Assembly (NCBI GenBank): GCA_043813745.1
Contig: JBDRKV010000027.1
Coordinates: forward strand, 1-43,566
Source: Candidatus Aenigmatarchaeota archaeon
Lineage (GTDB): Archaea > Aenigmatarchaeota > Aenigmatarchaeia > GW2011-AR5 > GCA-2688965
Direction: 5' to 3'
Length of the DNA: 43,566 nucleotides
Shown here: positions 1 through 43,566 of the stretch, in pieces
How the letters are laid out: every line of letters starts with the position of its first letter
Numbering within the stretch: the stretch's first letter is position 1
The notes under the pieces: model-generated
What the model was told of the DNA's origin: nothing
Database searches by the model: none
The model's input: only the letters and a program-made list of their open reading frames with translations
Position numbers and translations under genes: made by a program

Positions 1-201
1 GAGGTTGTTGAAAGGTATATATCAAAAAGGTTTAAGCTAAATGTCGATCATGAGGCGCATCCGATTGCACAAAAAATAGAACGTTCATTCTACGCTGATT
101 ATCACAAGCACCGCTCAAAGTTGTGCTGGCAACGCCATGAAAAGCGCATAGCGCGCGTGTGGCGTCGGGAGCATAGGTGGGTGCTTAAGAAGCGTAAATG
201 A
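1..201 (+). CDS. 3' end of an ORF truncated by the window edge (hypothetical, basic C-terminus)
   Basis: Frame 1 is open from nt 1 to TGA at 199-201 (...HRSKLCWQRHEKRIARVWRREHRWVLKKRK*). No family recognised. Confidence 0.25.
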   Translation, partial: EVVERYISKRFKLNVDHEAHPIAQKIERSFYADYHKHRSKLCWQRHEKRIARVWRREHRWVLKKRK

Positions 202-688
202 TTGCGACATCTGTTCAATAAATAGGAAAAAGAGAGAAAAAGCAATTGTCTAAGATTGTTAAAAATGACTACATTATTTCAGTGGATTATTTTTTACTTA
301 CCTTTTTTTCTTTTTTGTACTTTTTTTCTTTGCCATTCTTTTCACCTCACGTTAATTAGATAATTGTGCTGAAGTTGTATATAAAGATATCATAAATTTT
401 TACATGAATTTAGGTAAGGGATGACGACAACAGCGACCTTCTTTTTGGAAAGGAAAGTGCCACCACCATCAGAATATCCCATGAACTTCGTTTGATTAGA
501 TATGACACTTAGTCCACTATTGGAGAGTTTGCTGAATTATCCACATCTTACTTAATCGTCATGCGCCAATGCAAGGTAATTCATCTTGGCACACAATACA
601 CTTTTTATACATGTCAAGCGAATTTTATTCATGTGTGTAAATGAATCGAAATTCATTTCAACATCTCAAACACCGGAGGTATTTGAAG

Positions 689-2380
689 ATGAAGAACTTT
701 GAAGTCGCCAACCTGCTCTATAAGATAGCTGATATCCTGGAGATGCAAAACGTGCAGTGGAAGCCACAAGCCTATAGGCGCGCTGCGCAGAGTATAGAGA
801 ACATGTCCGAGGATATAGAAGTCTTGTATAAACAAGGAAAGCTCAAGGAGATACCTGGCGTTGGCAAAGCCATTGCTGAAAAAATTTCTGAATACCTTGC
901 TACTGGAAAACTGAGATACTATGAGAAACTGAAAAAGAAACTGCCTGTTAAACTTGACGAATTGATGAGTGTGCCTGGACTTGGGCCGAAAAAAATAATG
1001 AATCTTTACAATAAACTGCATATAAAAAATGTCCGCGAGCTTGAGGCTGCTGCCAAAAAACACAAGATTCAGAAGCTTGAAGGCATGGGCACGAAGTCAG
1101 AAGTAGACATCATTACGGGCATAGAACGCATGAGACGCAGTGCTGGAAGGATGCTACTCGGGTTTGCAATACCCATTGCTGAAGATATTCATCGAAAGCT
1201 TTCCTCACTTGCTTATGTGAAAGACGTTAAGATTGTTGGCTCTTACCGCAGATGCAAGGAGACTATCGGAGACTTTGATATACTTGTTGTTTCGCCTAAG
1301 CCAAAACTTGTCATGGATTTCTTCGCGAGCATGCCAAATGTCAAGAACATAGAAGCAAAAGGGTCTACTAAGACGTCTGTTACATTAGACATGGGTATGG
1401 ATGCAGACTTGCGCGTGTTCTCCAAGGAAGAGTTTGGCGCGGCAATGCTGTACTTCACCGGCTCAAAGGAGCATAATATTTTGATAAGGCGGCTGGCAAT
1501 GAAGAAGGGCTGGAAGCTCAGCGAATATGGGTTGTTCAAAGGCAAGAAAAGGATTGCCGGAAAAACCGAACAGGAGGTCTACAGAAAACTAGGCATGCAA
1601 TACATACCTCCGGAAATGCGCGAAGCAAACGGCGAGATAGAGCTCGCGATGAAACGAAAAATTCCAAAGCTTATTGAGCTGAAGGACATACGAGGAGATT
1701 TGCAGCTGCATACAACGTATAGCGATGGTACAAACAGCATTAAGGAGATAGCCGGCGCTGCTAAGCAGCGCGGGTATGATTACATTGCTATAACAGACCA
1801 CTACGGTTCGTTGAAGATTGCCGGAGCAATGACGCCTGCTGAAGCGCGAAAGCAGTGGAAAGAAATCAATGGAATAAAGAGTATCCACGTACTGAAAGGG
1901 GTTGAGATAAACATAAACAAGAACGGCTCCCTGGACATGGACAAAAAGTTGCTGGATGGTTTTGATATAAGATTAATTGCAGTGCATAGCAGCTTCAAGA
2001 TGCCTGCGCAGGAGCAGACGAAACGCCTGCTCAAAGCCGTAGAAAGTGGATACGCCAATGTTTTGGCGCATCCGATGACGCGCATGATTGGAAAACGAGA
2101 CGAGATAAAGTTTAATATTGAAAAGGTCTTTCAGGCGTGCAAAGATAATAAAGTGGCGCTGGAGATAGACGCCTATCCAGATCGCTCGGACCTACGTGAC
2201 GTCTACTTGCGCATTGCCAAAGAGCTCGGCTGCAAGATATCTATGGGCACCGACGCGCATAACGCAGACTCGCTGCGCTTCATGGAAATCGGCGTGGGCA
2301 TGGCACGCAGGGGCTGGCTTGAAAAGAAAAATATTATAAACACGATGACATATTCCCAGCTTAAGAAGTGGCTGAAATAA
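689..2380 (+). CDS. polX: Family X DNA polymerase (PolX) with C-terminal PHP domain
   Basis: HhH motifs (IPGVGKAIAEKI, VPGLGPKK), pol-beta nucleotidyltransferase core (GSYRRCKETIGDFDILV) and PHP motifs (LHTTYSDG, AITDH, GTDAH). Start moved from 641 to ATG 689 (MKNFEVANLL) because GGAGGT lies 9 nt upstream. Confidence 0.9.
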   Translation: MKNFEVANLLYKIADILEMQNVQWKPQAYRRAAQSIENMSEDIEVLYKQGKLKEIPGVGKAIAEKISEYLATGKLRYYEKLKKKLPVKLDELMSVPGLGPKKIMNLYNKLHIKNVRELEAAAKKHKIQKLEGMGTKSEVDIITGIERMRRSAGRMLLGFAIPIAEDIHRKLSSLAYVKDVKIVGSYRRCKETIGDFDILVVSPKPKLVMDFFASMPNVKNIEAKGSTKTSVTLDMGMDADLRVFSKEEFGAAMLYFTGSKEHNILIRRLAMKKGWKLSEYGLFKGKKRIAGKTEQEVYRKLGMQYIPPEMREANGEIELAMKRKIPKLIELKDIRGDLQLHTTYSDGTNSIKEIAGAAKQRGYDYIAITDHYGSLKIAGAMTPAEARKQWKEINGIKSIHVLKGVEININKNGSLDMDKKLLDGFDIRLIAVHSSFKMPAQEQTKRLLKAVESGYANVLAHPMTRMIGKRDEIKFNIEKVFQACKDNKVALEIDAYPDRSDLRDVYLRIAKELGCKISMGTDAHNADSLRFMEIGVGMARRGWLEKKNIINTMTYSQLKKWLK

Positions 2381-2414
2381 GCCTTTTAAGAAAAGCCTTG
2401 GGAAAAGATTTTCC

Positions 2415-3593
2415 ATGGAACCAACAGAACAACAATTGCGCGCGAACATATGGAAGTTTTATCTGGCGGAATTTTTCTCGAACTTCTGGTTCATAGCCGT
2501 CATATACATACTCTACATGCAGTACTTCGGGGTTTCTTATACAGGCATAGGCACGCTTGAATTTGTTTGCTTGATGGTGGCTGTGCTGCTTGAAATACCA
2601 ACCGGCGCGTTCGCAGACATGTTTGGCAGGAGGAACAGCGTGTGTATAGGCATGGCTGTGCTTGTTGTTGCCTCACTAATCGTTGGCTTGTCCAGCGTAT
2701 TCTTATTTTTCATTATAGGATTTTTCTTCTGGGGCGTGGCTGATGCATTCATCACCGGCGCAAGGGAAGCGCTGATATACGAGACTTTGAAAGCGCTGGG
2801 CCGGGAAAAGGAATACTTGAAGATACAAAGCCGCCTGATATTGATAAGCACAATGGCTATTGTTATTGCAGCATTCACTGGCTCAATACTTTTCAGCATA
2901 AATGTGAGGCTGGCTTATTTTGCACTGGCAGGAAGCATGGCCATTGCAGCGATCATAATGCTTAGTGTGAAAGAGCCGCCTATGAAGAAAATCAAGTTCA
3001 ATATAACAGCGCACTACGACCAGGTTAAAAAAGGGGTTGGCTACCTGCTTTCAAGCAAATACCTCAAATGGCTCGTTGGTTTTTCTGCGATAATGTTCGC
3101 TCCTTATTATGTCTTTGATAGCCTGATGAACCAGCCTTATTTAATAGGTTCGGGATTCAAGGTAGTCGAGCTTGGGCTAATATTCGCGATAGTGTATGGC
3201 ATAAGCGGATTCATGACAGCGTTCATCCACCACGCAGAAAGATTTTTGAAGGAAAAGCTCTCCCTGCTGCTGGTCGTGCTCGTTCATGGCACAACATTCC
3301 TGCTCATGGCCCTGCTGAGCACGCCGCTCATAGTCATGGTATTCATACTATTCTATCTCGGGCATAATTACAGGTACATTGTCGTGGATGCCTACATGCA
3401 AAAGCACACGCCGTCAAATATACGCGCGACGCTGACGTCCTCGCACAGCATGCTGATGAATGCCAGCGGCGCTATAGCTGTTGTCATAGGCGGCATGCTT
3501 ATTGATGCTACGTCACTGAATACGACGCTGATAGTGCTTACAGCATTCACGTTTGTTGTTGGGTTACTGTGGCTTGGGAAAAGATATTTGTAG
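2415..3593 (+). CDS. MFS-type membrane transporter
   Basis: 392 aa with about 12 hydrophobic segments. MFS-like loop motif GAFADMFGRRNS after TM2. Confidence 0.75.
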   Translation: MEPTEQQLRANIWKFYLAEFFSNFWFIAVIYILYMQYFGVSYTGIGTLEFVCLMVAVLLEIPTGAFADMFGRRNSVCIGMAVLVVASLIVGLSSVFLFFIIGFFFWGVADAFITGAREALIYETLKALGREKEYLKIQSRLILISTMAIVIAAFTGSILFSINVRLAYFALAGSMAIAAIIMLSVKEPPMKKIKFNITAHYDQVKKGVGYLLSSKYLKWLVGFSAIMFAPYYVFDSLMNQPYLIGSGFKVVELGLIFAIVYGISGFMTAFIHHAERFLKEKLSLLLVVLVHGTTFLLMALLSTPLIVMVFILFYLGHNYRYIVVDAYMQKHTPSNIRATLTSSHSMLMNASGAIAVVIGGMLIDATSLNTTLIVLTAFTFVVGLLWLGKRYL

Positions 3594-3618
3594 AAAGAAG
3601 AATAATAGAAAAAGTTGA

Positions 3619-4215
3619 TTAACACTCAATGCCTACACGACCGTTCTTACCCTTGTAAAATGGGTGCTTCTTGCTCCTAACGAGCGTGACGTAATCTGCT
3701 ACGTTCAGCAATGCTTTGGGTGCTTTCCTGCCAGCGAGAATCACTTCAACGTTCTTTGCCTTGTTCTTCAGCGCTGCCAAAACGTCAGCAGTCTTAATCA
3801 TCTTCTTTGACAAGGCAACATTTATCTCGTCCAGTACGACAACATCGTATCTACCGTCTTTGAGGATTTTTGTTGCATGCTCGAGGGCTTCTTGGCAGCG
3901 TTTCTTGTCGTCGTTGTATACACTGAAACAAAAGCGACACGAGCCGCAGTCAAAGTTGCCTTCAATCTTCTTCTTCGACCATGGACATTTCTGTCCGAAC
4001 TGTTTGACGTATACGGATGGCAGCTTGTCCATGATAAGGTATTCGCCGCAATAGCCTCCGCCTTTCAGGAATTGAATTATATAGACGTTGAGATTGTGCC
4101 CGGCTGCGCGCAAAGCAACTCCGAGAGCCATGGATGTCTTGCCCTTGCCGTCTCCGGTATAGACATGAATCATACCCAGCTTGCTTCTAATTTCCTGAAT
4201 GCCCATGATGATCAC
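3619..4215 (-). CDS. cobA: ATP:cob(I)alamin adenosyltransferase, CobA/CobO/BtuR family, with a Cys-rich insertion
   Basis: IHVYTGDGKGKTSMALGVALRAAGHNLNVYIIQFLKG P-loop region and VVLDEINVAL are typical of CobA/CobO. Extra segment CPWSKKKIEGNFDCGSCRFC. Confidence 0.8.
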   Translation of the reverse strand: MIIMGIQEIRSKLGMIHVYTGDGKGKTSMALGVALRAAGHNLNVYIIQFLKGGGYCGEYLIMDKLPSVYVKQFGQKCPWSKKKIEGNFDCGSCRFCFSVYNDDKKRCQEALEHATKILKDGRYDVVVLDEINVALSKKMIKTADVLAALKNKAKNVEVILAGRKAPKALLNVADYVTLVRSKKHPFYKGKNGRVGIEC

Positions 4216-4232
4216 ACTAGAAATTAATATGT

Positions 4233-6317
4233 CTATCCTTCTTTCTTTTGCTCTACTATGTTTAGCACTTGTTCTCCGCGGCTCTTGTCGCGATAAACTG
4301 TTATTCCCTTGCAGCCCAGCTTGTAAGCGAGCCGATATGTTTTTTCAATCTCGTCCACGGTTGCGCTGTTCGGGAAGTTTATCGTTTTTGAAACAGCATT
4401 GTTCGTATATTTCTGAAATGCTGCCTGTATGCGAATGTGATATTCTGGAAGTATGTCGTGCGCTGTCACGAAGACTTTCTTCCATTTTTCCGGCACGCCT
4501 ACAATGTGCTGGACCGAGCCCTGGCGCGCGACTTCTTTCATCAGCGACTCGCTGTAAAATTCCTCGCGACGCGCAATCTCCTCGAACAGCGGATTCACTT
4601 CAACCATCTCGTCCCCGCTCAGGACATGGCGACGCACGAAAGAGATAGCGAACAGCGGTTCTATGCTGCTTGACGTGTCAGCGATTATGCTTATTGTGCC
4701 TGTAGGCGCAATTGTTGTGCGCGTGGCATTCCTTATTGGAGGACCTTTCTTGTAAATGCTCTGCTTAAAGCTTGGGAATGGGCTACGTTTCTTTGCAAGT
4801 TCGACTGAAGCGTCAAATGCTTCCTTGTCTATGAATTTCATCAACTTCTCAGCGAACTCAACAGCTTTGTCGGTGTTGTATGAAATTTCTAGGCGTATCA
4901 GCATGTTTGCAAAACCCATGATTCCTAAACCAATCTTTCGGTTTGCCTTGGTAAGTTTTTCTATTTCAGGCACAGGATACCTGTTCATATCTATGACATT
5001 GTCCAGGAAGTGAACGCACAGATGAACGGCTTTTTTCAGCTTATCCCAGTCAACCTCGTATGTATAACCGTCGCCCTCAATGCGCTTGACCATTTTCTCC
5101 AGATTAATTGAGCCGAGATTGCAGGATTCAAAAGGCAACAAAGGCTGCTCTCCGCATGGATTTGTTGATTCAATCTCTCCTAATTCTGGCGTGGGATTGA
5201 ATTTGTTTATCTTGTCTATGAATATTATTCCCGGCTCACCGTTCTTCCATGCCATCGTTGTAATCAGGTCAAAAACGCGCTTTGCGCTCAGCTTATTTAT
5301 AATTTTCTTGGTCTTCGGGTCTATGAGCTCATAGTCTTCGTCTTTCTCCACTGCTTTCATGAATTTATCCGTAAGGGCGATAGAAATATTGAAATTGTTC
5401 AACGAGCCTTCACGCTCCTTGCACACTATAAAGTCGAGTATGTCTGGATGGTCTACACGCAGTATACCCATGTTCGCGCCACGACGGGTTCCTCCTTGCT
5501 TTATCTGTTCGGTTGCTGCGTTGTACACCTTCATGAATGAAATCGGGCCGGACGCAACGCCGCCGCTTGAACGCACGATAGAGCCTTTTGATCTTAAGCG
5601 GCTGAAAGAAAATCCAGTGCCACCGCCGGACTGGTGCACGATAGCCGTGTACTTCAATGAATCGAATATGCTTTCTATGCTATCCTCTATTGGTAAAACA
5701 AAACATGCGCTTAATTGTTGCAGGTCTTTGCCTGCGTTCATTAGCGTTGGAGAGTTTGGCATGAACTCGCGGTTTGCCATCATGTCATAGAATTCTCTTT
5801 CAACTGCCTCGATGTCTTTTGCGCCAGCGCCGTATTTCTTGTCTGCATGGGCGATGTTTTCAGCCACGCGCTCAAACAGCTGCTTTGGCGTCTCGATAAT
5901 GTCCCCGCTACCGTCTTTTTTCAAATAACGTGCGCGAAGCACTTGGAGGGAATTAACAGACATCTTTATGTCGTCGACTATCCCGAGCACTGCCTTTGTC
6001 TCTCTAAGGTCCGCTCGCTTTTGCCTGTATAGTATATACGCCTTAGCGGTCTTTGCATGCCCGCGCTCGATAAGGACCTTCTCCACAATGTCTTGTATCT
6101 CCTCGACGCTTGGTATTTTGTCTGCAAATTTCTGGTTCAATAGCTCTACAACATTATTAGAAACAGTTTCAGCCACGCTGTGGTCTGCCTTGCGTTCTTC
6201 TTTCTCTGCAACCTCCTCGGCTGAGTGTAATATAGCGTTTGTAATCTTCTCCTGGTCAAATGGAACGACGCTGCCATTGCGCTTGCGGATTCCCTTTACT
6301 AATGATTTTACTGTCAT
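4233..6317 (-). CDS. nrdJ: Adenosylcobalamin-dependent (class II) ribonucleotide reductase with N-terminal ATP-cone
   Basis: ATP-cone (VRKRNGSVVPFDQEKITNAI), active-site region STNPCGEQPL, class II-like C-terminus. Start set at ATG 6317 (MTVKSL), preceded by GGTGGT. A CTATATAAG TATA-like box lies inside the longer 6371 ORF. Confidence 0.9.
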   Translation of the reverse strand: MTVKSLVKGIRKRNGSVVPFDQEKITNAILHSAEEVAEKEERKADHSVAETVSNNVVELLNQKFADKIPSVEEIQDIVEKVLIERGHAKTAKAYILYRQKRADLRETKAVLGIVDDIKMSVNSLQVLRARYLKKDGSGDIIETPKQLFERVAENIAHADKKYGAGAKDIEAVEREFYDMMANREFMPNSPTLMNAGKDLQQLSACFVLPIEDSIESIFDSLKYTAIVHQSGGGTGFSFSRLRSKGSIVRSSGGVASGPISFMKVYNAATEQIKQGGTRRGANMGILRVDHPDILDFIVCKEREGSLNNFNISIALTDKFMKAVEKDEDYELIDPKTKKIINKLSAKRVFDLITTMAWKNGEPGIIFIDKINKFNPTPELGEIESTNPCGEQPLLPFESCNLGSINLEKMVKRIEGDGYTYEVDWDKLKKAVHLCVHFLDNVIDMNRYPVPEIEKLTKANRKIGLGIMGFANMLIRLEISYNTDKAVEFAEKLMKFIDKEAFDASVELAKKRSPFPSFKQSIYKKGPPIRNATRTTIAPTGTISIIADTSSSIEPLFAISFVRRHVLSGDEMVEVNPLFEEIARREEFYSESLMKEVARQGSVQHIVGVPEKWKKVFVTAHDILPEYHIRIQAAFQKYTNNAVSKTINFPNSATVDEIEKTYRLAYKLGCKGITVYRDKSRGEQVLNIVEQKKEG

Positions 6318-6401
6318 CTGACCACCGAGAATATGTAATAATGCATTATAACTTATATAGTTATGTGTCATGCATGATATATTTTTGGGTTGAAAAACGT
6401 T

Positions 6402-6668
6402 TTAATTGGCACGCTTTCGCTCTAATCTTAATCCAAAATGTCGTGAAGTCAGTTCAGCGACTGCGAAATCCAAAAAATTTCTCGGCAATGGAAATGATGG
6501 ACAACTGACATGTATTTCTGTCACAATATGACCGTCTAATCTATGTTCATTACCTACCCTTGTCCGACAGCCATAGTGCTCAAATAAAGCGGCGACGATG
6601 CCTGGAGGAAAAGGATAATCAGGGTCAGTATATTCCTGCTGTGTTTGCGTGAATAGATATGTAGGCAT
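6402..6668 (-). CDS. Hypothetical small protein (88 aa)
   Basis: Non-repetitive ORF between rtcB and nrdJ on the same strand. TATA-like AGTTTATAAC lies about 30 nt upstream of the ATG. No family recognised. Confidence 0.4.
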   Translation of the reverse strand: MPTYLFTQTQQEYTDPDYPFPPGIVAALFEHYGCRTRVGNEHRLDGHIVTEIHVSCPSFPLPRNFLDFAVAELTSRHFGLRLERKRAN

Positions 6669-6720
6669 ATAATAACAATAATCAGCAAAAAGTTATAAAC
6701 TAAAAGTGGGATTGATGACT

Positions 6721-8178
6721 CTAGCCTTTTATAGAAATCAACGGCCTTAGCTTCACGACTTTACGAACAATGCCGCTGTTGTGCATGATGTCCACGACTT
6801 CGTCCACGAGCTTGTATGCGCCTGGCGCTTCTTCTGCCACGCCTGTGCGACTGTGTGCCTTGATTATGATGCCCTTGGATGCTAGTTCCTTGACAAGCGT
6901 GTCTCCCCACCACTTCCTCTTCGCAGCCATGCGGGACATGCATCTACCTGCACCGTGAAGCGCGCTGCCGAATGTCTCGCTCATGCCAAACTCGGTTCCG
7001 TGCATGATGTAAGAAGCAGTGCCCATTGTACCTCCGACTAGTACTGGTTGTCCTATTCTGCGATACTTTTCTGAGACTTCTATGCGGTTTGGGCCGAACG
7101 CACGCGTAGCGCCTTTTCTGTGGATAAGAAGCTTTTTGCTTACGCCGTCTACTTTATGCTCTTCTAGTTTTGCATTATTATGTCCGATGTCATAAAATGT
7201 TTTTATTTCTGATTCGTCTATTCCAAAAACTTTTGCTAAAACCTGGCGCGTCAAATGTCCTAAAACCTGGCGGTTAGCGAATGCCAGATTCATGCCTGCA
7301 TTGACTGCTGAAAAGTATTTCTTGCCTTCTGGCGATGATATAGGCGCGCACACGAGCTCTTTGTCGCGGATAGGTATATTATACTTCTTGCTTGCCTGCT
7401 CCAGGAACGGCAAGTAGTCGGTTCCGATTTGATGTCCGAGCGCGCGCGAGCCGCAGTGTATAGACACGAGGATTTGGTCTTTGCTCAAGCCGAATGCGCT
7501 AGCGGCTTTCTCGTCATAGATTTGATCAACATACTGGACTTCTAAATAATGATTACCGCTGCCTAGCGTGCCTAGCTGCTTTCCTTCGCGCTTTTTTGCT
7601 ATGTCGCTCACTGCTGTTGGATCAGCGCCGTCAACGCAGCCGTTTTCTTCAATAAAGTCCAGGTCGGCTTTAGAGCCATATCCGGTTGCTATGGCATACT
7701 TCGCGCCTTTGATTAGAACTTCATCCACGTCGCTTGGCTTGAGACGGATTTGTCCTTCAGAACCAAGTCCGGCTGGTATTTTCTTAAATAATTCTTCTGC
7801 TAACTGAGATTTCTTTTTTTCAACGTCTTCCCTTTTCAATGGTATTATCATGTCGTGCACGCCGCAGTTGATGTCAAACCCGATGCCCGCGACGCTGATA
7901 ACACCTTTGTCCAAATCAAAAGCGCCCACGCCGCCTATGGGAAAACCATAACCAGGATGCACGTCAGCCATGGCCAATGCGGCCTTTTGTATGCCTGGCA
8001 AACAAGCGACGTTAATTAATTGCAATAATGCGTTCCACTCTTTTCCGCTCTCAACGTCCGCTGTCAAGTTTCTAATGGTTTCCTGGTTGCCATAGATGAT
8101 AGCAGGGGCGTTCATATCGCCGCTTTTTTCTACGAGCCACTTAAAATCAGTTATTCGTTTTACCTGGGGTATATTCAT
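6721..8178 (-). CDS. rtcB: RNA-splicing ligase RtcB (3'-phosphate/5'-OH tRNA ligase)
   Basis: RtcB motifs GFDINCG, GSGNHYLEVQ, HCGSRALGHQ, HNNA, and C-terminal ...ISIKG. Start set at ATG 8178 (MNIPQVKRI) because TTTTAAAT sits 23-30 nt upstream and overlaps the 8202 ATG. Confidence 0.95.
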   Translation of the reverse strand: MNIPQVKRITDFKWLVEKSGDMNAPAIIYGNQETIRNLTADVESGKEWNALLQLINVACLPGIQKAALAMADVHPGYGFPIGGVGAFDLDKGVISVAGIGFDINCGVHDMIIPLKREDVEKKKSQLAEELFKKIPAGLGSEGQIRLKPSDVDEVLIKGAKYAIATGYGSKADLDFIEENGCVDGADPTAVSDIAKKREGKQLGTLGSGNHYLEVQYVDQIYDEKAASAFGLSKDQILVSIHCGSRALGHQIGTDYLPFLEQASKKYNIPIRDKELVCAPISSPEGKKYFSAVNAGMNLAFANRQVLGHLTRQVLAKVFGIDESEIKTFYDIGHNNAKLEEHKVDGVSKKLLIHRKGATRAFGPNRIEVSEKYRRIGQPVLVGGTMGTASYIMHGTEFGMSETFGSALHGAGRCMSRMAAKRKWWGDTLVKELASKGIIIKAHSRTGVAEEAPGAYKLVDEVVDIMHNSGIVRKVVKLRPLISIKG

Positions 8179-8200
8179 AACCAATAAAATGCTTATTTGC

Positions 8201-8208
8201 ATTTAAAA
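8201..8208 (-). promoter_or_regulatory. TATA-like box of rtcB (leaderless-type spacing)
   Basis: Minus-strand TTTTAAAT lies 23-30 nt upstream of ATG 8178. Confidence 0.4.
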
Positions 8209-8535
8209 GTATATTATTATTGAATGCTATGATAAGGTGTTGATTATGGGTAATGGAAAACCTCATTCTCCGTTTCATAGAAAGCGCTCGCGAATGGCTA
8301 ATTATGCAGAAGTGTTGGGTGCCAGATACGTCGCAAAGCGCGAGTGCCTTTGATGTGATACAACGTTCCTGTCGAACGGGCCGTGGAATCGATTCTGTTC
8401 TGATTGCACGGAGAAGAACAGCGATGACGCATACAGACCCCACAATATTTCGCCTGAAGCTAGGAATGCAAAACCAAGAGGCTATAATCGCGATTCTTAG
8501 AATCATCTGCACGAATTTATCCTATACGTCCACTA

Positions 8536-8716
8536 GGCACTCAGCATAAGCCACTTTTTCTGTAGAAATCTGTGAATAATGAAGTTATTCAAGATCTCAA
8601 CGAAAACAAAGTTTTCAGTTGCAGAAAGTTCCTTGGATTGCTGCAAAGGAAAAGACTTTCCTTTGAGCTGTTGAAAAGCTTTGCTCTTCAAACACAAAAA
8701 GACAGAGGGCTGATGC
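8536..8716 (-). ncRNA. Candidate miniaturised RNase P RNA (catalytic-domain-only)
   Basis: Minus strand carries collinear AAAGGAAAGTC (CR-I-like), AGATCTTGAATAAC (CR-IV-like) and ACAGAAAAAGTGGCTTATG (CR-V-like). P4-type pairing AAGTC/GGCTT. Terminal pairing GCATCAGC with GCTGAgTGC. No specificity domain is visible. Confidence 0.35.
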
Positions 8717-8728
8717 AAATATATTATT

Positions 8729-9151
8729 TCAGACATCAACAAGGCATTCAGCGTACGACTTGCCGGCTAAGTCATATACTTTCAGTCCGCTGTATGTGGC
8801 TGCCTTGACCTCGGTCTTGATGATGTGGCGCTGCAGGTCTATTTTTTCTCCGAACGCCTTGGCACGCAGCGAGAACTCGTTTTGGTTACGATGGATGTTC
8901 ACAAAGAACTGCGAAAAAAACATTCGCTTGATGTCTTTCTGTGTCAAGAGCTCGTTGAGAAATGTGACCAACAGCTGTTCGAGCGTTGGCGCTTTAACGC
9001 TAAACTCGATTTTGTCTTTCTGCTTCACGCCGTCAATGTCAACCATGATGTTGAACATTGCCTTGGCTGCTTCTTCAAACGCTTCTTCTGCTGACGCTCC
9101 CTCGCCGACAATTCCGACGTCGGCCTGGTGCTCCTTGTAACGGAAGGGCAT
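8729..9151 (-). CDS. Archease (RtcB activator)
   Basis: 140 aa. N-terminal YKEHQADVGIVGEGASAEEAFEEAAKAM and the overall length are typical of archease. Confidence 0.9.
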   Translation of the reverse strand: MPFRYKEHQADVGIVGEGASAEEAFEEAAKAMFNIMVDIDGVKQKDKIEFSVKAPTLEQLLVTFLNELLTQKDIKRMFFSQFFVNIHRNQNEFSLRAKAFGEKIDLQRHIIKTEVKAATYSGLKVYDLAGKSYAECLVDV

Positions 9152-9215
9152 AGAATATTAATTGGTTGATGGTTTAAATTAATCAATTTTATATCTCTGC
9201 GTGCAAGATATTATC

Positions 9216-9398
9216 ATGCACAAGCATCTTGTTAGACTGGTTTGCTTTGCAGCGACCGCTGTTGTTGTAGCGCTGGTTATTGTTTATGGCACGTCTCTCC
9301 TAAAGCTCGATGGCGATGTTGGAACTAATACAGCCATTGTCGCTGCTGTACTGACTGCGTTGATTATTACAATTCTATACAAGCAACCGACAATGTAG
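9216..9398 (+). CDS. Hypothetical small membrane protein (2 TM)
   Basis: Two hydrophobic segments (LVCFAATAVVVALVIVYG, AIVAAVLTALIITILY). First ATG at 9216; the ORF track starts at GTG 9201. Confidence 0.35.
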   Translation: MHKHLVRLVCFAATAVVVALVIVYGTSLLKLDGDVGTNTAIVAAVLTALIITILYKQPTM

Positions 9399-9410
9399 AA
9401 ATAGCTCAAA

Positions 9411-10019
9411 TCATATATCGCTTGGCGTAATCTTATCCGTGTTCTTGTCCAGCTCTGCTGCTATCTGGTATAGCTGGTCTATGCTTACTAGCGATGGACT
9501 ATCTGCTGACGAGCGTGACATAACCCTTATAGTGTATTTTCCAGAACTATCTAGGAAATATAACTGGTTTCCTGCGTCCAATACGCTCGTATCAACGTAA
9601 TCAAATGAAGCCTGGCCGACTTTGTTCGTCTCATGGAAGGTGCTTGTTCCGGATTCAAACATTTTCTCGATTGCATAATAACTTGCAGCATAAATAACGT
9701 ACTTGTCGTTTGATGAGAACGTGGATGCGGATGCGCTTCCTACAGCGTCATACTGGCATTGATTTAGGACGGCGTTTTGTGATTTGTATTTTATCTGGCT
9801 TCCTATTATCTCAGTAAGCTTGGACTCTTGTATCATGTCAGCGCATACGCAGGTATGGAATTTTGCAGCACTGGTTGTCGTTGTAGCAGCTGTTGTTGGC
9901 GTGCCTGAAACACTGGTTGTAGTAGCTGTTGTAGCGACTGTTGTATTATCGCTGCTGCTGCAGCCGGATATTATCAAAACAGATGCCAAAATAAAAATAA
10001 TTGCCAATTGCTTTTTCAT
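9411..10019 (-). CDS. Lipoprotein, paralog family member 4 (Thr-rich linker)
   Basis: Signal peptide plus lipobox (LIISGC), linker TTVATTATTTSVSGTPTTAATTTTS. Shared family motifs: CADMI..SKLTEIIG, HETNKVGQASFDY, DSSGKYTI, IAAELDKNTDKIT. Confidence 0.7.
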   Translation of the reverse strand: MKKQLAIIFILASVLIISGCSSSDNTTVATTATTTSVSGTPTTAATTTTSAAKFHTCVCADMIQESKLTEIIGSQIKYKSQNAVLNQCQYDAVGSASASTFSSNDKYVIYAASYYAIEKMFESGTSTFHETNKVGQASFDYVDTSVLDAGNQLYFLDSSGKYTIRVMSRSSADSPSLVSIDQLYQIAAELDKNTDKITPSDI

Positions 10020-10029
10020 GTTATCATCC

Positions 10030-10647
10030 TTAAACGATGTTGTTCGTGTTCGCGTTGATTTCTGTTGCTATCGAGTAAAGCGTGTCCATGCCCAGCACTG
10101 TTTGAGTGCTGACAGTGCCAGACGTTAGAATTATAGTGTATTTGCCAGAGCTGTCCGCGAAGGTGACAAAGCTGCCTCCGCCTCCACTAATCATGTAATC
10201 AAAGGAAGCGGTTCCTACCTTGTTTGTTTCGTGGTAGTCCGAAACATACTGAGAGTCGGAGAATGCTAGTTTCTGGCCTGAATAGTAAGAAGCGCCAGAG
10301 TAGACTTTATAATAATTTGCCACCATTAGCCTGTCTGAAACAGTGAACTCGCAGGTTTGCGTGCCGAGTATTTCTGAATATTCCGGGTTTGCGGCTTTGT
10401 ATGTCACTGACGTGCCGATTATCTGGGTAAGCTTTGCCTCGGAAACAATGTCAGCGCATGCAAAGCTCATTGCGCCTGATGCGGTCGTGGTTGTGACACC
10501 AGCTGTTGACGTGGTGGTTTCGCCGCCTGACACGCTGGTTGTCGAAGCTGTCGTGGCTACTGTACTTGACGTGTTAGATGAGCAGCCTGCTACGACGAGC
10601 ACGGCTGCTAGAATCATGATGGATAGAAGACAGGTTTTGGTTTTCAT
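10030..10647 (-). CDS. Lipoprotein, paralog family member 3
   Basis: MKTKTCLLSIMILAAVLVVAGC lipobox, Thr/Ser linker, CADIVSEAKLTQIIG, HETNKVGTASFDY, DSSGKYTI. Start set at ATG 10647, matching the paralog at 12084 and its TATA box. Confidence 0.7.
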   Translation of the reverse strand: MKTKTCLLSIMILAAVLVVAGCSSNTSSTVATTASTTSVSGGETTTSTAGVTTTTASGAMSFACADIVSEAKLTQIIGTSVTYKAANPEYSEILGTQTCEFTVSDRLMVANYYKVYSGASYYSGQKLAFSDSQYVSDYHETNKVGTASFDYMISGGGGSFVTFADSSGKYTIILTSGTVSTQTVLGMDTLYSIATEINANTNNIV

Positions 10648-10680
10648 ACTATCTCTTAGGTTGAGGGGATATAAATAATT
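10538..10680. repeat. Dispersed direct repeat, copy A (promoter plus signal peptide plus linker of a lipoprotein gene)
   Basis: The 106-nt core 10575-10680 differs from 12012-12117 at 5 positions by manual alignment. A further identical 20-mer occurs at 10538-10557 and 11972-11991. Confidence 0.9.
10669..10678 (-). promoter_or_regulatory. TATA-like box (TTATTTATAT) of lipoprotein gene 10030..10647; an identical copy lies upstream of 11524..12084
   Basis: It lies 22-31 nt upstream of ATG 10647. The same sequence occurs at about 12106-12115, upstream of ATG 12084. Confidence 0.45.
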
Positions 10681-10697
10681 AAAAATTCGCTTTTCGT

Positions 10698-11519
10698 TCA
10701 ACCAATATTTGAATGTATGACTTCCGCGAACTCGTAGGCTACTGCAAAAGCATCGTCCTCGGTTATGTAATCCTTTCCGACTTCCACTACTACTGTGTAC
10801 TTTCCGCTGTTGTCAACGAATTCAACACGGTGCTTGCCTGCATAATCGTACTGCAGAGATGCTTTGCCTACTTTGTTCGTTTCAATATAATTAGTCATGC
10901 CTGTGCTAGAGCCTCTGTCATGGCTGTACTTGTGCGTGCAATATAATGCCACAGGCCACACTTGATAGTGTGGTTCTATTTCTCCTATGTAACCCGTGTA
11001 TCTTTGCGTTTGTGTGAGCTTGTCGTAGTCTGTTTCTGTGTAGATGTCACGGTATATGGCTATGCTCATTACACAATGATATCCTCCGCTGGCTTCTGCG
11101 CGCGGCGCTACTTCTGAATAAGCGCGCCTTGCATTAAACACGCCGCCAACCGGGTAATATGAACCGCCAATGCCTGCGTCGCTGTTCAGTATGCTTATAA
11201 TTGCCGCATCAGGCAATAAGTCAGCGCATCTGAAATTGATGGCCGGCAGGGCTGTTATTAATGCGTTTAATTCTACGAAGTCGCTTGAAGGGCAGAATGA
11301 TGGCAGCGACGACGATCCGACTGTGGTTGCTATGCTTGTCGCGCCGTCTATGATAGATGTAGCGGGATTATCATTGATTGTAGATGGATTCAATCCATTA
11401 CCAATTAATGTGCAGTTTGCAGTGCCGTTGGTGCAGTTCTTCAAATTATTGTTCGCGCATCCGGATACTAATAAAATCGTACTCAGCAAAACCAAGAAAA
11501 AAAGTTTTTGCGTTTTCAT
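10698..11519 (-). CDS. Lipoprotein, paralog family member 2 (longer, divergent N-terminal region)
   Basis: Lipobox LLVSGC. Retains the family motifs RCADLLPDAAIISIL, IETNKVGKASLQYDY, DNSGKYTV. Confidence 0.7.
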   Translation of the reverse strand: MKTQKLFFLVLLSTILLVSGCANNNLKNCTNGTANCTLIGNGLNPSTINDNPATSIIDGATSIATTVGSSSLPSFCPSSDFVELNALITALPAINFRCADLLPDAAIISILNSDAGIGGSYYPVGGVFNARRAYSEVAPRAEASGGYHCVMSIAIYRDIYTETDYDKLTQTQRYTGYIGEIEPHYQVWPVALYCTHKYSHDRGSSTGMTNYIETNKVGKASLQYDYAGKHRVEFVDNSGKYTVVVEVGKDYITEDDAFAVAYEFAEVIHSNIG

Positions 11520-11523
11520 TGAA

Positions 11524-12084
11524 TCACGTTTGTGTTATTTTGTCTGTGTTCTTGTCTATCTCCGCAGCTATCAGGTACCCCTGGTCTACAGTGCTTATCA
11601 TGTTCACTAAAATAGTGTATTTATCGTCTGTGCTAAGAACCGTTACAACCGGCGAGTCATACAAATTATATTGAAATGATGCCTTGCCGGCTCTGTTTGT
11701 TTCAAGATAATTTGTTACGTGCTCTTGCGTATCTATGGTATTTTTTGTATTAGTGTATAGACTTGATTCAAAGATACCGTAACCGTATGCGGCAGAATTG
11801 AAAAGGAATGAACAAACCCCGCGATTCGGCGTTGCCCTTATATATCTCCCACCGCTACCTCCCAATATTTCCGAAAACTTTTCTGCTGATATGAGATCCG
11901 CGCAGTTGAAAGACAGTGCTCCTGTTGTGGTTGTGGCTGTTCCACTGACAGTCGTAGTGGAATCCGCGTTTGTTGTCGAAGCTGTCGTGGCCACAGTAGT
12001 CGTGTCATTACTAGATGAGCAGCCTGCTACGACGAGCACGGCTGCGAGAATTATGATGGATAGAAGATAGGTTTTAGTTTTCAT
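11524..12084 (-). CDS. Lipoprotein, paralog family member 1
   Basis: MKTKTYLLSIIILAAVLVVAGC lipobox, Thr-rich linker, NCADLISAEKFSEILG, LETNRAGKASFQY, IAAEIDKNTDKIT. Confidence 0.7.
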   Translation of the reverse strand: MKTKTYLLSIIILAAVLVVAGCSSSNDTTTVATTASTTNADSTTTVSGTATTTTGALSFNCADLISAEKFSEILGGSGGRYIRATPNRGVCSFLFNSAAYGYGIFESSLYTNTKNTIDTQEHVTNYLETNRAGKASFQYNLYDSPVVTVLSTDDKYTILVNMISTVDQGYLIAAEIDKNTDKITQT

Positions 12085-12117
12085 ACTATTTCTTAGGTTG
12101 AGGGGATATAAATAATT
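11972..12117. repeat. Dispersed direct repeat, copy B
   Basis: See copy A. Confidence 0.9.
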
Positions 12118-12121
12118 GAAA

Positions 12122-13333
12122 TTACTTCATTTTGATCTGCCAGGGCTGCTTGTTTTTGCTAACTATCGTTCTTAGCGACGTTGACGAACGTTTTCGTTTT
12201 GCGAGCTGCATGAGCAAAGGCGTGGCGATTATCGTAAGTAGCACGACGCCCATGACTATGGAAAACACGTCTCTGCTGATTGCTCCGACTGTCAGGGCTA
12301 TCTGCGATATCACTAAAGCGTATTCTCCGCGCGGCACCATGGCTGTCCCGATTATAAATAACTCCCGTTTTTTGATGCCAAAATACCTGCCTGTAAGCAG
12401 GACGCCTACGAGCTTGCCTGCTATGGCCAATACTGTCAACACTAATATGGGCACGATGAACGCATGCAATGCATTGAGGTCAACAGACATGCCTGTGTAC
12501 GCAAAGAACAGCGGTATGAACAGGCCATAACCAATGGTCTTTACTTTCGGCACTATTACTGGAGACACGAAGGAGTTCTTTGATAGTATAAGCCCGGCCA
12601 GGAACGCGCCAGTCACTGCCGCGACGCCTATCTTTTCACTGATTGCTGCCACGATAAACAGAACCACGAGAGCAAGCGAGAATATCGCCTGCTCGTCGCG
12701 CATTTTCTGGCCAATGCTCACAAGCTTGTTGACTATTTTCGTTCCGACAGACGCGAGCACTATGAAGAAACCCAGTATCATCAGGACGAGCTTTGTTGCG
12801 TCATCAAACACGATGTTTCCTGATGTTATGTATGCTGTCAATATCGCCAAGGCAGCCACAGCCATCACGTCGTCTGACATCATGACTGCTAAAACCTTTT
12901 TGCCATTGGCTGTTTCGATTTCGCCAATGTCAACCATTGAGCGTACTGCTACGGCCGTGCTAGAGGAGATGATTGCAACTGCTATGAATACGGCTGTGAG
13001 CTGGTCCTGGAAGAATATCATTCCGAACGCATAGCCTAAAACCGCGGACAACGCTCCGCCTGCTATGCACAATGCAACGCCTGTGTATGCCTCGTTCTTT
13101 ATGTCCTCTATCCTGGACGATAGCCCGCTGAGGAACAACAAAAATAATATGCCGAATGAAAGCAGGTCTCCGAACTGGCTGCCTATGTTAATCAGGTGGA
13201 ACAGCGGACCGACAACAATGCCTGCAAAGATTTCTCCGACAATAGGCGATATGCGCAGCCTGGCTGCTGCCTCTCCGAATATTTTTGCAGCAAGCAGCAA
13301 CACCGCAATGCCGATGAGTATTGTTGCATCCAC
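12122..13333 (-). CDS. Cation:proton antiporter (CPA2/Kef-NapA type Na+/H+ exchanger family)
   Basis: 403 aa polytopic protein. The N-terminus ILIGIAVLLLAAKIFGEAAARLRISPIVGEIFAGIVVGP is characteristic of the Na+/H+ exchanger family. Confidence 0.85.
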   Translation of the reverse strand: MDATILIGIAVLLLAAKIFGEAAARLRISPIVGEIFAGIVVGPLFHLINIGSQFGDLLSFGILFLLFLSGLSSRIEDIKNEAYTGVALCIAGGALSAVLGYAFGMIFFQDQLTAVFIAVAIISSSTAVAVRSMVDIGEIETANGKKVLAVMMSDDVMAVAALAILTAYITSGNIVFDDATKLVLMILGFFIVLASVGTKIVNKLVSIGQKMRDEQAIFSLALVVLFIVAAISEKIGVAAVTGAFLAGLILSKNSFVSPVIVPKVKTIGYGLFIPLFFAYTGMSVDLNALHAFIVPILVLTVLAIAGKLVGVLLTGRYFGIKKRELFIIGTAMVPRGEYALVISQIALTVGAISRDVFSIVMGVVLLTIIATPLLMQLAKRKRSSTSLRTIVSKNKQPWQIKMK

Positions 13334-13334
13334 T

Positions 13335-13745
13335 TCATATCATCTCCTTGAAGATGTCCAAAACATTGAGAACTCCGACAAAAACGCCATTGTCAACAAC
13401 AGGTATGTGCGTCATGCTGTTTGTCGCGATTAGCTTTATCACTTCTTCTATCTGCGTATTCTTTTCCACGACAATAGGGTGTGTGGTCATTATCTCTGAA
13501 ACGACTTTCTTGCCGACGCGCTCTGGAATGTTGGAGGCAATGACTGCTTCCATGGACATCATGGGCTCTATCCTGACGAGCTTGAGTATGTCCTTTTCAG
13601 AAACAACGCCTGCTAGCAAATTTTCTTCTAGGACAACCGCGAAGTCTGTCTTGCAGGACGCGAATTTTTTTATGAGCTCGACCACGGTTGTATTTGGCGA
13701 TACTGCTAGCATATCCTTACTGACTATTGATTCTAGGTTTTCCAT
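13335..13745 (-). CDS. CBS-domain pair protein
   Basis: 136 aa with two CBS-like units (...VVSEKDILK..., ...IPVVDNGVFVGVLNVLDIFK). Its stop is 1 nt from the antiporter start. Confidence 0.85.
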   Translation of the reverse strand: MENLESIVSKDMLAVSPNTTVVELIKKFASCKTDFAVVLEENLLAGVVSEKDILKLVRIEPMMSMEAVIASNIPERVGKKVVSEIMTTHPIVVEKNTQIEEVIKLIATNSMTHIPVVDNGVFVGVLNVLDIFKEMI

Positions 13746-13833
13746 ATTATCGCGCTCTAAAAATAGTCTGACGACAGGAAAGAATGAAAAATGGAAAATA
13801 AATAAAAAGAAGGCAAATAAATGCCTTGCTTCC

Positions 13834-14883
13834 TTAAACTACGATTTCTATACCGAGCTCTTGCGAAAGCTTGCTCTTTGCCATGGGGCTGCTTTCCGCG
13901 AGCATGGAACGCCCGGTTATGTGCGGTGAGTGCACGCCGGTCACGATTGTTATGACCTGCAGCTTGCCGCGCAGTTCTGGTAGGATTCTCGCGCCCCACA
14001 TGACTGTTGCATTTGGATTCATGTGCGAGGAGATATACTCTCCTATGACAGCGATTTCATCCAGCTTCATGTCTTCGCCGCCGATAACCTGTATCAGGGC
14101 GCCTGTTGCTCCGTGGTAGTCTGCGTCGAGCAACGGATGGTTCATGGCTTTCTTCACTGCATACATGGCCCGATCGTCCATGTCGCTGTCTGCTTCGCCG
14201 TATCCTATGGTTGCAACGCCGCCGTGCTTCATGATTGCCTTCACGTCAGCAAAGTCCAGGTTGACTAACGATGGCTGGCTTATGGTTTCTGTAATGCCCT
14301 TTATCATCGTTGCTATCAAGCTGTCTGCAACGCCGAACGCCTCTTTCAACGGCCGGTTTCCTGCTAGCTCGACCAAGCGCTGGTTTTCTATGGCTATCAC
14401 TGTATCGCAGAACTTTCTCAGCTCATCCAGGCCTTCTTCTGCTTTTCCTATTCTCGCGCCTTCAATCTTGAAGGGTAGCGTGACCGTGCCAATGACTATT
14501 GTTCCTAGTTCCTTGGCATATCTCGCTATCACTGGCGCAGAGCCCGTGCCTGTGCCGCCGCCTAGTCCGCAGGTAATGAACAGCAGATCGCAGTCTTTGA
14601 GCAGTTCTTTGATTTCGCTCTTGGATTCTTCTGCTGCTTTCTTGCCTATGTCTGGATATCCTCCTGCTCCTAGTCCCTTTGTAAGTTCCTTTCCGATAAG
14701 GACCTTCTTGTGGGCTTTTATCGACGCCAAATGTCGCGCGTCTGTGTTCAGGGCCACGGTTGCCGCACCCTGGACGTTCATTTCTGTCAGCCGATTTATG
14801 GTATTGCAGCCGCCTCCACCGCATCCGAACACCATGATCTTTGCTCTGTGCGCTTCGAACTCGGTTTTTTCATCGATATACAT
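13834..14883 (-). CDS. ftsZ: Cell division GTPase FtsZ
   Basis: FGCGGGGCN, tubulin signature GLGGGTGTGSAPV, NTDARHL. Start set at ATG 14883 (MYIDEK), preceded by AGGAGG. Confidence 0.95.
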   Translation of the reverse strand: MYIDEKTEFEAHRAKIMVFGCGGGGCNTINRLTEMNVQGAATVALNTDARHLASIKAHKKVLIGKELTKGLGAGGYPDIGKKAAEESKSEIKELLKDCDLLFITCGLGGGTGTGSAPVIARYAKELGTIVIGTVTLPFKIEGARIGKAEEGLDELRKFCDTVIAIENQRLVELAGNRPLKEAFGVADSLIATMIKGITETISQPSLVNLDFADVKAIMKHGGVATIGYGEADSDMDDRAMYAVKKAMNHPLLDADYHGATGALIQVIGGEDMKLDEIAVIGEYISSHMNPNATVMWGARILPELRGKLQVITIVTGVHSPHITGRSMLAESSPMAKSKLSQELGIEIVV

Positions 14884-14989
14884 TATTCTTCCTCCTGTGT
14901 ACTTTTTCTGGAAAACATATAACACATATTTTCCAGTGAATAAATGCTTATAAACATGCGGAGGCATTTATTCTATTAACTAAAAAGAA

Positions 14990-15012
14990 AAAGAGTTTTT
15001 GCAGAACTCTTT
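14990..15012 (-). terminator. Hairpin plus T-run downstream of gene 15140..15781
   Basis: AAAGAGTT/AACTCTTT 8-bp stem. On the minus strand it is followed by TTTTTCTTTTT. Confidence 0.4.
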
Positions 15013-15139
15013 TGCCGATGACGAAAGTAGTATCGGTTGAAATTTGGTCTTGTCTAAATTCTTTATTGTTTTCGGGGTGTATATAAAGACTGGTCAGTAT
15101 CAAAAGTATATTTTCAAGAATATAGAATTATGAAATTTT

Positions 15140-15781
15140 TTAGCTTTTGATGGATGCATCTCCAATTTCATATAGCGCGTCGCGTTGATGCGACAAAATA
15201 ACTGGAATTTGTATGGCTTCTTGATCTGGCTCCTCATCCAACCAACGCAAGTTCCTTATGGCTTGTGCTAGCGGCACTGGGAGTAGCTTTTTTCCACGAT
15301 CTTTTATCAAGGCTAAGCGCCCATCTTTATCTGCCACTGGCAATTTTGTCCTAACCCGCCTGCGCATCTGATGTATGGCTCTTACCGGACATTCGTGCGA
15401 TTGCCACTTTTCTGCGCAATCGCGCAAATCATCGATACCTTTTCCATTTCGCAGGAACATCTCGTAAACCGGGCTTCTTGGTTTGAGCTCTTTCGCACTC
15501 ATGCTTGGGCGCCTTGTCAGCATGTACATGCATCTTGCAAATGTTTTCGCAAGTTCTGAAGGCGTGTAGTGCATATTCGGTATGCGCGGCTCACAACCAG
15601 CCATCCGGCGCAGTTGAGCAAAAGTAACTCCATGCGTTCTGAGATATTCTGTGTGTGCTTTGACTGGTATGGATTCCTTCCACAAATCCTCTTCAGAACT
15701 ATTCGGATATTCTCTAATAAGCCCGATTATTTCAGCTGTTCTTTCTTCTATAAGTCTGCCTGTGCCGTAATCGCGTCCCAT
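15140..15781 (-). CDS. Hypothetical protein (213 aa) with two weakly similar ~50-aa helical units
   Basis: Clean ORF divergent from the Cas4-like gene. The units around AHTEYLRTHGVTFAQLRRMAG and SPVYEMFLRNGKGIDDLRDCA loosely resemble homing-endonuclease-associated repeats. This is a weak impression only. Confidence 0.55.
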   Translation of the reverse strand: MGRDYGTGRLIEERTAEIIGLIREYPNSSEEDLWKESIPVKAHTEYLRTHGVTFAQLRRMAGCEPRIPNMHYTPSELAKTFARCMYMLTRRPSMSAKELKPRSPVYEMFLRNGKGIDDLRDCAEKWQSHECPVRAIHQMRRRVRTKLPVADKDGRLALIKDRGKKLLPVPLAQAIRNLRWLDEEPDQEAIQIPVILSHQRDALYEIGDASIKS

Positions 15782-15802
15782 TCTCCCACTTTAGTGGGAG
15801 AA
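15781..15802. promoter_or_regulatory. Perfect palindrome TTCTCCCAC-TTTA-GTGGGAGAA between TATA box and start codon
   Basis: 9-bp arms with a 4-nt spacer. It overlaps ATG 15781 of the minus-strand gene. TATA-like ATTTAAATG lies just upstream at 15805-15813. Confidence 0.45.
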
Positions 15803-15899
15803 CATTTAAATGTGTTTTACAGGAGGCAGTTTCATAACATCGTTATCAGAATAAATTGAACATTAAAGTTTTCAATATTAATTTATCTCTGGTGTTCTC

Positions 15900-16550
15900 A
15901 TGGTACTAGTAGAACTGATTGATAAATTCTATATACGGTGCGACAGGCCAAAAGAGCGCAACTATTTTTATATATCAGAAGTGGACAAATGCCAAAGGGC
16001 TATATTTTTCAGCGTAAAGGGCGTACCGTGCGCGGCAATGGAGCCGCGCGTGTCGCGCATACTGGACCAAGGCGACCATGTGCACATGCGTTTGATGTCA
16101 GCCATGTATGGGTTAGGAATCATTACTGCTTCAGAAATAAAGATTCCGGAGACCGAGCTGTTCCACGGCCGGGCTGACGGCATAGCGAACATCAACGGCG
16201 AGAATTATGTGGTAGAGATGAAGAGCATATCGCCGTTCGGATTCAAAAAAACCGTGGACGCGCCTAAAGTAGAACACTTGAAACAACTTCAACTATACTT
16301 GAATTACTTCAACATGCAAAAAGGCATTATTTTGATGGAAAACAAGGGAGACCAGGAACTCAAGGAATTCGTTGTTGAAAAAAACGACTTATTGATAAAA
16401 AAGATCCTGCGGGACTTCGAAGCCTTGCGCGAAATGATTGGACGAAACGAAACGCCTAAAATTCCTGACAGAACCCTATGGGAATACGACAAGTGCGGAT
16501 ACTGCCCGTACAAGGAACATTGCGGTAATGTGGCGAAGCAGGGGATTTGA
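15900..16550 (+). CDS. Cas4-like PD-(D/E)XK nuclease with 4-Cys (Fe-S) signature; no CRISPR locus nearby
   Basis: N-terminal Cys (EVDKCQRAIFF), GRADGI ... VVEMKS (D, ExK), QLQLY (QhxxY), C-terminal CGYCPYKEHC (C-x2-C-x5-C). Confidence 0.8.
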   Translation: MVLVELIDKFYIRCDRPKERNYFYISEVDKCQRAIFFSVKGVPCAAMEPRVSRILDQGDHVHMRLMSAMYGLGIITASEIKIPETELFHGRADGIANINGENYVVEMKSISPFGFKKTVDAPKVEHLKQLQLYLNYFNMQKGIILMENKGDQELKEFVVEKNDLLIKKILRDFEALREMIGRNETPKIPDRTLWEYDKCGYCPYKEHCGNVAKQGI

Positions 16551-16685
16551 AAGCGTAGCTTATTTGCCTAAAATTTAAGTAGGGCGATGGTGGGTTAATT
16601 TAATCACTTCATTAGAAACTTCTTCTGACTTATCATGCATTACTTCAAAAAATTTATATATAGCGCCTGCGCGCAATAATATAGC

Positions 16686-17195
16686 ATGCTGCACTGCTCG
16701 ATATGCCACAATCACGACGACTTCCTGGAAAGCTGCGTATCCTGCGGTCTCAAGTTTTGCTCTTCATGCCACACGCATGGAATTGTCGGGCGTTTCTGCA
16801 AGTCATGCGGCGAGCACATCAAAGAGAAGATCTATGGCAATCCTCAATTCCTTTTATCTATGCCTGAGCCAGCGATGTCCAAGCGTGAAAAACTGCTGCT
16901 GAAGTTTGACGAGATAGACATGACACAAAAAGAGAAATTACACATTGCGTTCCCTGACAACCTGCTTGAAGGATACAAGCGCGAGCAGTTGCATGTGGCT
17001 ATGCCTAAGACGCTTATGGAAAAGTCTGTCATGCACATGGCATTCCCTGAGCTGCAGATGCAGCCGCACAATGAAGAGCTGCATATGACGTTTGACGAAA
17101 ATCTGCTAAAGAAGGAAGCAACAGAACTTCATCTAATGTTTCCTGAAAATTATTTGAAAAAAGATCTGCTTACTGAGATGGCTTTAAAAAGCTGA
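16686..17195 (+). CDS. Double zinc-ribbon protein with five ~16-aa ELHxxFPxNLL repeats
   Basis: N-terminus CSIC..CVSC..CSSC..CKSC, then KLHIAFPDNLL / QLHVAMPKTLM / VMHMAFPELQM / ELHMTFDENLL / ELHLMFPENYL. TATA-like TTTATATATA lies about 25 nt upstream. Confidence 0.6.
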   Translation: MLHCSICHNHDDFLESCVSCGLKFCSSCHTHGIVGRFCKSCGEHIKEKIYGNPQFLLSMPEPAMSKREKLLLKFDEIDMTQKEKLHIAFPDNLLEGYKREQLHVAMPKTLMEKSVMHMAFPELQMQPHNEELHMTFDENLLKKEATELHLMFPENYLKKDLLTEMALKS

Positions 17196-17211
17196 CATCA
17201 TTAATCAATTT

Positions 17212-17592
17212 ATGATAACGTATCTTGCCAGACACTTCTGGGATCCTAATTTTTCCTGGGAAGAAGATTTGAAACAAACGAAAGAAGATTTTAAAAAAAT
17301 CGGCACGGATTTGTATTATGCAACAGTATTCACTTTGCTTGGGTGTGCTTTCAAATTGGCAATAGATACATATGCTCTTGGTTTACAAATCGAATATGGA
17401 AGTGGTGATAATTTTTCACTGACTGCTTCTAGAATTCATAAATCAGATATGAGAAGGATACGTCTGGAAAGATATTTTGAACAAATCGCAAAGCAATTGG
17501 AATCTCGCTTGGAGAGAGAGGGACTTGGCGACTTGACAGATCAAGAAATAAAAGAGACCGTACAGCGGCTGAATGAATCAGGACTTGAATAG
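17212..17592 (+). CDS. Hypothetical protein (126 aa); in-frame TAG followed by a conserved tail
   Basis: ORF track entry. After TAG 17590-17592 the same frame reads FFMLTDMALKS*, echoing the LLTEMALKS* end of the upstream gene. Confidence 0.5.
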   Translation: MITYLARHFWDPNFSWEEDLKQTKEDFKKIGTDLYYATVFTLLGCAFKLAIDTYALGLQIEYGSGDNFSLTASRIHKSDMRRIRLERYFEQIAKQLESRLEREGLGDLTDQEIKETVQRLNESGLE

Positions 17593-17698
17593 TTTTTTAT
17601 GCTTACGGACATGGCGCTGAAAAGCTGAATTTTTTCTGCCTTGTTTGGCTAATAATTAAGTAAGATGATATTGAGTTAGTTAGAAGGTCCTCTATGAC

Positions 17699-17950
17699 TT
17701 ACTTAATCAGATAGTTTACTATTAAGAAGAGAATAAACAAAATGAAAGAAACCCATATCTGGATGACCCATGCTTTCAACTCTTTGTCTTTTTTAATAAA
17801 CAAAATGAATGGAACTTGGGTAAAAGCACCTTTCACCCAATCTTTATATGATGAAACATATTTTTTAATAAATTTTACCCTAAAAACCAAAACAGATATA
17901 AAAAACCAGATAATGGATAGTATAATCAAAATTACTAACAACTGAATCAC
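17699..17950 (-). CDS. Hypothetical small membrane protein (about 3 TM)
   Basis: Hydrophobic segments. ATGA overlap with the upstream gene 17947..18285. The stretch is visibly AT-rich. Confidence 0.5.
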   Translation of the reverse strand: MIQLLVILIILSIIWFFISVLVFRVKFIKKYVSSYKDWVKGAFTQVPFILFIKKDKELKAWVIQIWVSFILFILFLIVNYLIK

Positions 17951-18285
17951 TCTTCTTCTTTTTCGCTTTCTTCTAAATCTTCCTCTTCCTTGAAGTCTTC
18001 ATCTTCAATTTCGTCTTCATCAGTTTCGCCTTCCATTTCCTCTTCTTCTTTCTCTTCAAGTTCAGGCATGCTACGGCTGCGCACAGTGACGATCAAGCCG
18101 CCGCCACGGTTGTTGCCGACAAGGTATTCTGTACTGCATTGGACGCAAGTAATCAAGCGTGTCTGCTTCTTTGATTCCTCGAGCTGTTTGAGGGTTTTCT
18201 TGCTTACAAGCATGATTTTTCCGCATTCTATGCATTCAAATTTGTCTTCCTCGGTTTCAAACTGCAAGTTTTCCATGTTCGCCAC
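17947..18285 (-). CDS. Zinc-ribbon protein with poly-acidic C-terminal tail
   Basis: CIECG ... CVQCS ribbon. The last ~45 aa are almost entirely E/D. Confidence 0.6.
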   Translation of the reverse strand: MANMENLQFETEEDKFECIECGKIMLVSKKTLKQLEESKKQTRLITCVQCSTEYLVGNNRGGGLIVTVRSRSMPELEEKEEEEMEGETDEDEIEDEDFKEEEDLEESEKEEE

Positions 18286-18605
18286 CAGTATTTACTTCGA
18301 ATAATAATAAGACGATGCAGATAAGTATAAAAATGTTTTTGCTGGGAATTTTATGGGATTCTTTAGGTAATGATGGTGTTGCACTGATATGACCTTTGTG
18401 CAACAGCATGCTAGTGAGCTTCGCTCGACTACGCATGGAAAGACATCAATAGTTTTCTATCCAAGAGTAAGCGCCATTCCTGCTAACTAAACGTTGATGA
18501 TTGGTGCTGTCTCCCATATTGAATGGTCTGCTGAATCTCCTTCCTTATTTACAGTATTCGCTACAAAAGTTCAACAATTTAACTTTTTACGTCATAGGAG
18601 ATATC

Positions 18606-19823
18606 ATGCTGAGATTCGCGCACATTTCTGACTGCCATCTGGGATGCTGGCATAATCATCCTGAGCTGGCTGCGATGCCGTTGCGCGCGTTCGAGCGCGC
18701 TATCAATGCGTGCATAAACCAGAAAATGGACTTCATACTGATTGCTGGAGACCTGTTTGACACCAACCTGCCATCCATAGATATCGTCTCTGCTGCAGCA
18801 GCGATATTGAAGAAAGCAAACGACGCCGGAATATTGGTCTACGTCGTGCCTGGAAGCCATGATTTCTCGCCTTCTGGAAAAACGATGATAAGCGTTTTTG
18901 AAGCTGCTGGCCTTTTGAAAAACGTTGCTGCTTTTGAAGAGGACGAGACAGGCATAACACTGCAGATTGCTGAGAACGAAAAAGCAGTGATATGCGGCAT
19001 GGCTGGCAGAGCAGGCGGGCTTGAGGTTGAGTTGTTCAAGAAAATACGCCGCTCGCAGTTCACTCCAGAACAGAAAAATAAGTTCCGTATATTCATGTTT
19101 CACTCGGCTCTGGAGGAATACAAACCGGCCTTTTTGAAAGAGCTTTCGGCAATGCCTATATCGTTATTGCCAAAAGGGTTTGACTATTATGCAACCGGGC
19201 ACGTGCACCACACGTTCGAGATGAAAGAAGACGGCTTAGGCGCGGTAGTGTTTCCAGGCGCGCTGTTCCCATGTGATTTCACCGAGCTGGAGCGCCAGGA
19301 CAATGGTGGATTCTATATTGTTTCTGTTGATGATGCAAAAAACATAAAGCTTGACTGGCAGGAAATAAAGCTTGCAAACATCGCGGCATTCAAGATAAGC
19401 GCTAATGAAAAATCTGCAGAAGAGGTACAGAGGGACATTTCCGAGAAGCTGAGCGGAAAGAATTTCGAAAACACGATTGTTCTTTTGCGAATTGCCGGAA
19501 CACTGTCAAGCGGAAAGCCCAGCGACATAAACTTCGAGGTCATTGCTGAAAAGACCAATGCGCTCGTTGTCAAGAGAAACGTTTCTGCATTGAAGACAAA
19601 AGAGTTCGAGGAAATCTCAAAAGAAACAGAGGAAACAGACATAGAGAAGCTTGAAGACAAAATCATCAACGAACACCTGAACCAGATAAAGCTTTGGGGA
19701 AACGAGAAGAAAACAATACTGAGCCTAATGGATGTGATGAAAGAGGAGAAAGGTGAAGAAACAACTGCGACATACATGCAACGCATCATCGAGAATGCAA
19801 GAAGGACATTGGGGCTGATATGA
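18606..19823 (+). CDS. mre11: DNA double-strand break repair nuclease Mre11
   Basis: Phosphoesterase motifs HISDCHLG, AGDLFD, PGSHD, FHSAL, GHVHH. Start set at ATG 18606, preceded by AGGAG. Confidence 0.9.
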   Translation: MLRFAHISDCHLGCWHNHPELAAMPLRAFERAINACINQKMDFILIAGDLFDTNLPSIDIVSAAAAILKKANDAGILVYVVPGSHDFSPSGKTMISVFEAAGLLKNVAAFEEDETGITLQIAENEKAVICGMAGRAGGLEVELFKKIRRSQFTPEQKNKFRIFMFHSALEEYKPAFLKELSAMPISLLPKGFDYYATGHVHHTFEMKEDGLGAVVFPGALFPCDFTELERQDNGGFYIVSVDDAKNIKLDWQEIKLANIAAFKISANEKSAEEVQRDISEKLSGKNFENTIVLLRIAGTLSSGKPSDINFEVIAEKTNALVVKRNVSALKTKEFEEISKETEETDIEKLEDKIINEHLNQIKLWGNEKKTILSLMDVMKEEKGEETTATYMQRIIENARRTLGLI

Positions 19824-21838
19824 TGATAATAAAGAGCGTAGCATTGAATAACATCCGCTCGTATACAGACGCTGAAATCTCCCTGCCAACCGGCAGCGTG
19901 CTACTGGCCGGGGACATCGGCTCTGGAAAGTCTACAGTCTTGTTAGCAATAGACTTCGTGTTGTTCGGCGCGCGCAAAGGAGAACTTTCAGGCAGCGCGC
20001 TGCTGCGCAATGGCGAAAAAACAGGAAACGTGACGCTTGTGCTTGAAATCAACAGCAAAACAATCACTGTACACCGCTCGCTGAAACGCGGGAACGACGG
20101 CGGCGTCACGCAAGATGCTTGCTGGATCAGCGTGGACGGAGCCAGGGAAGATCTCACTCCAACAGAGCTGCAGTCACGCATCCTAGAGATACTGCAATAT
20201 CCGCCTGAACTATTGCGCAAGAACAAGTCATTGATATACCGCTACACGGTTTACACGCCGCAGGAGGCGATGAAACAAATTTTGACGACAAACGTGGACG
20301 AACGTTTGCAGATATTGCGCAAGGTGTTTGACATTGACAAGTACAAAACAATTTCTGACAATGCAAACGAGCTTGGCCGAGAGCTGCGCTCGGATGCCAG
20401 AGAGATGAAGGGCTTTGTCGCTGACCTTGAAACCAAGCAGCAGGAAATGCTGGAAAAGGAGCGCGAGCTTGCTGACGTCAGGAAGAACTATACCATTTCC
20501 ACGAGGGTGCTCAATTCTACCAAGAGCAATGTTGCTGAGAAGAAAAAAGCCAAGGAAACGTTATCGCGCAGGATAGAAGAGATGCAGAAGCTGAAGCAAG
20601 AAATTGCGTCGCTCACGTCTGCAATAATCTCGTTGCAACGCCAGGCAGCGACGATAGACAGCGAGCTATCCAATATTGACAAGCAATTGAAAACATTCCC
20701 TGAAATAAAGCTGCCTGCCAAGCCGGCAATGACAATGGATCAAATAGACAAGCAGATTTTTGAAAACGAACATTTGAAGGAAAAATCACTCGAGGACAGA
20801 ACAACAAGCTCAAACGAGATGAACAAATTCAAGAACATACTGAACAGGGGCGTATGTGACACGTGCGGCCAGGCTGTTGCTGACAAGCAGCGGTTCATAG
20901 AAAAGATAACACGATATGAACTTTTGCTTAGCTCTGCGGAATCTAGGATGCGCGATGTCATGAGTAGTATAGACACGCTGAAAAAGGCAAAACTTGGCGT
21001 GATTGAATACGAGAAAAAGCTGCAGGAACAAAAGCACGCTGAGGAGCAGAAAAAATATCTGGAGAGCCAGCTAGCTGAAAAGAGCAAGCAGAAGAAGGAA
21101 ATAGAAAAATCCCTCAGGCTGAACGAGAAACAGCTTTCTGAGATAAACCCCAGGATCAACGAGGCGCTTGTAGACGAGCTCAGGAAAATAGAAAACGAGC
21201 TGGATACTCTCGTCGTGCATCAGACCGTGCAGGAGCGCGAGCAGAGCCGGCTGCAGCAACAGTTAACAGACTTGATTCAGTCAGTGGAAAAGCTCAGTAA
21301 AGAGATTGCAGAAAAGGAAAAGACCATGCAGCAATCGCAAAAGATAGAAGCCGCGGAAACCTGGCTCACGAACCTGTTCATGCCGCTCATGTCCACGATA
21401 GAAAAGCATGTGCTCGTGAAGCTGCAATATGAATTCAATCAGCTGTTCCAGAACTGGTTCAACATGCTCATAGACAACGAACTGCTTATTGCGCGCATAG
21501 ACGAGCGTTTTACGCCTGTAATCGAACAAAATGGATACGAAACAGACTACGACAATCTTTCAGGCGGCGAGAAAACAAGCGTCGCGCTCGCCTATCGTTT
21601 GGCGCTGAACAAGGTGATCAACCAGTTAGTCGAGCGCATACAAACTAAGGAGTTACTTATCCTGGACGAGCCCACAGACGGATTCAGCACGTCGCAAATG
21701 GAAAAAGTGCGCGACGTCCTGCAAAGTTTGGGGCTGAAACAGGTCATTATCGTGTCGCATGAGCCCATGATTGACTCGTTCGTTGAAAACGTGATACGTT
21801 TCACGAAAGAAGGGCATGTGACAAGGGTTGTCTCGTGA
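19820..21838 (+). CDS. rad50: Rad50 ATPase (short coiled-coil version, 672 aa)
   Basis: Walker A GDIGSGKST, zinc hook CDTCGQ mid-protein, signature LSGGEKTSVALAYRLA, Walker B LLILDEPTDGF. ATGA overlap with mre11. Confidence 0.9.
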   Translation: MMIIKSVALNNIRSYTDAEISLPTGSVLLAGDIGSGKSTVLLAIDFVLFGARKGELSGSALLRNGEKTGNVTLVLEINSKTITVHRSLKRGNDGGVTQDACWISVDGAREDLTPTELQSRILEILQYPPELLRKNKSLIYRYTVYTPQEAMKQILTTNVDERLQILRKVFDIDKYKTISDNANELGRELRSDAREMKGFVADLETKQQEMLEKERELADVRKNYTISTRVLNSTKSNVAEKKKAKETLSRRIEEMQKLKQEIASLTSAIISLQRQAATIDSELSNIDKQLKTFPEIKLPAKPAMTMDQIDKQIFENEHLKEKSLEDRTTSSNEMNKFKNILNRGVCDTCGQAVADKQRFIEKITRYELLLSSAESRMRDVMSSIDTLKKAKLGVIEYEKKLQEQKHAEEQKKYLESQLAEKSKQKKEIEKSLRLNEKQLSEINPRINEALVDELRKIENELDTLVVHQTVQEREQSRLQQQLTDLIQSVEKLSKEIAEKEKTMQQSQKIEAAETWLTNLFMPLMSTIEKHVLVKLQYEFNQLFQNWFNMLIDNELLIARIDERFTPVIEQNGYETDYDNLSGGEKTSVALAYRLALNKVINQLVERIQTKELLILDEPTDGFSTSQMEKVRDVLQSLGLKQVIIVSHEPMIDSFVENVIRFTKEGHVTRVVS

Positions 21839-21884
21839 ATTAAAATGAAAAGCTTATTTATAAAACGCGCTTCATATTCTTAGT

Positions 21885-21965
21885 ATGAAAAAGCAGACCT
21901 TCAGAAAAATAATGAAAGAGTCGATAGAAGAAGACAAGAAGCTGCTAAAAGCTTTGGCAAAATAG
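21885..21965 (+). CDS. Possible 26-aa micro-ORF (MKKQTFRKIMKESIEEDKKLLKALAK)
   Basis: ATG preceded by TTTATAAAA about 22 nt upstream. Too short to judge. Confidence 0.15.
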   Translation: MKKQTFRKIMKESIEEDKKLLKALAK

Positions 21966-22009
21966 TTTTCTTCAATAATTAACTTGACTTCATCATTTTA
22001 GCTGACGTT

Positions 22010-22639
22010 TTAATCAACAAGTTCCAGTGTAAGTTTTCTTGGATTTTCAACAAAGTCCAATGCCCTTTCCGGAACCTCGGATGCTTCGACTGTTGGGAGG
22101 CATTCGTCTTTGTATAGAAGTGCTGTCATGGCCTTTGCAATAGTGTCTTCGTCATGTCGTGGCGTTGCCCTGACTCCAAATAGTGGTTTTCCATGCTCTC
22201 TATCTATCATCACATACAAGCCTGTCCCTGGAGCAGGTATTCTGTTATCAGATTCTATCACAGCAAGTCTCCCCTCGTTTCCTTTGGCTGCTGAAAGTTT
22301 ATTATAGACTTGTTGTAATATGAACTGTCTTCTTGCTTCATGCGCGCCTTTCAACCCACCTTGTGCAATCAGCGGCTCATATTTGTCAATAACTTCCTGT
22401 ACTCCGGATAATAGCTCATCCAATGTAACAGGTACTATATCAGTCGGCGGATCACGATAAGTAAACGATTCAAATTTAGTAGAACTAAACTTATCGCCAA
22501 AATGCGCATTAATCGGATAAACGCTTCCAACATGTGCTGGGGCTTTTAAAATGCCGATAATATATTTACCGTTATCTCTCCTCACGACTTTAACGGGCTG
22601 ACCTGGTTTCGCTCGGACAGCAACAACACCCGGTAACAT
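22010..22639 (-). CDS. Hypothetical protein (209 aa)
   Basis: Long non-repetitive ORF. No family recognised. Confidence 0.6.
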   Translation of the reverse strand: MLPGVVAVRAKPGQPVKVVRRDNGKYIIGILKAPAHVGSVYPINAHFGDKFSSTKFESFTYRDPPTDIVPVTLDELLSGVQEVIDKYEPLIAQGGLKGAHEARRQFILQQVYNKLSAAKGNEGRLAVIESDNRIPAPGTGLYVMIDREHGKPLFGVRATPRHDEDTIAKAMTALLYKDECLPTVEASEVPERALDFVENPRKLTLELVD

Positions 22640-22792
22640 AATTACGTTTGTTCGCTAAAACATAAAAATGTTAGTTAATGCTAACATTAACTACTCCGTA
22701 ATCACAAAACATACATTTTAAAATCTATATATAGAGCCTCGAACATATAGATTGCATTGTTCAGGCACATTTTCTTATTTGTCGGTGATACT

Positions 22793-22936
22793 ATGGGACG
22801 CAAACGAAAAAAGAAGACAAAGTACGCTAAAACGCACATGGAACTGTTTAAGTGCCGTGAATGCGCGTTTGAGTGGGCGTACCGCACAGTGAAGTGTCCT
22901 ATCTGCTCTGCTAACGAGTTCTTGCAGACTATCTGA
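22793..22936 (+). CDS. Small zinc-ribbon protein (47 aa), below the ORF-track cutoff
   Basis: MGRKRKKKTKYAKTHMELFKCRECAFEWAYRTVKCPICSANEFLQTI: basic N-terminus plus CxxC-x10-CxxC. Confidence 0.5.
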   Translation: MGRKRKKKTKYAKTHMELFKCRECAFEWAYRTVKCPICSANEFLQTI

Positions 22937-22944
22937 TTCTTTAA

Positions 22945-23181
22945 TTAGGAGAATGCCATTGGCCAAAAGCATTCAAACCATTTCAAAGCTTCTTCTTTGC
23001 TTTTAGCGCCATTACAAGGAGTGGATCTTGTAATGGTTTCGGTTTGTCCTGGCTTCGGATAATTTCTTATTCTAAGAGTAAATTGCGCCTCATAACCTTT
23101 TTCGGTCTCAATTATTATTGGCGGCTCCATCAGGACGGCATCGCCCACTTTTATCGGGTATGCATCTGTTTTTCTATTCAT
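22945..23181 (-). CDS. Hypothetical small protein (78 aa)
   Basis: ORF track only. No family recognised. Confidence 0.4.
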   Translation of the reverse strand: MNRKTDAYPIKVGDAVLMEPPIIIETEKGYEAQFTLRIRNYPKPGQTETITRSTPCNGAKSKEEALKWFECFWPMAFS

Positions 23182-23296
23182 TCTTTAACATGGATTTTTT
23201 GCTTATATATCATTTGTGAATGAAAGATATGGAACACGGTTCTATTTGTTCTCAATTTCTTTCGACATATAAAAACTTGCGTTAACATAGGAAAAT

Positions 23297-24997
23297 ATGC
23301 GCCTTATCTTTGTAACTGGTGGAATAATATCCGGCGTTGGAAAGGGCATTGCTACCGCTTCCATCGGAAAAATTCTTCAATCTAAAGGCTTCTCATGCAC
23401 GGCTGTGAAGATAGACCCTTACATCAACTGTGATGCCGGCACGATGAGGCCGACCGAGCACGGCGAGGTCTGGGTCACGGATGACGGCGGAGAGATTGAT
23501 CAAGATTTAGGAAACTATGAGAGATTCTTGGGCGTACAACTGTCAAAGCGCAACAACATAACAACCGGACAGGTTTACAAGGAAATTATTGAAAAAGAGC
23601 GTCGCGGCGAGTATCTTGGCAAGACTGTCCAGTTCATACCGCACGTGCCTGAGGAAATCAAGAAACGTATCAAGGAAGTTGGTAGTGGATATGACTTCGT
23701 GCTGGTTGAAATCGGCGGCACTGTAGGCGACTACGAGAACCTACCGTTCCTTTTTGCTGCGCACGACCTCGAGCGCGAGCTTGGCAAGGAAAATGTTATT
23801 CACATTCTAGTAACATACATGCCCGTGCCTTCGCATATACATGAAATGAAGACCAAGCCAACGCAGCAGGCCATAAGGATGCTCAATGAGAACGGGATAT
23901 TTCCTGACTTTGTCCTGTGCCGCGGGCCGCATGCGCTTGACGATGTGCGCAGGGGCAAGATAGAGACATATTCAGGCATAGACAAAGAGCACATAATATC
24001 CGCGCCTGATGTCAAGACGATATACGAGGTTCCGCTCAACTTTGAGAACGAGGGACTTGGGAGCAAGATACTAAAAAGATTCGGCATTTCATTAAAGCCG
24101 TCCAACCTCATTGAATGGGAAAAACTAACGCAGAGAATACTCAATCCGGGCAGAAAGATAAAAATAGCAATGGTTGGAAAATATTTTGACATCGGTGACT
24201 ACACGCTCGCTGATTCGTACATATCAGTCATACAGTCGCTGGAGCATGCGGGCGCGAACTTGGATGTCGGCGTGGATATAGACTGGATTGACGCAAAAAA
24301 ACTTGAGAATGTTGATGCAAGAACGATATTGAATGAATACGATGGCGTCGTGGTTCCGGGCGGCTTCGGCACGAGCGGCGTTGAGGGAAAGATAAATGCG
24401 ATAAGATTTGCAAGAGAGACGAACGTGCCTTACCTTGGGCTGTGTTATGGTATGCAGTTAGCTGTTGTTGAATATGCTAGAAACGTATGTGAGCTAAATG
24501 ACGCGAACACTACAGAAGTTGATCCAAATACAAAAAATCCTGTAATCACGTTGCTGGAATCGCAAAAACAGCTGCTTGCAAACGGACAATACGGCGCCAC
24601 GATGCGCCTGGGCGCGTACGCTGCGTGCATGAAACAAAGCAGGGTTCTCAATTTATACAAGGAAAGCGGGCGTTTCGAGAAAGACATGAAACGGATTGCA
24701 GAGCTTGCGAGGAATCCTGCGAACGCTTTTCGCATAGGACATTGCAAAGGCGAGATGGTGCTTGAGCGGCACCGCCATAGATATGAAGTCAATCCGGATT
24801 ACATCAAGGTACTTGAAGAAAGCGGTTTAGTATTTTCAGGAATGCATGTAACCACGAACGAAACTAACCTGATGGAATTCATGGAATTGGCGAAGCACAA
24901 ATTTTTCGTCGCAACGCAGGCCCATCCTGAGTTTAAGTCGTCGCTAACGGACGTAGCTCCGCTATTCCTGGGGTTTGTCAGGGCGTGCGCGGCCTGA
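23297..24997 (+). CDS. pyrG: CTP synthase
   Basis: N-terminal FVTGGIISGVGKGI, and a GATase domain with GLCYGMQ and HRHRYEVN. Confidence 0.95.
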   Translation: MRLIFVTGGIISGVGKGIATASIGKILQSKGFSCTAVKIDPYINCDAGTMRPTEHGEVWVTDDGGEIDQDLGNYERFLGVQLSKRNNITTGQVYKEIIEKERRGEYLGKTVQFIPHVPEEIKKRIKEVGSGYDFVLVEIGGTVGDYENLPFLFAAHDLERELGKENVIHILVTYMPVPSHIHEMKTKPTQQAIRMLNENGIFPDFVLCRGPHALDDVRRGKIETYSGIDKEHIISAPDVKTIYEVPLNFENEGLGSKILKRFGISLKPSNLIEWEKLTQRILNPGRKIKIAMVGKYFDIGDYTLADSYISVIQSLEHAGANLDVGVDIDWIDAKKLENVDARTILNEYDGVVVPGGFGTSGVEGKINAIRFARETNVPYLGLCYGMQLAVVEYARNVCELNDANTTEVDPNTKNPVITLLESQKQLLANGQYGATMRLGAYAACMKQSRVLNLYKESGRFEKDMKRIAELARNPANAFRIGHCKGEMVLERHRHRYEVNPDYIKVLEESGLVFSGMHVTTNETNLMEFMELAKHKFFVATQAHPEFKSSLTDVAPLFLGFVRACAA

Positions 24998-25035
24998 TGA
25001 ACAACTCTTAAAAATGTAATTAATAAACAAGAATC

Positions 25036-25266
25036 ATGCCCATACTCAAATTTTATCCAGAAGTAGACATATCCGATAGAGCGATAATGAACGGAGTCAC
25101 GCTGATGCTTACAATTAATATAATACCGATATGGCCTAACTACACGGGAACGTGGGGAAAAGAGCCCGATGAAAACTGCGTCGCATTTCAATATGTTGAT
25201 GCAGAAAAGCCGTCTGCACACGTTTTAGAGTTTCTCAGAGACCATGGGCGCATAGAAGTACAATGA
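25036..25266 (+). CDS. Hypothetical small protein (76 aa)
   Basis: ORF track only. Confidence 0.35.
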   Translation: MPILKFYPEVDISDRAIMNGVTLMLTINIIPIWPNYTGTWGKEPDENCVAFQYVDAEKPSAHVLEFLRDHGRIEVQ

Positions 25267-25277
25267 ATTGCACTTAA

Positions 25278-25634
25278 TCATATCCTGAATTCTTTGAATT
25301 CAACTTTCTTATTGTCCACGAGCTCTTTGATGTGCTTCTGGCGTTCGCTCAACTTGCTGCTTGATGTCTTGAACTCAACGAAGACAATCCTGTCGTCGCT
25401 GAACTGCACGCCGTCTATGGGCGTGCCTAGAAATCTAAACATGGATGTGTCATAGGGATAGTCCTTCATAAATGGAAAGAATTGTTCGGACATCTTGCCA
25501 TACTTTGTCGATAGCGATTGCTTTGATGATAAAACTTCACTGTGTGCTGTGCATTTCCTCAAATAGAGATAACGATATACTGCAGCAATTCCAATGGCAA
25601 TTGAAAGCAAGACAAACAACACAAGTTCAAACAT
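25278..25634 (-). CDS. Membrane-anchored endonuclease distantly related to archaeal Holliday junction resolvase (tentative)
   Basis: N-terminal TM helix, then GTPIDGVQFSDDRIVFVEFKTSSSKLSERQKHIKELV. This resembles the D...ExK core of the Hjc-related secreted-endonuclease family. Confidence 0.45.
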   Translation of the reverse strand: MFELVLFVLLSIAIGIAAVYRYLYLRKCTAHSEVLSSKQSLSTKYGKMSEQFFPFMKDYPYDTSMFRFLGTPIDGVQFSDDRIVFVEFKTSSSKLSERQKHIKELVDNKKVEFKEFRI

Positions 25635-25837
25635 ATTTTTATATTGGCTGCGCGGTTTTTATACTGCAACAAGACAACTGCGTTTTCTTGAATTATATCT
25701 TTCCTTTCAGGCATGGCAATGAAGGCGTAGAAGAAGCTTAGCTTTCCAAAAACTTCTCATCAACCTGTCAATCCTTACTTAAAAATTAAGTTCCCGAGAA
25801 AAAGAAATAATTTATACTCGGATTTCCATTTTTATTC

Positions 25838-26374
25838 ATGATAATTGCCATTTGCGGCACGCCTGGCACGGGAAAAACGGTTGTTGCTAAGAAGCTAGCC
25901 GAAGATTTGAGTTATGACTATTTGTCATTGACCGATTTTGTCAAGGAAAACAAGATCGGCGAATACGATGCAAAGACAAAAGTCACAGAAGTGGATGCTA
26001 AAGAACTGCGTGAATCTGTATGGAGGCTTGGCTTGAAGAACGCTGTTGTGGACGGCATGATGGCTTATGCTATAAAGAATGATGCATGCGTTGTGCTGCG
26101 CTGCAATCCAAAGGAGCTTCTCAATCGACTGGCAAAAAAGAAATGGTTAAAACCGAAGATAGATGAAAACGTGCGAGCTGAGATACTTGACATCATTCCT
26201 GTGAAAGCAATGGAGCAAAATAACGACGTATACGAGGTTGACACGTCAGGCAAGAAGCCAAAAGACGTTGTTACGCTAATCGGGCACATCATTGCCAAGC
26301 GCGACAAGAGATATCTTGCCGGCAAGGTTGACTGGACAAAGGATTACGAAAGGTTTTTAATAGGTTCTGATTAA
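25838..26374 (+). CDS. Fap7/AK6-like adenylate kinase
   Basis: MIIAICGTPGTGKTVVAKKLAE P-loop; length about 178 aa. Confidence 0.75.
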   Translation: MIIAICGTPGTGKTVVAKKLAEDLSYDYLSLTDFVKENKIGEYDAKTKVTEVDAKELRESVWRLGLKNAVVDGMMAYAIKNDACVVLRCNPKELLNRLAKKKWLKPKIDENVRAEILDIIPVKAMEQNNDVYEVDTSGKKPKDVVTLIGHIIAKRDKRYLAGKVDWTKDYERFLIGSD

Positions 26375-26391
26375 GTTGTTTTGGTGTCCAT

Positions 26392-27195
26392 ATGTCATTT
26401 ACGCGCGTAGCATTATTGCTCGGGTTATTGACTGCCATATTCTTAGCTATCGGCTTCTTTTTTGCAGGCGTGGCTGGAGCAGGCGTTGCGCTAGTGCTTG
26501 CAGTGCTGATTAATTTCGTGAGCTACTGGTATTCTGACAAGATTGTCCTATCGATATACAAAGCAAAGCCTAGCGACAATAAAGAGCTGCATAAAATCGT
26601 GAAAGAGCTGGCGGAGAAGGCTAGTTTACCGATGCCGAAAATCTACACAATGGACATGGATATACCAAACGCGTTCGCGACTGGCCGCTCGCCCAAGCGT
26701 GCGGCTGTCTGTGTCACAAGGGGGTTGATGGAAAAGTTGAGCGAGCATGAACTTTCTGGAGTCATAGCGCACGAGCTCTCGCACATCAAAAATCGCGATA
26801 CATTGATATCCACTATGGCCGCGACCATAGCCGGAGCTGTTTCGTGGCTTGGCTATGCGTTCTGGCTCGGAGACCCAAGAAACAGAAATGCGTTTTCATT
26901 CATATTGATGTTTGTGCTCGCGCCCATAGCAGCTGCGCTCGTTCAGATGGCTATATCGCGCTCGCGAGAGTACTTAGCTGACGAGAGCGGCGCAAAGATT
27001 AGCAACCCGAACTGGTTGGCTGATGCGCTGGTTAAAATTTCTGACTCGACAAAAAATATGCGTCTGCGCGGAAACCATGCGAGCGCGCACATGTTCATAG
27101 TTAATCCATTCTCAGGCAGTGATTTTGTTTCGCTGTTCTCAACGCATCCGCCCACTGAAAAACGCGTTGCGAGGCTGAGACAGATGAAAAAATAG
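26392..27195 (+). CDS. htpX: M48 zinc metalloprotease HtpX
   Basis: TM helices, HELSHIKNRD (HExxH), and a downstream glutamate in SREYLADESG. Confidence 0.9.
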   Translation: MSFTRVALLLGLLTAIFLAIGFFFAGVAGAGVALVLAVLINFVSYWYSDKIVLSIYKAKPSDNKELHKIVKELAEKASLPMPKIYTMDMDIPNAFATGRSPKRAAVCVTRGLMEKLSEHELSGVIAHELSHIKNRDTLISTMAATIAGAVSWLGYAFWLGDPRNRNAFSFILMFVLAPIAAALVQMAISRSREYLADESGAKISNPNWLADALVKISDSTKNMRLRGNHASAHMFIVNPFSGSDFVSLFSTHPPTEKRVARLRQMKK

Positions 27196-27204
27196 AATAA
27201 AAAA

Positions 27205-27666
27205 TCATCCAACGCACTTGTTGTAAATGACCGGCTCGCCGCACTTAAGCCCGTTGAACTGTAAAACAAACGTCGCGGTCTGGCCCGGGCTTATGAACTG
27301 CCATTGCGTCTTCAACATCTTACCTACGCTTGCGCTATCGACTTTATACGTGACAACGAACCATCCGGCCTGTTTGTCGGTGTTCATCACTGTGACGCTG
27401 GCCTTCCTGGAGCATGCGCTTCCATCAATGGTTTCTCCTGAAAAGACATCGCTAACAATGCCGTGGCTCAGGTGGGCGCTGTTTTCGTAAACGCCTGGCT
27501 CGCCTGGAATCTGACATGTCGGCGAATCAATGAGCCGGCCTGTTGGCCCGGAAGCGAATATGTCAGAGCCAGATGAACCGCTACGAATACCTAGGAGATC
27601 TGTGCAGCCTGACACGGAAACGACCAGAGCGAGTATGCAAGCCAGCGTTAAAAAAGTGCGCTTCAT
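27205..27666 (-). CDS. Hypothetical lipoprotein
   Basis: Signal peptide with lipobox VSVSGC; 153 aa. Confidence 0.6.
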   Translation of the reverse strand: MKRTFLTLACILALVVSVSGCTDLLGIRSGSSGSDIFASGPTGRLIDSPTCQIPGEPGVYENSAHLSHGIVSDVFSGETIDGSACSRKASVTVMNTDKQAGWFVVTYKVDSASVGKMLKTQWQFISPGQTATFVLQFNGLKCGEPVIYNKCVG

Positions 27667-27784
27667 GATAGAATTTTAGGGGCGAGGTTTTTAAAGATGG
27701 TGGATTGAGGTTAAATTAACATTTTTAAACACAGCGTGGTATTAGAAAAGAAGTGATATATAATTATAATAGGAAGTTGATAAT

Positions 27785-27970
27785 ATGCCCAGGAAATTGC
27801 TGCCAGCAGTCATGCAACGCTTGTTCACTAACATGCATGTGTGCATGAACTGCAACTCGCGCATGCGCGCCAGTGTGAAGAAGGTCAGGGAAGGCAAAAT
27901 CAAGTGCCGCAAGTGCGGCTCGCGCGACTTACGTCTGAAAGCAAAAGAGCGCAGGGGCGCTGGCGTTTAG
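27785..27970 (+). CDS. rpl40e: 50S ribosomal protein L40e
   Basis: CMNC ... CRKCGSRDLRLKAKERRG matches the archaeal L40e zinc-ribbon pattern and size. Confidence 0.8.
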   Translation: MPRKLLPAVMQRLFTNMHVCMNCNSRMRASVKKVREGKIKCRKCGSRDLRLKAKERRGAGV

Positions 27971-28013
27971 TTCTGAAACTACGAGCGAACTTATAAATTT
28001 TATTTTCTTATCT

Positions 28014-28565
28014 ATGGTCATGCAATATGATGGAATAATTCTCTCTGGCTTTCCTGTTTCCGGAAAATCCACACTGGCAAAGAGATTATCCGGAATTTAT
28101 CAATGGCCTGTTTATTCTGTTAGCAAAGCGTTCAGGGACGCCTGGCAACAGAAATATCCTGATGGCAAAGTGACATTTGAAGAATATTGGAGAAATGAAA
28201 TAACCTTTGAACAAAACATGGATGTTAACGTAATAGCCCATGGGGTGTTTGAAAAGGGAAAAGTCATAGGCGAGACGAGATACACATACGCTTTCAGGGA
28301 TTTGCCTTTGCTGTTTGTTTTCCTTGCAGCGGATTTGGATGTCAGGGCTGAAAGGGGCAGCAAAGAACGGTATAAAGGCAACACACCAGAAGAAGTAAAA
28401 CGAATACTGCTGCAGCGCGAAAGCGATGAGCTAGTAACGGGATTCAAGCTGTTTGGGGACGATTATGACTGGCGGAAGCCACAACACTACCATCTTACGC
28501 TAAATTCTGGAATGCTGACAATGGAGCAAGAAATCGAAATTGTTAGAAGCGCGATGAATATTTGA
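28014..28565 (+). CDS. Cytidylate-kinase-like P-loop kinase (archaeal type)
   Basis: GFPVSGKSTLAKRL P-loop, and LAADLDVRAERGSKER resembling the archaeal CMP kinase lid region. Confidence 0.55.
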   Translation: MVMQYDGIILSGFPVSGKSTLAKRLSGIYQWPVYSVSKAFRDAWQQKYPDGKVTFEEYWRNEITFEQNMDVNVIAHGVFEKGKVIGETRYTYAFRDLPLLFVFLAADLDVRAERGSKERYKGNTPEEVKRILLQRESDELVTGFKLFGDDYDWRKPQHYHLTLNSGMLTMEQEIEIVRSAMNI

Positions 28566-28583
28566 TATGCTTAAAAATTCCAT

Positions 28584-29402
28584 ATGCCTATTAGAATTAT
28601 GAATGTTTTCCTGGAAATCATACGGCCCAAGAACTGCATCATGGCGTTCATTGCCGTGTGGGTCGGCTGTCTTATTGCTGCCGGAACGCCTGTTTTCAGC
28701 AATCTTATCTTGTATACAATGGTTTCTGCGTTTGTTATATGCGCTGCAGGCATGATTGTTAATGATTATTTTGACATGTATGTTGACAAGATAAACAAGC
28801 CTAAAAGGCCGCTGCCTTCTGGGCGCATTGATCCGAAAACCGCTATTTTCTATGCTGTTGTATTGTTCGCAATCGGCATCGTACTTGCCTATCTTGTAAA
28901 TGCATACGTGTTTGCCATAGCCATTATAAACGCTGTTGTTGCAATCATGTATGCGTGGCGCGTCAAGCGCTTCAAGTTCATAGGTAATTTCTTAGTGTCC
29001 TGGCTTGTGGGCTCGTTGTTCATATACGCTGGTTTTGTTATCGGCAATGTTGGCCCGATGATAATACTTGCTCTCTTGGCCATACTCACGAATACCGGGC
29101 GCGAAATATACAAGGACGCCGAGGACCTTGTCGGAGACAAGTCCCAGGGCGTAAAGACGTTTGCCACGCGATTTGGCAGCAGGGCTGCCATGAGAATAGG
29201 CAACGTGTTCACGCTGGCGGCTGTATTACTTTCTTACGTGCCTTATCACCTGGGTATGTTCTCGTTCGCGTACGTGCCTGTCGTGCTCGTGGCGGACATA
29301 ATCTTCATCATAGCTATGCTCTCACGTTCGAAGCGCGCGGCTAAATTTAGCATACTCGCGATGCTCGTCGCGCTGATTGCGTTCGTAGCGGGCGCTTTAT
29401 AG
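28584..29402 (+). CDS. UbiA-family prenyltransferase, DGGGP-synthase-like
   Basis: NDYFDMYVDKINKPKRPLPSG Asp-rich motif, second motif YKDAEDLVGD, about 8 TM helices. Confidence 0.85.
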   Translation: MPIRIMNVFLEIIRPKNCIMAFIAVWVGCLIAAGTPVFSNLILYTMVSAFVICAAGMIVNDYFDMYVDKINKPKRPLPSGRIDPKTAIFYAVVLFAIGIVLAYLVNAYVFAIAIINAVVAIMYAWRVKRFKFIGNFLVSWLVGSLFIYAGFVIGNVGPMIILALLAILTNTGREIYKDAEDLVGDKSQGVKTFATRFGSRAAMRIGNVFTLAAVLLSYVPYHLGMFSFAYVPVVLVADIIFIIAMLSRSKRAAKFSILAMLVALIAFVAGAL

Positions 29403-29512
29403 ACATCGCATCAAACAAATCTTTTAATATTCTTTTCATTAATTGAGTTAAGCAGCCTTTCTTGTAAGAAAGGCTCCTTGGCATCCAAAGAACAGAGGAC
29501 TGGTGTAAATAT

Positions 29513-29830
29513 ATGGCTGAACTGACTAAAATTGCAGCAATAATAACCCCGACGGGAATAAAGCCCTCGGACTCGGCTTATCATACGTGGCGCGACCTGC
29601 TAAACAAGAAAAAGCGTCCGGCTGGAAAGTGCCGCATACTTGTGTTGAAAGCTGATAACATCGTGCGCTGCGAATACTTGTGCCCGGAATGCGGGCACAA
29701 CGGCTACATTGAACAGCCGTGGGTAAAACCCATTTTCTTCAACTGCCAGAAGTGCAAAGCGAAGATTACCGTGTCTAAGCTAAAAGACCAGATAAAAAAA
29801 GAGAGCAAGGCTGCAAAGAAAGCTGATTAG
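29513..29830 (+). CDS. Zinc-ribbon protein, Lys-rich C-terminus
   Basis: CPECG ... CQKC. No family recognised. Confidence 0.5.
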   Translation: MAELTKIAAIITPTGIKPSDSAYHTWRDLLNKKKRPAGKCRILVLKADNIVRCEYLCPECGHNGYIEQPWVKPIFFNCQKCKAKITVSKLKDQIKKESKAAKKAD

Positions 29831-29831
29831 T

Positions 29832-30098
29832 TTACGGATGCGGGCGCGTCCTGTTCCAATCCTTTACTGCTTTTTTCAACTTTTCAATTCGTGTTTTTCC
29901 GCGATAGTGCGGCAGGCGACTTTTCAAGAATGGCTCTATGTTTCCAGGCAGCCAAAAGAAGCTCGGACCGCCGGAATCGCTTAGACTATTAAATTTCAGA
30001 TCTCTGTGGTTTTTTCCTTTATAACAGACGCTTACTCTGTCAGGGACATTATTGACTAGGTTATAGTTATGACAAGGACCGCACGAATATCTATGCAT
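29832..30098 (-). CDS. Hypothetical protein (88 aa), third gene of the metallopeptidase operon
   Basis: ATG 30098 overlaps the upstream stop by 8 nt (ATGCATAG). Confidence 0.45.
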   Translation of the reverse strand: MHRYSCGPCHNYNLVNNVPDRVSVCYKGKNHRDLKFNSLSDSGGPSFFWLPGNIEPFLKSRLPHYRGKTRIEKLKKAVKDWNRTRPHP

Positions 30099-30339
30099 TT
30101 TTATCACCTGTCCGTACTCTCTGCCATTCCTGGAAAGCTTGCTTGAACTGTTTTCCTGTGTAGGGCTTGCTAAAATCAACATGCGGGAGATAATGTCGAT
30201 CTAGCATTTCTATAGGCACAATGCCTTCCTCTGTTTTACCATCGTATGTTATTTTACATGGTAGGAAATTGACGTGTCTTTTGGCTTTGCAATGCATACT
30301 GATTCTTGCATTATCCGGTATATCTAAAATGTTAATCAT
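30091..30339 (-). CDS. Hypothetical protein (82 aa), second gene of the metallopeptidase operon
   Basis: ATG 30339 overlaps the upstream stop by 8 nt (ATGATTAA). Confidence 0.5.
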   Translation of the reverse strand: MINILDIPDNARISMHCKAKRHVNFLPCKITYDGKTEEGIVPIEMLDRHYLPHVDFSKPYTGKQFKQAFQEWQRVRTGDKNA

Positions 30340-30703
30340 TCTTCAACATCCTGTACATTGTATCCACATTGTGACGGGTAACATGATTAGAGTGGTGCAA
30401 AAATCCGCCGCCCATGGACTTCGGAACGTGCATTAATTCATGTATTATGGTTTTAATTTTTTCTTCGTCGCTCATCTTGTCGAATGCCTCGGAAATGACC
30501 TCTATAACATAAAACGACTTTTTGTGCCCCAGGGCTGTGCGCATGATGCGCGACATGCTGTGGCACCGGGCTGTTGTTAACATGGCTTTGGAGCCATGTG
30601 AACGCACAAACATAACAAATGTTGGATCCATGGGCAAGCCTAGTTTTCTGATTATCCTCATCGCCGCTTCCTGGATGTCGGGTGCGGGCTCGTAGCGAAT
30701 CAT
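30332..30703 (-). CDS. Small predicted zinc metallopeptidase (HExxH)
   Basis: IIHELMHV motif plus downstream His residues (HHSNH). The ~120 aa size resembles the archaeal predicted-metallopeptidase / SprT-like minimal fold. Confidence 0.6.
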   Translation of the reverse strand: MIRYEPAPDIQEAAMRIIRKLGLPMDPTFVMFVRSHGSKAMLTTARCHSMSRIMRTALGHKKSFYVIEVISEAFDKMSDEEKIKTIIHELMHVPKSMGGGFLHHSNHVTRHNVDTMYRMLKND

Positions 30704-30829
30704 GTTTTAATAATGTTCGCTATAAATTTAAAGTAAGCTGTAAAAAAACAATTTCTTTAAGCTCCACTTTGCATACTTTTCACGCGCTCCAGGCAATTAG
30801 TTATAAGTTGGTTTTATTTTATAGTAATT

Positions 30830-31459
30830 ATGGAAATCAATGAAATATATTTAGATAGTGAATTAGCTGAGTTAATAGGAGCTTTCATTGGCGATGGGTT
30901 TATCGGTAGGTATGGTGGTAGTTATCATGTGGAATTCGTAGGAAATATAAAATTAGATCGTGATTACTTAATGTACCTTTCTAACATAATAACATCGCAT
31001 TTTAATGTAAAACCAAGAACTGTAATTCACGCTGGTGCAATTAGATTAATTATAACATACAAGGAGTTGCATACATTTTTTAAGAATATTGGATTCACCG
31101 ATGGTATCAAAAATAAGTCGGTTTCTATTCCTGAAAATTTACTTAATTCGGATTTGATAAAACACCTAGTGAGAGGTTTGTTCGATACGGATGGTTACTT
31201 GTTCATCGATAGACGAAAAATATACAAAACTCCTTATGTTAGAATCGGGTTATCTACAAAGAGCCAGTTGTTATTTCAACAGATGAAATCCTTACTTATT
31301 GAGAATGGTTATAAACTTTATACGAGAGTTGACAGGCGCTATAACATTTATAATCTTGAAATATATGGAAATATACAAGTAACCCGTTGGATTAAGGAAT
31401 ACGGGTTTTCAAATAAAAACAAGAAGAATCTTGCCTCAGTAGCTCAGTTGGTATCTTGA
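30830..31459 (+). mobile_element. Free-standing double-motif LAGLIDADG homing endonuclease ORF
   Basis: Two LAGLIDADG motifs (LAELIGAFIGDGFIG and LVRGLFDTDGYLF). Visibly AT-richer than its surroundings. Its last 27 nt overlap tRNA-Thr exon 1 and intron 1. Confidence 0.85.
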
Positions 31460-31576
31460 CGAATGTCAAGAGTTTGAGTCCGCCAAGACGATAGAGAGCG
31501 TTAAACGTTTCGGTTTCGAAATGTTCGCTAAACCTTGGTAAGGTAAAGGTCGCGAGTTCAATCCTCGTCTGAGGCT
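31433..31576 (+). tRNA. tRNA-Thr (anticodon GGT) with two non-canonical BHB introns
   Basis: Exons 31433-31452, 31495-31502 and 31532-31576. They splice to a 73-nt cloverleaf: GCCTCAG TA GCTC AGTTGGTA GAGC G TTACC TTGGTAA GGTAA AGGTC GCGAG TTCAATC CTCGT CTGAGGC T. Introns are 42 nt (position 20/21) and 29 nt (position 28/29). Each is flanked by 3-nt bulges around a 4-bp helix. Confidence 0.85.
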
Positions 31577-31950
31577 TTTATGGAGCAATCGTCGCCGAAT
31601 CGGAAAACATATAACTCGATATTGAAGGCATTCGGCTGCCTATAATCGCGCTCAACAAGAATGCCTATGCGGTCTTTTTTATCTGTGCGGCGTTCAATAG
31701 CTGGCGTGAGGTGTTTTGGTTGTTTTTGAATATTTTCAAATGCCTGCTCTTCATCTCCATTGTACACAAAAGTGAATGACGAAACCCGCGCCTGAGGCGC
31801 GGTAGAATATTTTGCATGAGGCGCTACAGGGTCAATGTGGTCCGTGAGAATGATATGGTTTTTATTTTCATCACTTTTATGAATAAAAATACAGACTAAA
31901 CCGCTGTCTTTTCCTACTTCTTTTCTGAGCCTGTAGATAGGTTTAACCAT
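31558..31950 (-). CDS. Hypothetical protein (130 aa); its 3' end overlaps tRNA-Thr antisense
   Basis: ORF track. Its last ~19 nt are antisense to the tRNA T-arm and acceptor. Confidence 0.45.
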   Translation of the reverse strand: MVKPIYRLRKEVGKDSGLVCIFIHKSDENKNHIILTDHIDPVAPHAKYSTAPQARVSSFTFVYNGDEEQAFENIQKQPKHLTPAIERRTDKKDRIGILVERDYRQPNAFNIELYVFRFGDDCSIKASDED

Positions 31951-31987
31951 ATAATCATAAGATTTCTGAATTTTTTAAGGGTTGTTT

Positions 31988-32230
31988 TCATGCATCAGAC
32001 ATGAAATATTTTTCAACTGCTTCAGTGACAACAGGGCATCTTTTCTTTGAAATAATGCAGACGCGTTCCCTGCCTTTGCGAGATGCTTTATAGTGAGGGC
32101 AGGTGTTTGTGATAACCAGATTGCCTTCTCTTTTTAACACTGAAACAGTAGCATGCTCTGACAAATCCAATAGATCCATGAGTGAATCAGCATAACATAA
32201 TGCTTCCTGCTTGACTGGACTGCTTTGCAT
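31988..32230 (-). CDS. Hypothetical small protein (80 aa)
   Basis: The C-terminal 80 aa of the 154-aa ORF look protein-like. Start set at ATG 32230, which leaves a 51-bp divergent promoter gap. Confidence 0.35.
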   Translation of the reverse strand: MQSSPVKQEALCYADSLMDLLDLSEHATVSVLKREGNLVITNTCPHYKASRKGRERVCIISKKRCPVVTEAVEKYFMSDA

Positions 32231-32281
32231 GATTGTAATTTTCCAAGAAGCTTTAAAAGCGTTTCCCACAATAATGGGAAA

Positions 32282-32683
32282 ATGAAAAACAAGCCTGAAA
32301 TTAAAATGTATGCTGGCAAGTTGCAGGATGTGAAATATATTAGTGATGGGCATGGGAATGCAGTAACTAAATTCGCACTTTCGCTGTCTGACACTGGCAC
32401 AATGAATTGTGGTGTTGTCCATTTCTGGATTCCGCAACATTATCGTTCGCATCAGGTTGTAATAACGGCTTCTGAAAAGCCCAAGCGCATACCTAGACTC
32501 AAAAAACGCAGGGAATACCTGATACCAGGGAAGCTGGTTCGTCTACCCAAACCTGATGCTTTTGGAAACGCACAAGTAATCGAACGCGACGAAACATTAC
32601 CAGCCATGCGCGCGTCCATGACTGTTGTCGGAAACGGGCGGGTAATATATAATTATAGAACCAGGACGTATCCTGCGGATTAG
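32282..32683 (+). CDS. Hypothetical protein (133 aa)
   Basis: Start set at ATG 32282 (MKNKPEIK). Divergent from 31988..32230. Confidence 0.4.
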   Translation: MKNKPEIKMYAGKLQDVKYISDGHGNAVTKFALSLSDTGTMNCGVVHFWIPQHYRSHQVVITASEKPKRIPRLKKRREYLIPGKLVRLPKPDAFGNAQVIERDETLPAMRASMTVVGNGRVIYNYRTRTYPAD

Positions 32684-32741
32684 GTAAAAAACCCTAATAA
32701 ATGGGGCTGCTTATAAATACCCGGAAACCAAAGAAAGGATT

Positions 32742-34790
32742 ATGAGCAAAAACATTCCGTTTGCGATATTTTTCATCTGCCTGCTTGTAGCAGGCCTGGT
32801 GATAAGCGTATTCAATCCAGAGCCTGTCGTGCAGAACACGGTGAAGAAATTCAATTCTTATGACGAGCTTGCGGAGTTCGTTAAGACGAACAGCCAGCAG
32901 GCTGGATACGGTTATGGCTTGTTTGAAACCACGACTGCGATGAGAACGACGTCTGCCGATAGCAGCGCGTTGGCTGGCTCCGGCGCTGCGGACTATTCGC
33001 AGACCAACATCCAGGTCGAGGGCGTGGATGAAGCAGACATCGTGAAGAATGACGGCAGGTATATCTATACTGTTTCCGGGAATTCTGTTTCCATCGTTGA
33101 CGCGTTTCCTGCAGAAAACGCTAAAATCGTCGCGAATATAACTTTTGATTCGCAGCCCATGGAAATTTACATAAATGGCGACAAGCTTGTCGTGTTCGGT
33201 AATGAATATAATTACGGCTCCAACGCTTTTGTAAAGGTGTATGATGTAACCGACAGGGCTAATCCTACGTTAACGCGTGATGTTTCCATCAACGGGAGCT
33301 ATTATGGTTCAAGGATGATTGGAGATTATATCTACGTCATTGCGCCGCAATTTATCTACTACTACAACGAAAATCCTATACCAATGCCTGTGATAACCGA
33401 CAGCGGCGTGACAAAGACAGTCGCTGCTAGCGAGATTTATTATTTTGACGTGCCTGACACGTCCTACCAGTTCACAAACATTGTTTCTGTGAACACGCAG
33501 AACGACAACGAAGCGATAAAAGAAAAAACGTTCCTGATGGGAAATACGCAGAACCTGTTTGTTTCAACGGATAATATATATGTGGTCTACACAAAATACC
33601 TCAGCCAGAAGGACTATTACATAGAAATCATAGAAAAGGCGATATTGCCCATAATCCCGGCTGACATTGCCAGCCAGATTAATGAAATACGCAATGACGA
33701 AAAAATGGCTGAGTGGGAGAAATGGTCGAAGATACAGACAGTTGTTGCTGATTATTCTGAGAGCCTGACAGGCGACGCGAAATCAACGTTTGACGCAGAA
33801 CTGCAGAAGAAAACGCAGGATGTTACGCAGGAGATATCAAAACGCTCTGAGCAGACAATCGTACACAAGATCGCGATATCCAACGGCAATATTGAATACA
33901 AAACCAACGGCAAGGTGCCTGGCCACACGTTGAACCAGTTCTCAATGGACGAATACAACGGTTACTTCAGGATTGCAACAACGACTGGTGGTGGATGGAT
34001 AAACGGTGCTAGTACATCTGCAAATCATGTTTATGTGCTTGATAACAGCTTACAAGTAACTGGCAAGCTGGAGGACCTCGCAAAAGGCGAGCGCATATAT
34101 TCTGTGAGATTCATGGGCAACAAGGCGTACATGGTCACATTCAGGCAAATCGACCCTTTATTTGTTATAGACTTGAGCGATCCATCAGCTCCAAGCGTGC
34201 TTGGATTTTTAAAAATCCCTGGTGTTTCGGACTATTTGCATCCTTATGATGAAACGCATGTCATAGGCGTTGGAAGAGACGCTACTGAAGAAGGTCGCAT
34301 AACAGGCATGAAGCTGTCCTTGTTCGATGTCAGTGATGTGGCTAACCCGACAGAGGTTTCTAAATATATGATTGGCACGCGAGGAACTAATTCAGAAGCG
34401 CTCAATGACCATAAGGCATTCTTGTTTGACAAAGCGAAAAACCTTTTGGTAATACCTGTCACGATTTACGAAGAGGATTATAGAAACCAGTGGAACGGCG
34501 CCATGGTGTTCTCAGTAGACCTTACAGATGGATTCGTGCTCAAAGGAAAGATAACGCACACAAATGCAACTTCTGGCAGCGGGACTGAAAATTATTATTA
34601 CTATGACTGGAGCCGCCAGATAAAGCGCTCGCTGTACATGGACGATACGCTCTATACGATATCAAACAGCATGATAAAGGCGAACAGCCTGGCGGATTTG
34701 AGCGAGCTCGGCGTGGTTGAGTTGCCGTATTCGCAATCATATGGACCGTATGTTTACAGAACTGGCGTTGGCGTGATAGGCATTGAATAA
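32742..34790 (+). CDS. Secreted beta-propeller-domain protein (COG4880-like)
   Basis: N-terminal TM/signal segment. YSQTNIQVEGVDEADIVKNDGRYIYTV and later FRQIDPLFVIDLSDPSAP / LHPYDE motifs are typical of this family. Confidence 0.75.
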   Translation: MSKNIPFAIFFICLLVAGLVISVFNPEPVVQNTVKKFNSYDELAEFVKTNSQQAGYGYGLFETTTAMRTTSADSSALAGSGAADYSQTNIQVEGVDEADIVKNDGRYIYTVSGNSVSIVDAFPAENAKIVANITFDSQPMEIYINGDKLVVFGNEYNYGSNAFVKVYDVTDRANPTLTRDVSINGSYYGSRMIGDYIYVIAPQFIYYYNENPIPMPVITDSGVTKTVAASEIYYFDVPDTSYQFTNIVSVNTQNDNEAIKEKTFLMGNTQNLFVSTDNIYVVYTKYLSQKDYYIEIIEKAILPIIPADIASQINEIRNDEKMAEWEKWSKIQTVVADYSESLTGDAKSTFDAELQKKTQDVTQEISKRSEQTIVHKIAISNGNIEYKTNGKVPGHTLNQFSMDEYNGYFRIATTTGGGWINGASTSANHVYVLDNSLQVTGKLEDLAKGERIYSVRFMGNKAYMVTFRQIDPLFVIDLSDPSAPSVLGFLKIPGVSDYLHPYDETHVIGVGRDATEEGRITGMKLSLFDVSDVANPTEVSKYMIGTRGTNSEALNDHKAFLFDKAKNLLVIPVTIYEEDYRNQWNGAMVFSVDLTDGFVLKGKITHTNATSGSGTENYYYYDWSRQIKRSLYMDDTLYTISNSMIKANSLADLSELGVVELPYSQSYGPYVYRTGVGVIGIE

Positions 34791-35246
34791 TCAGTCAATC
34801 AGCCCGGCTTTCTTCAAATCAGGAATAAGAAAATCCTCGTTTATGGACGCGACCTTGATGCCTTTGTTTTTATAAGAACTACCCAGCCAGATGAGCTCAT
34901 TGATTTCTTGTGACGCCTTGGGAATGCCTTTAATATCGACAAAAAACGTGTCCATGCTAACCAATGTATCTTTATCCTTGAAATGCGGAGCTTCGTATGT
35001 TTTGAAGAACTTCATGGAAGCGAGCTCTACGTCTAGCTCTTCTTTGAGCTCCCGGGCTAATGTCTGTTCCACGGACTCGCTGGCTTTTGGCCGGCCGCCA
35101 GGTATGATGAAGTGCTCTTCGTCGTATTTGCGGCACATTAGCAACTTTTTGTTTTTTATTATGATGCCGGCGATTTTGTGATGGATCCGCGGATGAAAAC
35201 CTTTAGTTTTCTCCGGGATATTTTTGCTTCGCGAAAATATTATCAT
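34791..35246 (-). CDS. NUDIX hydrolase
   Basis: Nudix box GGRPKASESVEQTLARELKEELDV. Confidence 0.85.
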   Translation of the reverse strand: MIIFSRSKNIPEKTKGFHPRIHHKIAGIIIKNKKLLMCRKYDEEHFIIPGGRPKASESVEQTLARELKEELDVELASMKFFKTYEAPHFKDKDTLVSMDTFFVDIKGIPKASQEINELIWLGSSYKNKGIKVASINEDFLIPDLKKAGLID

Positions 35247-35280
35247 AATTAAGAATTTGTCCGCATGCTTTAAACTGTTT

Positions 35281-35877
35281 TCATTTCAGCACGATGCCTG
35301 TCTTCATGTACCATAAGTAGAGGTCTAGTTCGGCCAGAGACAAGTCTGTTGCTCTACCGAGCTCTACCAACTTCTCCTCGATTTCTTCATAACGCTTCTT
35401 GCTGAGCGTTTTTGGCTTTTCAATAACGCCGTGCTCTGACAAAACATTCAGTATGTGGCGGTCTATTATGGCAACGTCGTCGTAACCAACGTTTCTTAGG
35501 AAATGCGATGCTTCTTTCATGCCTATGCCTTTCACATTATCCGCGAGCCATTCGCGCGCTTCGCGGCTGGTTTTTCCATCCAGTTGCTTAGCAACGTCCA
35601 TAGGCGCATTGCAGATAAACTCTGCGCGTGCATTTGGAAATCTGTGACCCATTTTTTTAAGATGCTTTGCCATGTTTTTTTCAGTTAGGTTAAAGTCCGT
35701 GCTTTGCTGGATTTCAATGCCTTTCTTTGCTGTGGAGTTTGCCGTGAGTATACAGAAGCAAAGCTCTGAGAACCATCTGCTTGTTGGGACGGATTTGAAT
35801 TCCTTGATACGCTCTCTGACTATTTTACTAACGTCCGAGCGCTTCAGTGCGTTTATTTTAGAAACAAGGGCTTGCAT
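35281..35877 (-). CDS. ogg: N-glycosylase/DNA lyase (archaeal Ogg2-type 8-oxoguanine glycosylase, HhH-GPD)
   Basis: HhH region VKGIGMKEASHFLRNVGYDDVAIIDRHI with catalytic Lys and Asp spacing. Confidence 0.8.
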   Translation of the reverse strand: MQALVSKINALKRSDVSKIVRERIKEFKSVPTSRWFSELCFCILTANSTAKKGIEIQQSTDFNLTEKNMAKHLKKMGHRFPNARAEFICNAPMDVAKQLDGKTSREAREWLADNVKGIGMKEASHFLRNVGYDDVAIIDRHILNVLSEHGVIEKPKTLSKKRYEEIEEKLVELGRATDLSLAELDLYLWYMKTGIVLK

Positions 35878-35900
35878 GAAACATTATAAGAAACAATGAC

Positions 35901-36221
35901 TTAAATTTCTTGCAGTGGACCGCGTGGCTTGGCTAATGTTATGCTGGCGCCAGCGTGTTTTAATCCGTCTTGGAACCATTCCGGTATTTCTCCTAAAACG
36001 ACTATAGTGGGTCCATCACCATAGTCGAAAGCCATGGACATCCTATACCCTAGCTTGTGCCAATCCATCATTTCTTTCATTGGATCGCAAATGGGTGGGT
36101 AGCGAACATGAAAAATTGGGCCTTTGAACGCTTCTTTACCGAAAGAAAGTTCTACAAAATCCCCGTCCTGATATGGTTTTAAATCCGCGGTTTGTTGTGA
36201 CACGGCTGGTTCGTCATCCAT
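35901..36221 (-). CDS. Hypothetical protein (106 aa)
   Basis: ORF track. TATA-like TTTATAAATA lies upstream. Confidence 0.5.
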   Translation of the reverse strand: MDDEPAVSQQTADLKPYQDGDFVELSFGKEAFKGPIFHVRYPPICDPMKEMMDWHKLGYRMSMAFDYGDGPTIVVLGEIPEWFQDGLKHAGASITLAKPRGPLQEI

Positions 36222-36290
36222 GATAATAACAATAAGATAATATTTATAAATGTTTAAGAAAAAGCAAGAGTAATAAATTAAAACGCGCGC

Positions 36291-36377
36291 TCACGCGCAG
36301 GAAATGCACAATCCGCAGTTGTTACAGAACTTGGACGACGTCTTCGTGCCGCAATTAGGACATTCACGTACCATCAT
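36291..36377 (-). CDS. 28-aa zinc-ribbon mini-protein (MMVRECPNCGTKTSSKFCNNCGLCISCA)
   Basis: CxxC-x8-CxxC. GGTGA lies 4 nt upstream. The stop is embedded in a GCGCG/CGCGC hairpin followed by a T-rich run. Confidence 0.4.
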   Translation of the reverse strand: MMVRECPNCGTKTSSKFCNNCGLCISCA

Positions 36378-36584
36378 ATTCACCGTAAGGTAAAATTCCC
36401 TTTTTCTCGTGGCATATATATTGATTTCTGCTCTGTGGAATATGTTTTCAAAAGGCGTTGTGATTTTTTGGCAGTGACTTTTTATGCTGGAGTTTTATAC
36501 TCGATAGTGATTAATTACATTGACTAAAACCCATCATGGCTGAGCCATTTTTAAAGATTGGAGATAAATTAAATAAAGATCCGT

Positions 36585-38006
36585 ATGAAGCCTAGATTGA
36601 TGTTTATTGTTCTGGCTGCTCTTGTGCTATGTGCTGGCACTGTTCATGCTGATAATGATAATATTGCCATATCTGCGGACAGAAGCATGATGTCTGTGGA
36701 TCACGGAAAAAGCGCTTTTCTGGAAATAAACCTCTCAAGCAAAATTGACGACATACTTGTGTTCTCGATAAAGGACACGAAGACATGGATATCGTTGAAC
36801 GAGCAGCAGCTGCGCGTCAATGCCAGCGAGCGCAATACTGTCAGGCTCTACGCAACGCCTACAAAGGACGTGTTTCCGGTTTCATATAGAATAGAGGTCA
36901 TTGCGCAGTCGTCTGCAACAGGCGAGAAGAAAAGCCTGGTGCTGTTCATAAGCGTGATAAAGGCAGAGTACGACATAATGTTCAAAGATCTCGTGGTAAC
37001 TGGCGAGTTCAGGCCCACTGGAAAAATAAACATAGTACCTTCTGTCAAAAACAGCCGCAGCATCACCGTGCCAGACGTTGAAGTCAAGCTTGAGTTGCTA
37101 TCTTCAACAAGAAAGATTATTTCTGAAACAAGGGGTATGTTTGCGAAGATAGAGCCAAACGAGACGGCTTCAATCAACATATCGTGGTCGCTTCCAAAAA
37201 ACCTGCCTGATGGTAAGTATACCTTGGCAGCAACCGTGGTGGTTGATGGTAATAATCTGGATGAAATGGAAAGCGACACGTTTCAGGTGCAGAAAGTCGG
37301 CATAATCGAGCTCACTGAAAGTGTTTCTTTCGGGTTCATTGGTGTTGGTGAAAAGTTCGTATACGAAAACGTGGGTAATGACAAAAACGACTCGCTGACG
37401 CTTGAAAAGGACCTTGGCGGACTGGCCACTTTATATGTCGGCACTGAGCCGACCGAGGAGAAAGACGGAAAATACATATGGACGTTTTCGGTCGCTGTGG
37501 GCGAAACGAAAACCATAGAATATTACATCAATTACCTGCTGATAATCATCGTTGTTATAATCATCGCGGCAATCGCATGGTACGTGCTGAATGCGATAAT
37601 GACTGTATATCTTTCAAAGAAAATCCTGCACCAGAAGAAGATAGAAGACGGCACGCAGTTTACTGTCGGTGTTGAGATCAAGAACAACACTGGCAGGCAG
37701 ATAAATGACATCGTGATACGGGATTTCGTGCCTTCGGTATTCAAATTTTTGAGAACAGCGACATCAATAAAGCCCATTGAACGACGGACACCAGTGGGTA
37801 CAGAGCTCATATGGCGCATACGTGACATGGGCCGCGGCGAGACACGCGTGGTTAGCTATGCCATACAGTCCACCATAGGCGTTACTGGGCAGCTGCGTTT
37901 GCCTGCTGCCAGTGCCCGTTATCGCTACAAAGCGTTACGTTTGAAGCGCGACAGCAACACGCCTGTGCTCGGAGAAACCGACAAGGACGCTAGAAACATT
38001 TCCTAA
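36585..38006 (+). CDS. Membrane-anchored surface protein with CARDB/DUF11-like beta-sandwich repeats
   Basis: Signal peptide (LCAGTVHA), repeated Ig-like segments, a TM helix (LLIIIVVIIIAAIAWYVL), then a DUF11-like segment (RDFVPSVF...GETRVVSYAIQ). Confidence 0.55.
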   Translation: MKPRLMFIVLAALVLCAGTVHADNDNIAISADRSMMSVDHGKSAFLEINLSSKIDDILVFSIKDTKTWISLNEQQLRVNASERNTVRLYATPTKDVFPVSYRIEVIAQSSATGEKKSLVLFISVIKAEYDIMFKDLVVTGEFRPTGKINIVPSVKNSRSITVPDVEVKLELLSSTRKIISETRGMFAKIEPNETASINISWSLPKNLPDGKYTLAATVVVDGNNLDEMESDTFQVQKVGIIELTESVSFGFIGVGEKFVYENVGNDKNDSLTLEKDLGGLATLYVGTEPTEEKDGKYIWTFSVAVGETKTIEYYINYLLIIIVVIIIAAIAWYVLNAIMTVYLSKKILHQKKIEDGTQFTVGVEIKNNTGRQINDIVIRDFVPSVFKFLRTATSIKPIERRTPVGTELIWRIRDMGRGETRVVSYAIQSTIGVTGQLRLPAASARYRYKALRLKRDSNTPVLGETDKDARNIS

Positions 38007-38015
38007 AGTGTTTGT

Positions 38016-38567
38016 ATGAAAGAAGTCAACGCGTATTTATCGCATCAGCTCGGTTTTTCTGAAACCGGAAGATATGTTCTCGGTAATTTGATAAAGCCAA
38101 GGATTGCGGAAATAGGTATAAAGATCCTGGACCCTTTTGTAGAATGCGAAAAAAAGCTGGACTACCAAAAACGTCGTGAAGCATTTCAACGCGATTACAA
38201 AGCTATGGAAAGATTTTTTATAAATTTCAGCAGGACTATTACACCGACCAATAACAAACTGATGCAAAAGTCTGATTTGCAGCTTGCGCTGCTTGACGGC
38301 GGGCCTGCTATTGATGACGGCGTTGCAAGCGAAATAGGCTATTATGCCGGCCTTAATCATTGGCGAATAAAACGCGGCCAGAAACCAAAACCGATATTTG
38401 CGCTGAGGAGCGACTCCAGGTGCGGCGAAAACATCGGTGTTTCGATAAATCCGCAGGTTTGGGGCTACATACTCAGCAGCGGCGGCGCTTTGGTTGACGG
38501 AGAGGGTGCTGTTGAGAGATGGTTTGCTGAAATAGAGAAATGGTATAAATCTTTCAGAGATGGATGA
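38016..38567 (+). CDS. Nucleoside 2-deoxyribosyltransferase family protein
   Basis: YLSHQLGFSE ... LLDGGPAIDDGVASEIGYYAG matches the family core. Confidence 0.75.
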   Translation: MKEVNAYLSHQLGFSETGRYVLGNLIKPRIAEIGIKILDPFVECEKKLDYQKRREAFQRDYKAMERFFINFSRTITPTNNKLMQKSDLQLALLDGGPAIDDGVASEIGYYAGLNHWRIKRGQKPKPIFALRSDSRCGENIGVSINPQVWGYILSSGGALVDGEGAVERWFAEIEKWYKSFRDG

Positions 38568-38579
38568 CCATTGCGACAA

Positions 38580-38849
38580 CTATGGAACTAAGTCATAAAA
38601 AAACTTTCTTTTGGCGCCTTCCTCAGTGCTGTATGTTGCAGCATCTGGAGGCAGATTTAATTTATACCTGGCAGAGCCTTCTGGAACTGTAAGCGTAAAG
38701 TGTGGAGGCGCGCTTGCTAACATTTGCGCGATTCTCGGGTGATCACTTTTCGGGACGTTGTCAATACCGAATATATCAATGACTGTGAGTACTTCGCCAC
38801 CTTTTGTGGCGTATTTTACAAAAACGAGTATTCTTTTTGAGAACGGCAT
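38580..38849 (-). CDS. Hypothetical small protein (89 aa)
   Basis: ORF track. ATTTATAAAA lies 20-28 nt upstream of the ATG. Confidence 0.5.
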   Translation of the reverse strand: MPFSKRILVFVKYATKGGEVLTVIDIFGIDNVPKSDHPRIAQMLASAPPHFTLTVPEGSARYKLNLPPDAATYSTEEGAKRKFFYDLVP

Positions 38850-39053
38850 AATTAGAATTAGTAATTAATTTTATAAATCGATAATTTCGTCGTAGTAGTC
38901 GGCGGGGGTTCCAACCGTCGCCGAACCGCGGGACACAGTCCCCCAGTTCATGGGTTTTCCTGACCCCTTAAATTTTAGGCAGGGCGATGGAGGGTCAGTA
39001 GGAGTTCGTCAGGAATAATATTCTTAGCATCAGCCCACTGTTCTTTTCAATAC

Positions 39054-39083
39054 AATACTCTTTGCTTTCAAGAAAAGAGTATT
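39054..39083 (-). terminator. 10-bp hairpin and T-rich tract immediately 3' of tRNA-Tyr
   Basis: AATACTCTTT/AAAGAGTATT arms. The minus-strand read after the tRNA end is TAATACTCTTTTCTTG. Confidence 0.4.
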
Positions 39084-39084
39084 A

Positions 39085-39221
39085 TCCCTTGTCTGAGAGT
39101 TGAACTCAGAACCTCTCGGTTTCTATCGTCCGCTTCTTTTTTCCAAACGAAGGCTGGATTATAGTACGGTATTTACAGTACTAAGCTACAGCCGAGCGCT
39201 CTACCATTGAGCTAACAAGGG
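39085..39221 (-). tRNA. tRNA-Tyr (anticodon GTA) with 65-nt canonical (37/38) intron
   Basis: Minus strand: CCCTTGT TA GCTC AATGGTA GAGC G CTCGG CTGTAG | intron 39185..39121 | A CCGAG AGGTT CTGAG TTCAACT CTCAG ACAAGGG A. BHB: central helix CTGT/ATAG with bulges AG|C and AA|A. Confidence 0.9.
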
Positions 39222-39248
39222 AATTTCACTTCGTTCAATTCCCTTGAA

Positions 39249-39372
39249 ATCCCGTCGCTTTGCTCCGTGATAACAAGGGAATCCGTTGCCCCTGTATCCG
39301 TCGCTTTGCTCCGTGATAACAAGGGAATCCGTTGCCCCTGTATCCCGTCGCTTTGCTCCGTGATAACAAGGG
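39249..39372. repeat. Tandem repeat, 2.6 copies of a 46-47-bp unit, upstream of tRNA-Tyr
   Basis: Units 39249-39295, 39296-39341 and 39342-39372 (truncated). They are identical except for a 1-nt C indel. Each contains TAACAAGGGAAT, which is also the tRNA-Tyr 5' end and flank. Confidence 0.9.
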
Positions 39373-39421
39373 TGCTTGCTTAATCAAGATATTGAAAGAA
39401 TTATTTAAAAACATTGAAAAA

Positions 39422-39514
39422 CTAGAACTTCTTCTTGCCGTGGGTCTTGCCGCGTCCCAGGCGCTTCTGGCGCGTTTTTTCCATACGCTTGACCTTTCTA
39501 AACCATGGACACAT
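39422..39514 (-). CDS. Possible 30-aa highly basic peptide (MCPWFRKVKRMEKTRQKRLGRGKTHGKKKF)
   Basis: The ATG lies 3 nt after the methyltransferase stop, on the same strand. Not matched to a known ribosomal protein by eye. Confidence 0.3.
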   Translation of the reverse strand: MCPWFRKVKRMEKTRQKRLGRGKTHGKKKF

Positions 39515-39517
39515 ATT

Positions 39518-40093
39518 TTATTTACCCCCTTTTGTCACTTCAAATACAAATAGCTTTTCCCATTCAATTTTTTTCTCAGCTATTTTCTTTGCGGCAAATC
39601 CATTCTTTGCGAAAATTTCAAATGTCTCCTGCTTGCCTGTTAGTGACGATATAAGAAGTAATATGTTTCCGTTACTGTTTAAATACCTGCCCGCCTGTTC
39701 TATGAAACGTCTGACTATGGCTATTCCGCCAGTGGTATCAATATTTTTATCGTATTCGTCTTCAGGCAGGTATGGCGGGTTGAAGATTATCAAATCAAAT
39801 GTACCTGAAACATTTTGGAGCAAATCTGAATGAATAAAATTGATTCTGACGCTATTTTGTTTGGCGTTTTGTTTTGCTGTTTTTATCGCCTGTTCACTAA
39901 GGTCTGTAGACGTTACGCTTGCTCCTGCTTTTGCTGCGACTATCGCGAGCAGGCCAGAGCCTGTGCCCATGTCCAGAACGCGCTTGTTTTTCAGCTCAAG
40001 TTTTTCTATTATTTCTGCCAGCATATAGCTATCTTCTGCCGGAGCGTAAACATTGTCTGTCTGTAGAATAATGTCTTTGTAGAATGACTTCAT
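39518..40093 (-). CDS. HemK/PrmC(Mtq2)-like N5-glutamine methyltransferase
   Basis: SAM motif VLDMGTGSGLLA and NPPY tetrapeptide (IIFNPPYLPE). Confidence 0.85.
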   Translation of the reverse strand: MKSFYKDIILQTDNVYAPAEDSYMLAEIIEKLELKNKRVLDMGTGSGLLAIVAAKAGASVTSTDLSEQAIKTAKQNAKQNSVRINFIHSDLLQNVSGTFDLIIFNPPYLPEDEYDKNIDTTGGIAIVRRFIEQAGRYLNSNGNILLLISSLTGKQETFEIFAKNGFAAKKIAEKKIEWEKLFVFEVTKGGK

Positions 40094-40109
40094 GAAAACA
40101 CTTCCATGA

Positions 40110-40934
40110 TTAAACAGCGTCAGCGAGCTTTTTTAAGCTGGCTCTGACGTGCCTGGTTACAATATCACAGGACCTGGGATTGTCTATGAATCTGCGTGAT
40201 TTTTTCAGCAAATAACTTGATAATTCTTGCATACCATCTGAAAAAGCATCTCTAACTTCGTTCTCCGCAGCTTCTTCCAATAAAATTCCATAACAACTAC
40301 CATTCCAATCTGATATTTCGTCTATAGGAATTGTTCTTCCAGATGAATATATGTGATCAAGAACTGTTTGGGGAAGCGCTGTGCTTCCGCAGAAATCCAC
40401 AATCGGCGATATTCTTTCGGCATCATCCCAACCATGAAAATCTACCAATGCCAATTCTTCACCGTTTACTATAACGTGGTTTGCGACTACATCACGATGG
40501 ACTACACCAGCAGAATGAATGTAATCTAAAATATCAACTAAACCAGTTAAAGTTCTGACAATCTTTCCACGGCCGTCTTTCGTGGAAAAATCTAAATTTT
40601 TCTTCAAGTTGGTTCCTGGAAAATGCTGTAGGGACAGGTAGCCAAACGTATTCGACTCTATATTTAGCTCTCCAAAATCATAACATTGGGGGATGCTCTT
40701 GTGCGACAATTTTGACAAGCCCCGCGCTTCGAGTTCATACGTTCTGACGGGTCTGCCTAAAAGAACGCCGGCTGTCTTGCCTTTGTATTGACCAACTAAG
40801 TAATTTGACTGACAGTTACCACTAGGTAGGAGGTCAAAGTTGACGTCTGTTATGCCTTCCGTCTCTAATGCTGACATCAGTAATTCCGCGTCCACGTTTC
40901 CGCGGAGATACACATTGTATGTGCGTTTTCCCAT
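40110..40934 (-). CDS. Protein-kinase-like fold protein (ePK/APH-like)
   Basis: Catalytic loop VVHRDVVANHVIV and LVDFHG (DFG-like). Start set at ATG 40934 (MGKRTYNV). Confidence 0.65.
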   Translation of the reverse strand: MGKRTYNVYLRGNVDAELLMSALETEGITDVNFDLLPSGNCQSNYLVGQYKGKTAGVLLGRPVRTYELEARGLSKLSHKSIPQCYDFGELNIESNTFGYLSLQHFPGTNLKKNLDFSTKDGRGKIVRTLTGLVDILDYIHSAGVVHRDVVANHVIVNGEELALVDFHGWDDAERISPIVDFCGSTALPQTVLDHIYSSGRTIPIDEISDWNGSCYGILLEEAAENEVRDAFSDGMQELSSYLLKKSRRFIDNPRSCDIVTRHVRASLKKLADAV

Positions 40935-41056
40935 AGAATCTCGTTCGCAGAAATGGATAAAAGGGTTTAAGAAATTTCTCAAATCATTCTAAGAAGCCCG
41001 ATTACGATGAAAAGTATAAAAGGCGTTACATAATTTCATTAAAGGCTTAATAAAAA

Positions 41057-41545
41057 TCAAATGCTCATTAGCATGCTCAATGCTATCAGAAGGGCAAATG
41101 GCAAAATCGCCACTAAAAACGCTTTTGTCATCTTGACCTGGTAGAATACCGAGATGCCCTTGACCATTAAATAAACTAACCAGACGCTTGCAATCAGTGA
41201 GACTATTGGAATCCAACCCAGCAGCACGAACGGCGTCATTGCGTATACAGACACTTTGAGTGTGAGGAAATACTTGTTCCATTCCCTGTCAATGCCCAGC
41301 AACATCACAAACAGGTGCATCAGGCCTGCGACAATAAAGATCATAAGTATTCCGCTGAACCAGTACAATACCATGAGATGGAACTGTGCTATATAACCCA
41401 GATTCGTCAGCACACCTATCAATAACTGGATTGCGCATATCGCGAGCATGTACGTTAGCGTATCCATGAGCGTTTCTCCGCCCAGCTTGCTGAAGAACTC
41501 GGCTGGTTTTATCATGACATTTATGGCTTTATCAATTAGCTCCAT
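41057..41545 (-). CDS. Yip1-domain membrane protein
   Basis: 162 aa. N-terminus IKPAEFFSKL followed by 5 TM helices, typical of Yip1/DUF1282. Confidence 0.7.
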   Translation of the reverse strand: MELIDKAINVMIKPAEFFSKLGGETLMDTLTYMLAICAIQLLIGVLTNLGYIAQFHLMVLYWFSGILMIFIVAGLMHLFVMLLGIDREWNKYFLTLKVSVYAMTPFVLLGWIPIVSLIASVWLVYLMVKGISVFYQVKMTKAFLVAILPFALLIALSMLMSI

Positions 41546-41905
41546 TTAATCACCTTGGCTGCTTTGGGATTCGGCGGACAGCGTGTTCCCCTTGTCCCTC
41601 GCGTTATTTTGTAGATTGATCACAGATATCTTGCAGCAATATTCTTCCACGCATTGCTTGGCATTGATATTGTACAGCTGCTTGCAGCTTTCCTGGAATC
41701 CCGTATCCATCTGCAGGAATCCGCGTTGCTGCTGGTTGTTACAGTCTATCTGCGTGCATTTTTCGCTGTAGACTCTCTGGTAATCGATATTCTGCCTTTG
41801 CGTTTGCGTCGTGCTGATCACGAATGACATGATCGCGACGAGCACTATGAGCGCCACGATTATTATGACTACCGTATTCACTGCTATCGATGCTTTTCTC
41901 ATCAT
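41546..41905 (-). CDS. Cys-rich protein with class III (type IV pilin-like) signal peptide
   Basis: MMRKA|SIAVNTVVIIIVALIVLVAIMSFV, then 6 Cys including a CC pair. The ORF-track start at 41944 is TTG inside a hairpin, so ATG 41905 is preferred. Confidence 0.55.
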   Translation of the reverse strand: MMRKASIAVNTVVIIIVALIVLVAIMSFVISTTQTQRQNIDYQRVYSEKCTQIDCNNQQQRGFLQMDTGFQESCKQLYNINAKQCVEEYCCKISVINLQNNARDKGNTLSAESQSSQGD

Positions 41906-41928
41906 ATAAGACACCTTCGGTTTCTCTG

Positions 41929-41953
41929 AAAAGGCATTTTTCAAATGCCTTTT
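41929..41953 (-). terminator. 11-bp perfect hairpin downstream of gene 42002..43513
   Basis: AAAAGGCATTT-TTC-AAATGCCTTTT. On the minus strand the 3' arm ends in TTTT. Confidence 0.45.
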
Positions 41954-42001
41954 ATGTGCAAAGGACTTTGTCCTTTCTACATCATCCGCTTCCTATTATC
42001 A

Positions 42002-43513
42002 CTAACATGTGTAACCGATTGACTGGCACTGACCTGTTGACGAGCCAGATGGTATGCACCACTGACCGGCTGTCTTGTCCTGGCCTGGGTTTATGCAGGT
42101 CTCGCACGAGCTTTTCTGGCTATCTGTTGTTATTGCATCACAATTATTCGGGGCGCGTATTATTATGGGCGGGGTTATGGTCACCTGGCCTGCATCTGTG
42201 TAGCAGCATTTGTAGCCATAGCCGCAGAGTGACGTATCTGTATTTGCACTTCCGCATGAAACACGCGCATTCACGCAGATGCCATTGGGCTTTGCATTGC
42301 ATATGTCTGCTGAACCATAGCCCTGACTACTGTCTGGGTAACAACAGGTCTGCGATGGTTCGCCTAGCGGACAAGCTCCTGGGGCCGTGCCCTTATTGCC
42401 ACATCCAGCTCCTATGATGCAAACGCCAGTGCACGTATTGATGATGTTGCTCGGCAGGTTTGTTGGCCTGTACTCGGGACTCATGCCGCCCAGCAGATTC
42501 AATATCTTGGATGGTGTTTCATTGGTTAGTGTCCTTTCCAGTGCAGCGTAATCAGAAGCGCCCAATGATTGGGGAGCAGAGCTTGCTTTTGCTGTTGCTA
42601 TCCCGCCTCTTATGAGCGTGCCTATCAAATCAATTTTCTTGACATCCTCGCTTATAACGCCTGGCGGCAGCTTCTGGTTCACGTCCTGTATGTCCAACTT
42701 TATTGCCTGCTGTAAGTAGTCCATGAACTGGAACTTGGCTCCGGATTGCTGCACCCCTACATACGGATCTGCTGCAAAGCCTGGCTTTATGCCCGGCGTT
42801 GGCTGGTAGCCGAAATTAAAATTGTCCATGGTTATGCCGTCTGAATTCGATATCCATTTCCAGATGCCGTCTGTTGCTTGCTTGAATTCAAAATTATTTG
42901 CTATTGATTTTATGGCTGAGCTATAGAAGCTGTCAAAGCCGTACTGGCCGAACGCTGCCAGGCTCGGGTCATTCGGGGCTATCTTTCTCAACCCGTTCTG
43001 ATCGAATATCGTGCCGCCACTGTTCTTCAGGTTCGTGAAAAATCCTTCCTGGTTATAACCAAATCCTCCAAAGCCGCTCGTGAATCCGTTGAAGCCTGCC
43101 TGAGTGCTATATCCCAGTCCAAACATATTGTCACGGTAGCCGACATTAAACCCGCCCACATTGTCTGGCGAGAATGTGAATCCGCCAAGGCTGAGGCTGC
43201 CGGTTTTTATAAAATTCAATATAGGACACTGACCAAAGCTGCTCGATGGCGAGAAATAAGGTATGTATTTTGCTATCTCCTGCCTTATCGAGTTGAACGT
43301 GCCCAGCGTGTTCTTCGCCGTACCCCAGAGACTTTCCCAGAAACTTGTTGGTCCTTGTATCTCTCCAGTTGACGTGAGAAAGTCACCTATTTCATTTGTG
43401 TAACCAATGGCAGAGCCTGTATCTGGAAGCTCGGTGACATATGGTACAGCGTGAACTGAAACACTTGTCATCATTAAGAAAACCACGAACAAGGCAAGGA
43501 TGTTTGTACGCAT
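42002..43513 (-). CDS. Secreted protein with Gly/Phe/Asn-rich middle region and Cys-rich C-terminal modules
   Basis: Signal peptide MRTNILALFVVFLMMTSVSVHA. GFxxGF-type repeats. 18 Cys by my count in the last ~150 aa, with duplicated CCY motifs (QTCCYPD, YKCCYTD). Confidence 0.7.
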   Translation of the reverse strand: MRTNILALFVVFLMMTSVSVHAVPYVTELPDTGSAIGYTNEIGDFLTSTGEIQGPTSFWESLWGTAKNTLGTFNSIRQEIAKYIPYFSPSSSFGQCPILNFIKTGSLSLGGFTFSPDNVGGFNVGYRDNMFGLGYSTQAGFNGFTSGFGGFGYNQEGFFTNLKNSGGTIFDQNGLRKIAPNDPSLAAFGQYGFDSFYSSAIKSIANNFEFKQATDGIWKWISNSDGITMDNFNFGYQPTPGIKPGFAADPYVGVQQSGAKFQFMDYLQQAIKLDIQDVNQKLPPGVISEDVKKIDLIGTLIRGGIATAKASSAPQSLGASDYAALERTLTNETPSKILNLLGGMSPEYRPTNLPSNIINTCTGVCIIGAGCGNKGTAPGACPLGEPSQTCCYPDSSQGYGSADICNAKPNGICVNARVSCGSANTDTSLCGYGYKCCYTDAGQVTITPPIIIRAPNNCDAITTDSQKSSCETCINPGQDKTAGQWCIPSGSSTGQCQSIGYTC

Positions 43514-43566
43514 ATGTAATGTTCATTCAAGGCGATATAAATAAATTTCAATGCCTTCTTTATTTG

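Follow-up and report, generated by a model that had tools for sequence, protein, structure and literature searches.

A lineage of LAGLIDADG endonuclease genes in DPANN (Aenigmatarchaeota-like) archaea has its fixed genomic home at the 5′ edge of tRNA-Thr(GGU), and one member of it lies in the window, that is, the whole 43,566-nt stretch of DNA analysed here (contig C27 of a 665-kb assembly, 69% complete, with Aenigmatarchaeota MAGs as the closest named relatives). The gene is optional, faithful to one conserved target, sometimes decayed, and low in GC, which together make the pattern of a selfish gene, and we consider it probable that the ORF is an optional, tRNA-specific, free-standing selfish homing endonuclease gene. 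The features of the locus and of a related locus in the same genome are listed in Table 1.

Table 1. Coordinates of the endonuclease locus (numbering of the window) and of the paralogous locus L002 (own numbering)
Feature	Position	Strand	Basis or remark
HExxH mini-metallopeptidase gene, 123 aa	30332–30703	-	Pfam PhageMetallopep, E 2e-19; left neighbour of the ORF
AT-rich spacer	30704–30829	+	GC 0.278; holds two TATA-like elements
TATA-like element CTATAAATTTAAAG	30720–30733	+	Spacer sequence; putative promoter
TATA-like element GTTATAAG	30800–30807 (-30 to -23 from ATG)	+	Putative promoter
LAGLIDADG homing endonuclease ORF, 209 aa	30830–31459	+	Pfam, alignment, AlphaFold, Foldseek
LAGLIDADG motif 1, AELIGAFIGDG, residues 13–23	30866–30898	+	Catalytic Asp22
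LAGLIDADG motif 2, LVRGLFDTDG, residues 113–122	31166–31195	+	Catalytic Asp121
Candidate tRNA promoter TTTTCAAATAAAAA inside the ORF	31406–31419 (-27 to -14 of the tRNA)	+	Encodes part of C-terminal GFSNK; putative function
tRNA-Thr(GGU) gene, exons 31433–31452, 31495–31502, 31532–31576	31433–31576	+	CCA not encoded
Intron 1, 42 nt, D-loop position 20/21	31453–31494	+	Relaxed BHB; holds the ORF stop codon
Intron 2, 29 nt, position 28/29	31503–31531	+	Strict BHB; MFE fold
L002, stranded tRNA-Val 5′ copy	1401–1418		
L002, tRNA-Val(CAC) locus	2129–2231		

The endonuclease gene and its surroundings

A sequence-only reading of the locus had proposed a 209-aa ORF with two LAGLIDADG motifs, and profile searches bore this out: the ORF, which is the sole start-to-stop frame at its place, matched Pfam LAGLIDADG_3 with 36 bits (cut-off 22.5), and its N-terminal half weakly matched the WhiA-type LAGLIDADG domain of Pfam. 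In an alignment of 18 sequences, G21, D22, and G23 of motif 1 and R115, G116, D119, T120, and D121 of motif 2 were invariant. Homology with the relatives stops at about residue 200, and the last eight sense codons come from reading on into the tRNA. The AlphaFold model (pLDDT 91.2, pTM 0.88) has an order of secondary structures that fits two tandem alpha-beta-beta-alpha-beta-beta-alpha domains forming a DNA-binding saddle, and the best Foldseek matches were I-Tsp061I (2dch, TM 0.73), I-DmoI (TM 0.65), and PI-PfuI/intein endonuclease parts, with WhiA also among the fold matches. The identity of the window protein to the solved I-Tsp061I and I-DmoI is 18–19%, and searches with sequence only returned intein endonuclease domains alone, and these weakly. 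By its motifs and predicted fold, the ORF is an intact two-motif single-chain LAGLIDADG endonuclease, for which DNA cleavage is predicted.

The ORF was also correctly placed outside any intron or intein and directly 5′ of tRNA-Thr. Its 209 residues start at Met, and no Hint flanks were found around it, so that it is not intein-associated; weak matches to intein-containing NCBIfam models cover the endonuclease part only. At the locus, a search for rRNA, a group I intron, and an upstream tRNA exon or fragment found none, so that the ORF is not intron-borne either; it starts 603 nt upstream of tRNA +1 and does not lie between exons of a host RNA gene. It is an intergenic, stand-alone gene beside a conserved one, as is a free-standing homing endonuclease gene.

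The neighbour to the left is a mini-metallopeptidase gene, whose homologues in relatives (47–57% identity) likewise lie divergently and adjoin tRNA-Thr(GGU); 1.5 kb upstream of the endonuclease locus there is a gene for an archaeal GGGP-type prenyltransferase. The AT-rich patch that had been noticed from the letters alone is real, with a GC content of 0.315 in the ORF and 0.278 in the spacer, against 0.444 for both the window and the genome. The spacers of relatives open alike at the metallopeptidase start, with GTTTTAA. Empty-site spacers (34–61 nt; L024, L064, and L068) and positions 30704–30733 of the window seem to contain two interleaved, opposed TATA-like boxes, each adjoining the start of the other gene. 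A bacterial promoter and terminator scan of the window was uninformative, since its models are bacterial and the host is archaeal. To the right, an orphan 130-aa ORF on the minus strand (31558–31950) runs antisense into tRNA-Thr, where it ends within the T-arm and acceptor; no family matched it convincingly (one weak NCBIfam match, E 0.008), the fetched loci contain no homologue, and it is possibly not a gene.

Empty and occupied sites in relatives

The metallopeptidase gene, which stands divergently beside tRNA-Thr(GGU) in many genomes of the order, served as the anchor for comparing empty with occupied sites. The spacer between the two genes is empty and 34–61 nt long in at least six relatives (L024, L026, L027, L031, L064, and L068), whereas it is occupied in five genomes, measuring 729 nt in the window and 818–887 nt in L020, L034, L035, and L036. 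The ORF in the latter four spacers is also a LAGLIDADG gene, about 30% identical to that of the window, and likewise reads into the tRNA. The tRNA-Thr loci without an endonuclease gene are the majority among relatives (at least 12). The endonuclease gene is an optional element at an otherwise conserved locus, and this synteny bears out the earlier suggestion that it had settled beside the tRNA locus. No conserved sequence was found just upstream of the tRNA in the empty alleles, so that no target site was derived from them; the same-genus genome is without the locus, and the window's own clade has no close pair with and without the gene. A wide census of metagenome and genome collections, anchored on the metallopeptidase and covering 105 loci, returned no relative above 57% and, as new occupied loci, duplicates of L035 and L036 only; across these loci, the metallopeptidase–tRNA-Thr adjacency is restricted to part of the order.

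A large protein database held 23 homologues of the window endonuclease, 10 of them 56–64% identical (seven full-length) and 12 more 36–42% identical. An occurrence of the ORF at unrelated places, away from any tRNA, had been named as what would speak against a tie to the tRNA, and the opposite was found: all seven closer homologues with readable DNA (37–64% identity; P0002, P0007, P0008, P0009, P0012, P0014, and P0016; loci L054, L056, L058, L059, and L061–L063, with the P0007 orthologue at L056) adjoin the 5′ end of tRNA-Thr(GGU) in the same orientation, with reading frames that end 10–30 nt inside the tRNA. The left neighbours differ among them (purD, padR, genes for pyruvate kinase and SAM hydrolase, and others). 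At the protein level, 17 of the 18 aligned sequences, the window's included, end in the translated tRNA 5′ end (GCCnnnGTAGCTCAG...), with C-termini of the form A-(S/P/L)-V-A-Q-(L/S)-V... or, in another frame, C-S-S.

In a maximum-likelihood tree, the tRNA-Thr-linked genes fall into two separate clades, that of the window with support 98/98 and a second one with 100/99, the latter being sister to 23S-intron genes (97/83). Other clades are each tied to another tRNA (Met-like, class II Leu/Ser-type, or Val), and sister clades in the same order sit in 16S and 23S rRNA introns. Genomic context changes 17 times on this tree, against a mean of 30.4 after shuffling, a value as low as 17 being reached in none of 200 shuffles. 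Among 33 determinable genes at the level of the order, counted as hits outside rRNA introns and outside intein-sized frames, 28 have their ORF 3′ end no more than about 250 nt from a tRNA, on either strand; seven further matches at this level lie in 16S or 23S introns.

The AT-richness had been taken as a sign of recent acquisition. On that account, an AT-rich islet landed beside the tRNA by chance or by tRNA-targeted integration, tRNA genes being classic integration sites, and the drop in GC to 0.32 and the orphan ORFs downstream of the tRNA would be its traces. The locus, however, shows no integrase, att-like repeat, or tRNA fragment. Homologues of 37–64% identity hold the same position in all cases examined, in distant hosts, and every family member is 3–17 GC points below its flanks, whatever the GC of the host. 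Between hosts, the endonuclease is 57% identical, the ribosomal proteins 50–58%, and other neighbours 21–31%. Because the association spans hosts as distant as their ribosomal proteins indicate and low GC is family-wide, a recent arrival is highly improbable and this reading is largely refuted.

Long residence and strong conservation of the gene are also compatible with a host function, for example that of a domesticated LAGLIDADG protein kept by selection and not by homing, such as a WhiA-like DNA-binding factor acting on the tRNA-Thr gene or its promoter. The conservation of position and spacing across 37–64% identity, a degree of protein conservation equal to that of ribosomal proteins, and the WhiA-type matches in both the Pfam and the fold searches would fit such a role. 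Against it stand the many relatives that do without the gene, the invariance of both catalytic Asp residues, the GC that is low everywhere in the family, the absence of a WhiA-like added helix-turn-helix domain from the protein, one broken orthologue (L059), and the filling of the same site by a second, unrelated clade while sister clades sit in rRNA introns. We accordingly regard domestication as improbable, and keep to the free-standing selfish gene as the preferred reading.

The broken orthologue at L059 (2501–3120 of a contig of GCA_016180965.1), 64% identical to the window protein, has one in-frame TAG after residue 138, beyond which the frame stays conserved up to the tRNA; it reflects either a recent inactivation or a sequencing error. 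A single in-frame stop of this kind is as expected in a homing cycle.

Overlap with the tRNA gene, candidate promoter, and introns

The last 27 nt of the ORF belong to the tRNA gene as well. Its stop codon (TGA, 31457–31459) lies inside intron 1, as had been read from the sequence; the nine codons then assigned to exon 1 were slightly too many, exon 1 containing six full codons and two bases of the seventh, and intron 1 one codon and the stop. Just upstream of the tRNA, the codons for GFSNK read GGGTTTTCAAATAAA, and the element GGGTTTTCAAATAAAAA, spanning -30 to -14, is the only one in the window comparable to the motifs upstream of the other tRNAs of this genome, which have (G)TTTTAAA about 25–45 nt upstream. 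This TATA-like element is about 8 nt nearer to the tRNA than in the other tRNAs of the genome, and it is weak in L062. The GFSN motif lies 6–7 codons from tRNA +1 in all clade members but one, and the second tRNA-Thr clade has TTTTTAAG(C/T)TATAA at about -37, within the C-terminal extension. Judged from these motifs, a tRNA promoter is probably embedded in the 3′ codons of the ORF; such a promoter would account for the fixed GFSN–tRNA spacing and for a frame that stays open as far as the tRNA. That a protein-coding frame shares its nucleotides with a probable promoter and with a tRNA gene is an unusual instance of packing in a compact genome.

The likely homing cycle at this locus would run as follows. 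The enzyme would cut gene-less alleles at or near the junction of the spacer and the tRNA 5′ end, and double-strand-break repair from a gene-bearing allele would copy in the gene of about 0.7 kb, with the conserved tRNA serving as half-site and homology arm. The gene-bearing allele would be immune because the insertion splits the site. The same insertion would separate the tRNA from its old promoter, so that the tRNA would be transcribed from the TATA-like element in the last ~10 codons of the ORF or, alternatively, by read-through from upstream followed by RNase P cleavage of the tRNA. As to RNase P, a candidate for its RNA was found in this genome on the minus strand (G000:C58:1729–2003; 44 bits, E 7e-12, below the Rfam cut-off of 84), which covers model positions 12–260 and may be a reduced RNase P RNA.

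It is conceivable, albeit rather unlikely, that the endonuclease gene has gone further and made the tRNA dependent on it, supplying its only promoter from its own last codons (GFSNK). If so, deletion of the endonuclease gene would silence the apparently sole tRNA-Thr(GGU) gene, and the dependence would explain a persistence of the gene at one tRNA across distant DPANN hosts that far exceeds what a normal homing cycle permits, as well as why the ORF never has a stop before the tRNA.

The tRNA-Thr(GGU) gene is the only one of its kind in the 69%-complete assembly. It is missed at 31433 both by ARAGORN without introns and by Rfam at the gathering score, and the identity Leu(CAA) that ARAGORN gives with introns for 31433–31576 was rejected as wrong on the basis of the BHB analysis and the alleles of relatives. 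Excision of 31453–31494 and 31503–31531 yields a 73-nt tRNA-Thr(GGT), which ARAGORN accepts and which is nearly identical to the intron-less L031 allele (GCCTCGGTAGCTCAGCCGGTAGAGCGTTACCTTGGTAAGGTAAAGGTC...). The BHB of intron 1 consists of a central helix GTTG/CGAT with two G-U pairs and A14 unpaired, the bulges GT|A and AG|A, an inner helix TCTTG/CAAGA, and the D stem as the outer helix; that of intron 2 has a helix AGCG/CGCT, the bulges TT|A and AA|A, and a 9-bp inner hairpin.

The position and motif of intron 2, with a variable hairpin, recur in L023–L029, L033, L054, and L059, and intron 1 has a paralogue of about 80% identity at the same D-loop position 20/21 of tRNA-Lys(UUU) (G000:C62:~1557–1670), near which there is no LAGLIDADG gene. 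Intron 1 and this paralogue suggest a BHB intron family common to different tRNAs. Beside the homologous endonuclease genes, the intron count of the tRNA ranges from zero (L058) through one (L054, L059, and L061) and two (L062 and L063) to three (L056). The proposal that the tRNA introns are a footprint of the mobility of the ORF did not hold: intron 2 is present in the gene-less alleles L023–L028, L058 has the gene and no intron, the intron 1 paralogue in tRNA-Lys occurs without the gene, and D-loop introns occur both with and without it. The distribution speaks for a spread of these non-canonical introns that did not depend on the endonuclease gene. The idea that the introns confer immunity against the endonuclease was likewise discarded, as intron content does not track gene presence.

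The genome has a second LAGLIDADG gene, on contig C9 (L002, G000:C9:5114–8701), 31% identical to that of the window. Its 3′ end overlaps, in antisense, that of a tRNA-Val(CAC) with an intron, and the ORF is closely preceded by a 17/18-nt copy of the tRNA-Val 5′ end (L002 1401–1418), inverted relative to the intact tRNA. In another genome, a family member seems to lie inside an intron of about 730 nt in tRNA-Leu(GAG) (L015, G033:C12, 1437–2253): when the 5′ part (GCGGAGGTTTCC...) is joined to the 3′ part, they form a class II tRNA-Leu(GAG) that ARAGORN accepts. L015 would be an endonuclease-bearing tRNA intron near the junction of the D-arm and the anticodon stem.

These two loci, together with a gene–tRNA linkage that is kept while left neighbours change, speak for a different history, in which the unit of movement is a cassette of the endonuclease gene and the 5′ part or all of the tRNA, introns included, that replaces the front of a resident tRNA, or in which the ORF is the remnant of an endonuclease-bearing BHB tRNA intron. 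Neither side of the window ORF, however, holds a stranded tRNA-Thr fragment, and the introns of tRNA-Thr come and go irrespective of the gene. The sole repeat, the 11-nt direct repeat AATGTTCGCTA at 30712 and 31520, is expected by chance (about 0.3–1 in 1.7 kb; BLAST E 0.1), and the first of its two copies is part of a TATA-like motif similar to the starts of empty-site spacers; it was rejected as an att site or target duplication. We thus hold a cassette or a former intron to be an improbable origin, though slightly less so than domestication, and retain the selfish gene inserted at the tRNA edge.

Two further candidates were set aside. The stretch GGGCTCGTAGCG (30685–30696) resembles the tRNA 5′ end by chance, since it codes for the N-terminus of the metallopeptidase, a conserved MI(K/R)Y. 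At 30808 and 31411, a 12-bp inverted repeat rich in AT encloses the ORF; it was weighed as a possible processing stem, and no matching pair was seen in the flanks of L054.

Relation to known systems

For archaeal LAGLIDADG endonucleases, the known locations are rRNA introns and inteins. I-Tsp061I and I-DmoI share with the window protein the monomeric two-motif LAGLIDADG fold, a size of about 200 aa, and an archaeal host; they are, however, encoded in BHB introns of archaeal rRNA, whereas the window gene is intergenic, lies 5′ of tRNA exon 1, and ends inside the tRNA. Free-standing homing endonuclease genes are known in phage T4 as seg and mob, which encode GIY-YIG or HNH enzymes in virus genomes, and SegB lies in the T4 tRNA gene cluster. 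The window gene resembles the seg and mob genes in being a stand-alone ORF between conserved genes, with a presumed spread by cutting of the gene-less allele and repair, and resembles segB in having tRNA genes as neighbours. In contrast to the T4 genes, it encodes a LAGLIDADG protein in a cellular archaeal chromosome, belongs to a clade tied to one tRNA species, and reads into the tRNA.

The same tRNA species is the site of a mobile element in Caldiarchaeum subterraneum, where the tRNA-Thr(GGU) locus contains a 1.8 kb element with a recombinase gene, which leaves behind a 5′ fragment of the tRNA (Sugahara et al. 2012, PMC3293823). Both cases bear on the debate about the gain of introns and the splitting of archaeal tRNA genes; the window differs from the Caldiarchaeum locus in having a homing endonuclease and no fragment, and in that its introns are unrelated to gene presence. 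The archaeal group I introns with LAGLIDADG genes, all 39 of which lie in rRNA genes (Nawrocki et al. 2018, PMC6125680), carry LAGLIDADG_3-type genes in DPANN genomes including Aenigmarchaeota, as does the window, whereas the window locus has neither a group I intron nor rRNA. A search of the full-text literature returned no account of LAGLIDADG genes beside tRNA genes in archaea.

The present family is a set of clades in small DPANN genomes, outside introns, each docked at the end of one tRNA gene. If the enzymes are active, the edges of tRNA genes would be a new homing niche in cellular genomes, and the family would be a source of natural meganucleases with different targets and a test system for the invasion, interruption, and rearrangement of archaeal tRNA genes.

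The largest number of interruptions that we saw in a tRNA-Thr(GGU) beside a homologue of the gene is at L056 (~3099–3265 of a contig of GCA_964607835.1), where the tRNA seems to have three of them, one each in the D-loop, at position 28/29, and in the T-loop.

Follow-up and report, generated by a model that had tools for sequence, protein, structure and literature searches.

A tRNA-Thr(GGU) gene with two non-canonical bulge-helix-bulge introns in an Aenigmatarchaeota archaeon

An interrupted tRNA-Thr(GGU) gene in an Aenigmatarchaeota contig

We found that a contig of an Aenigmatarchaeota (DPANN) MAG, from a tiny archaeon that is uncultured, carries a real tRNA-Thr(GGU) gene with two introns at unusual positions, one in the D loop and one in the anticodon stem. 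Of the MAG, the analysis covers this one contig, the whole of which (43,566 nt) is called the window below. Taken together, the evidence makes it very probable that the locus at 31433-31576 on the plus strand is a functional tRNA-Thr(GGU) gene with two protein-spliced bulge-helix-bulge (BHB) introns, of which intron 2 most likely leaves first; transcription, cleavage, the type of EndA and the order of splicing are what we infer. The gene is laid out as follows.

31433..31576, +, tRNA-Thr(GGU) gene; 144-nt precursor including discriminator U73, with a perfect 7-bp acceptor stem (GCCUCAG/CUGAGGC), a D arm and a T arm
31406..31419, +, A/T-rich box UUUCAAAUAAAAAC, which lies 14-27 nt upstream of where the mature tRNA starts and may be a TATA-like element of an archaeal promoter
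31433..31452, +, exon 1, 20 nt, tRNA positions 1-20; the same 20-mer is found in orthologues L081 and L086
31453..31494, +, intron 1, 42 nt, position 20/21 (D loop); placed by BHB register, shuffle P and homologues
31495..31502, +, exon 2, 8 nt, AGAGCGTT = AGAGCGUU, tRNA positions 21-28; needed for D-stem and anticodon-stem pairs
31503..31531, +, intron 2, 29 nt, position 28/29 (anticodon stem); placed by BHB register, shuffle P and MFE
31532..31576, +, exon 3, 45 nt, tRNA positions 29-73; placed by cloverleaf, ARAGORN and covariation, with a weak Rfam alignment by itself
31576..31579, +, U73 then a T run (TTTT); possible oligo-T terminator, read from the sequence only

In order, the gene reads GCCUCAG-UA-GCUC-AGUUGGU, 42 nt, AGAGCGUU, 29 nt, ACC-UUGGUAA-GGUAA-AGGUC-GCGAG-UUCAAUC-CUCGU-CUGAGGC-U. 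Exon 2 consists of A21, the D-stem 3' strand, G26, U27 and U28, supplying the first two anticodon-stem pairs, and exon 3 holds the remaining anticodon arm with GGU, the variable loop, the T arm, the 3' acceptor strand and U73. Joining 31433-31452, 31495-31502 and 31532-31576 gives a 73-mer that ViennaRNA folds as a cloverleaf and that ARAGORN calls tRNA-Thr(GGT), with a perfect acceptor stem of 7 bp, a D stem of 4 bp, and anticodon and T stems of 5 bp each. The conserved tRNA nucleotides are in place (U8, A14, G18G19, A21, G26, U33, A37 and the G15/C48 pair), as are those of the T arm (G53, U54U55C56, A58 and C61). We take G1-C72, C2-G71, C3-G70 and U73 to fit a threonine acceptor by archaeal ThrRS identity, and the acceptor stem plus U73 match exactly those of an intron-less Thr(GGU) gene on another DPANN contig (L001). 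An A/T-rich box similar to the one upstream of the gene, UUUUGAAUAAUAAAA, lies at an equal distance from the Thr gene of L081.

The gene is neither split nor permuted: its three exons are colinear within 144 nt. It is instead a multi-intron archaeal tRNA gene, with two BHB introns in one colinear gene, the removal of both of which restores the canonical cloverleaf. The original prediction had proposed this identity together with an 8-nt middle exon. Its coordinates and sequences were all right on re-reading, the middle exon is the 8-nt segment listed above, and the identity is borne out both by the ARAGORN call on the spliced 73-mer and by seven orthologous products that co-vary as a cloverleaf.

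Standard gene finders do not report the gene

Neither default ARAGORN, run over the window, nor Rfam at its gathering threshold reported a tRNA at the locus; at E<=10, Rfam aligns the 3' part (exon 3) alone, with 18.5 bits. An Aenigmatarchaeota MAG annotated by default ARAGORN and the Rfam gathering threshold alone would thus seem to lack tRNA-Thr(GGU). Kaneta et al. expected that DPANN archaea hold unidentified disrupted tRNA genes (PMC5829648).

An ARAGORN search that allows introns had been proposed as a check on the original prediction, and its outcome is divided: the spliced 73-mer is called tRNA-Thr(GGT) as expected, but the precursor is read as tRNA-Leu(CAA). In this reading, to which we give practically no credence, the span 31433-31576 would hold a single 51-nt anticodon-loop intron and a tRNA with a long variable arm. 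That ARAGORN -i reports it is the point in its favor. Its D stem, however, is CUCG/UCUU, essentially one G.U pair; its "variable arm" is a 25-nt unpaired string; and its anticodon stem includes a G.U pair and a bulged extension. The model also disregards the perfect Thr anticodon arm, places its junctions where there is no BHB, and runs against an acceptor stem and U73 identical to those of the intron-less Thr(GGU) gene of L001. As modelled, the leucine reading is effectively refuted by structure.

Group I self-splicing introns of tRNA genes are ~200 nt long or more, have a P1-P9 catalytic core and usually lie in the anticodon loop. We rejected a group I intron for this gene: the two introns are 42 and 29 nt long, and no Rfam intron family matches at the gathering threshold, nor at E<=10 within 31000-32000.

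Both introns are bounded by relaxed BHB motifs

The mature sequence fixes the junctions to within 1 nt, and we looked for a 3-4-3 BHB in that exact register. Both introns have one, made up of the following elements.

31447-31450/31489-31492, +, BHB 1 central helix GUUG/CGAU (2 Watson-Crick and 2 G.U pairs)
31451-31453 and 31493-31495, +, BHB 1 bulges, 5' GUA and 3' AGA
31454-31458/31484-31488, +, BHB 1 inner helix UCUUG/CAAGA, 5 bp
31442-31445/31496-31499, +, BHB 1 outer helix, which is the D stem
31497-31500/31526-31529, +, BHB 2 central helix (H2) AGCG/CGCU, 4 Watson-Crick pairs
31501-31503 and 31530-31532, +, BHB 2 bulges, 5' UUA and 3' AAA
31504-31512/31517-31525, +, BHB 2 inner hairpin, 9 bp, loop 31513-31516

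At both introns we thus find two 3-nt bulges, a 4-bp helix and cuts after the second bulge nucleotide. The strict hBHBh' form is found at neither. BHB 1 has an extra unpaired nucleotide, A14 (31446), which separates the D stem from the central helix across from the 3' bulge and is absent from the original prediction; in BHB 2, of HBh' type, the outer helix is essentially absent, being a single G-C pair (1 bp). Both BHBs are relaxed, HBh'-like motifs, a recognised subclass (PMC3239211).

To judge these motifs against chance, we shuffled each intron and asked how often the required register would hold a 4-bp central helix together with an inner helix as long as the real one, obtaining P ~4e-4 for intron 1 and P ~5e-6 for intron 2. 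Among the 7847 cut pairs possible in the precursor, the two proposed pairs take first place and a shared second place, the tie being with a register slip within intron 2's own hairpin, and only the two proposed pairs restore the cloverleaf. The pairings that had been proposed for BHB 1 (GTTG/CGAT, bulges GTA and AGA, TCTTG/CAAGA, the D stem as outer helix) and for BHB 2 (AGCG/CGCT, bulges TTA and AAA, a 9-bp inner hairpin) were all found. The BHB register also agrees with the junctions at 20/21 and 28/29 and with the four cut sites, and the claim that a cloverleaf forms only if both segments are removed withstood the survey of cut pairs.

Orthologous genes preserve the cloverleaf and the 20/21 BHB

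A metagenome scan for the two-insert architecture led to one contig, L081, and its neighboring gene for diphosphomevalonate decarboxylase was used to retrieve further contigs with a syntenic Thr(GGU) gene. We parsed the orthologous genes by cloverleaf and BHB register, finding between zero and two introns per gene.

Window, introns at 20/21 (42 nt) and 28/29 (29 nt)
L081, introns at 20/21 (82 nt) and 37/38 (56 nt)
L086, introns at 20/21 (22 nt) and 59/60 (55 nt, strict hBHBh')
L087, introns at 37/38 (55 nt) and 59/60 (159 nt)
L090, intron at 37/38 (27 nt)
L091 = L092, intron at 20/21 (21 nt)
L088 = L089, no intron

All seven distinct products, spliced in silico, are 73-nt tRNA-Thr(GGT). When the seven sequences, the window's included, are aligned, none of the 23 cloverleaf pairs is broken, and nine show compensatory double changes. 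Among these nine is pair 28-42 (U-A in the window, C-G in L081 and L086), for which the 8-nt exon of the window supplies the 5' partner. Another way of parsing L081, with a 42-nt intron, an internal AGAGCG "exon" and a third intron, was rejected: its junctions have no BHB, with two of four central-helix pairs formed.

The 20/21 intron recurs with the same layout in four lineages (the window, L081, L086 and L091/L092), at lengths of 42, 82, 22 and 21 nt. Across these lineages, 48 of 48 cells in the BHB cores are paired. All four inner-helix pairs are compensatory (UCUU/AAGA, GUAC/GUAC, GGAG/CUCC), and three of the four central-helix pairs vary on the intron side only, retaining their pairing with the invariant exonic GUUG. 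In a slid control, in which the 3' partners were moved by 1-3 columns, 37-50% of cells were paired. The alignment was built in BHB register with loops reduced to a linker and so leans towards structure, the register itself being set by the exon junctions. BHB covariation is seen for intron 1 alone, and the BHB proposed for that intron has accordingly been kept through compensatory changes in four lineages. No recovered orthologue has a 28/29 intron, which was seen only in the window.

What L081 and the window have in common is FtsZ only, at ~50% amino acid identity; because this relation is distant, the 20/21 intron is either old or recurrently acquired. We also followed synteny of a beta-propeller protein encoded near the gene, whose next relatives are at most 59% identical and whose best genome matches are DPANN archaea. 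Across 80 genome loci and four more contigs, this synteny gave no orthologous interrupted Thr gene; it yielded the intron-less Thr(GGU) gene in L001 and a two-intron tRNA-Lys gene in L006.

These comparisons bear on whether the locus might be a relic, that is, a decaying or non-functional tRNA gene that has retained insertions and in which the BHBs are fortuitous. Such a reading would account for the failure of standard finders and for a BHB 1 that is not the thermodynamically preferred fold, and it could draw on the 27-nt overlap of the gene's 5' end with an ORF and on a view restricted to one contig of the genome. Against it, no conserved tRNA position is damaged in the exons, the acceptor stem is perfect over 7 bp, and at both introns the BHB register greatly exceeds what chance would give. 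Moreover, relatives as distant as FtsZ identity of ~50% implies keep identical or co-varying exons and preserve the 20/21 BHB through compensatory change. Exon conservation together with this compensatory change requires purifying selection on splicing, and we regard a relic as very improbable.

The D stem competes with BHB 2 in the precursor

The original prediction held that the two BHBs both use 31496-31499 and cannot form at the same time. Mutual exclusion stands, and the shared segment is essentially right: 31496-31499 make up the 3' strand of the D stem and 31497-31500 the 5' strand of H2, so that, strictly, 31497-31499 are common to both. In these models, the D stem and the BHB 2 central helix are mutually exclusive, and the full BHB 1, whose outer helix is the D stem, cannot coexist with BHB 2, because H2 claims three of the nucleotides that form the 3' side of that stem.

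Folding of the intact precursor places BHB 2 in the MFE structure (-48.0 kcal/mol), with pair probabilities of 0.76-0.94; the D stem and BHB 1 have probabilities near 0.01. The best precursor structure with the D stem and BHB 1 is at -43.4 kcal/mol, 4.6 kcal/mol above the MFE, and taking intron 2 out in silico leaves the BHB 1 conformer with a gap of 3.6 kcal/mol. BHB 1 has two competitors, one a decoy D stem (GCUCAG/UUGAGU) and the other a proximal hairpin of 7 bp (UCUUGAC/GUCAAGA, 31454-31460/31465-31471). That BHB 1 is thermodynamically disfavored and has two G.U pairs in its central helix counts against it. After in silico removal of intron 1, the D stem has a probability of 0.77 and H2 of 0.23, the two being nearly isoenergetic (within 1 kcal/mol).

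Since BHB 2 dominates the primary transcript, we favor a plausible, though unproven, order in which intron 2 is removed first and intron 1 second. Adjacent introns so close that one must go before the second BHB can form have been described (PMC8450103). The slow step would then be the excision of intron 1, which agrees with the low rate of cleavage of a D-loop intron in A. pernix (PMC3241643).

The introns could also be real without the order being obligatory, a possibility we hold tentatively and at rather less than even weight, in which a relaxed EndA reads the two H-bulge-h' halves independently and either intron leaves first, from a precursor conformer that simply has no D stem. Folding gives a conformer at -45.3 kcal/mol that has both H-bulge-h' halves but lacks the D stem, and because it costs only 2.7 kcal/mol relative to the MFE, the order need not be obligatory for an enzyme of relaxed specificity. 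With intron 1 gone, H2 comes so close in energy to the D stem that intron 2 could still be presented, and relaxed EndAs are known to cut HBh'/hBH motifs, even as mini-helices without a tRNA body (PMC3239211, PMC3241643). Without the D stem, however, no helix flanks the 3' bulge (AGA) of intron 1 on its 3' side, leaving a motif that is neither hBH nor HBh', and the modelled conformer without a D stem pairs CUC/GAG, which reduces the 3' bulge to 1 nt. The D stem is, moreover, placed as outer helix in all four lineages with a 20/21 intron.

Under the preferred order, the locus would be transcribed as a ~144-nt precursor, and EndA would cut after the second nucleotide of each 3-nt bulge. Intron 2 would leave first, the D stem would then be able to form, and intron 1 would follow. 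RtcB with Archease would join the exons of 20, 8 and 45 nt into a canonical 73-nt tRNA.

The contig encodes the ligation half of tRNA splicing

The window contains the following further genes of tRNA processing.

6721..8202, -, RtcB tRNA-splicing ligase, which joins exon halves after BHB cleavage; Pfam PF01139, E = 3.7e-160
8729..9151, -, Archease, activator of RtcB; Pfam PF01951, E = 5.7e-41
39085..39221, -, tRNA-Tyr(GUA) with a canonical 37/38 BHB intron of 65 nt (39121-39185); Rfam tRNA 55.4 bits, ARAGORN -i

RtcB and Archease make up the ligation half of archaeal tRNA splicing, and both are on the contig. The tRNA-Tyr gene, whose BHB has the central helix CUGU/AUAG and a 5-bp outer helix, provides a positive control for BHB splicing from within the genome. 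No EndA domain turned up in the 50 translated ORFs of the contig that were scanned, and a tblastn search of 1.39 Mb of DNA for EndA, using an approximate M. jannaschii EndA probe, matched a Desulfurococcales locus and nothing else.

The strict hBHBh' form is required by alpha4/alpha'2 EndA enzymes without extra loops. Since neither BHB of the Thr gene is strict, we infer that the host would have an EndA of relaxed specificity. A need for a broad-specificity EndA agrees with earlier work (PMC3241643, PMC5829648).

An ORF and the 5' end of the gene share 27 nt. In the neighborhood, the only candidates for a mobile-element link are two ORFs, one LAGLIDADG-like and one for a phage-type metallopeptidase, and neither showed such a link.

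Related loci suggest that an intron has changed position

The ~55-nt intron at 37/38 of L081 and L087 is clearly a homologue of the intron that L086 has at 59/60 (local alignments score 52-65, reached by 0 of 1000 shuffles), and only two nucleotides distinguish the mature tRNA of L081 from that of L086. These related loci directly show evidence of an intron that has changed position within one gene in this clade, the phenomenon named intron transposition in Thermoproteales, in work cited in PMC4090602.

Similarity of the window introns to other introns is not significant after multiple testing. Window intron 2 shares CGUUUCGGUU with CUUUUCGGUU of the ~55-nt family, matching at 9 of 10 positions with P ~0.01-0.03 in non-independent tests, and at that level we do not claim homology. 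We also set aside GACGAUAGA, common to a window intron and the Tyr intron, which differs in BHB register. Inside the 82-nt intron of L081, a possible tandem duplication is weakly supported (P ~0.03).

A wider reading, which we consider unlikely as a whole, would join these points: the locus would be a hot spot of ongoing gain, loss and relocation of BHB introns, the 28/29 intron would be the ~55-nt element again, truncated and at a third site, BHB 2 would overlap the D stem as a by-product of insertion into a gene that already bore an intron, and this overlap would make splicing of intron 2 before intron 1 compulsory. If true, it would extend tRNA intron transposition from Thermoproteales to DPANN and provide closely related before-and-after alleles for work on mechanism.

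Discussion

Multi-intron archaeal tRNA genes with non-canonical BHB introns were reportedly described by Sugahara et al. in 2007 and 2008. Such genes are established in Crenarchaeota (Thermoproteales and others), Korarchaeum, N. equitans and ARMAN-1/2 (PMC4033280, PMC4090602, PMC3239211), and the present one resembles them in its two short non-canonical introns, its (relaxed) 3-4-3 BHBs, the restored cloverleaf and the presumed use of EndA and RtcB. It differs in its host, Aenigmatarchaeota, a phylum outside surveys such as PMC5829648. That study found increased tRNA gene disruption in DPANN lineages, which Kaneta et al. tie to alpha4 EndAs with an "L3" loop, DPANN archaea having no Crenarchaea-specific EndA loop; Aenigmarchaeota were absent from the genomes analysed there. 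Our literature search found no account of disrupted tRNA genes in Aenigmatarchaeota. Nor did the literature covered, full position tables excepted, hold a report of the pair of sites 20/21 and 28/29.

Several known systems parallel individual features of the gene. The tRNA-Thr(GGU) of Caldiarchaeum subterraneum has introns at 24/25 and 45/46, with population heterogeneity at the locus (PMC3293823); it is the same isoacceptor with two non-canonical introns, one in the D arm, and its intron content likewise varies among close relatives. The positions there are different, however, and Caldiarchaeum belongs to the Aigarchaeota/TACK, with a mobile element with recombinase as the proposed cause. In Aeropyrum pernix, the D-loop BHB intron of pre-tRNA-Thr(UGU) is cut in vitro by a relaxed-specificity EndA alone, more slowly than an anticodon-loop intron (PMC3241643). 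A D-loop BHB intron in tRNA-Thr is thus common to both, and the slow excision in A. pernix fits the weak BHB 1, whereas A. pernix has a single intron and an (alpha-beta)2 EndA with the Crenarchaea-specific loop. ARMAN-2, also of the DPANN, has in its tRNA-Pro(GGG) two adjacent non-canonical introns around a middle exon of 6 nt, compared with 8 nt here (PMC3239211), but both of its introns are in the T loop and strict hBHBh', and its epsilon2 EndA is known only from Micrarchaeota. As in the description of tRNAscan-SE 2.0 (PMC8450103), one BHB cannot form or be detected until the neighboring intron is removed; that account is a general gene-finding rule, whereas ours concerns a specific clash of the D stem with H2 and its energetics, from folding alone. 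Each main feature of the gene therefore has a published precedent: several introns in one tRNA, a D-loop intron in tRNA-Thr, a very short middle exon, and BHBs that depend on the order of removal. The MAG may also hold another, intron-less Thr(GGU) copy elsewhere.

The gene leaves the accepted view of BHB splicing as it was and would not surprise a specialist; it is useful for annotation and for the evolution of tRNA introns in DPANN. The orthologue set, with zero to two introns at four positions and one intron family at two of them, forms a compact natural series for the study of intron gain and movement. With this gene, Aenigmatarchaeota join the lineages with multi-intron, non-canonically interrupted tRNAs, so that an EndA of relaxed specificity would be implied in this phylum as well.

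Gene content around the tRNA-Thr(GGU) gene

Besides tRNA-Thr(GGU), we annotated the following features in the window:

6721-8202, (-), RtcB tRNA-splicing ligase
8729-9151, (-), Archease, the RtcB activator
9411-12084, (-), tandem set of three paralogous ORFs, with weak DUF3558/New_glue-like matches
30332-30703, (-), ORF next upstream of the LAGLIDADG-like ORF, with a "phage metallopeptidase" domain
30830-31459, (+), LAGLIDADG-like ORF (PF14528, E = 8e-9)
39085-39221, (-), tRNA-Tyr(GUA) with a canonical 37/38 bulge-helix-bulge (BHB) intron of 65 nt (39121-39185)

The RtcB and Archease genes lie on a common strand with ~500 nt between them, and the tandem paralogous ORFs possibly encode secreted proteins or lipoproteins. 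The 3' end of the LAGLIDADG-like ORF overlaps the tRNA-Thr gene by 27 nt. This ORF matches L085:8718-9461(-), on another contig (32% identity, E = 3e-14), where the matching region likewise adjoins a tRNA gene (His) and the beta-propeller gene.

Similar A/T-rich boxes, UUUCAAAUAAAAAC and UUUUGAAUAAUAAAA, occur at 31406-31419 of the window and at L081:41-55 on a related contig, in both cases preceding the mature tRNA-Thr 5' end by 14-27 nt. Such proximity to the mature end suggests that both Thr genes would be transcribed with a very short leader or none. Upstream of the window's Tyr gene, a comparable obvious A/T-rich box is absent.

Other intron-containing tRNA genes

The 3' ends of the Tyr intron and of Thr intron 1 (the 42-nt intron at 20/21) have the 9-mer GACGAUAGA in common (shuffle P ~0.01), and its BHB register differs between the two. 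On the DPANN contig L006, a tRNA-Lys(CUU) gene of ~213 nt (minus strand, starting 5718 nt into the reverse-complemented locus) has a D-arm intron at 22/23, with central helix UGGU/ACCG and a 5-bp inner helix, as well as a large anticodon-loop insert. A further intron-containing tRNA, 110-148 nt long, is conserved on the related contigs L088, L090 and L091, ~1.5 kb downstream of their Thr genes and on the (-) strand in each. It starts with GGGG(U/C)C and carries an insert that varies in length; its anticodon region, CUCCAG, suggests that it is tRNA-Trp(CCA).

Introns of orthologous tRNA-Thr(GGU) genes

In the D-loop intron of the L081 ortholog (L081:88-169, 82 nt), the D-arm 3' half recurs as a decoy, GUAGAGCG, located exactly 42 nt into the intron; intron 1 of the window is likewise 42 nt long. 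A weak direct repeat, CCGCCUUCUGCAAAAGA/CCGCCUGCAGAAAAGGA, also lies inside this intron (P ~0.03), which may have arisen by tandem duplication, with an old copy of an exon trapped in it. At 59/60, the L087 ortholog has an unusually long insert of 159 nt (L087:3272-3430), whose BHB combines a 3/4 central helix with an outer helix of 5 bp.

Three of the orthologs contain members of a homologous intron family of ~55 nt, with the pattern GAC[C/U]CUUUUCGGUUCA...AAAAGCGUC[A/G]ACGGAAAA:

L081:187-242, 37/38 intron in the anticodon loop
L087:3195-3249, 37/38 intron in the anticodon loop
L086:1173-1227, 59/60 intron in the T loop

The mature tRNA-Thr(GGU) of L086, from a sister lineage, differs from that of L081 by 2 nt. 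The same family thus occupies 37/38 in two lineages and 59/60 in the sister lineage, which is evidence that a BHB intron has been relocated inside a single gene, between the anticodon loop and the T loop.
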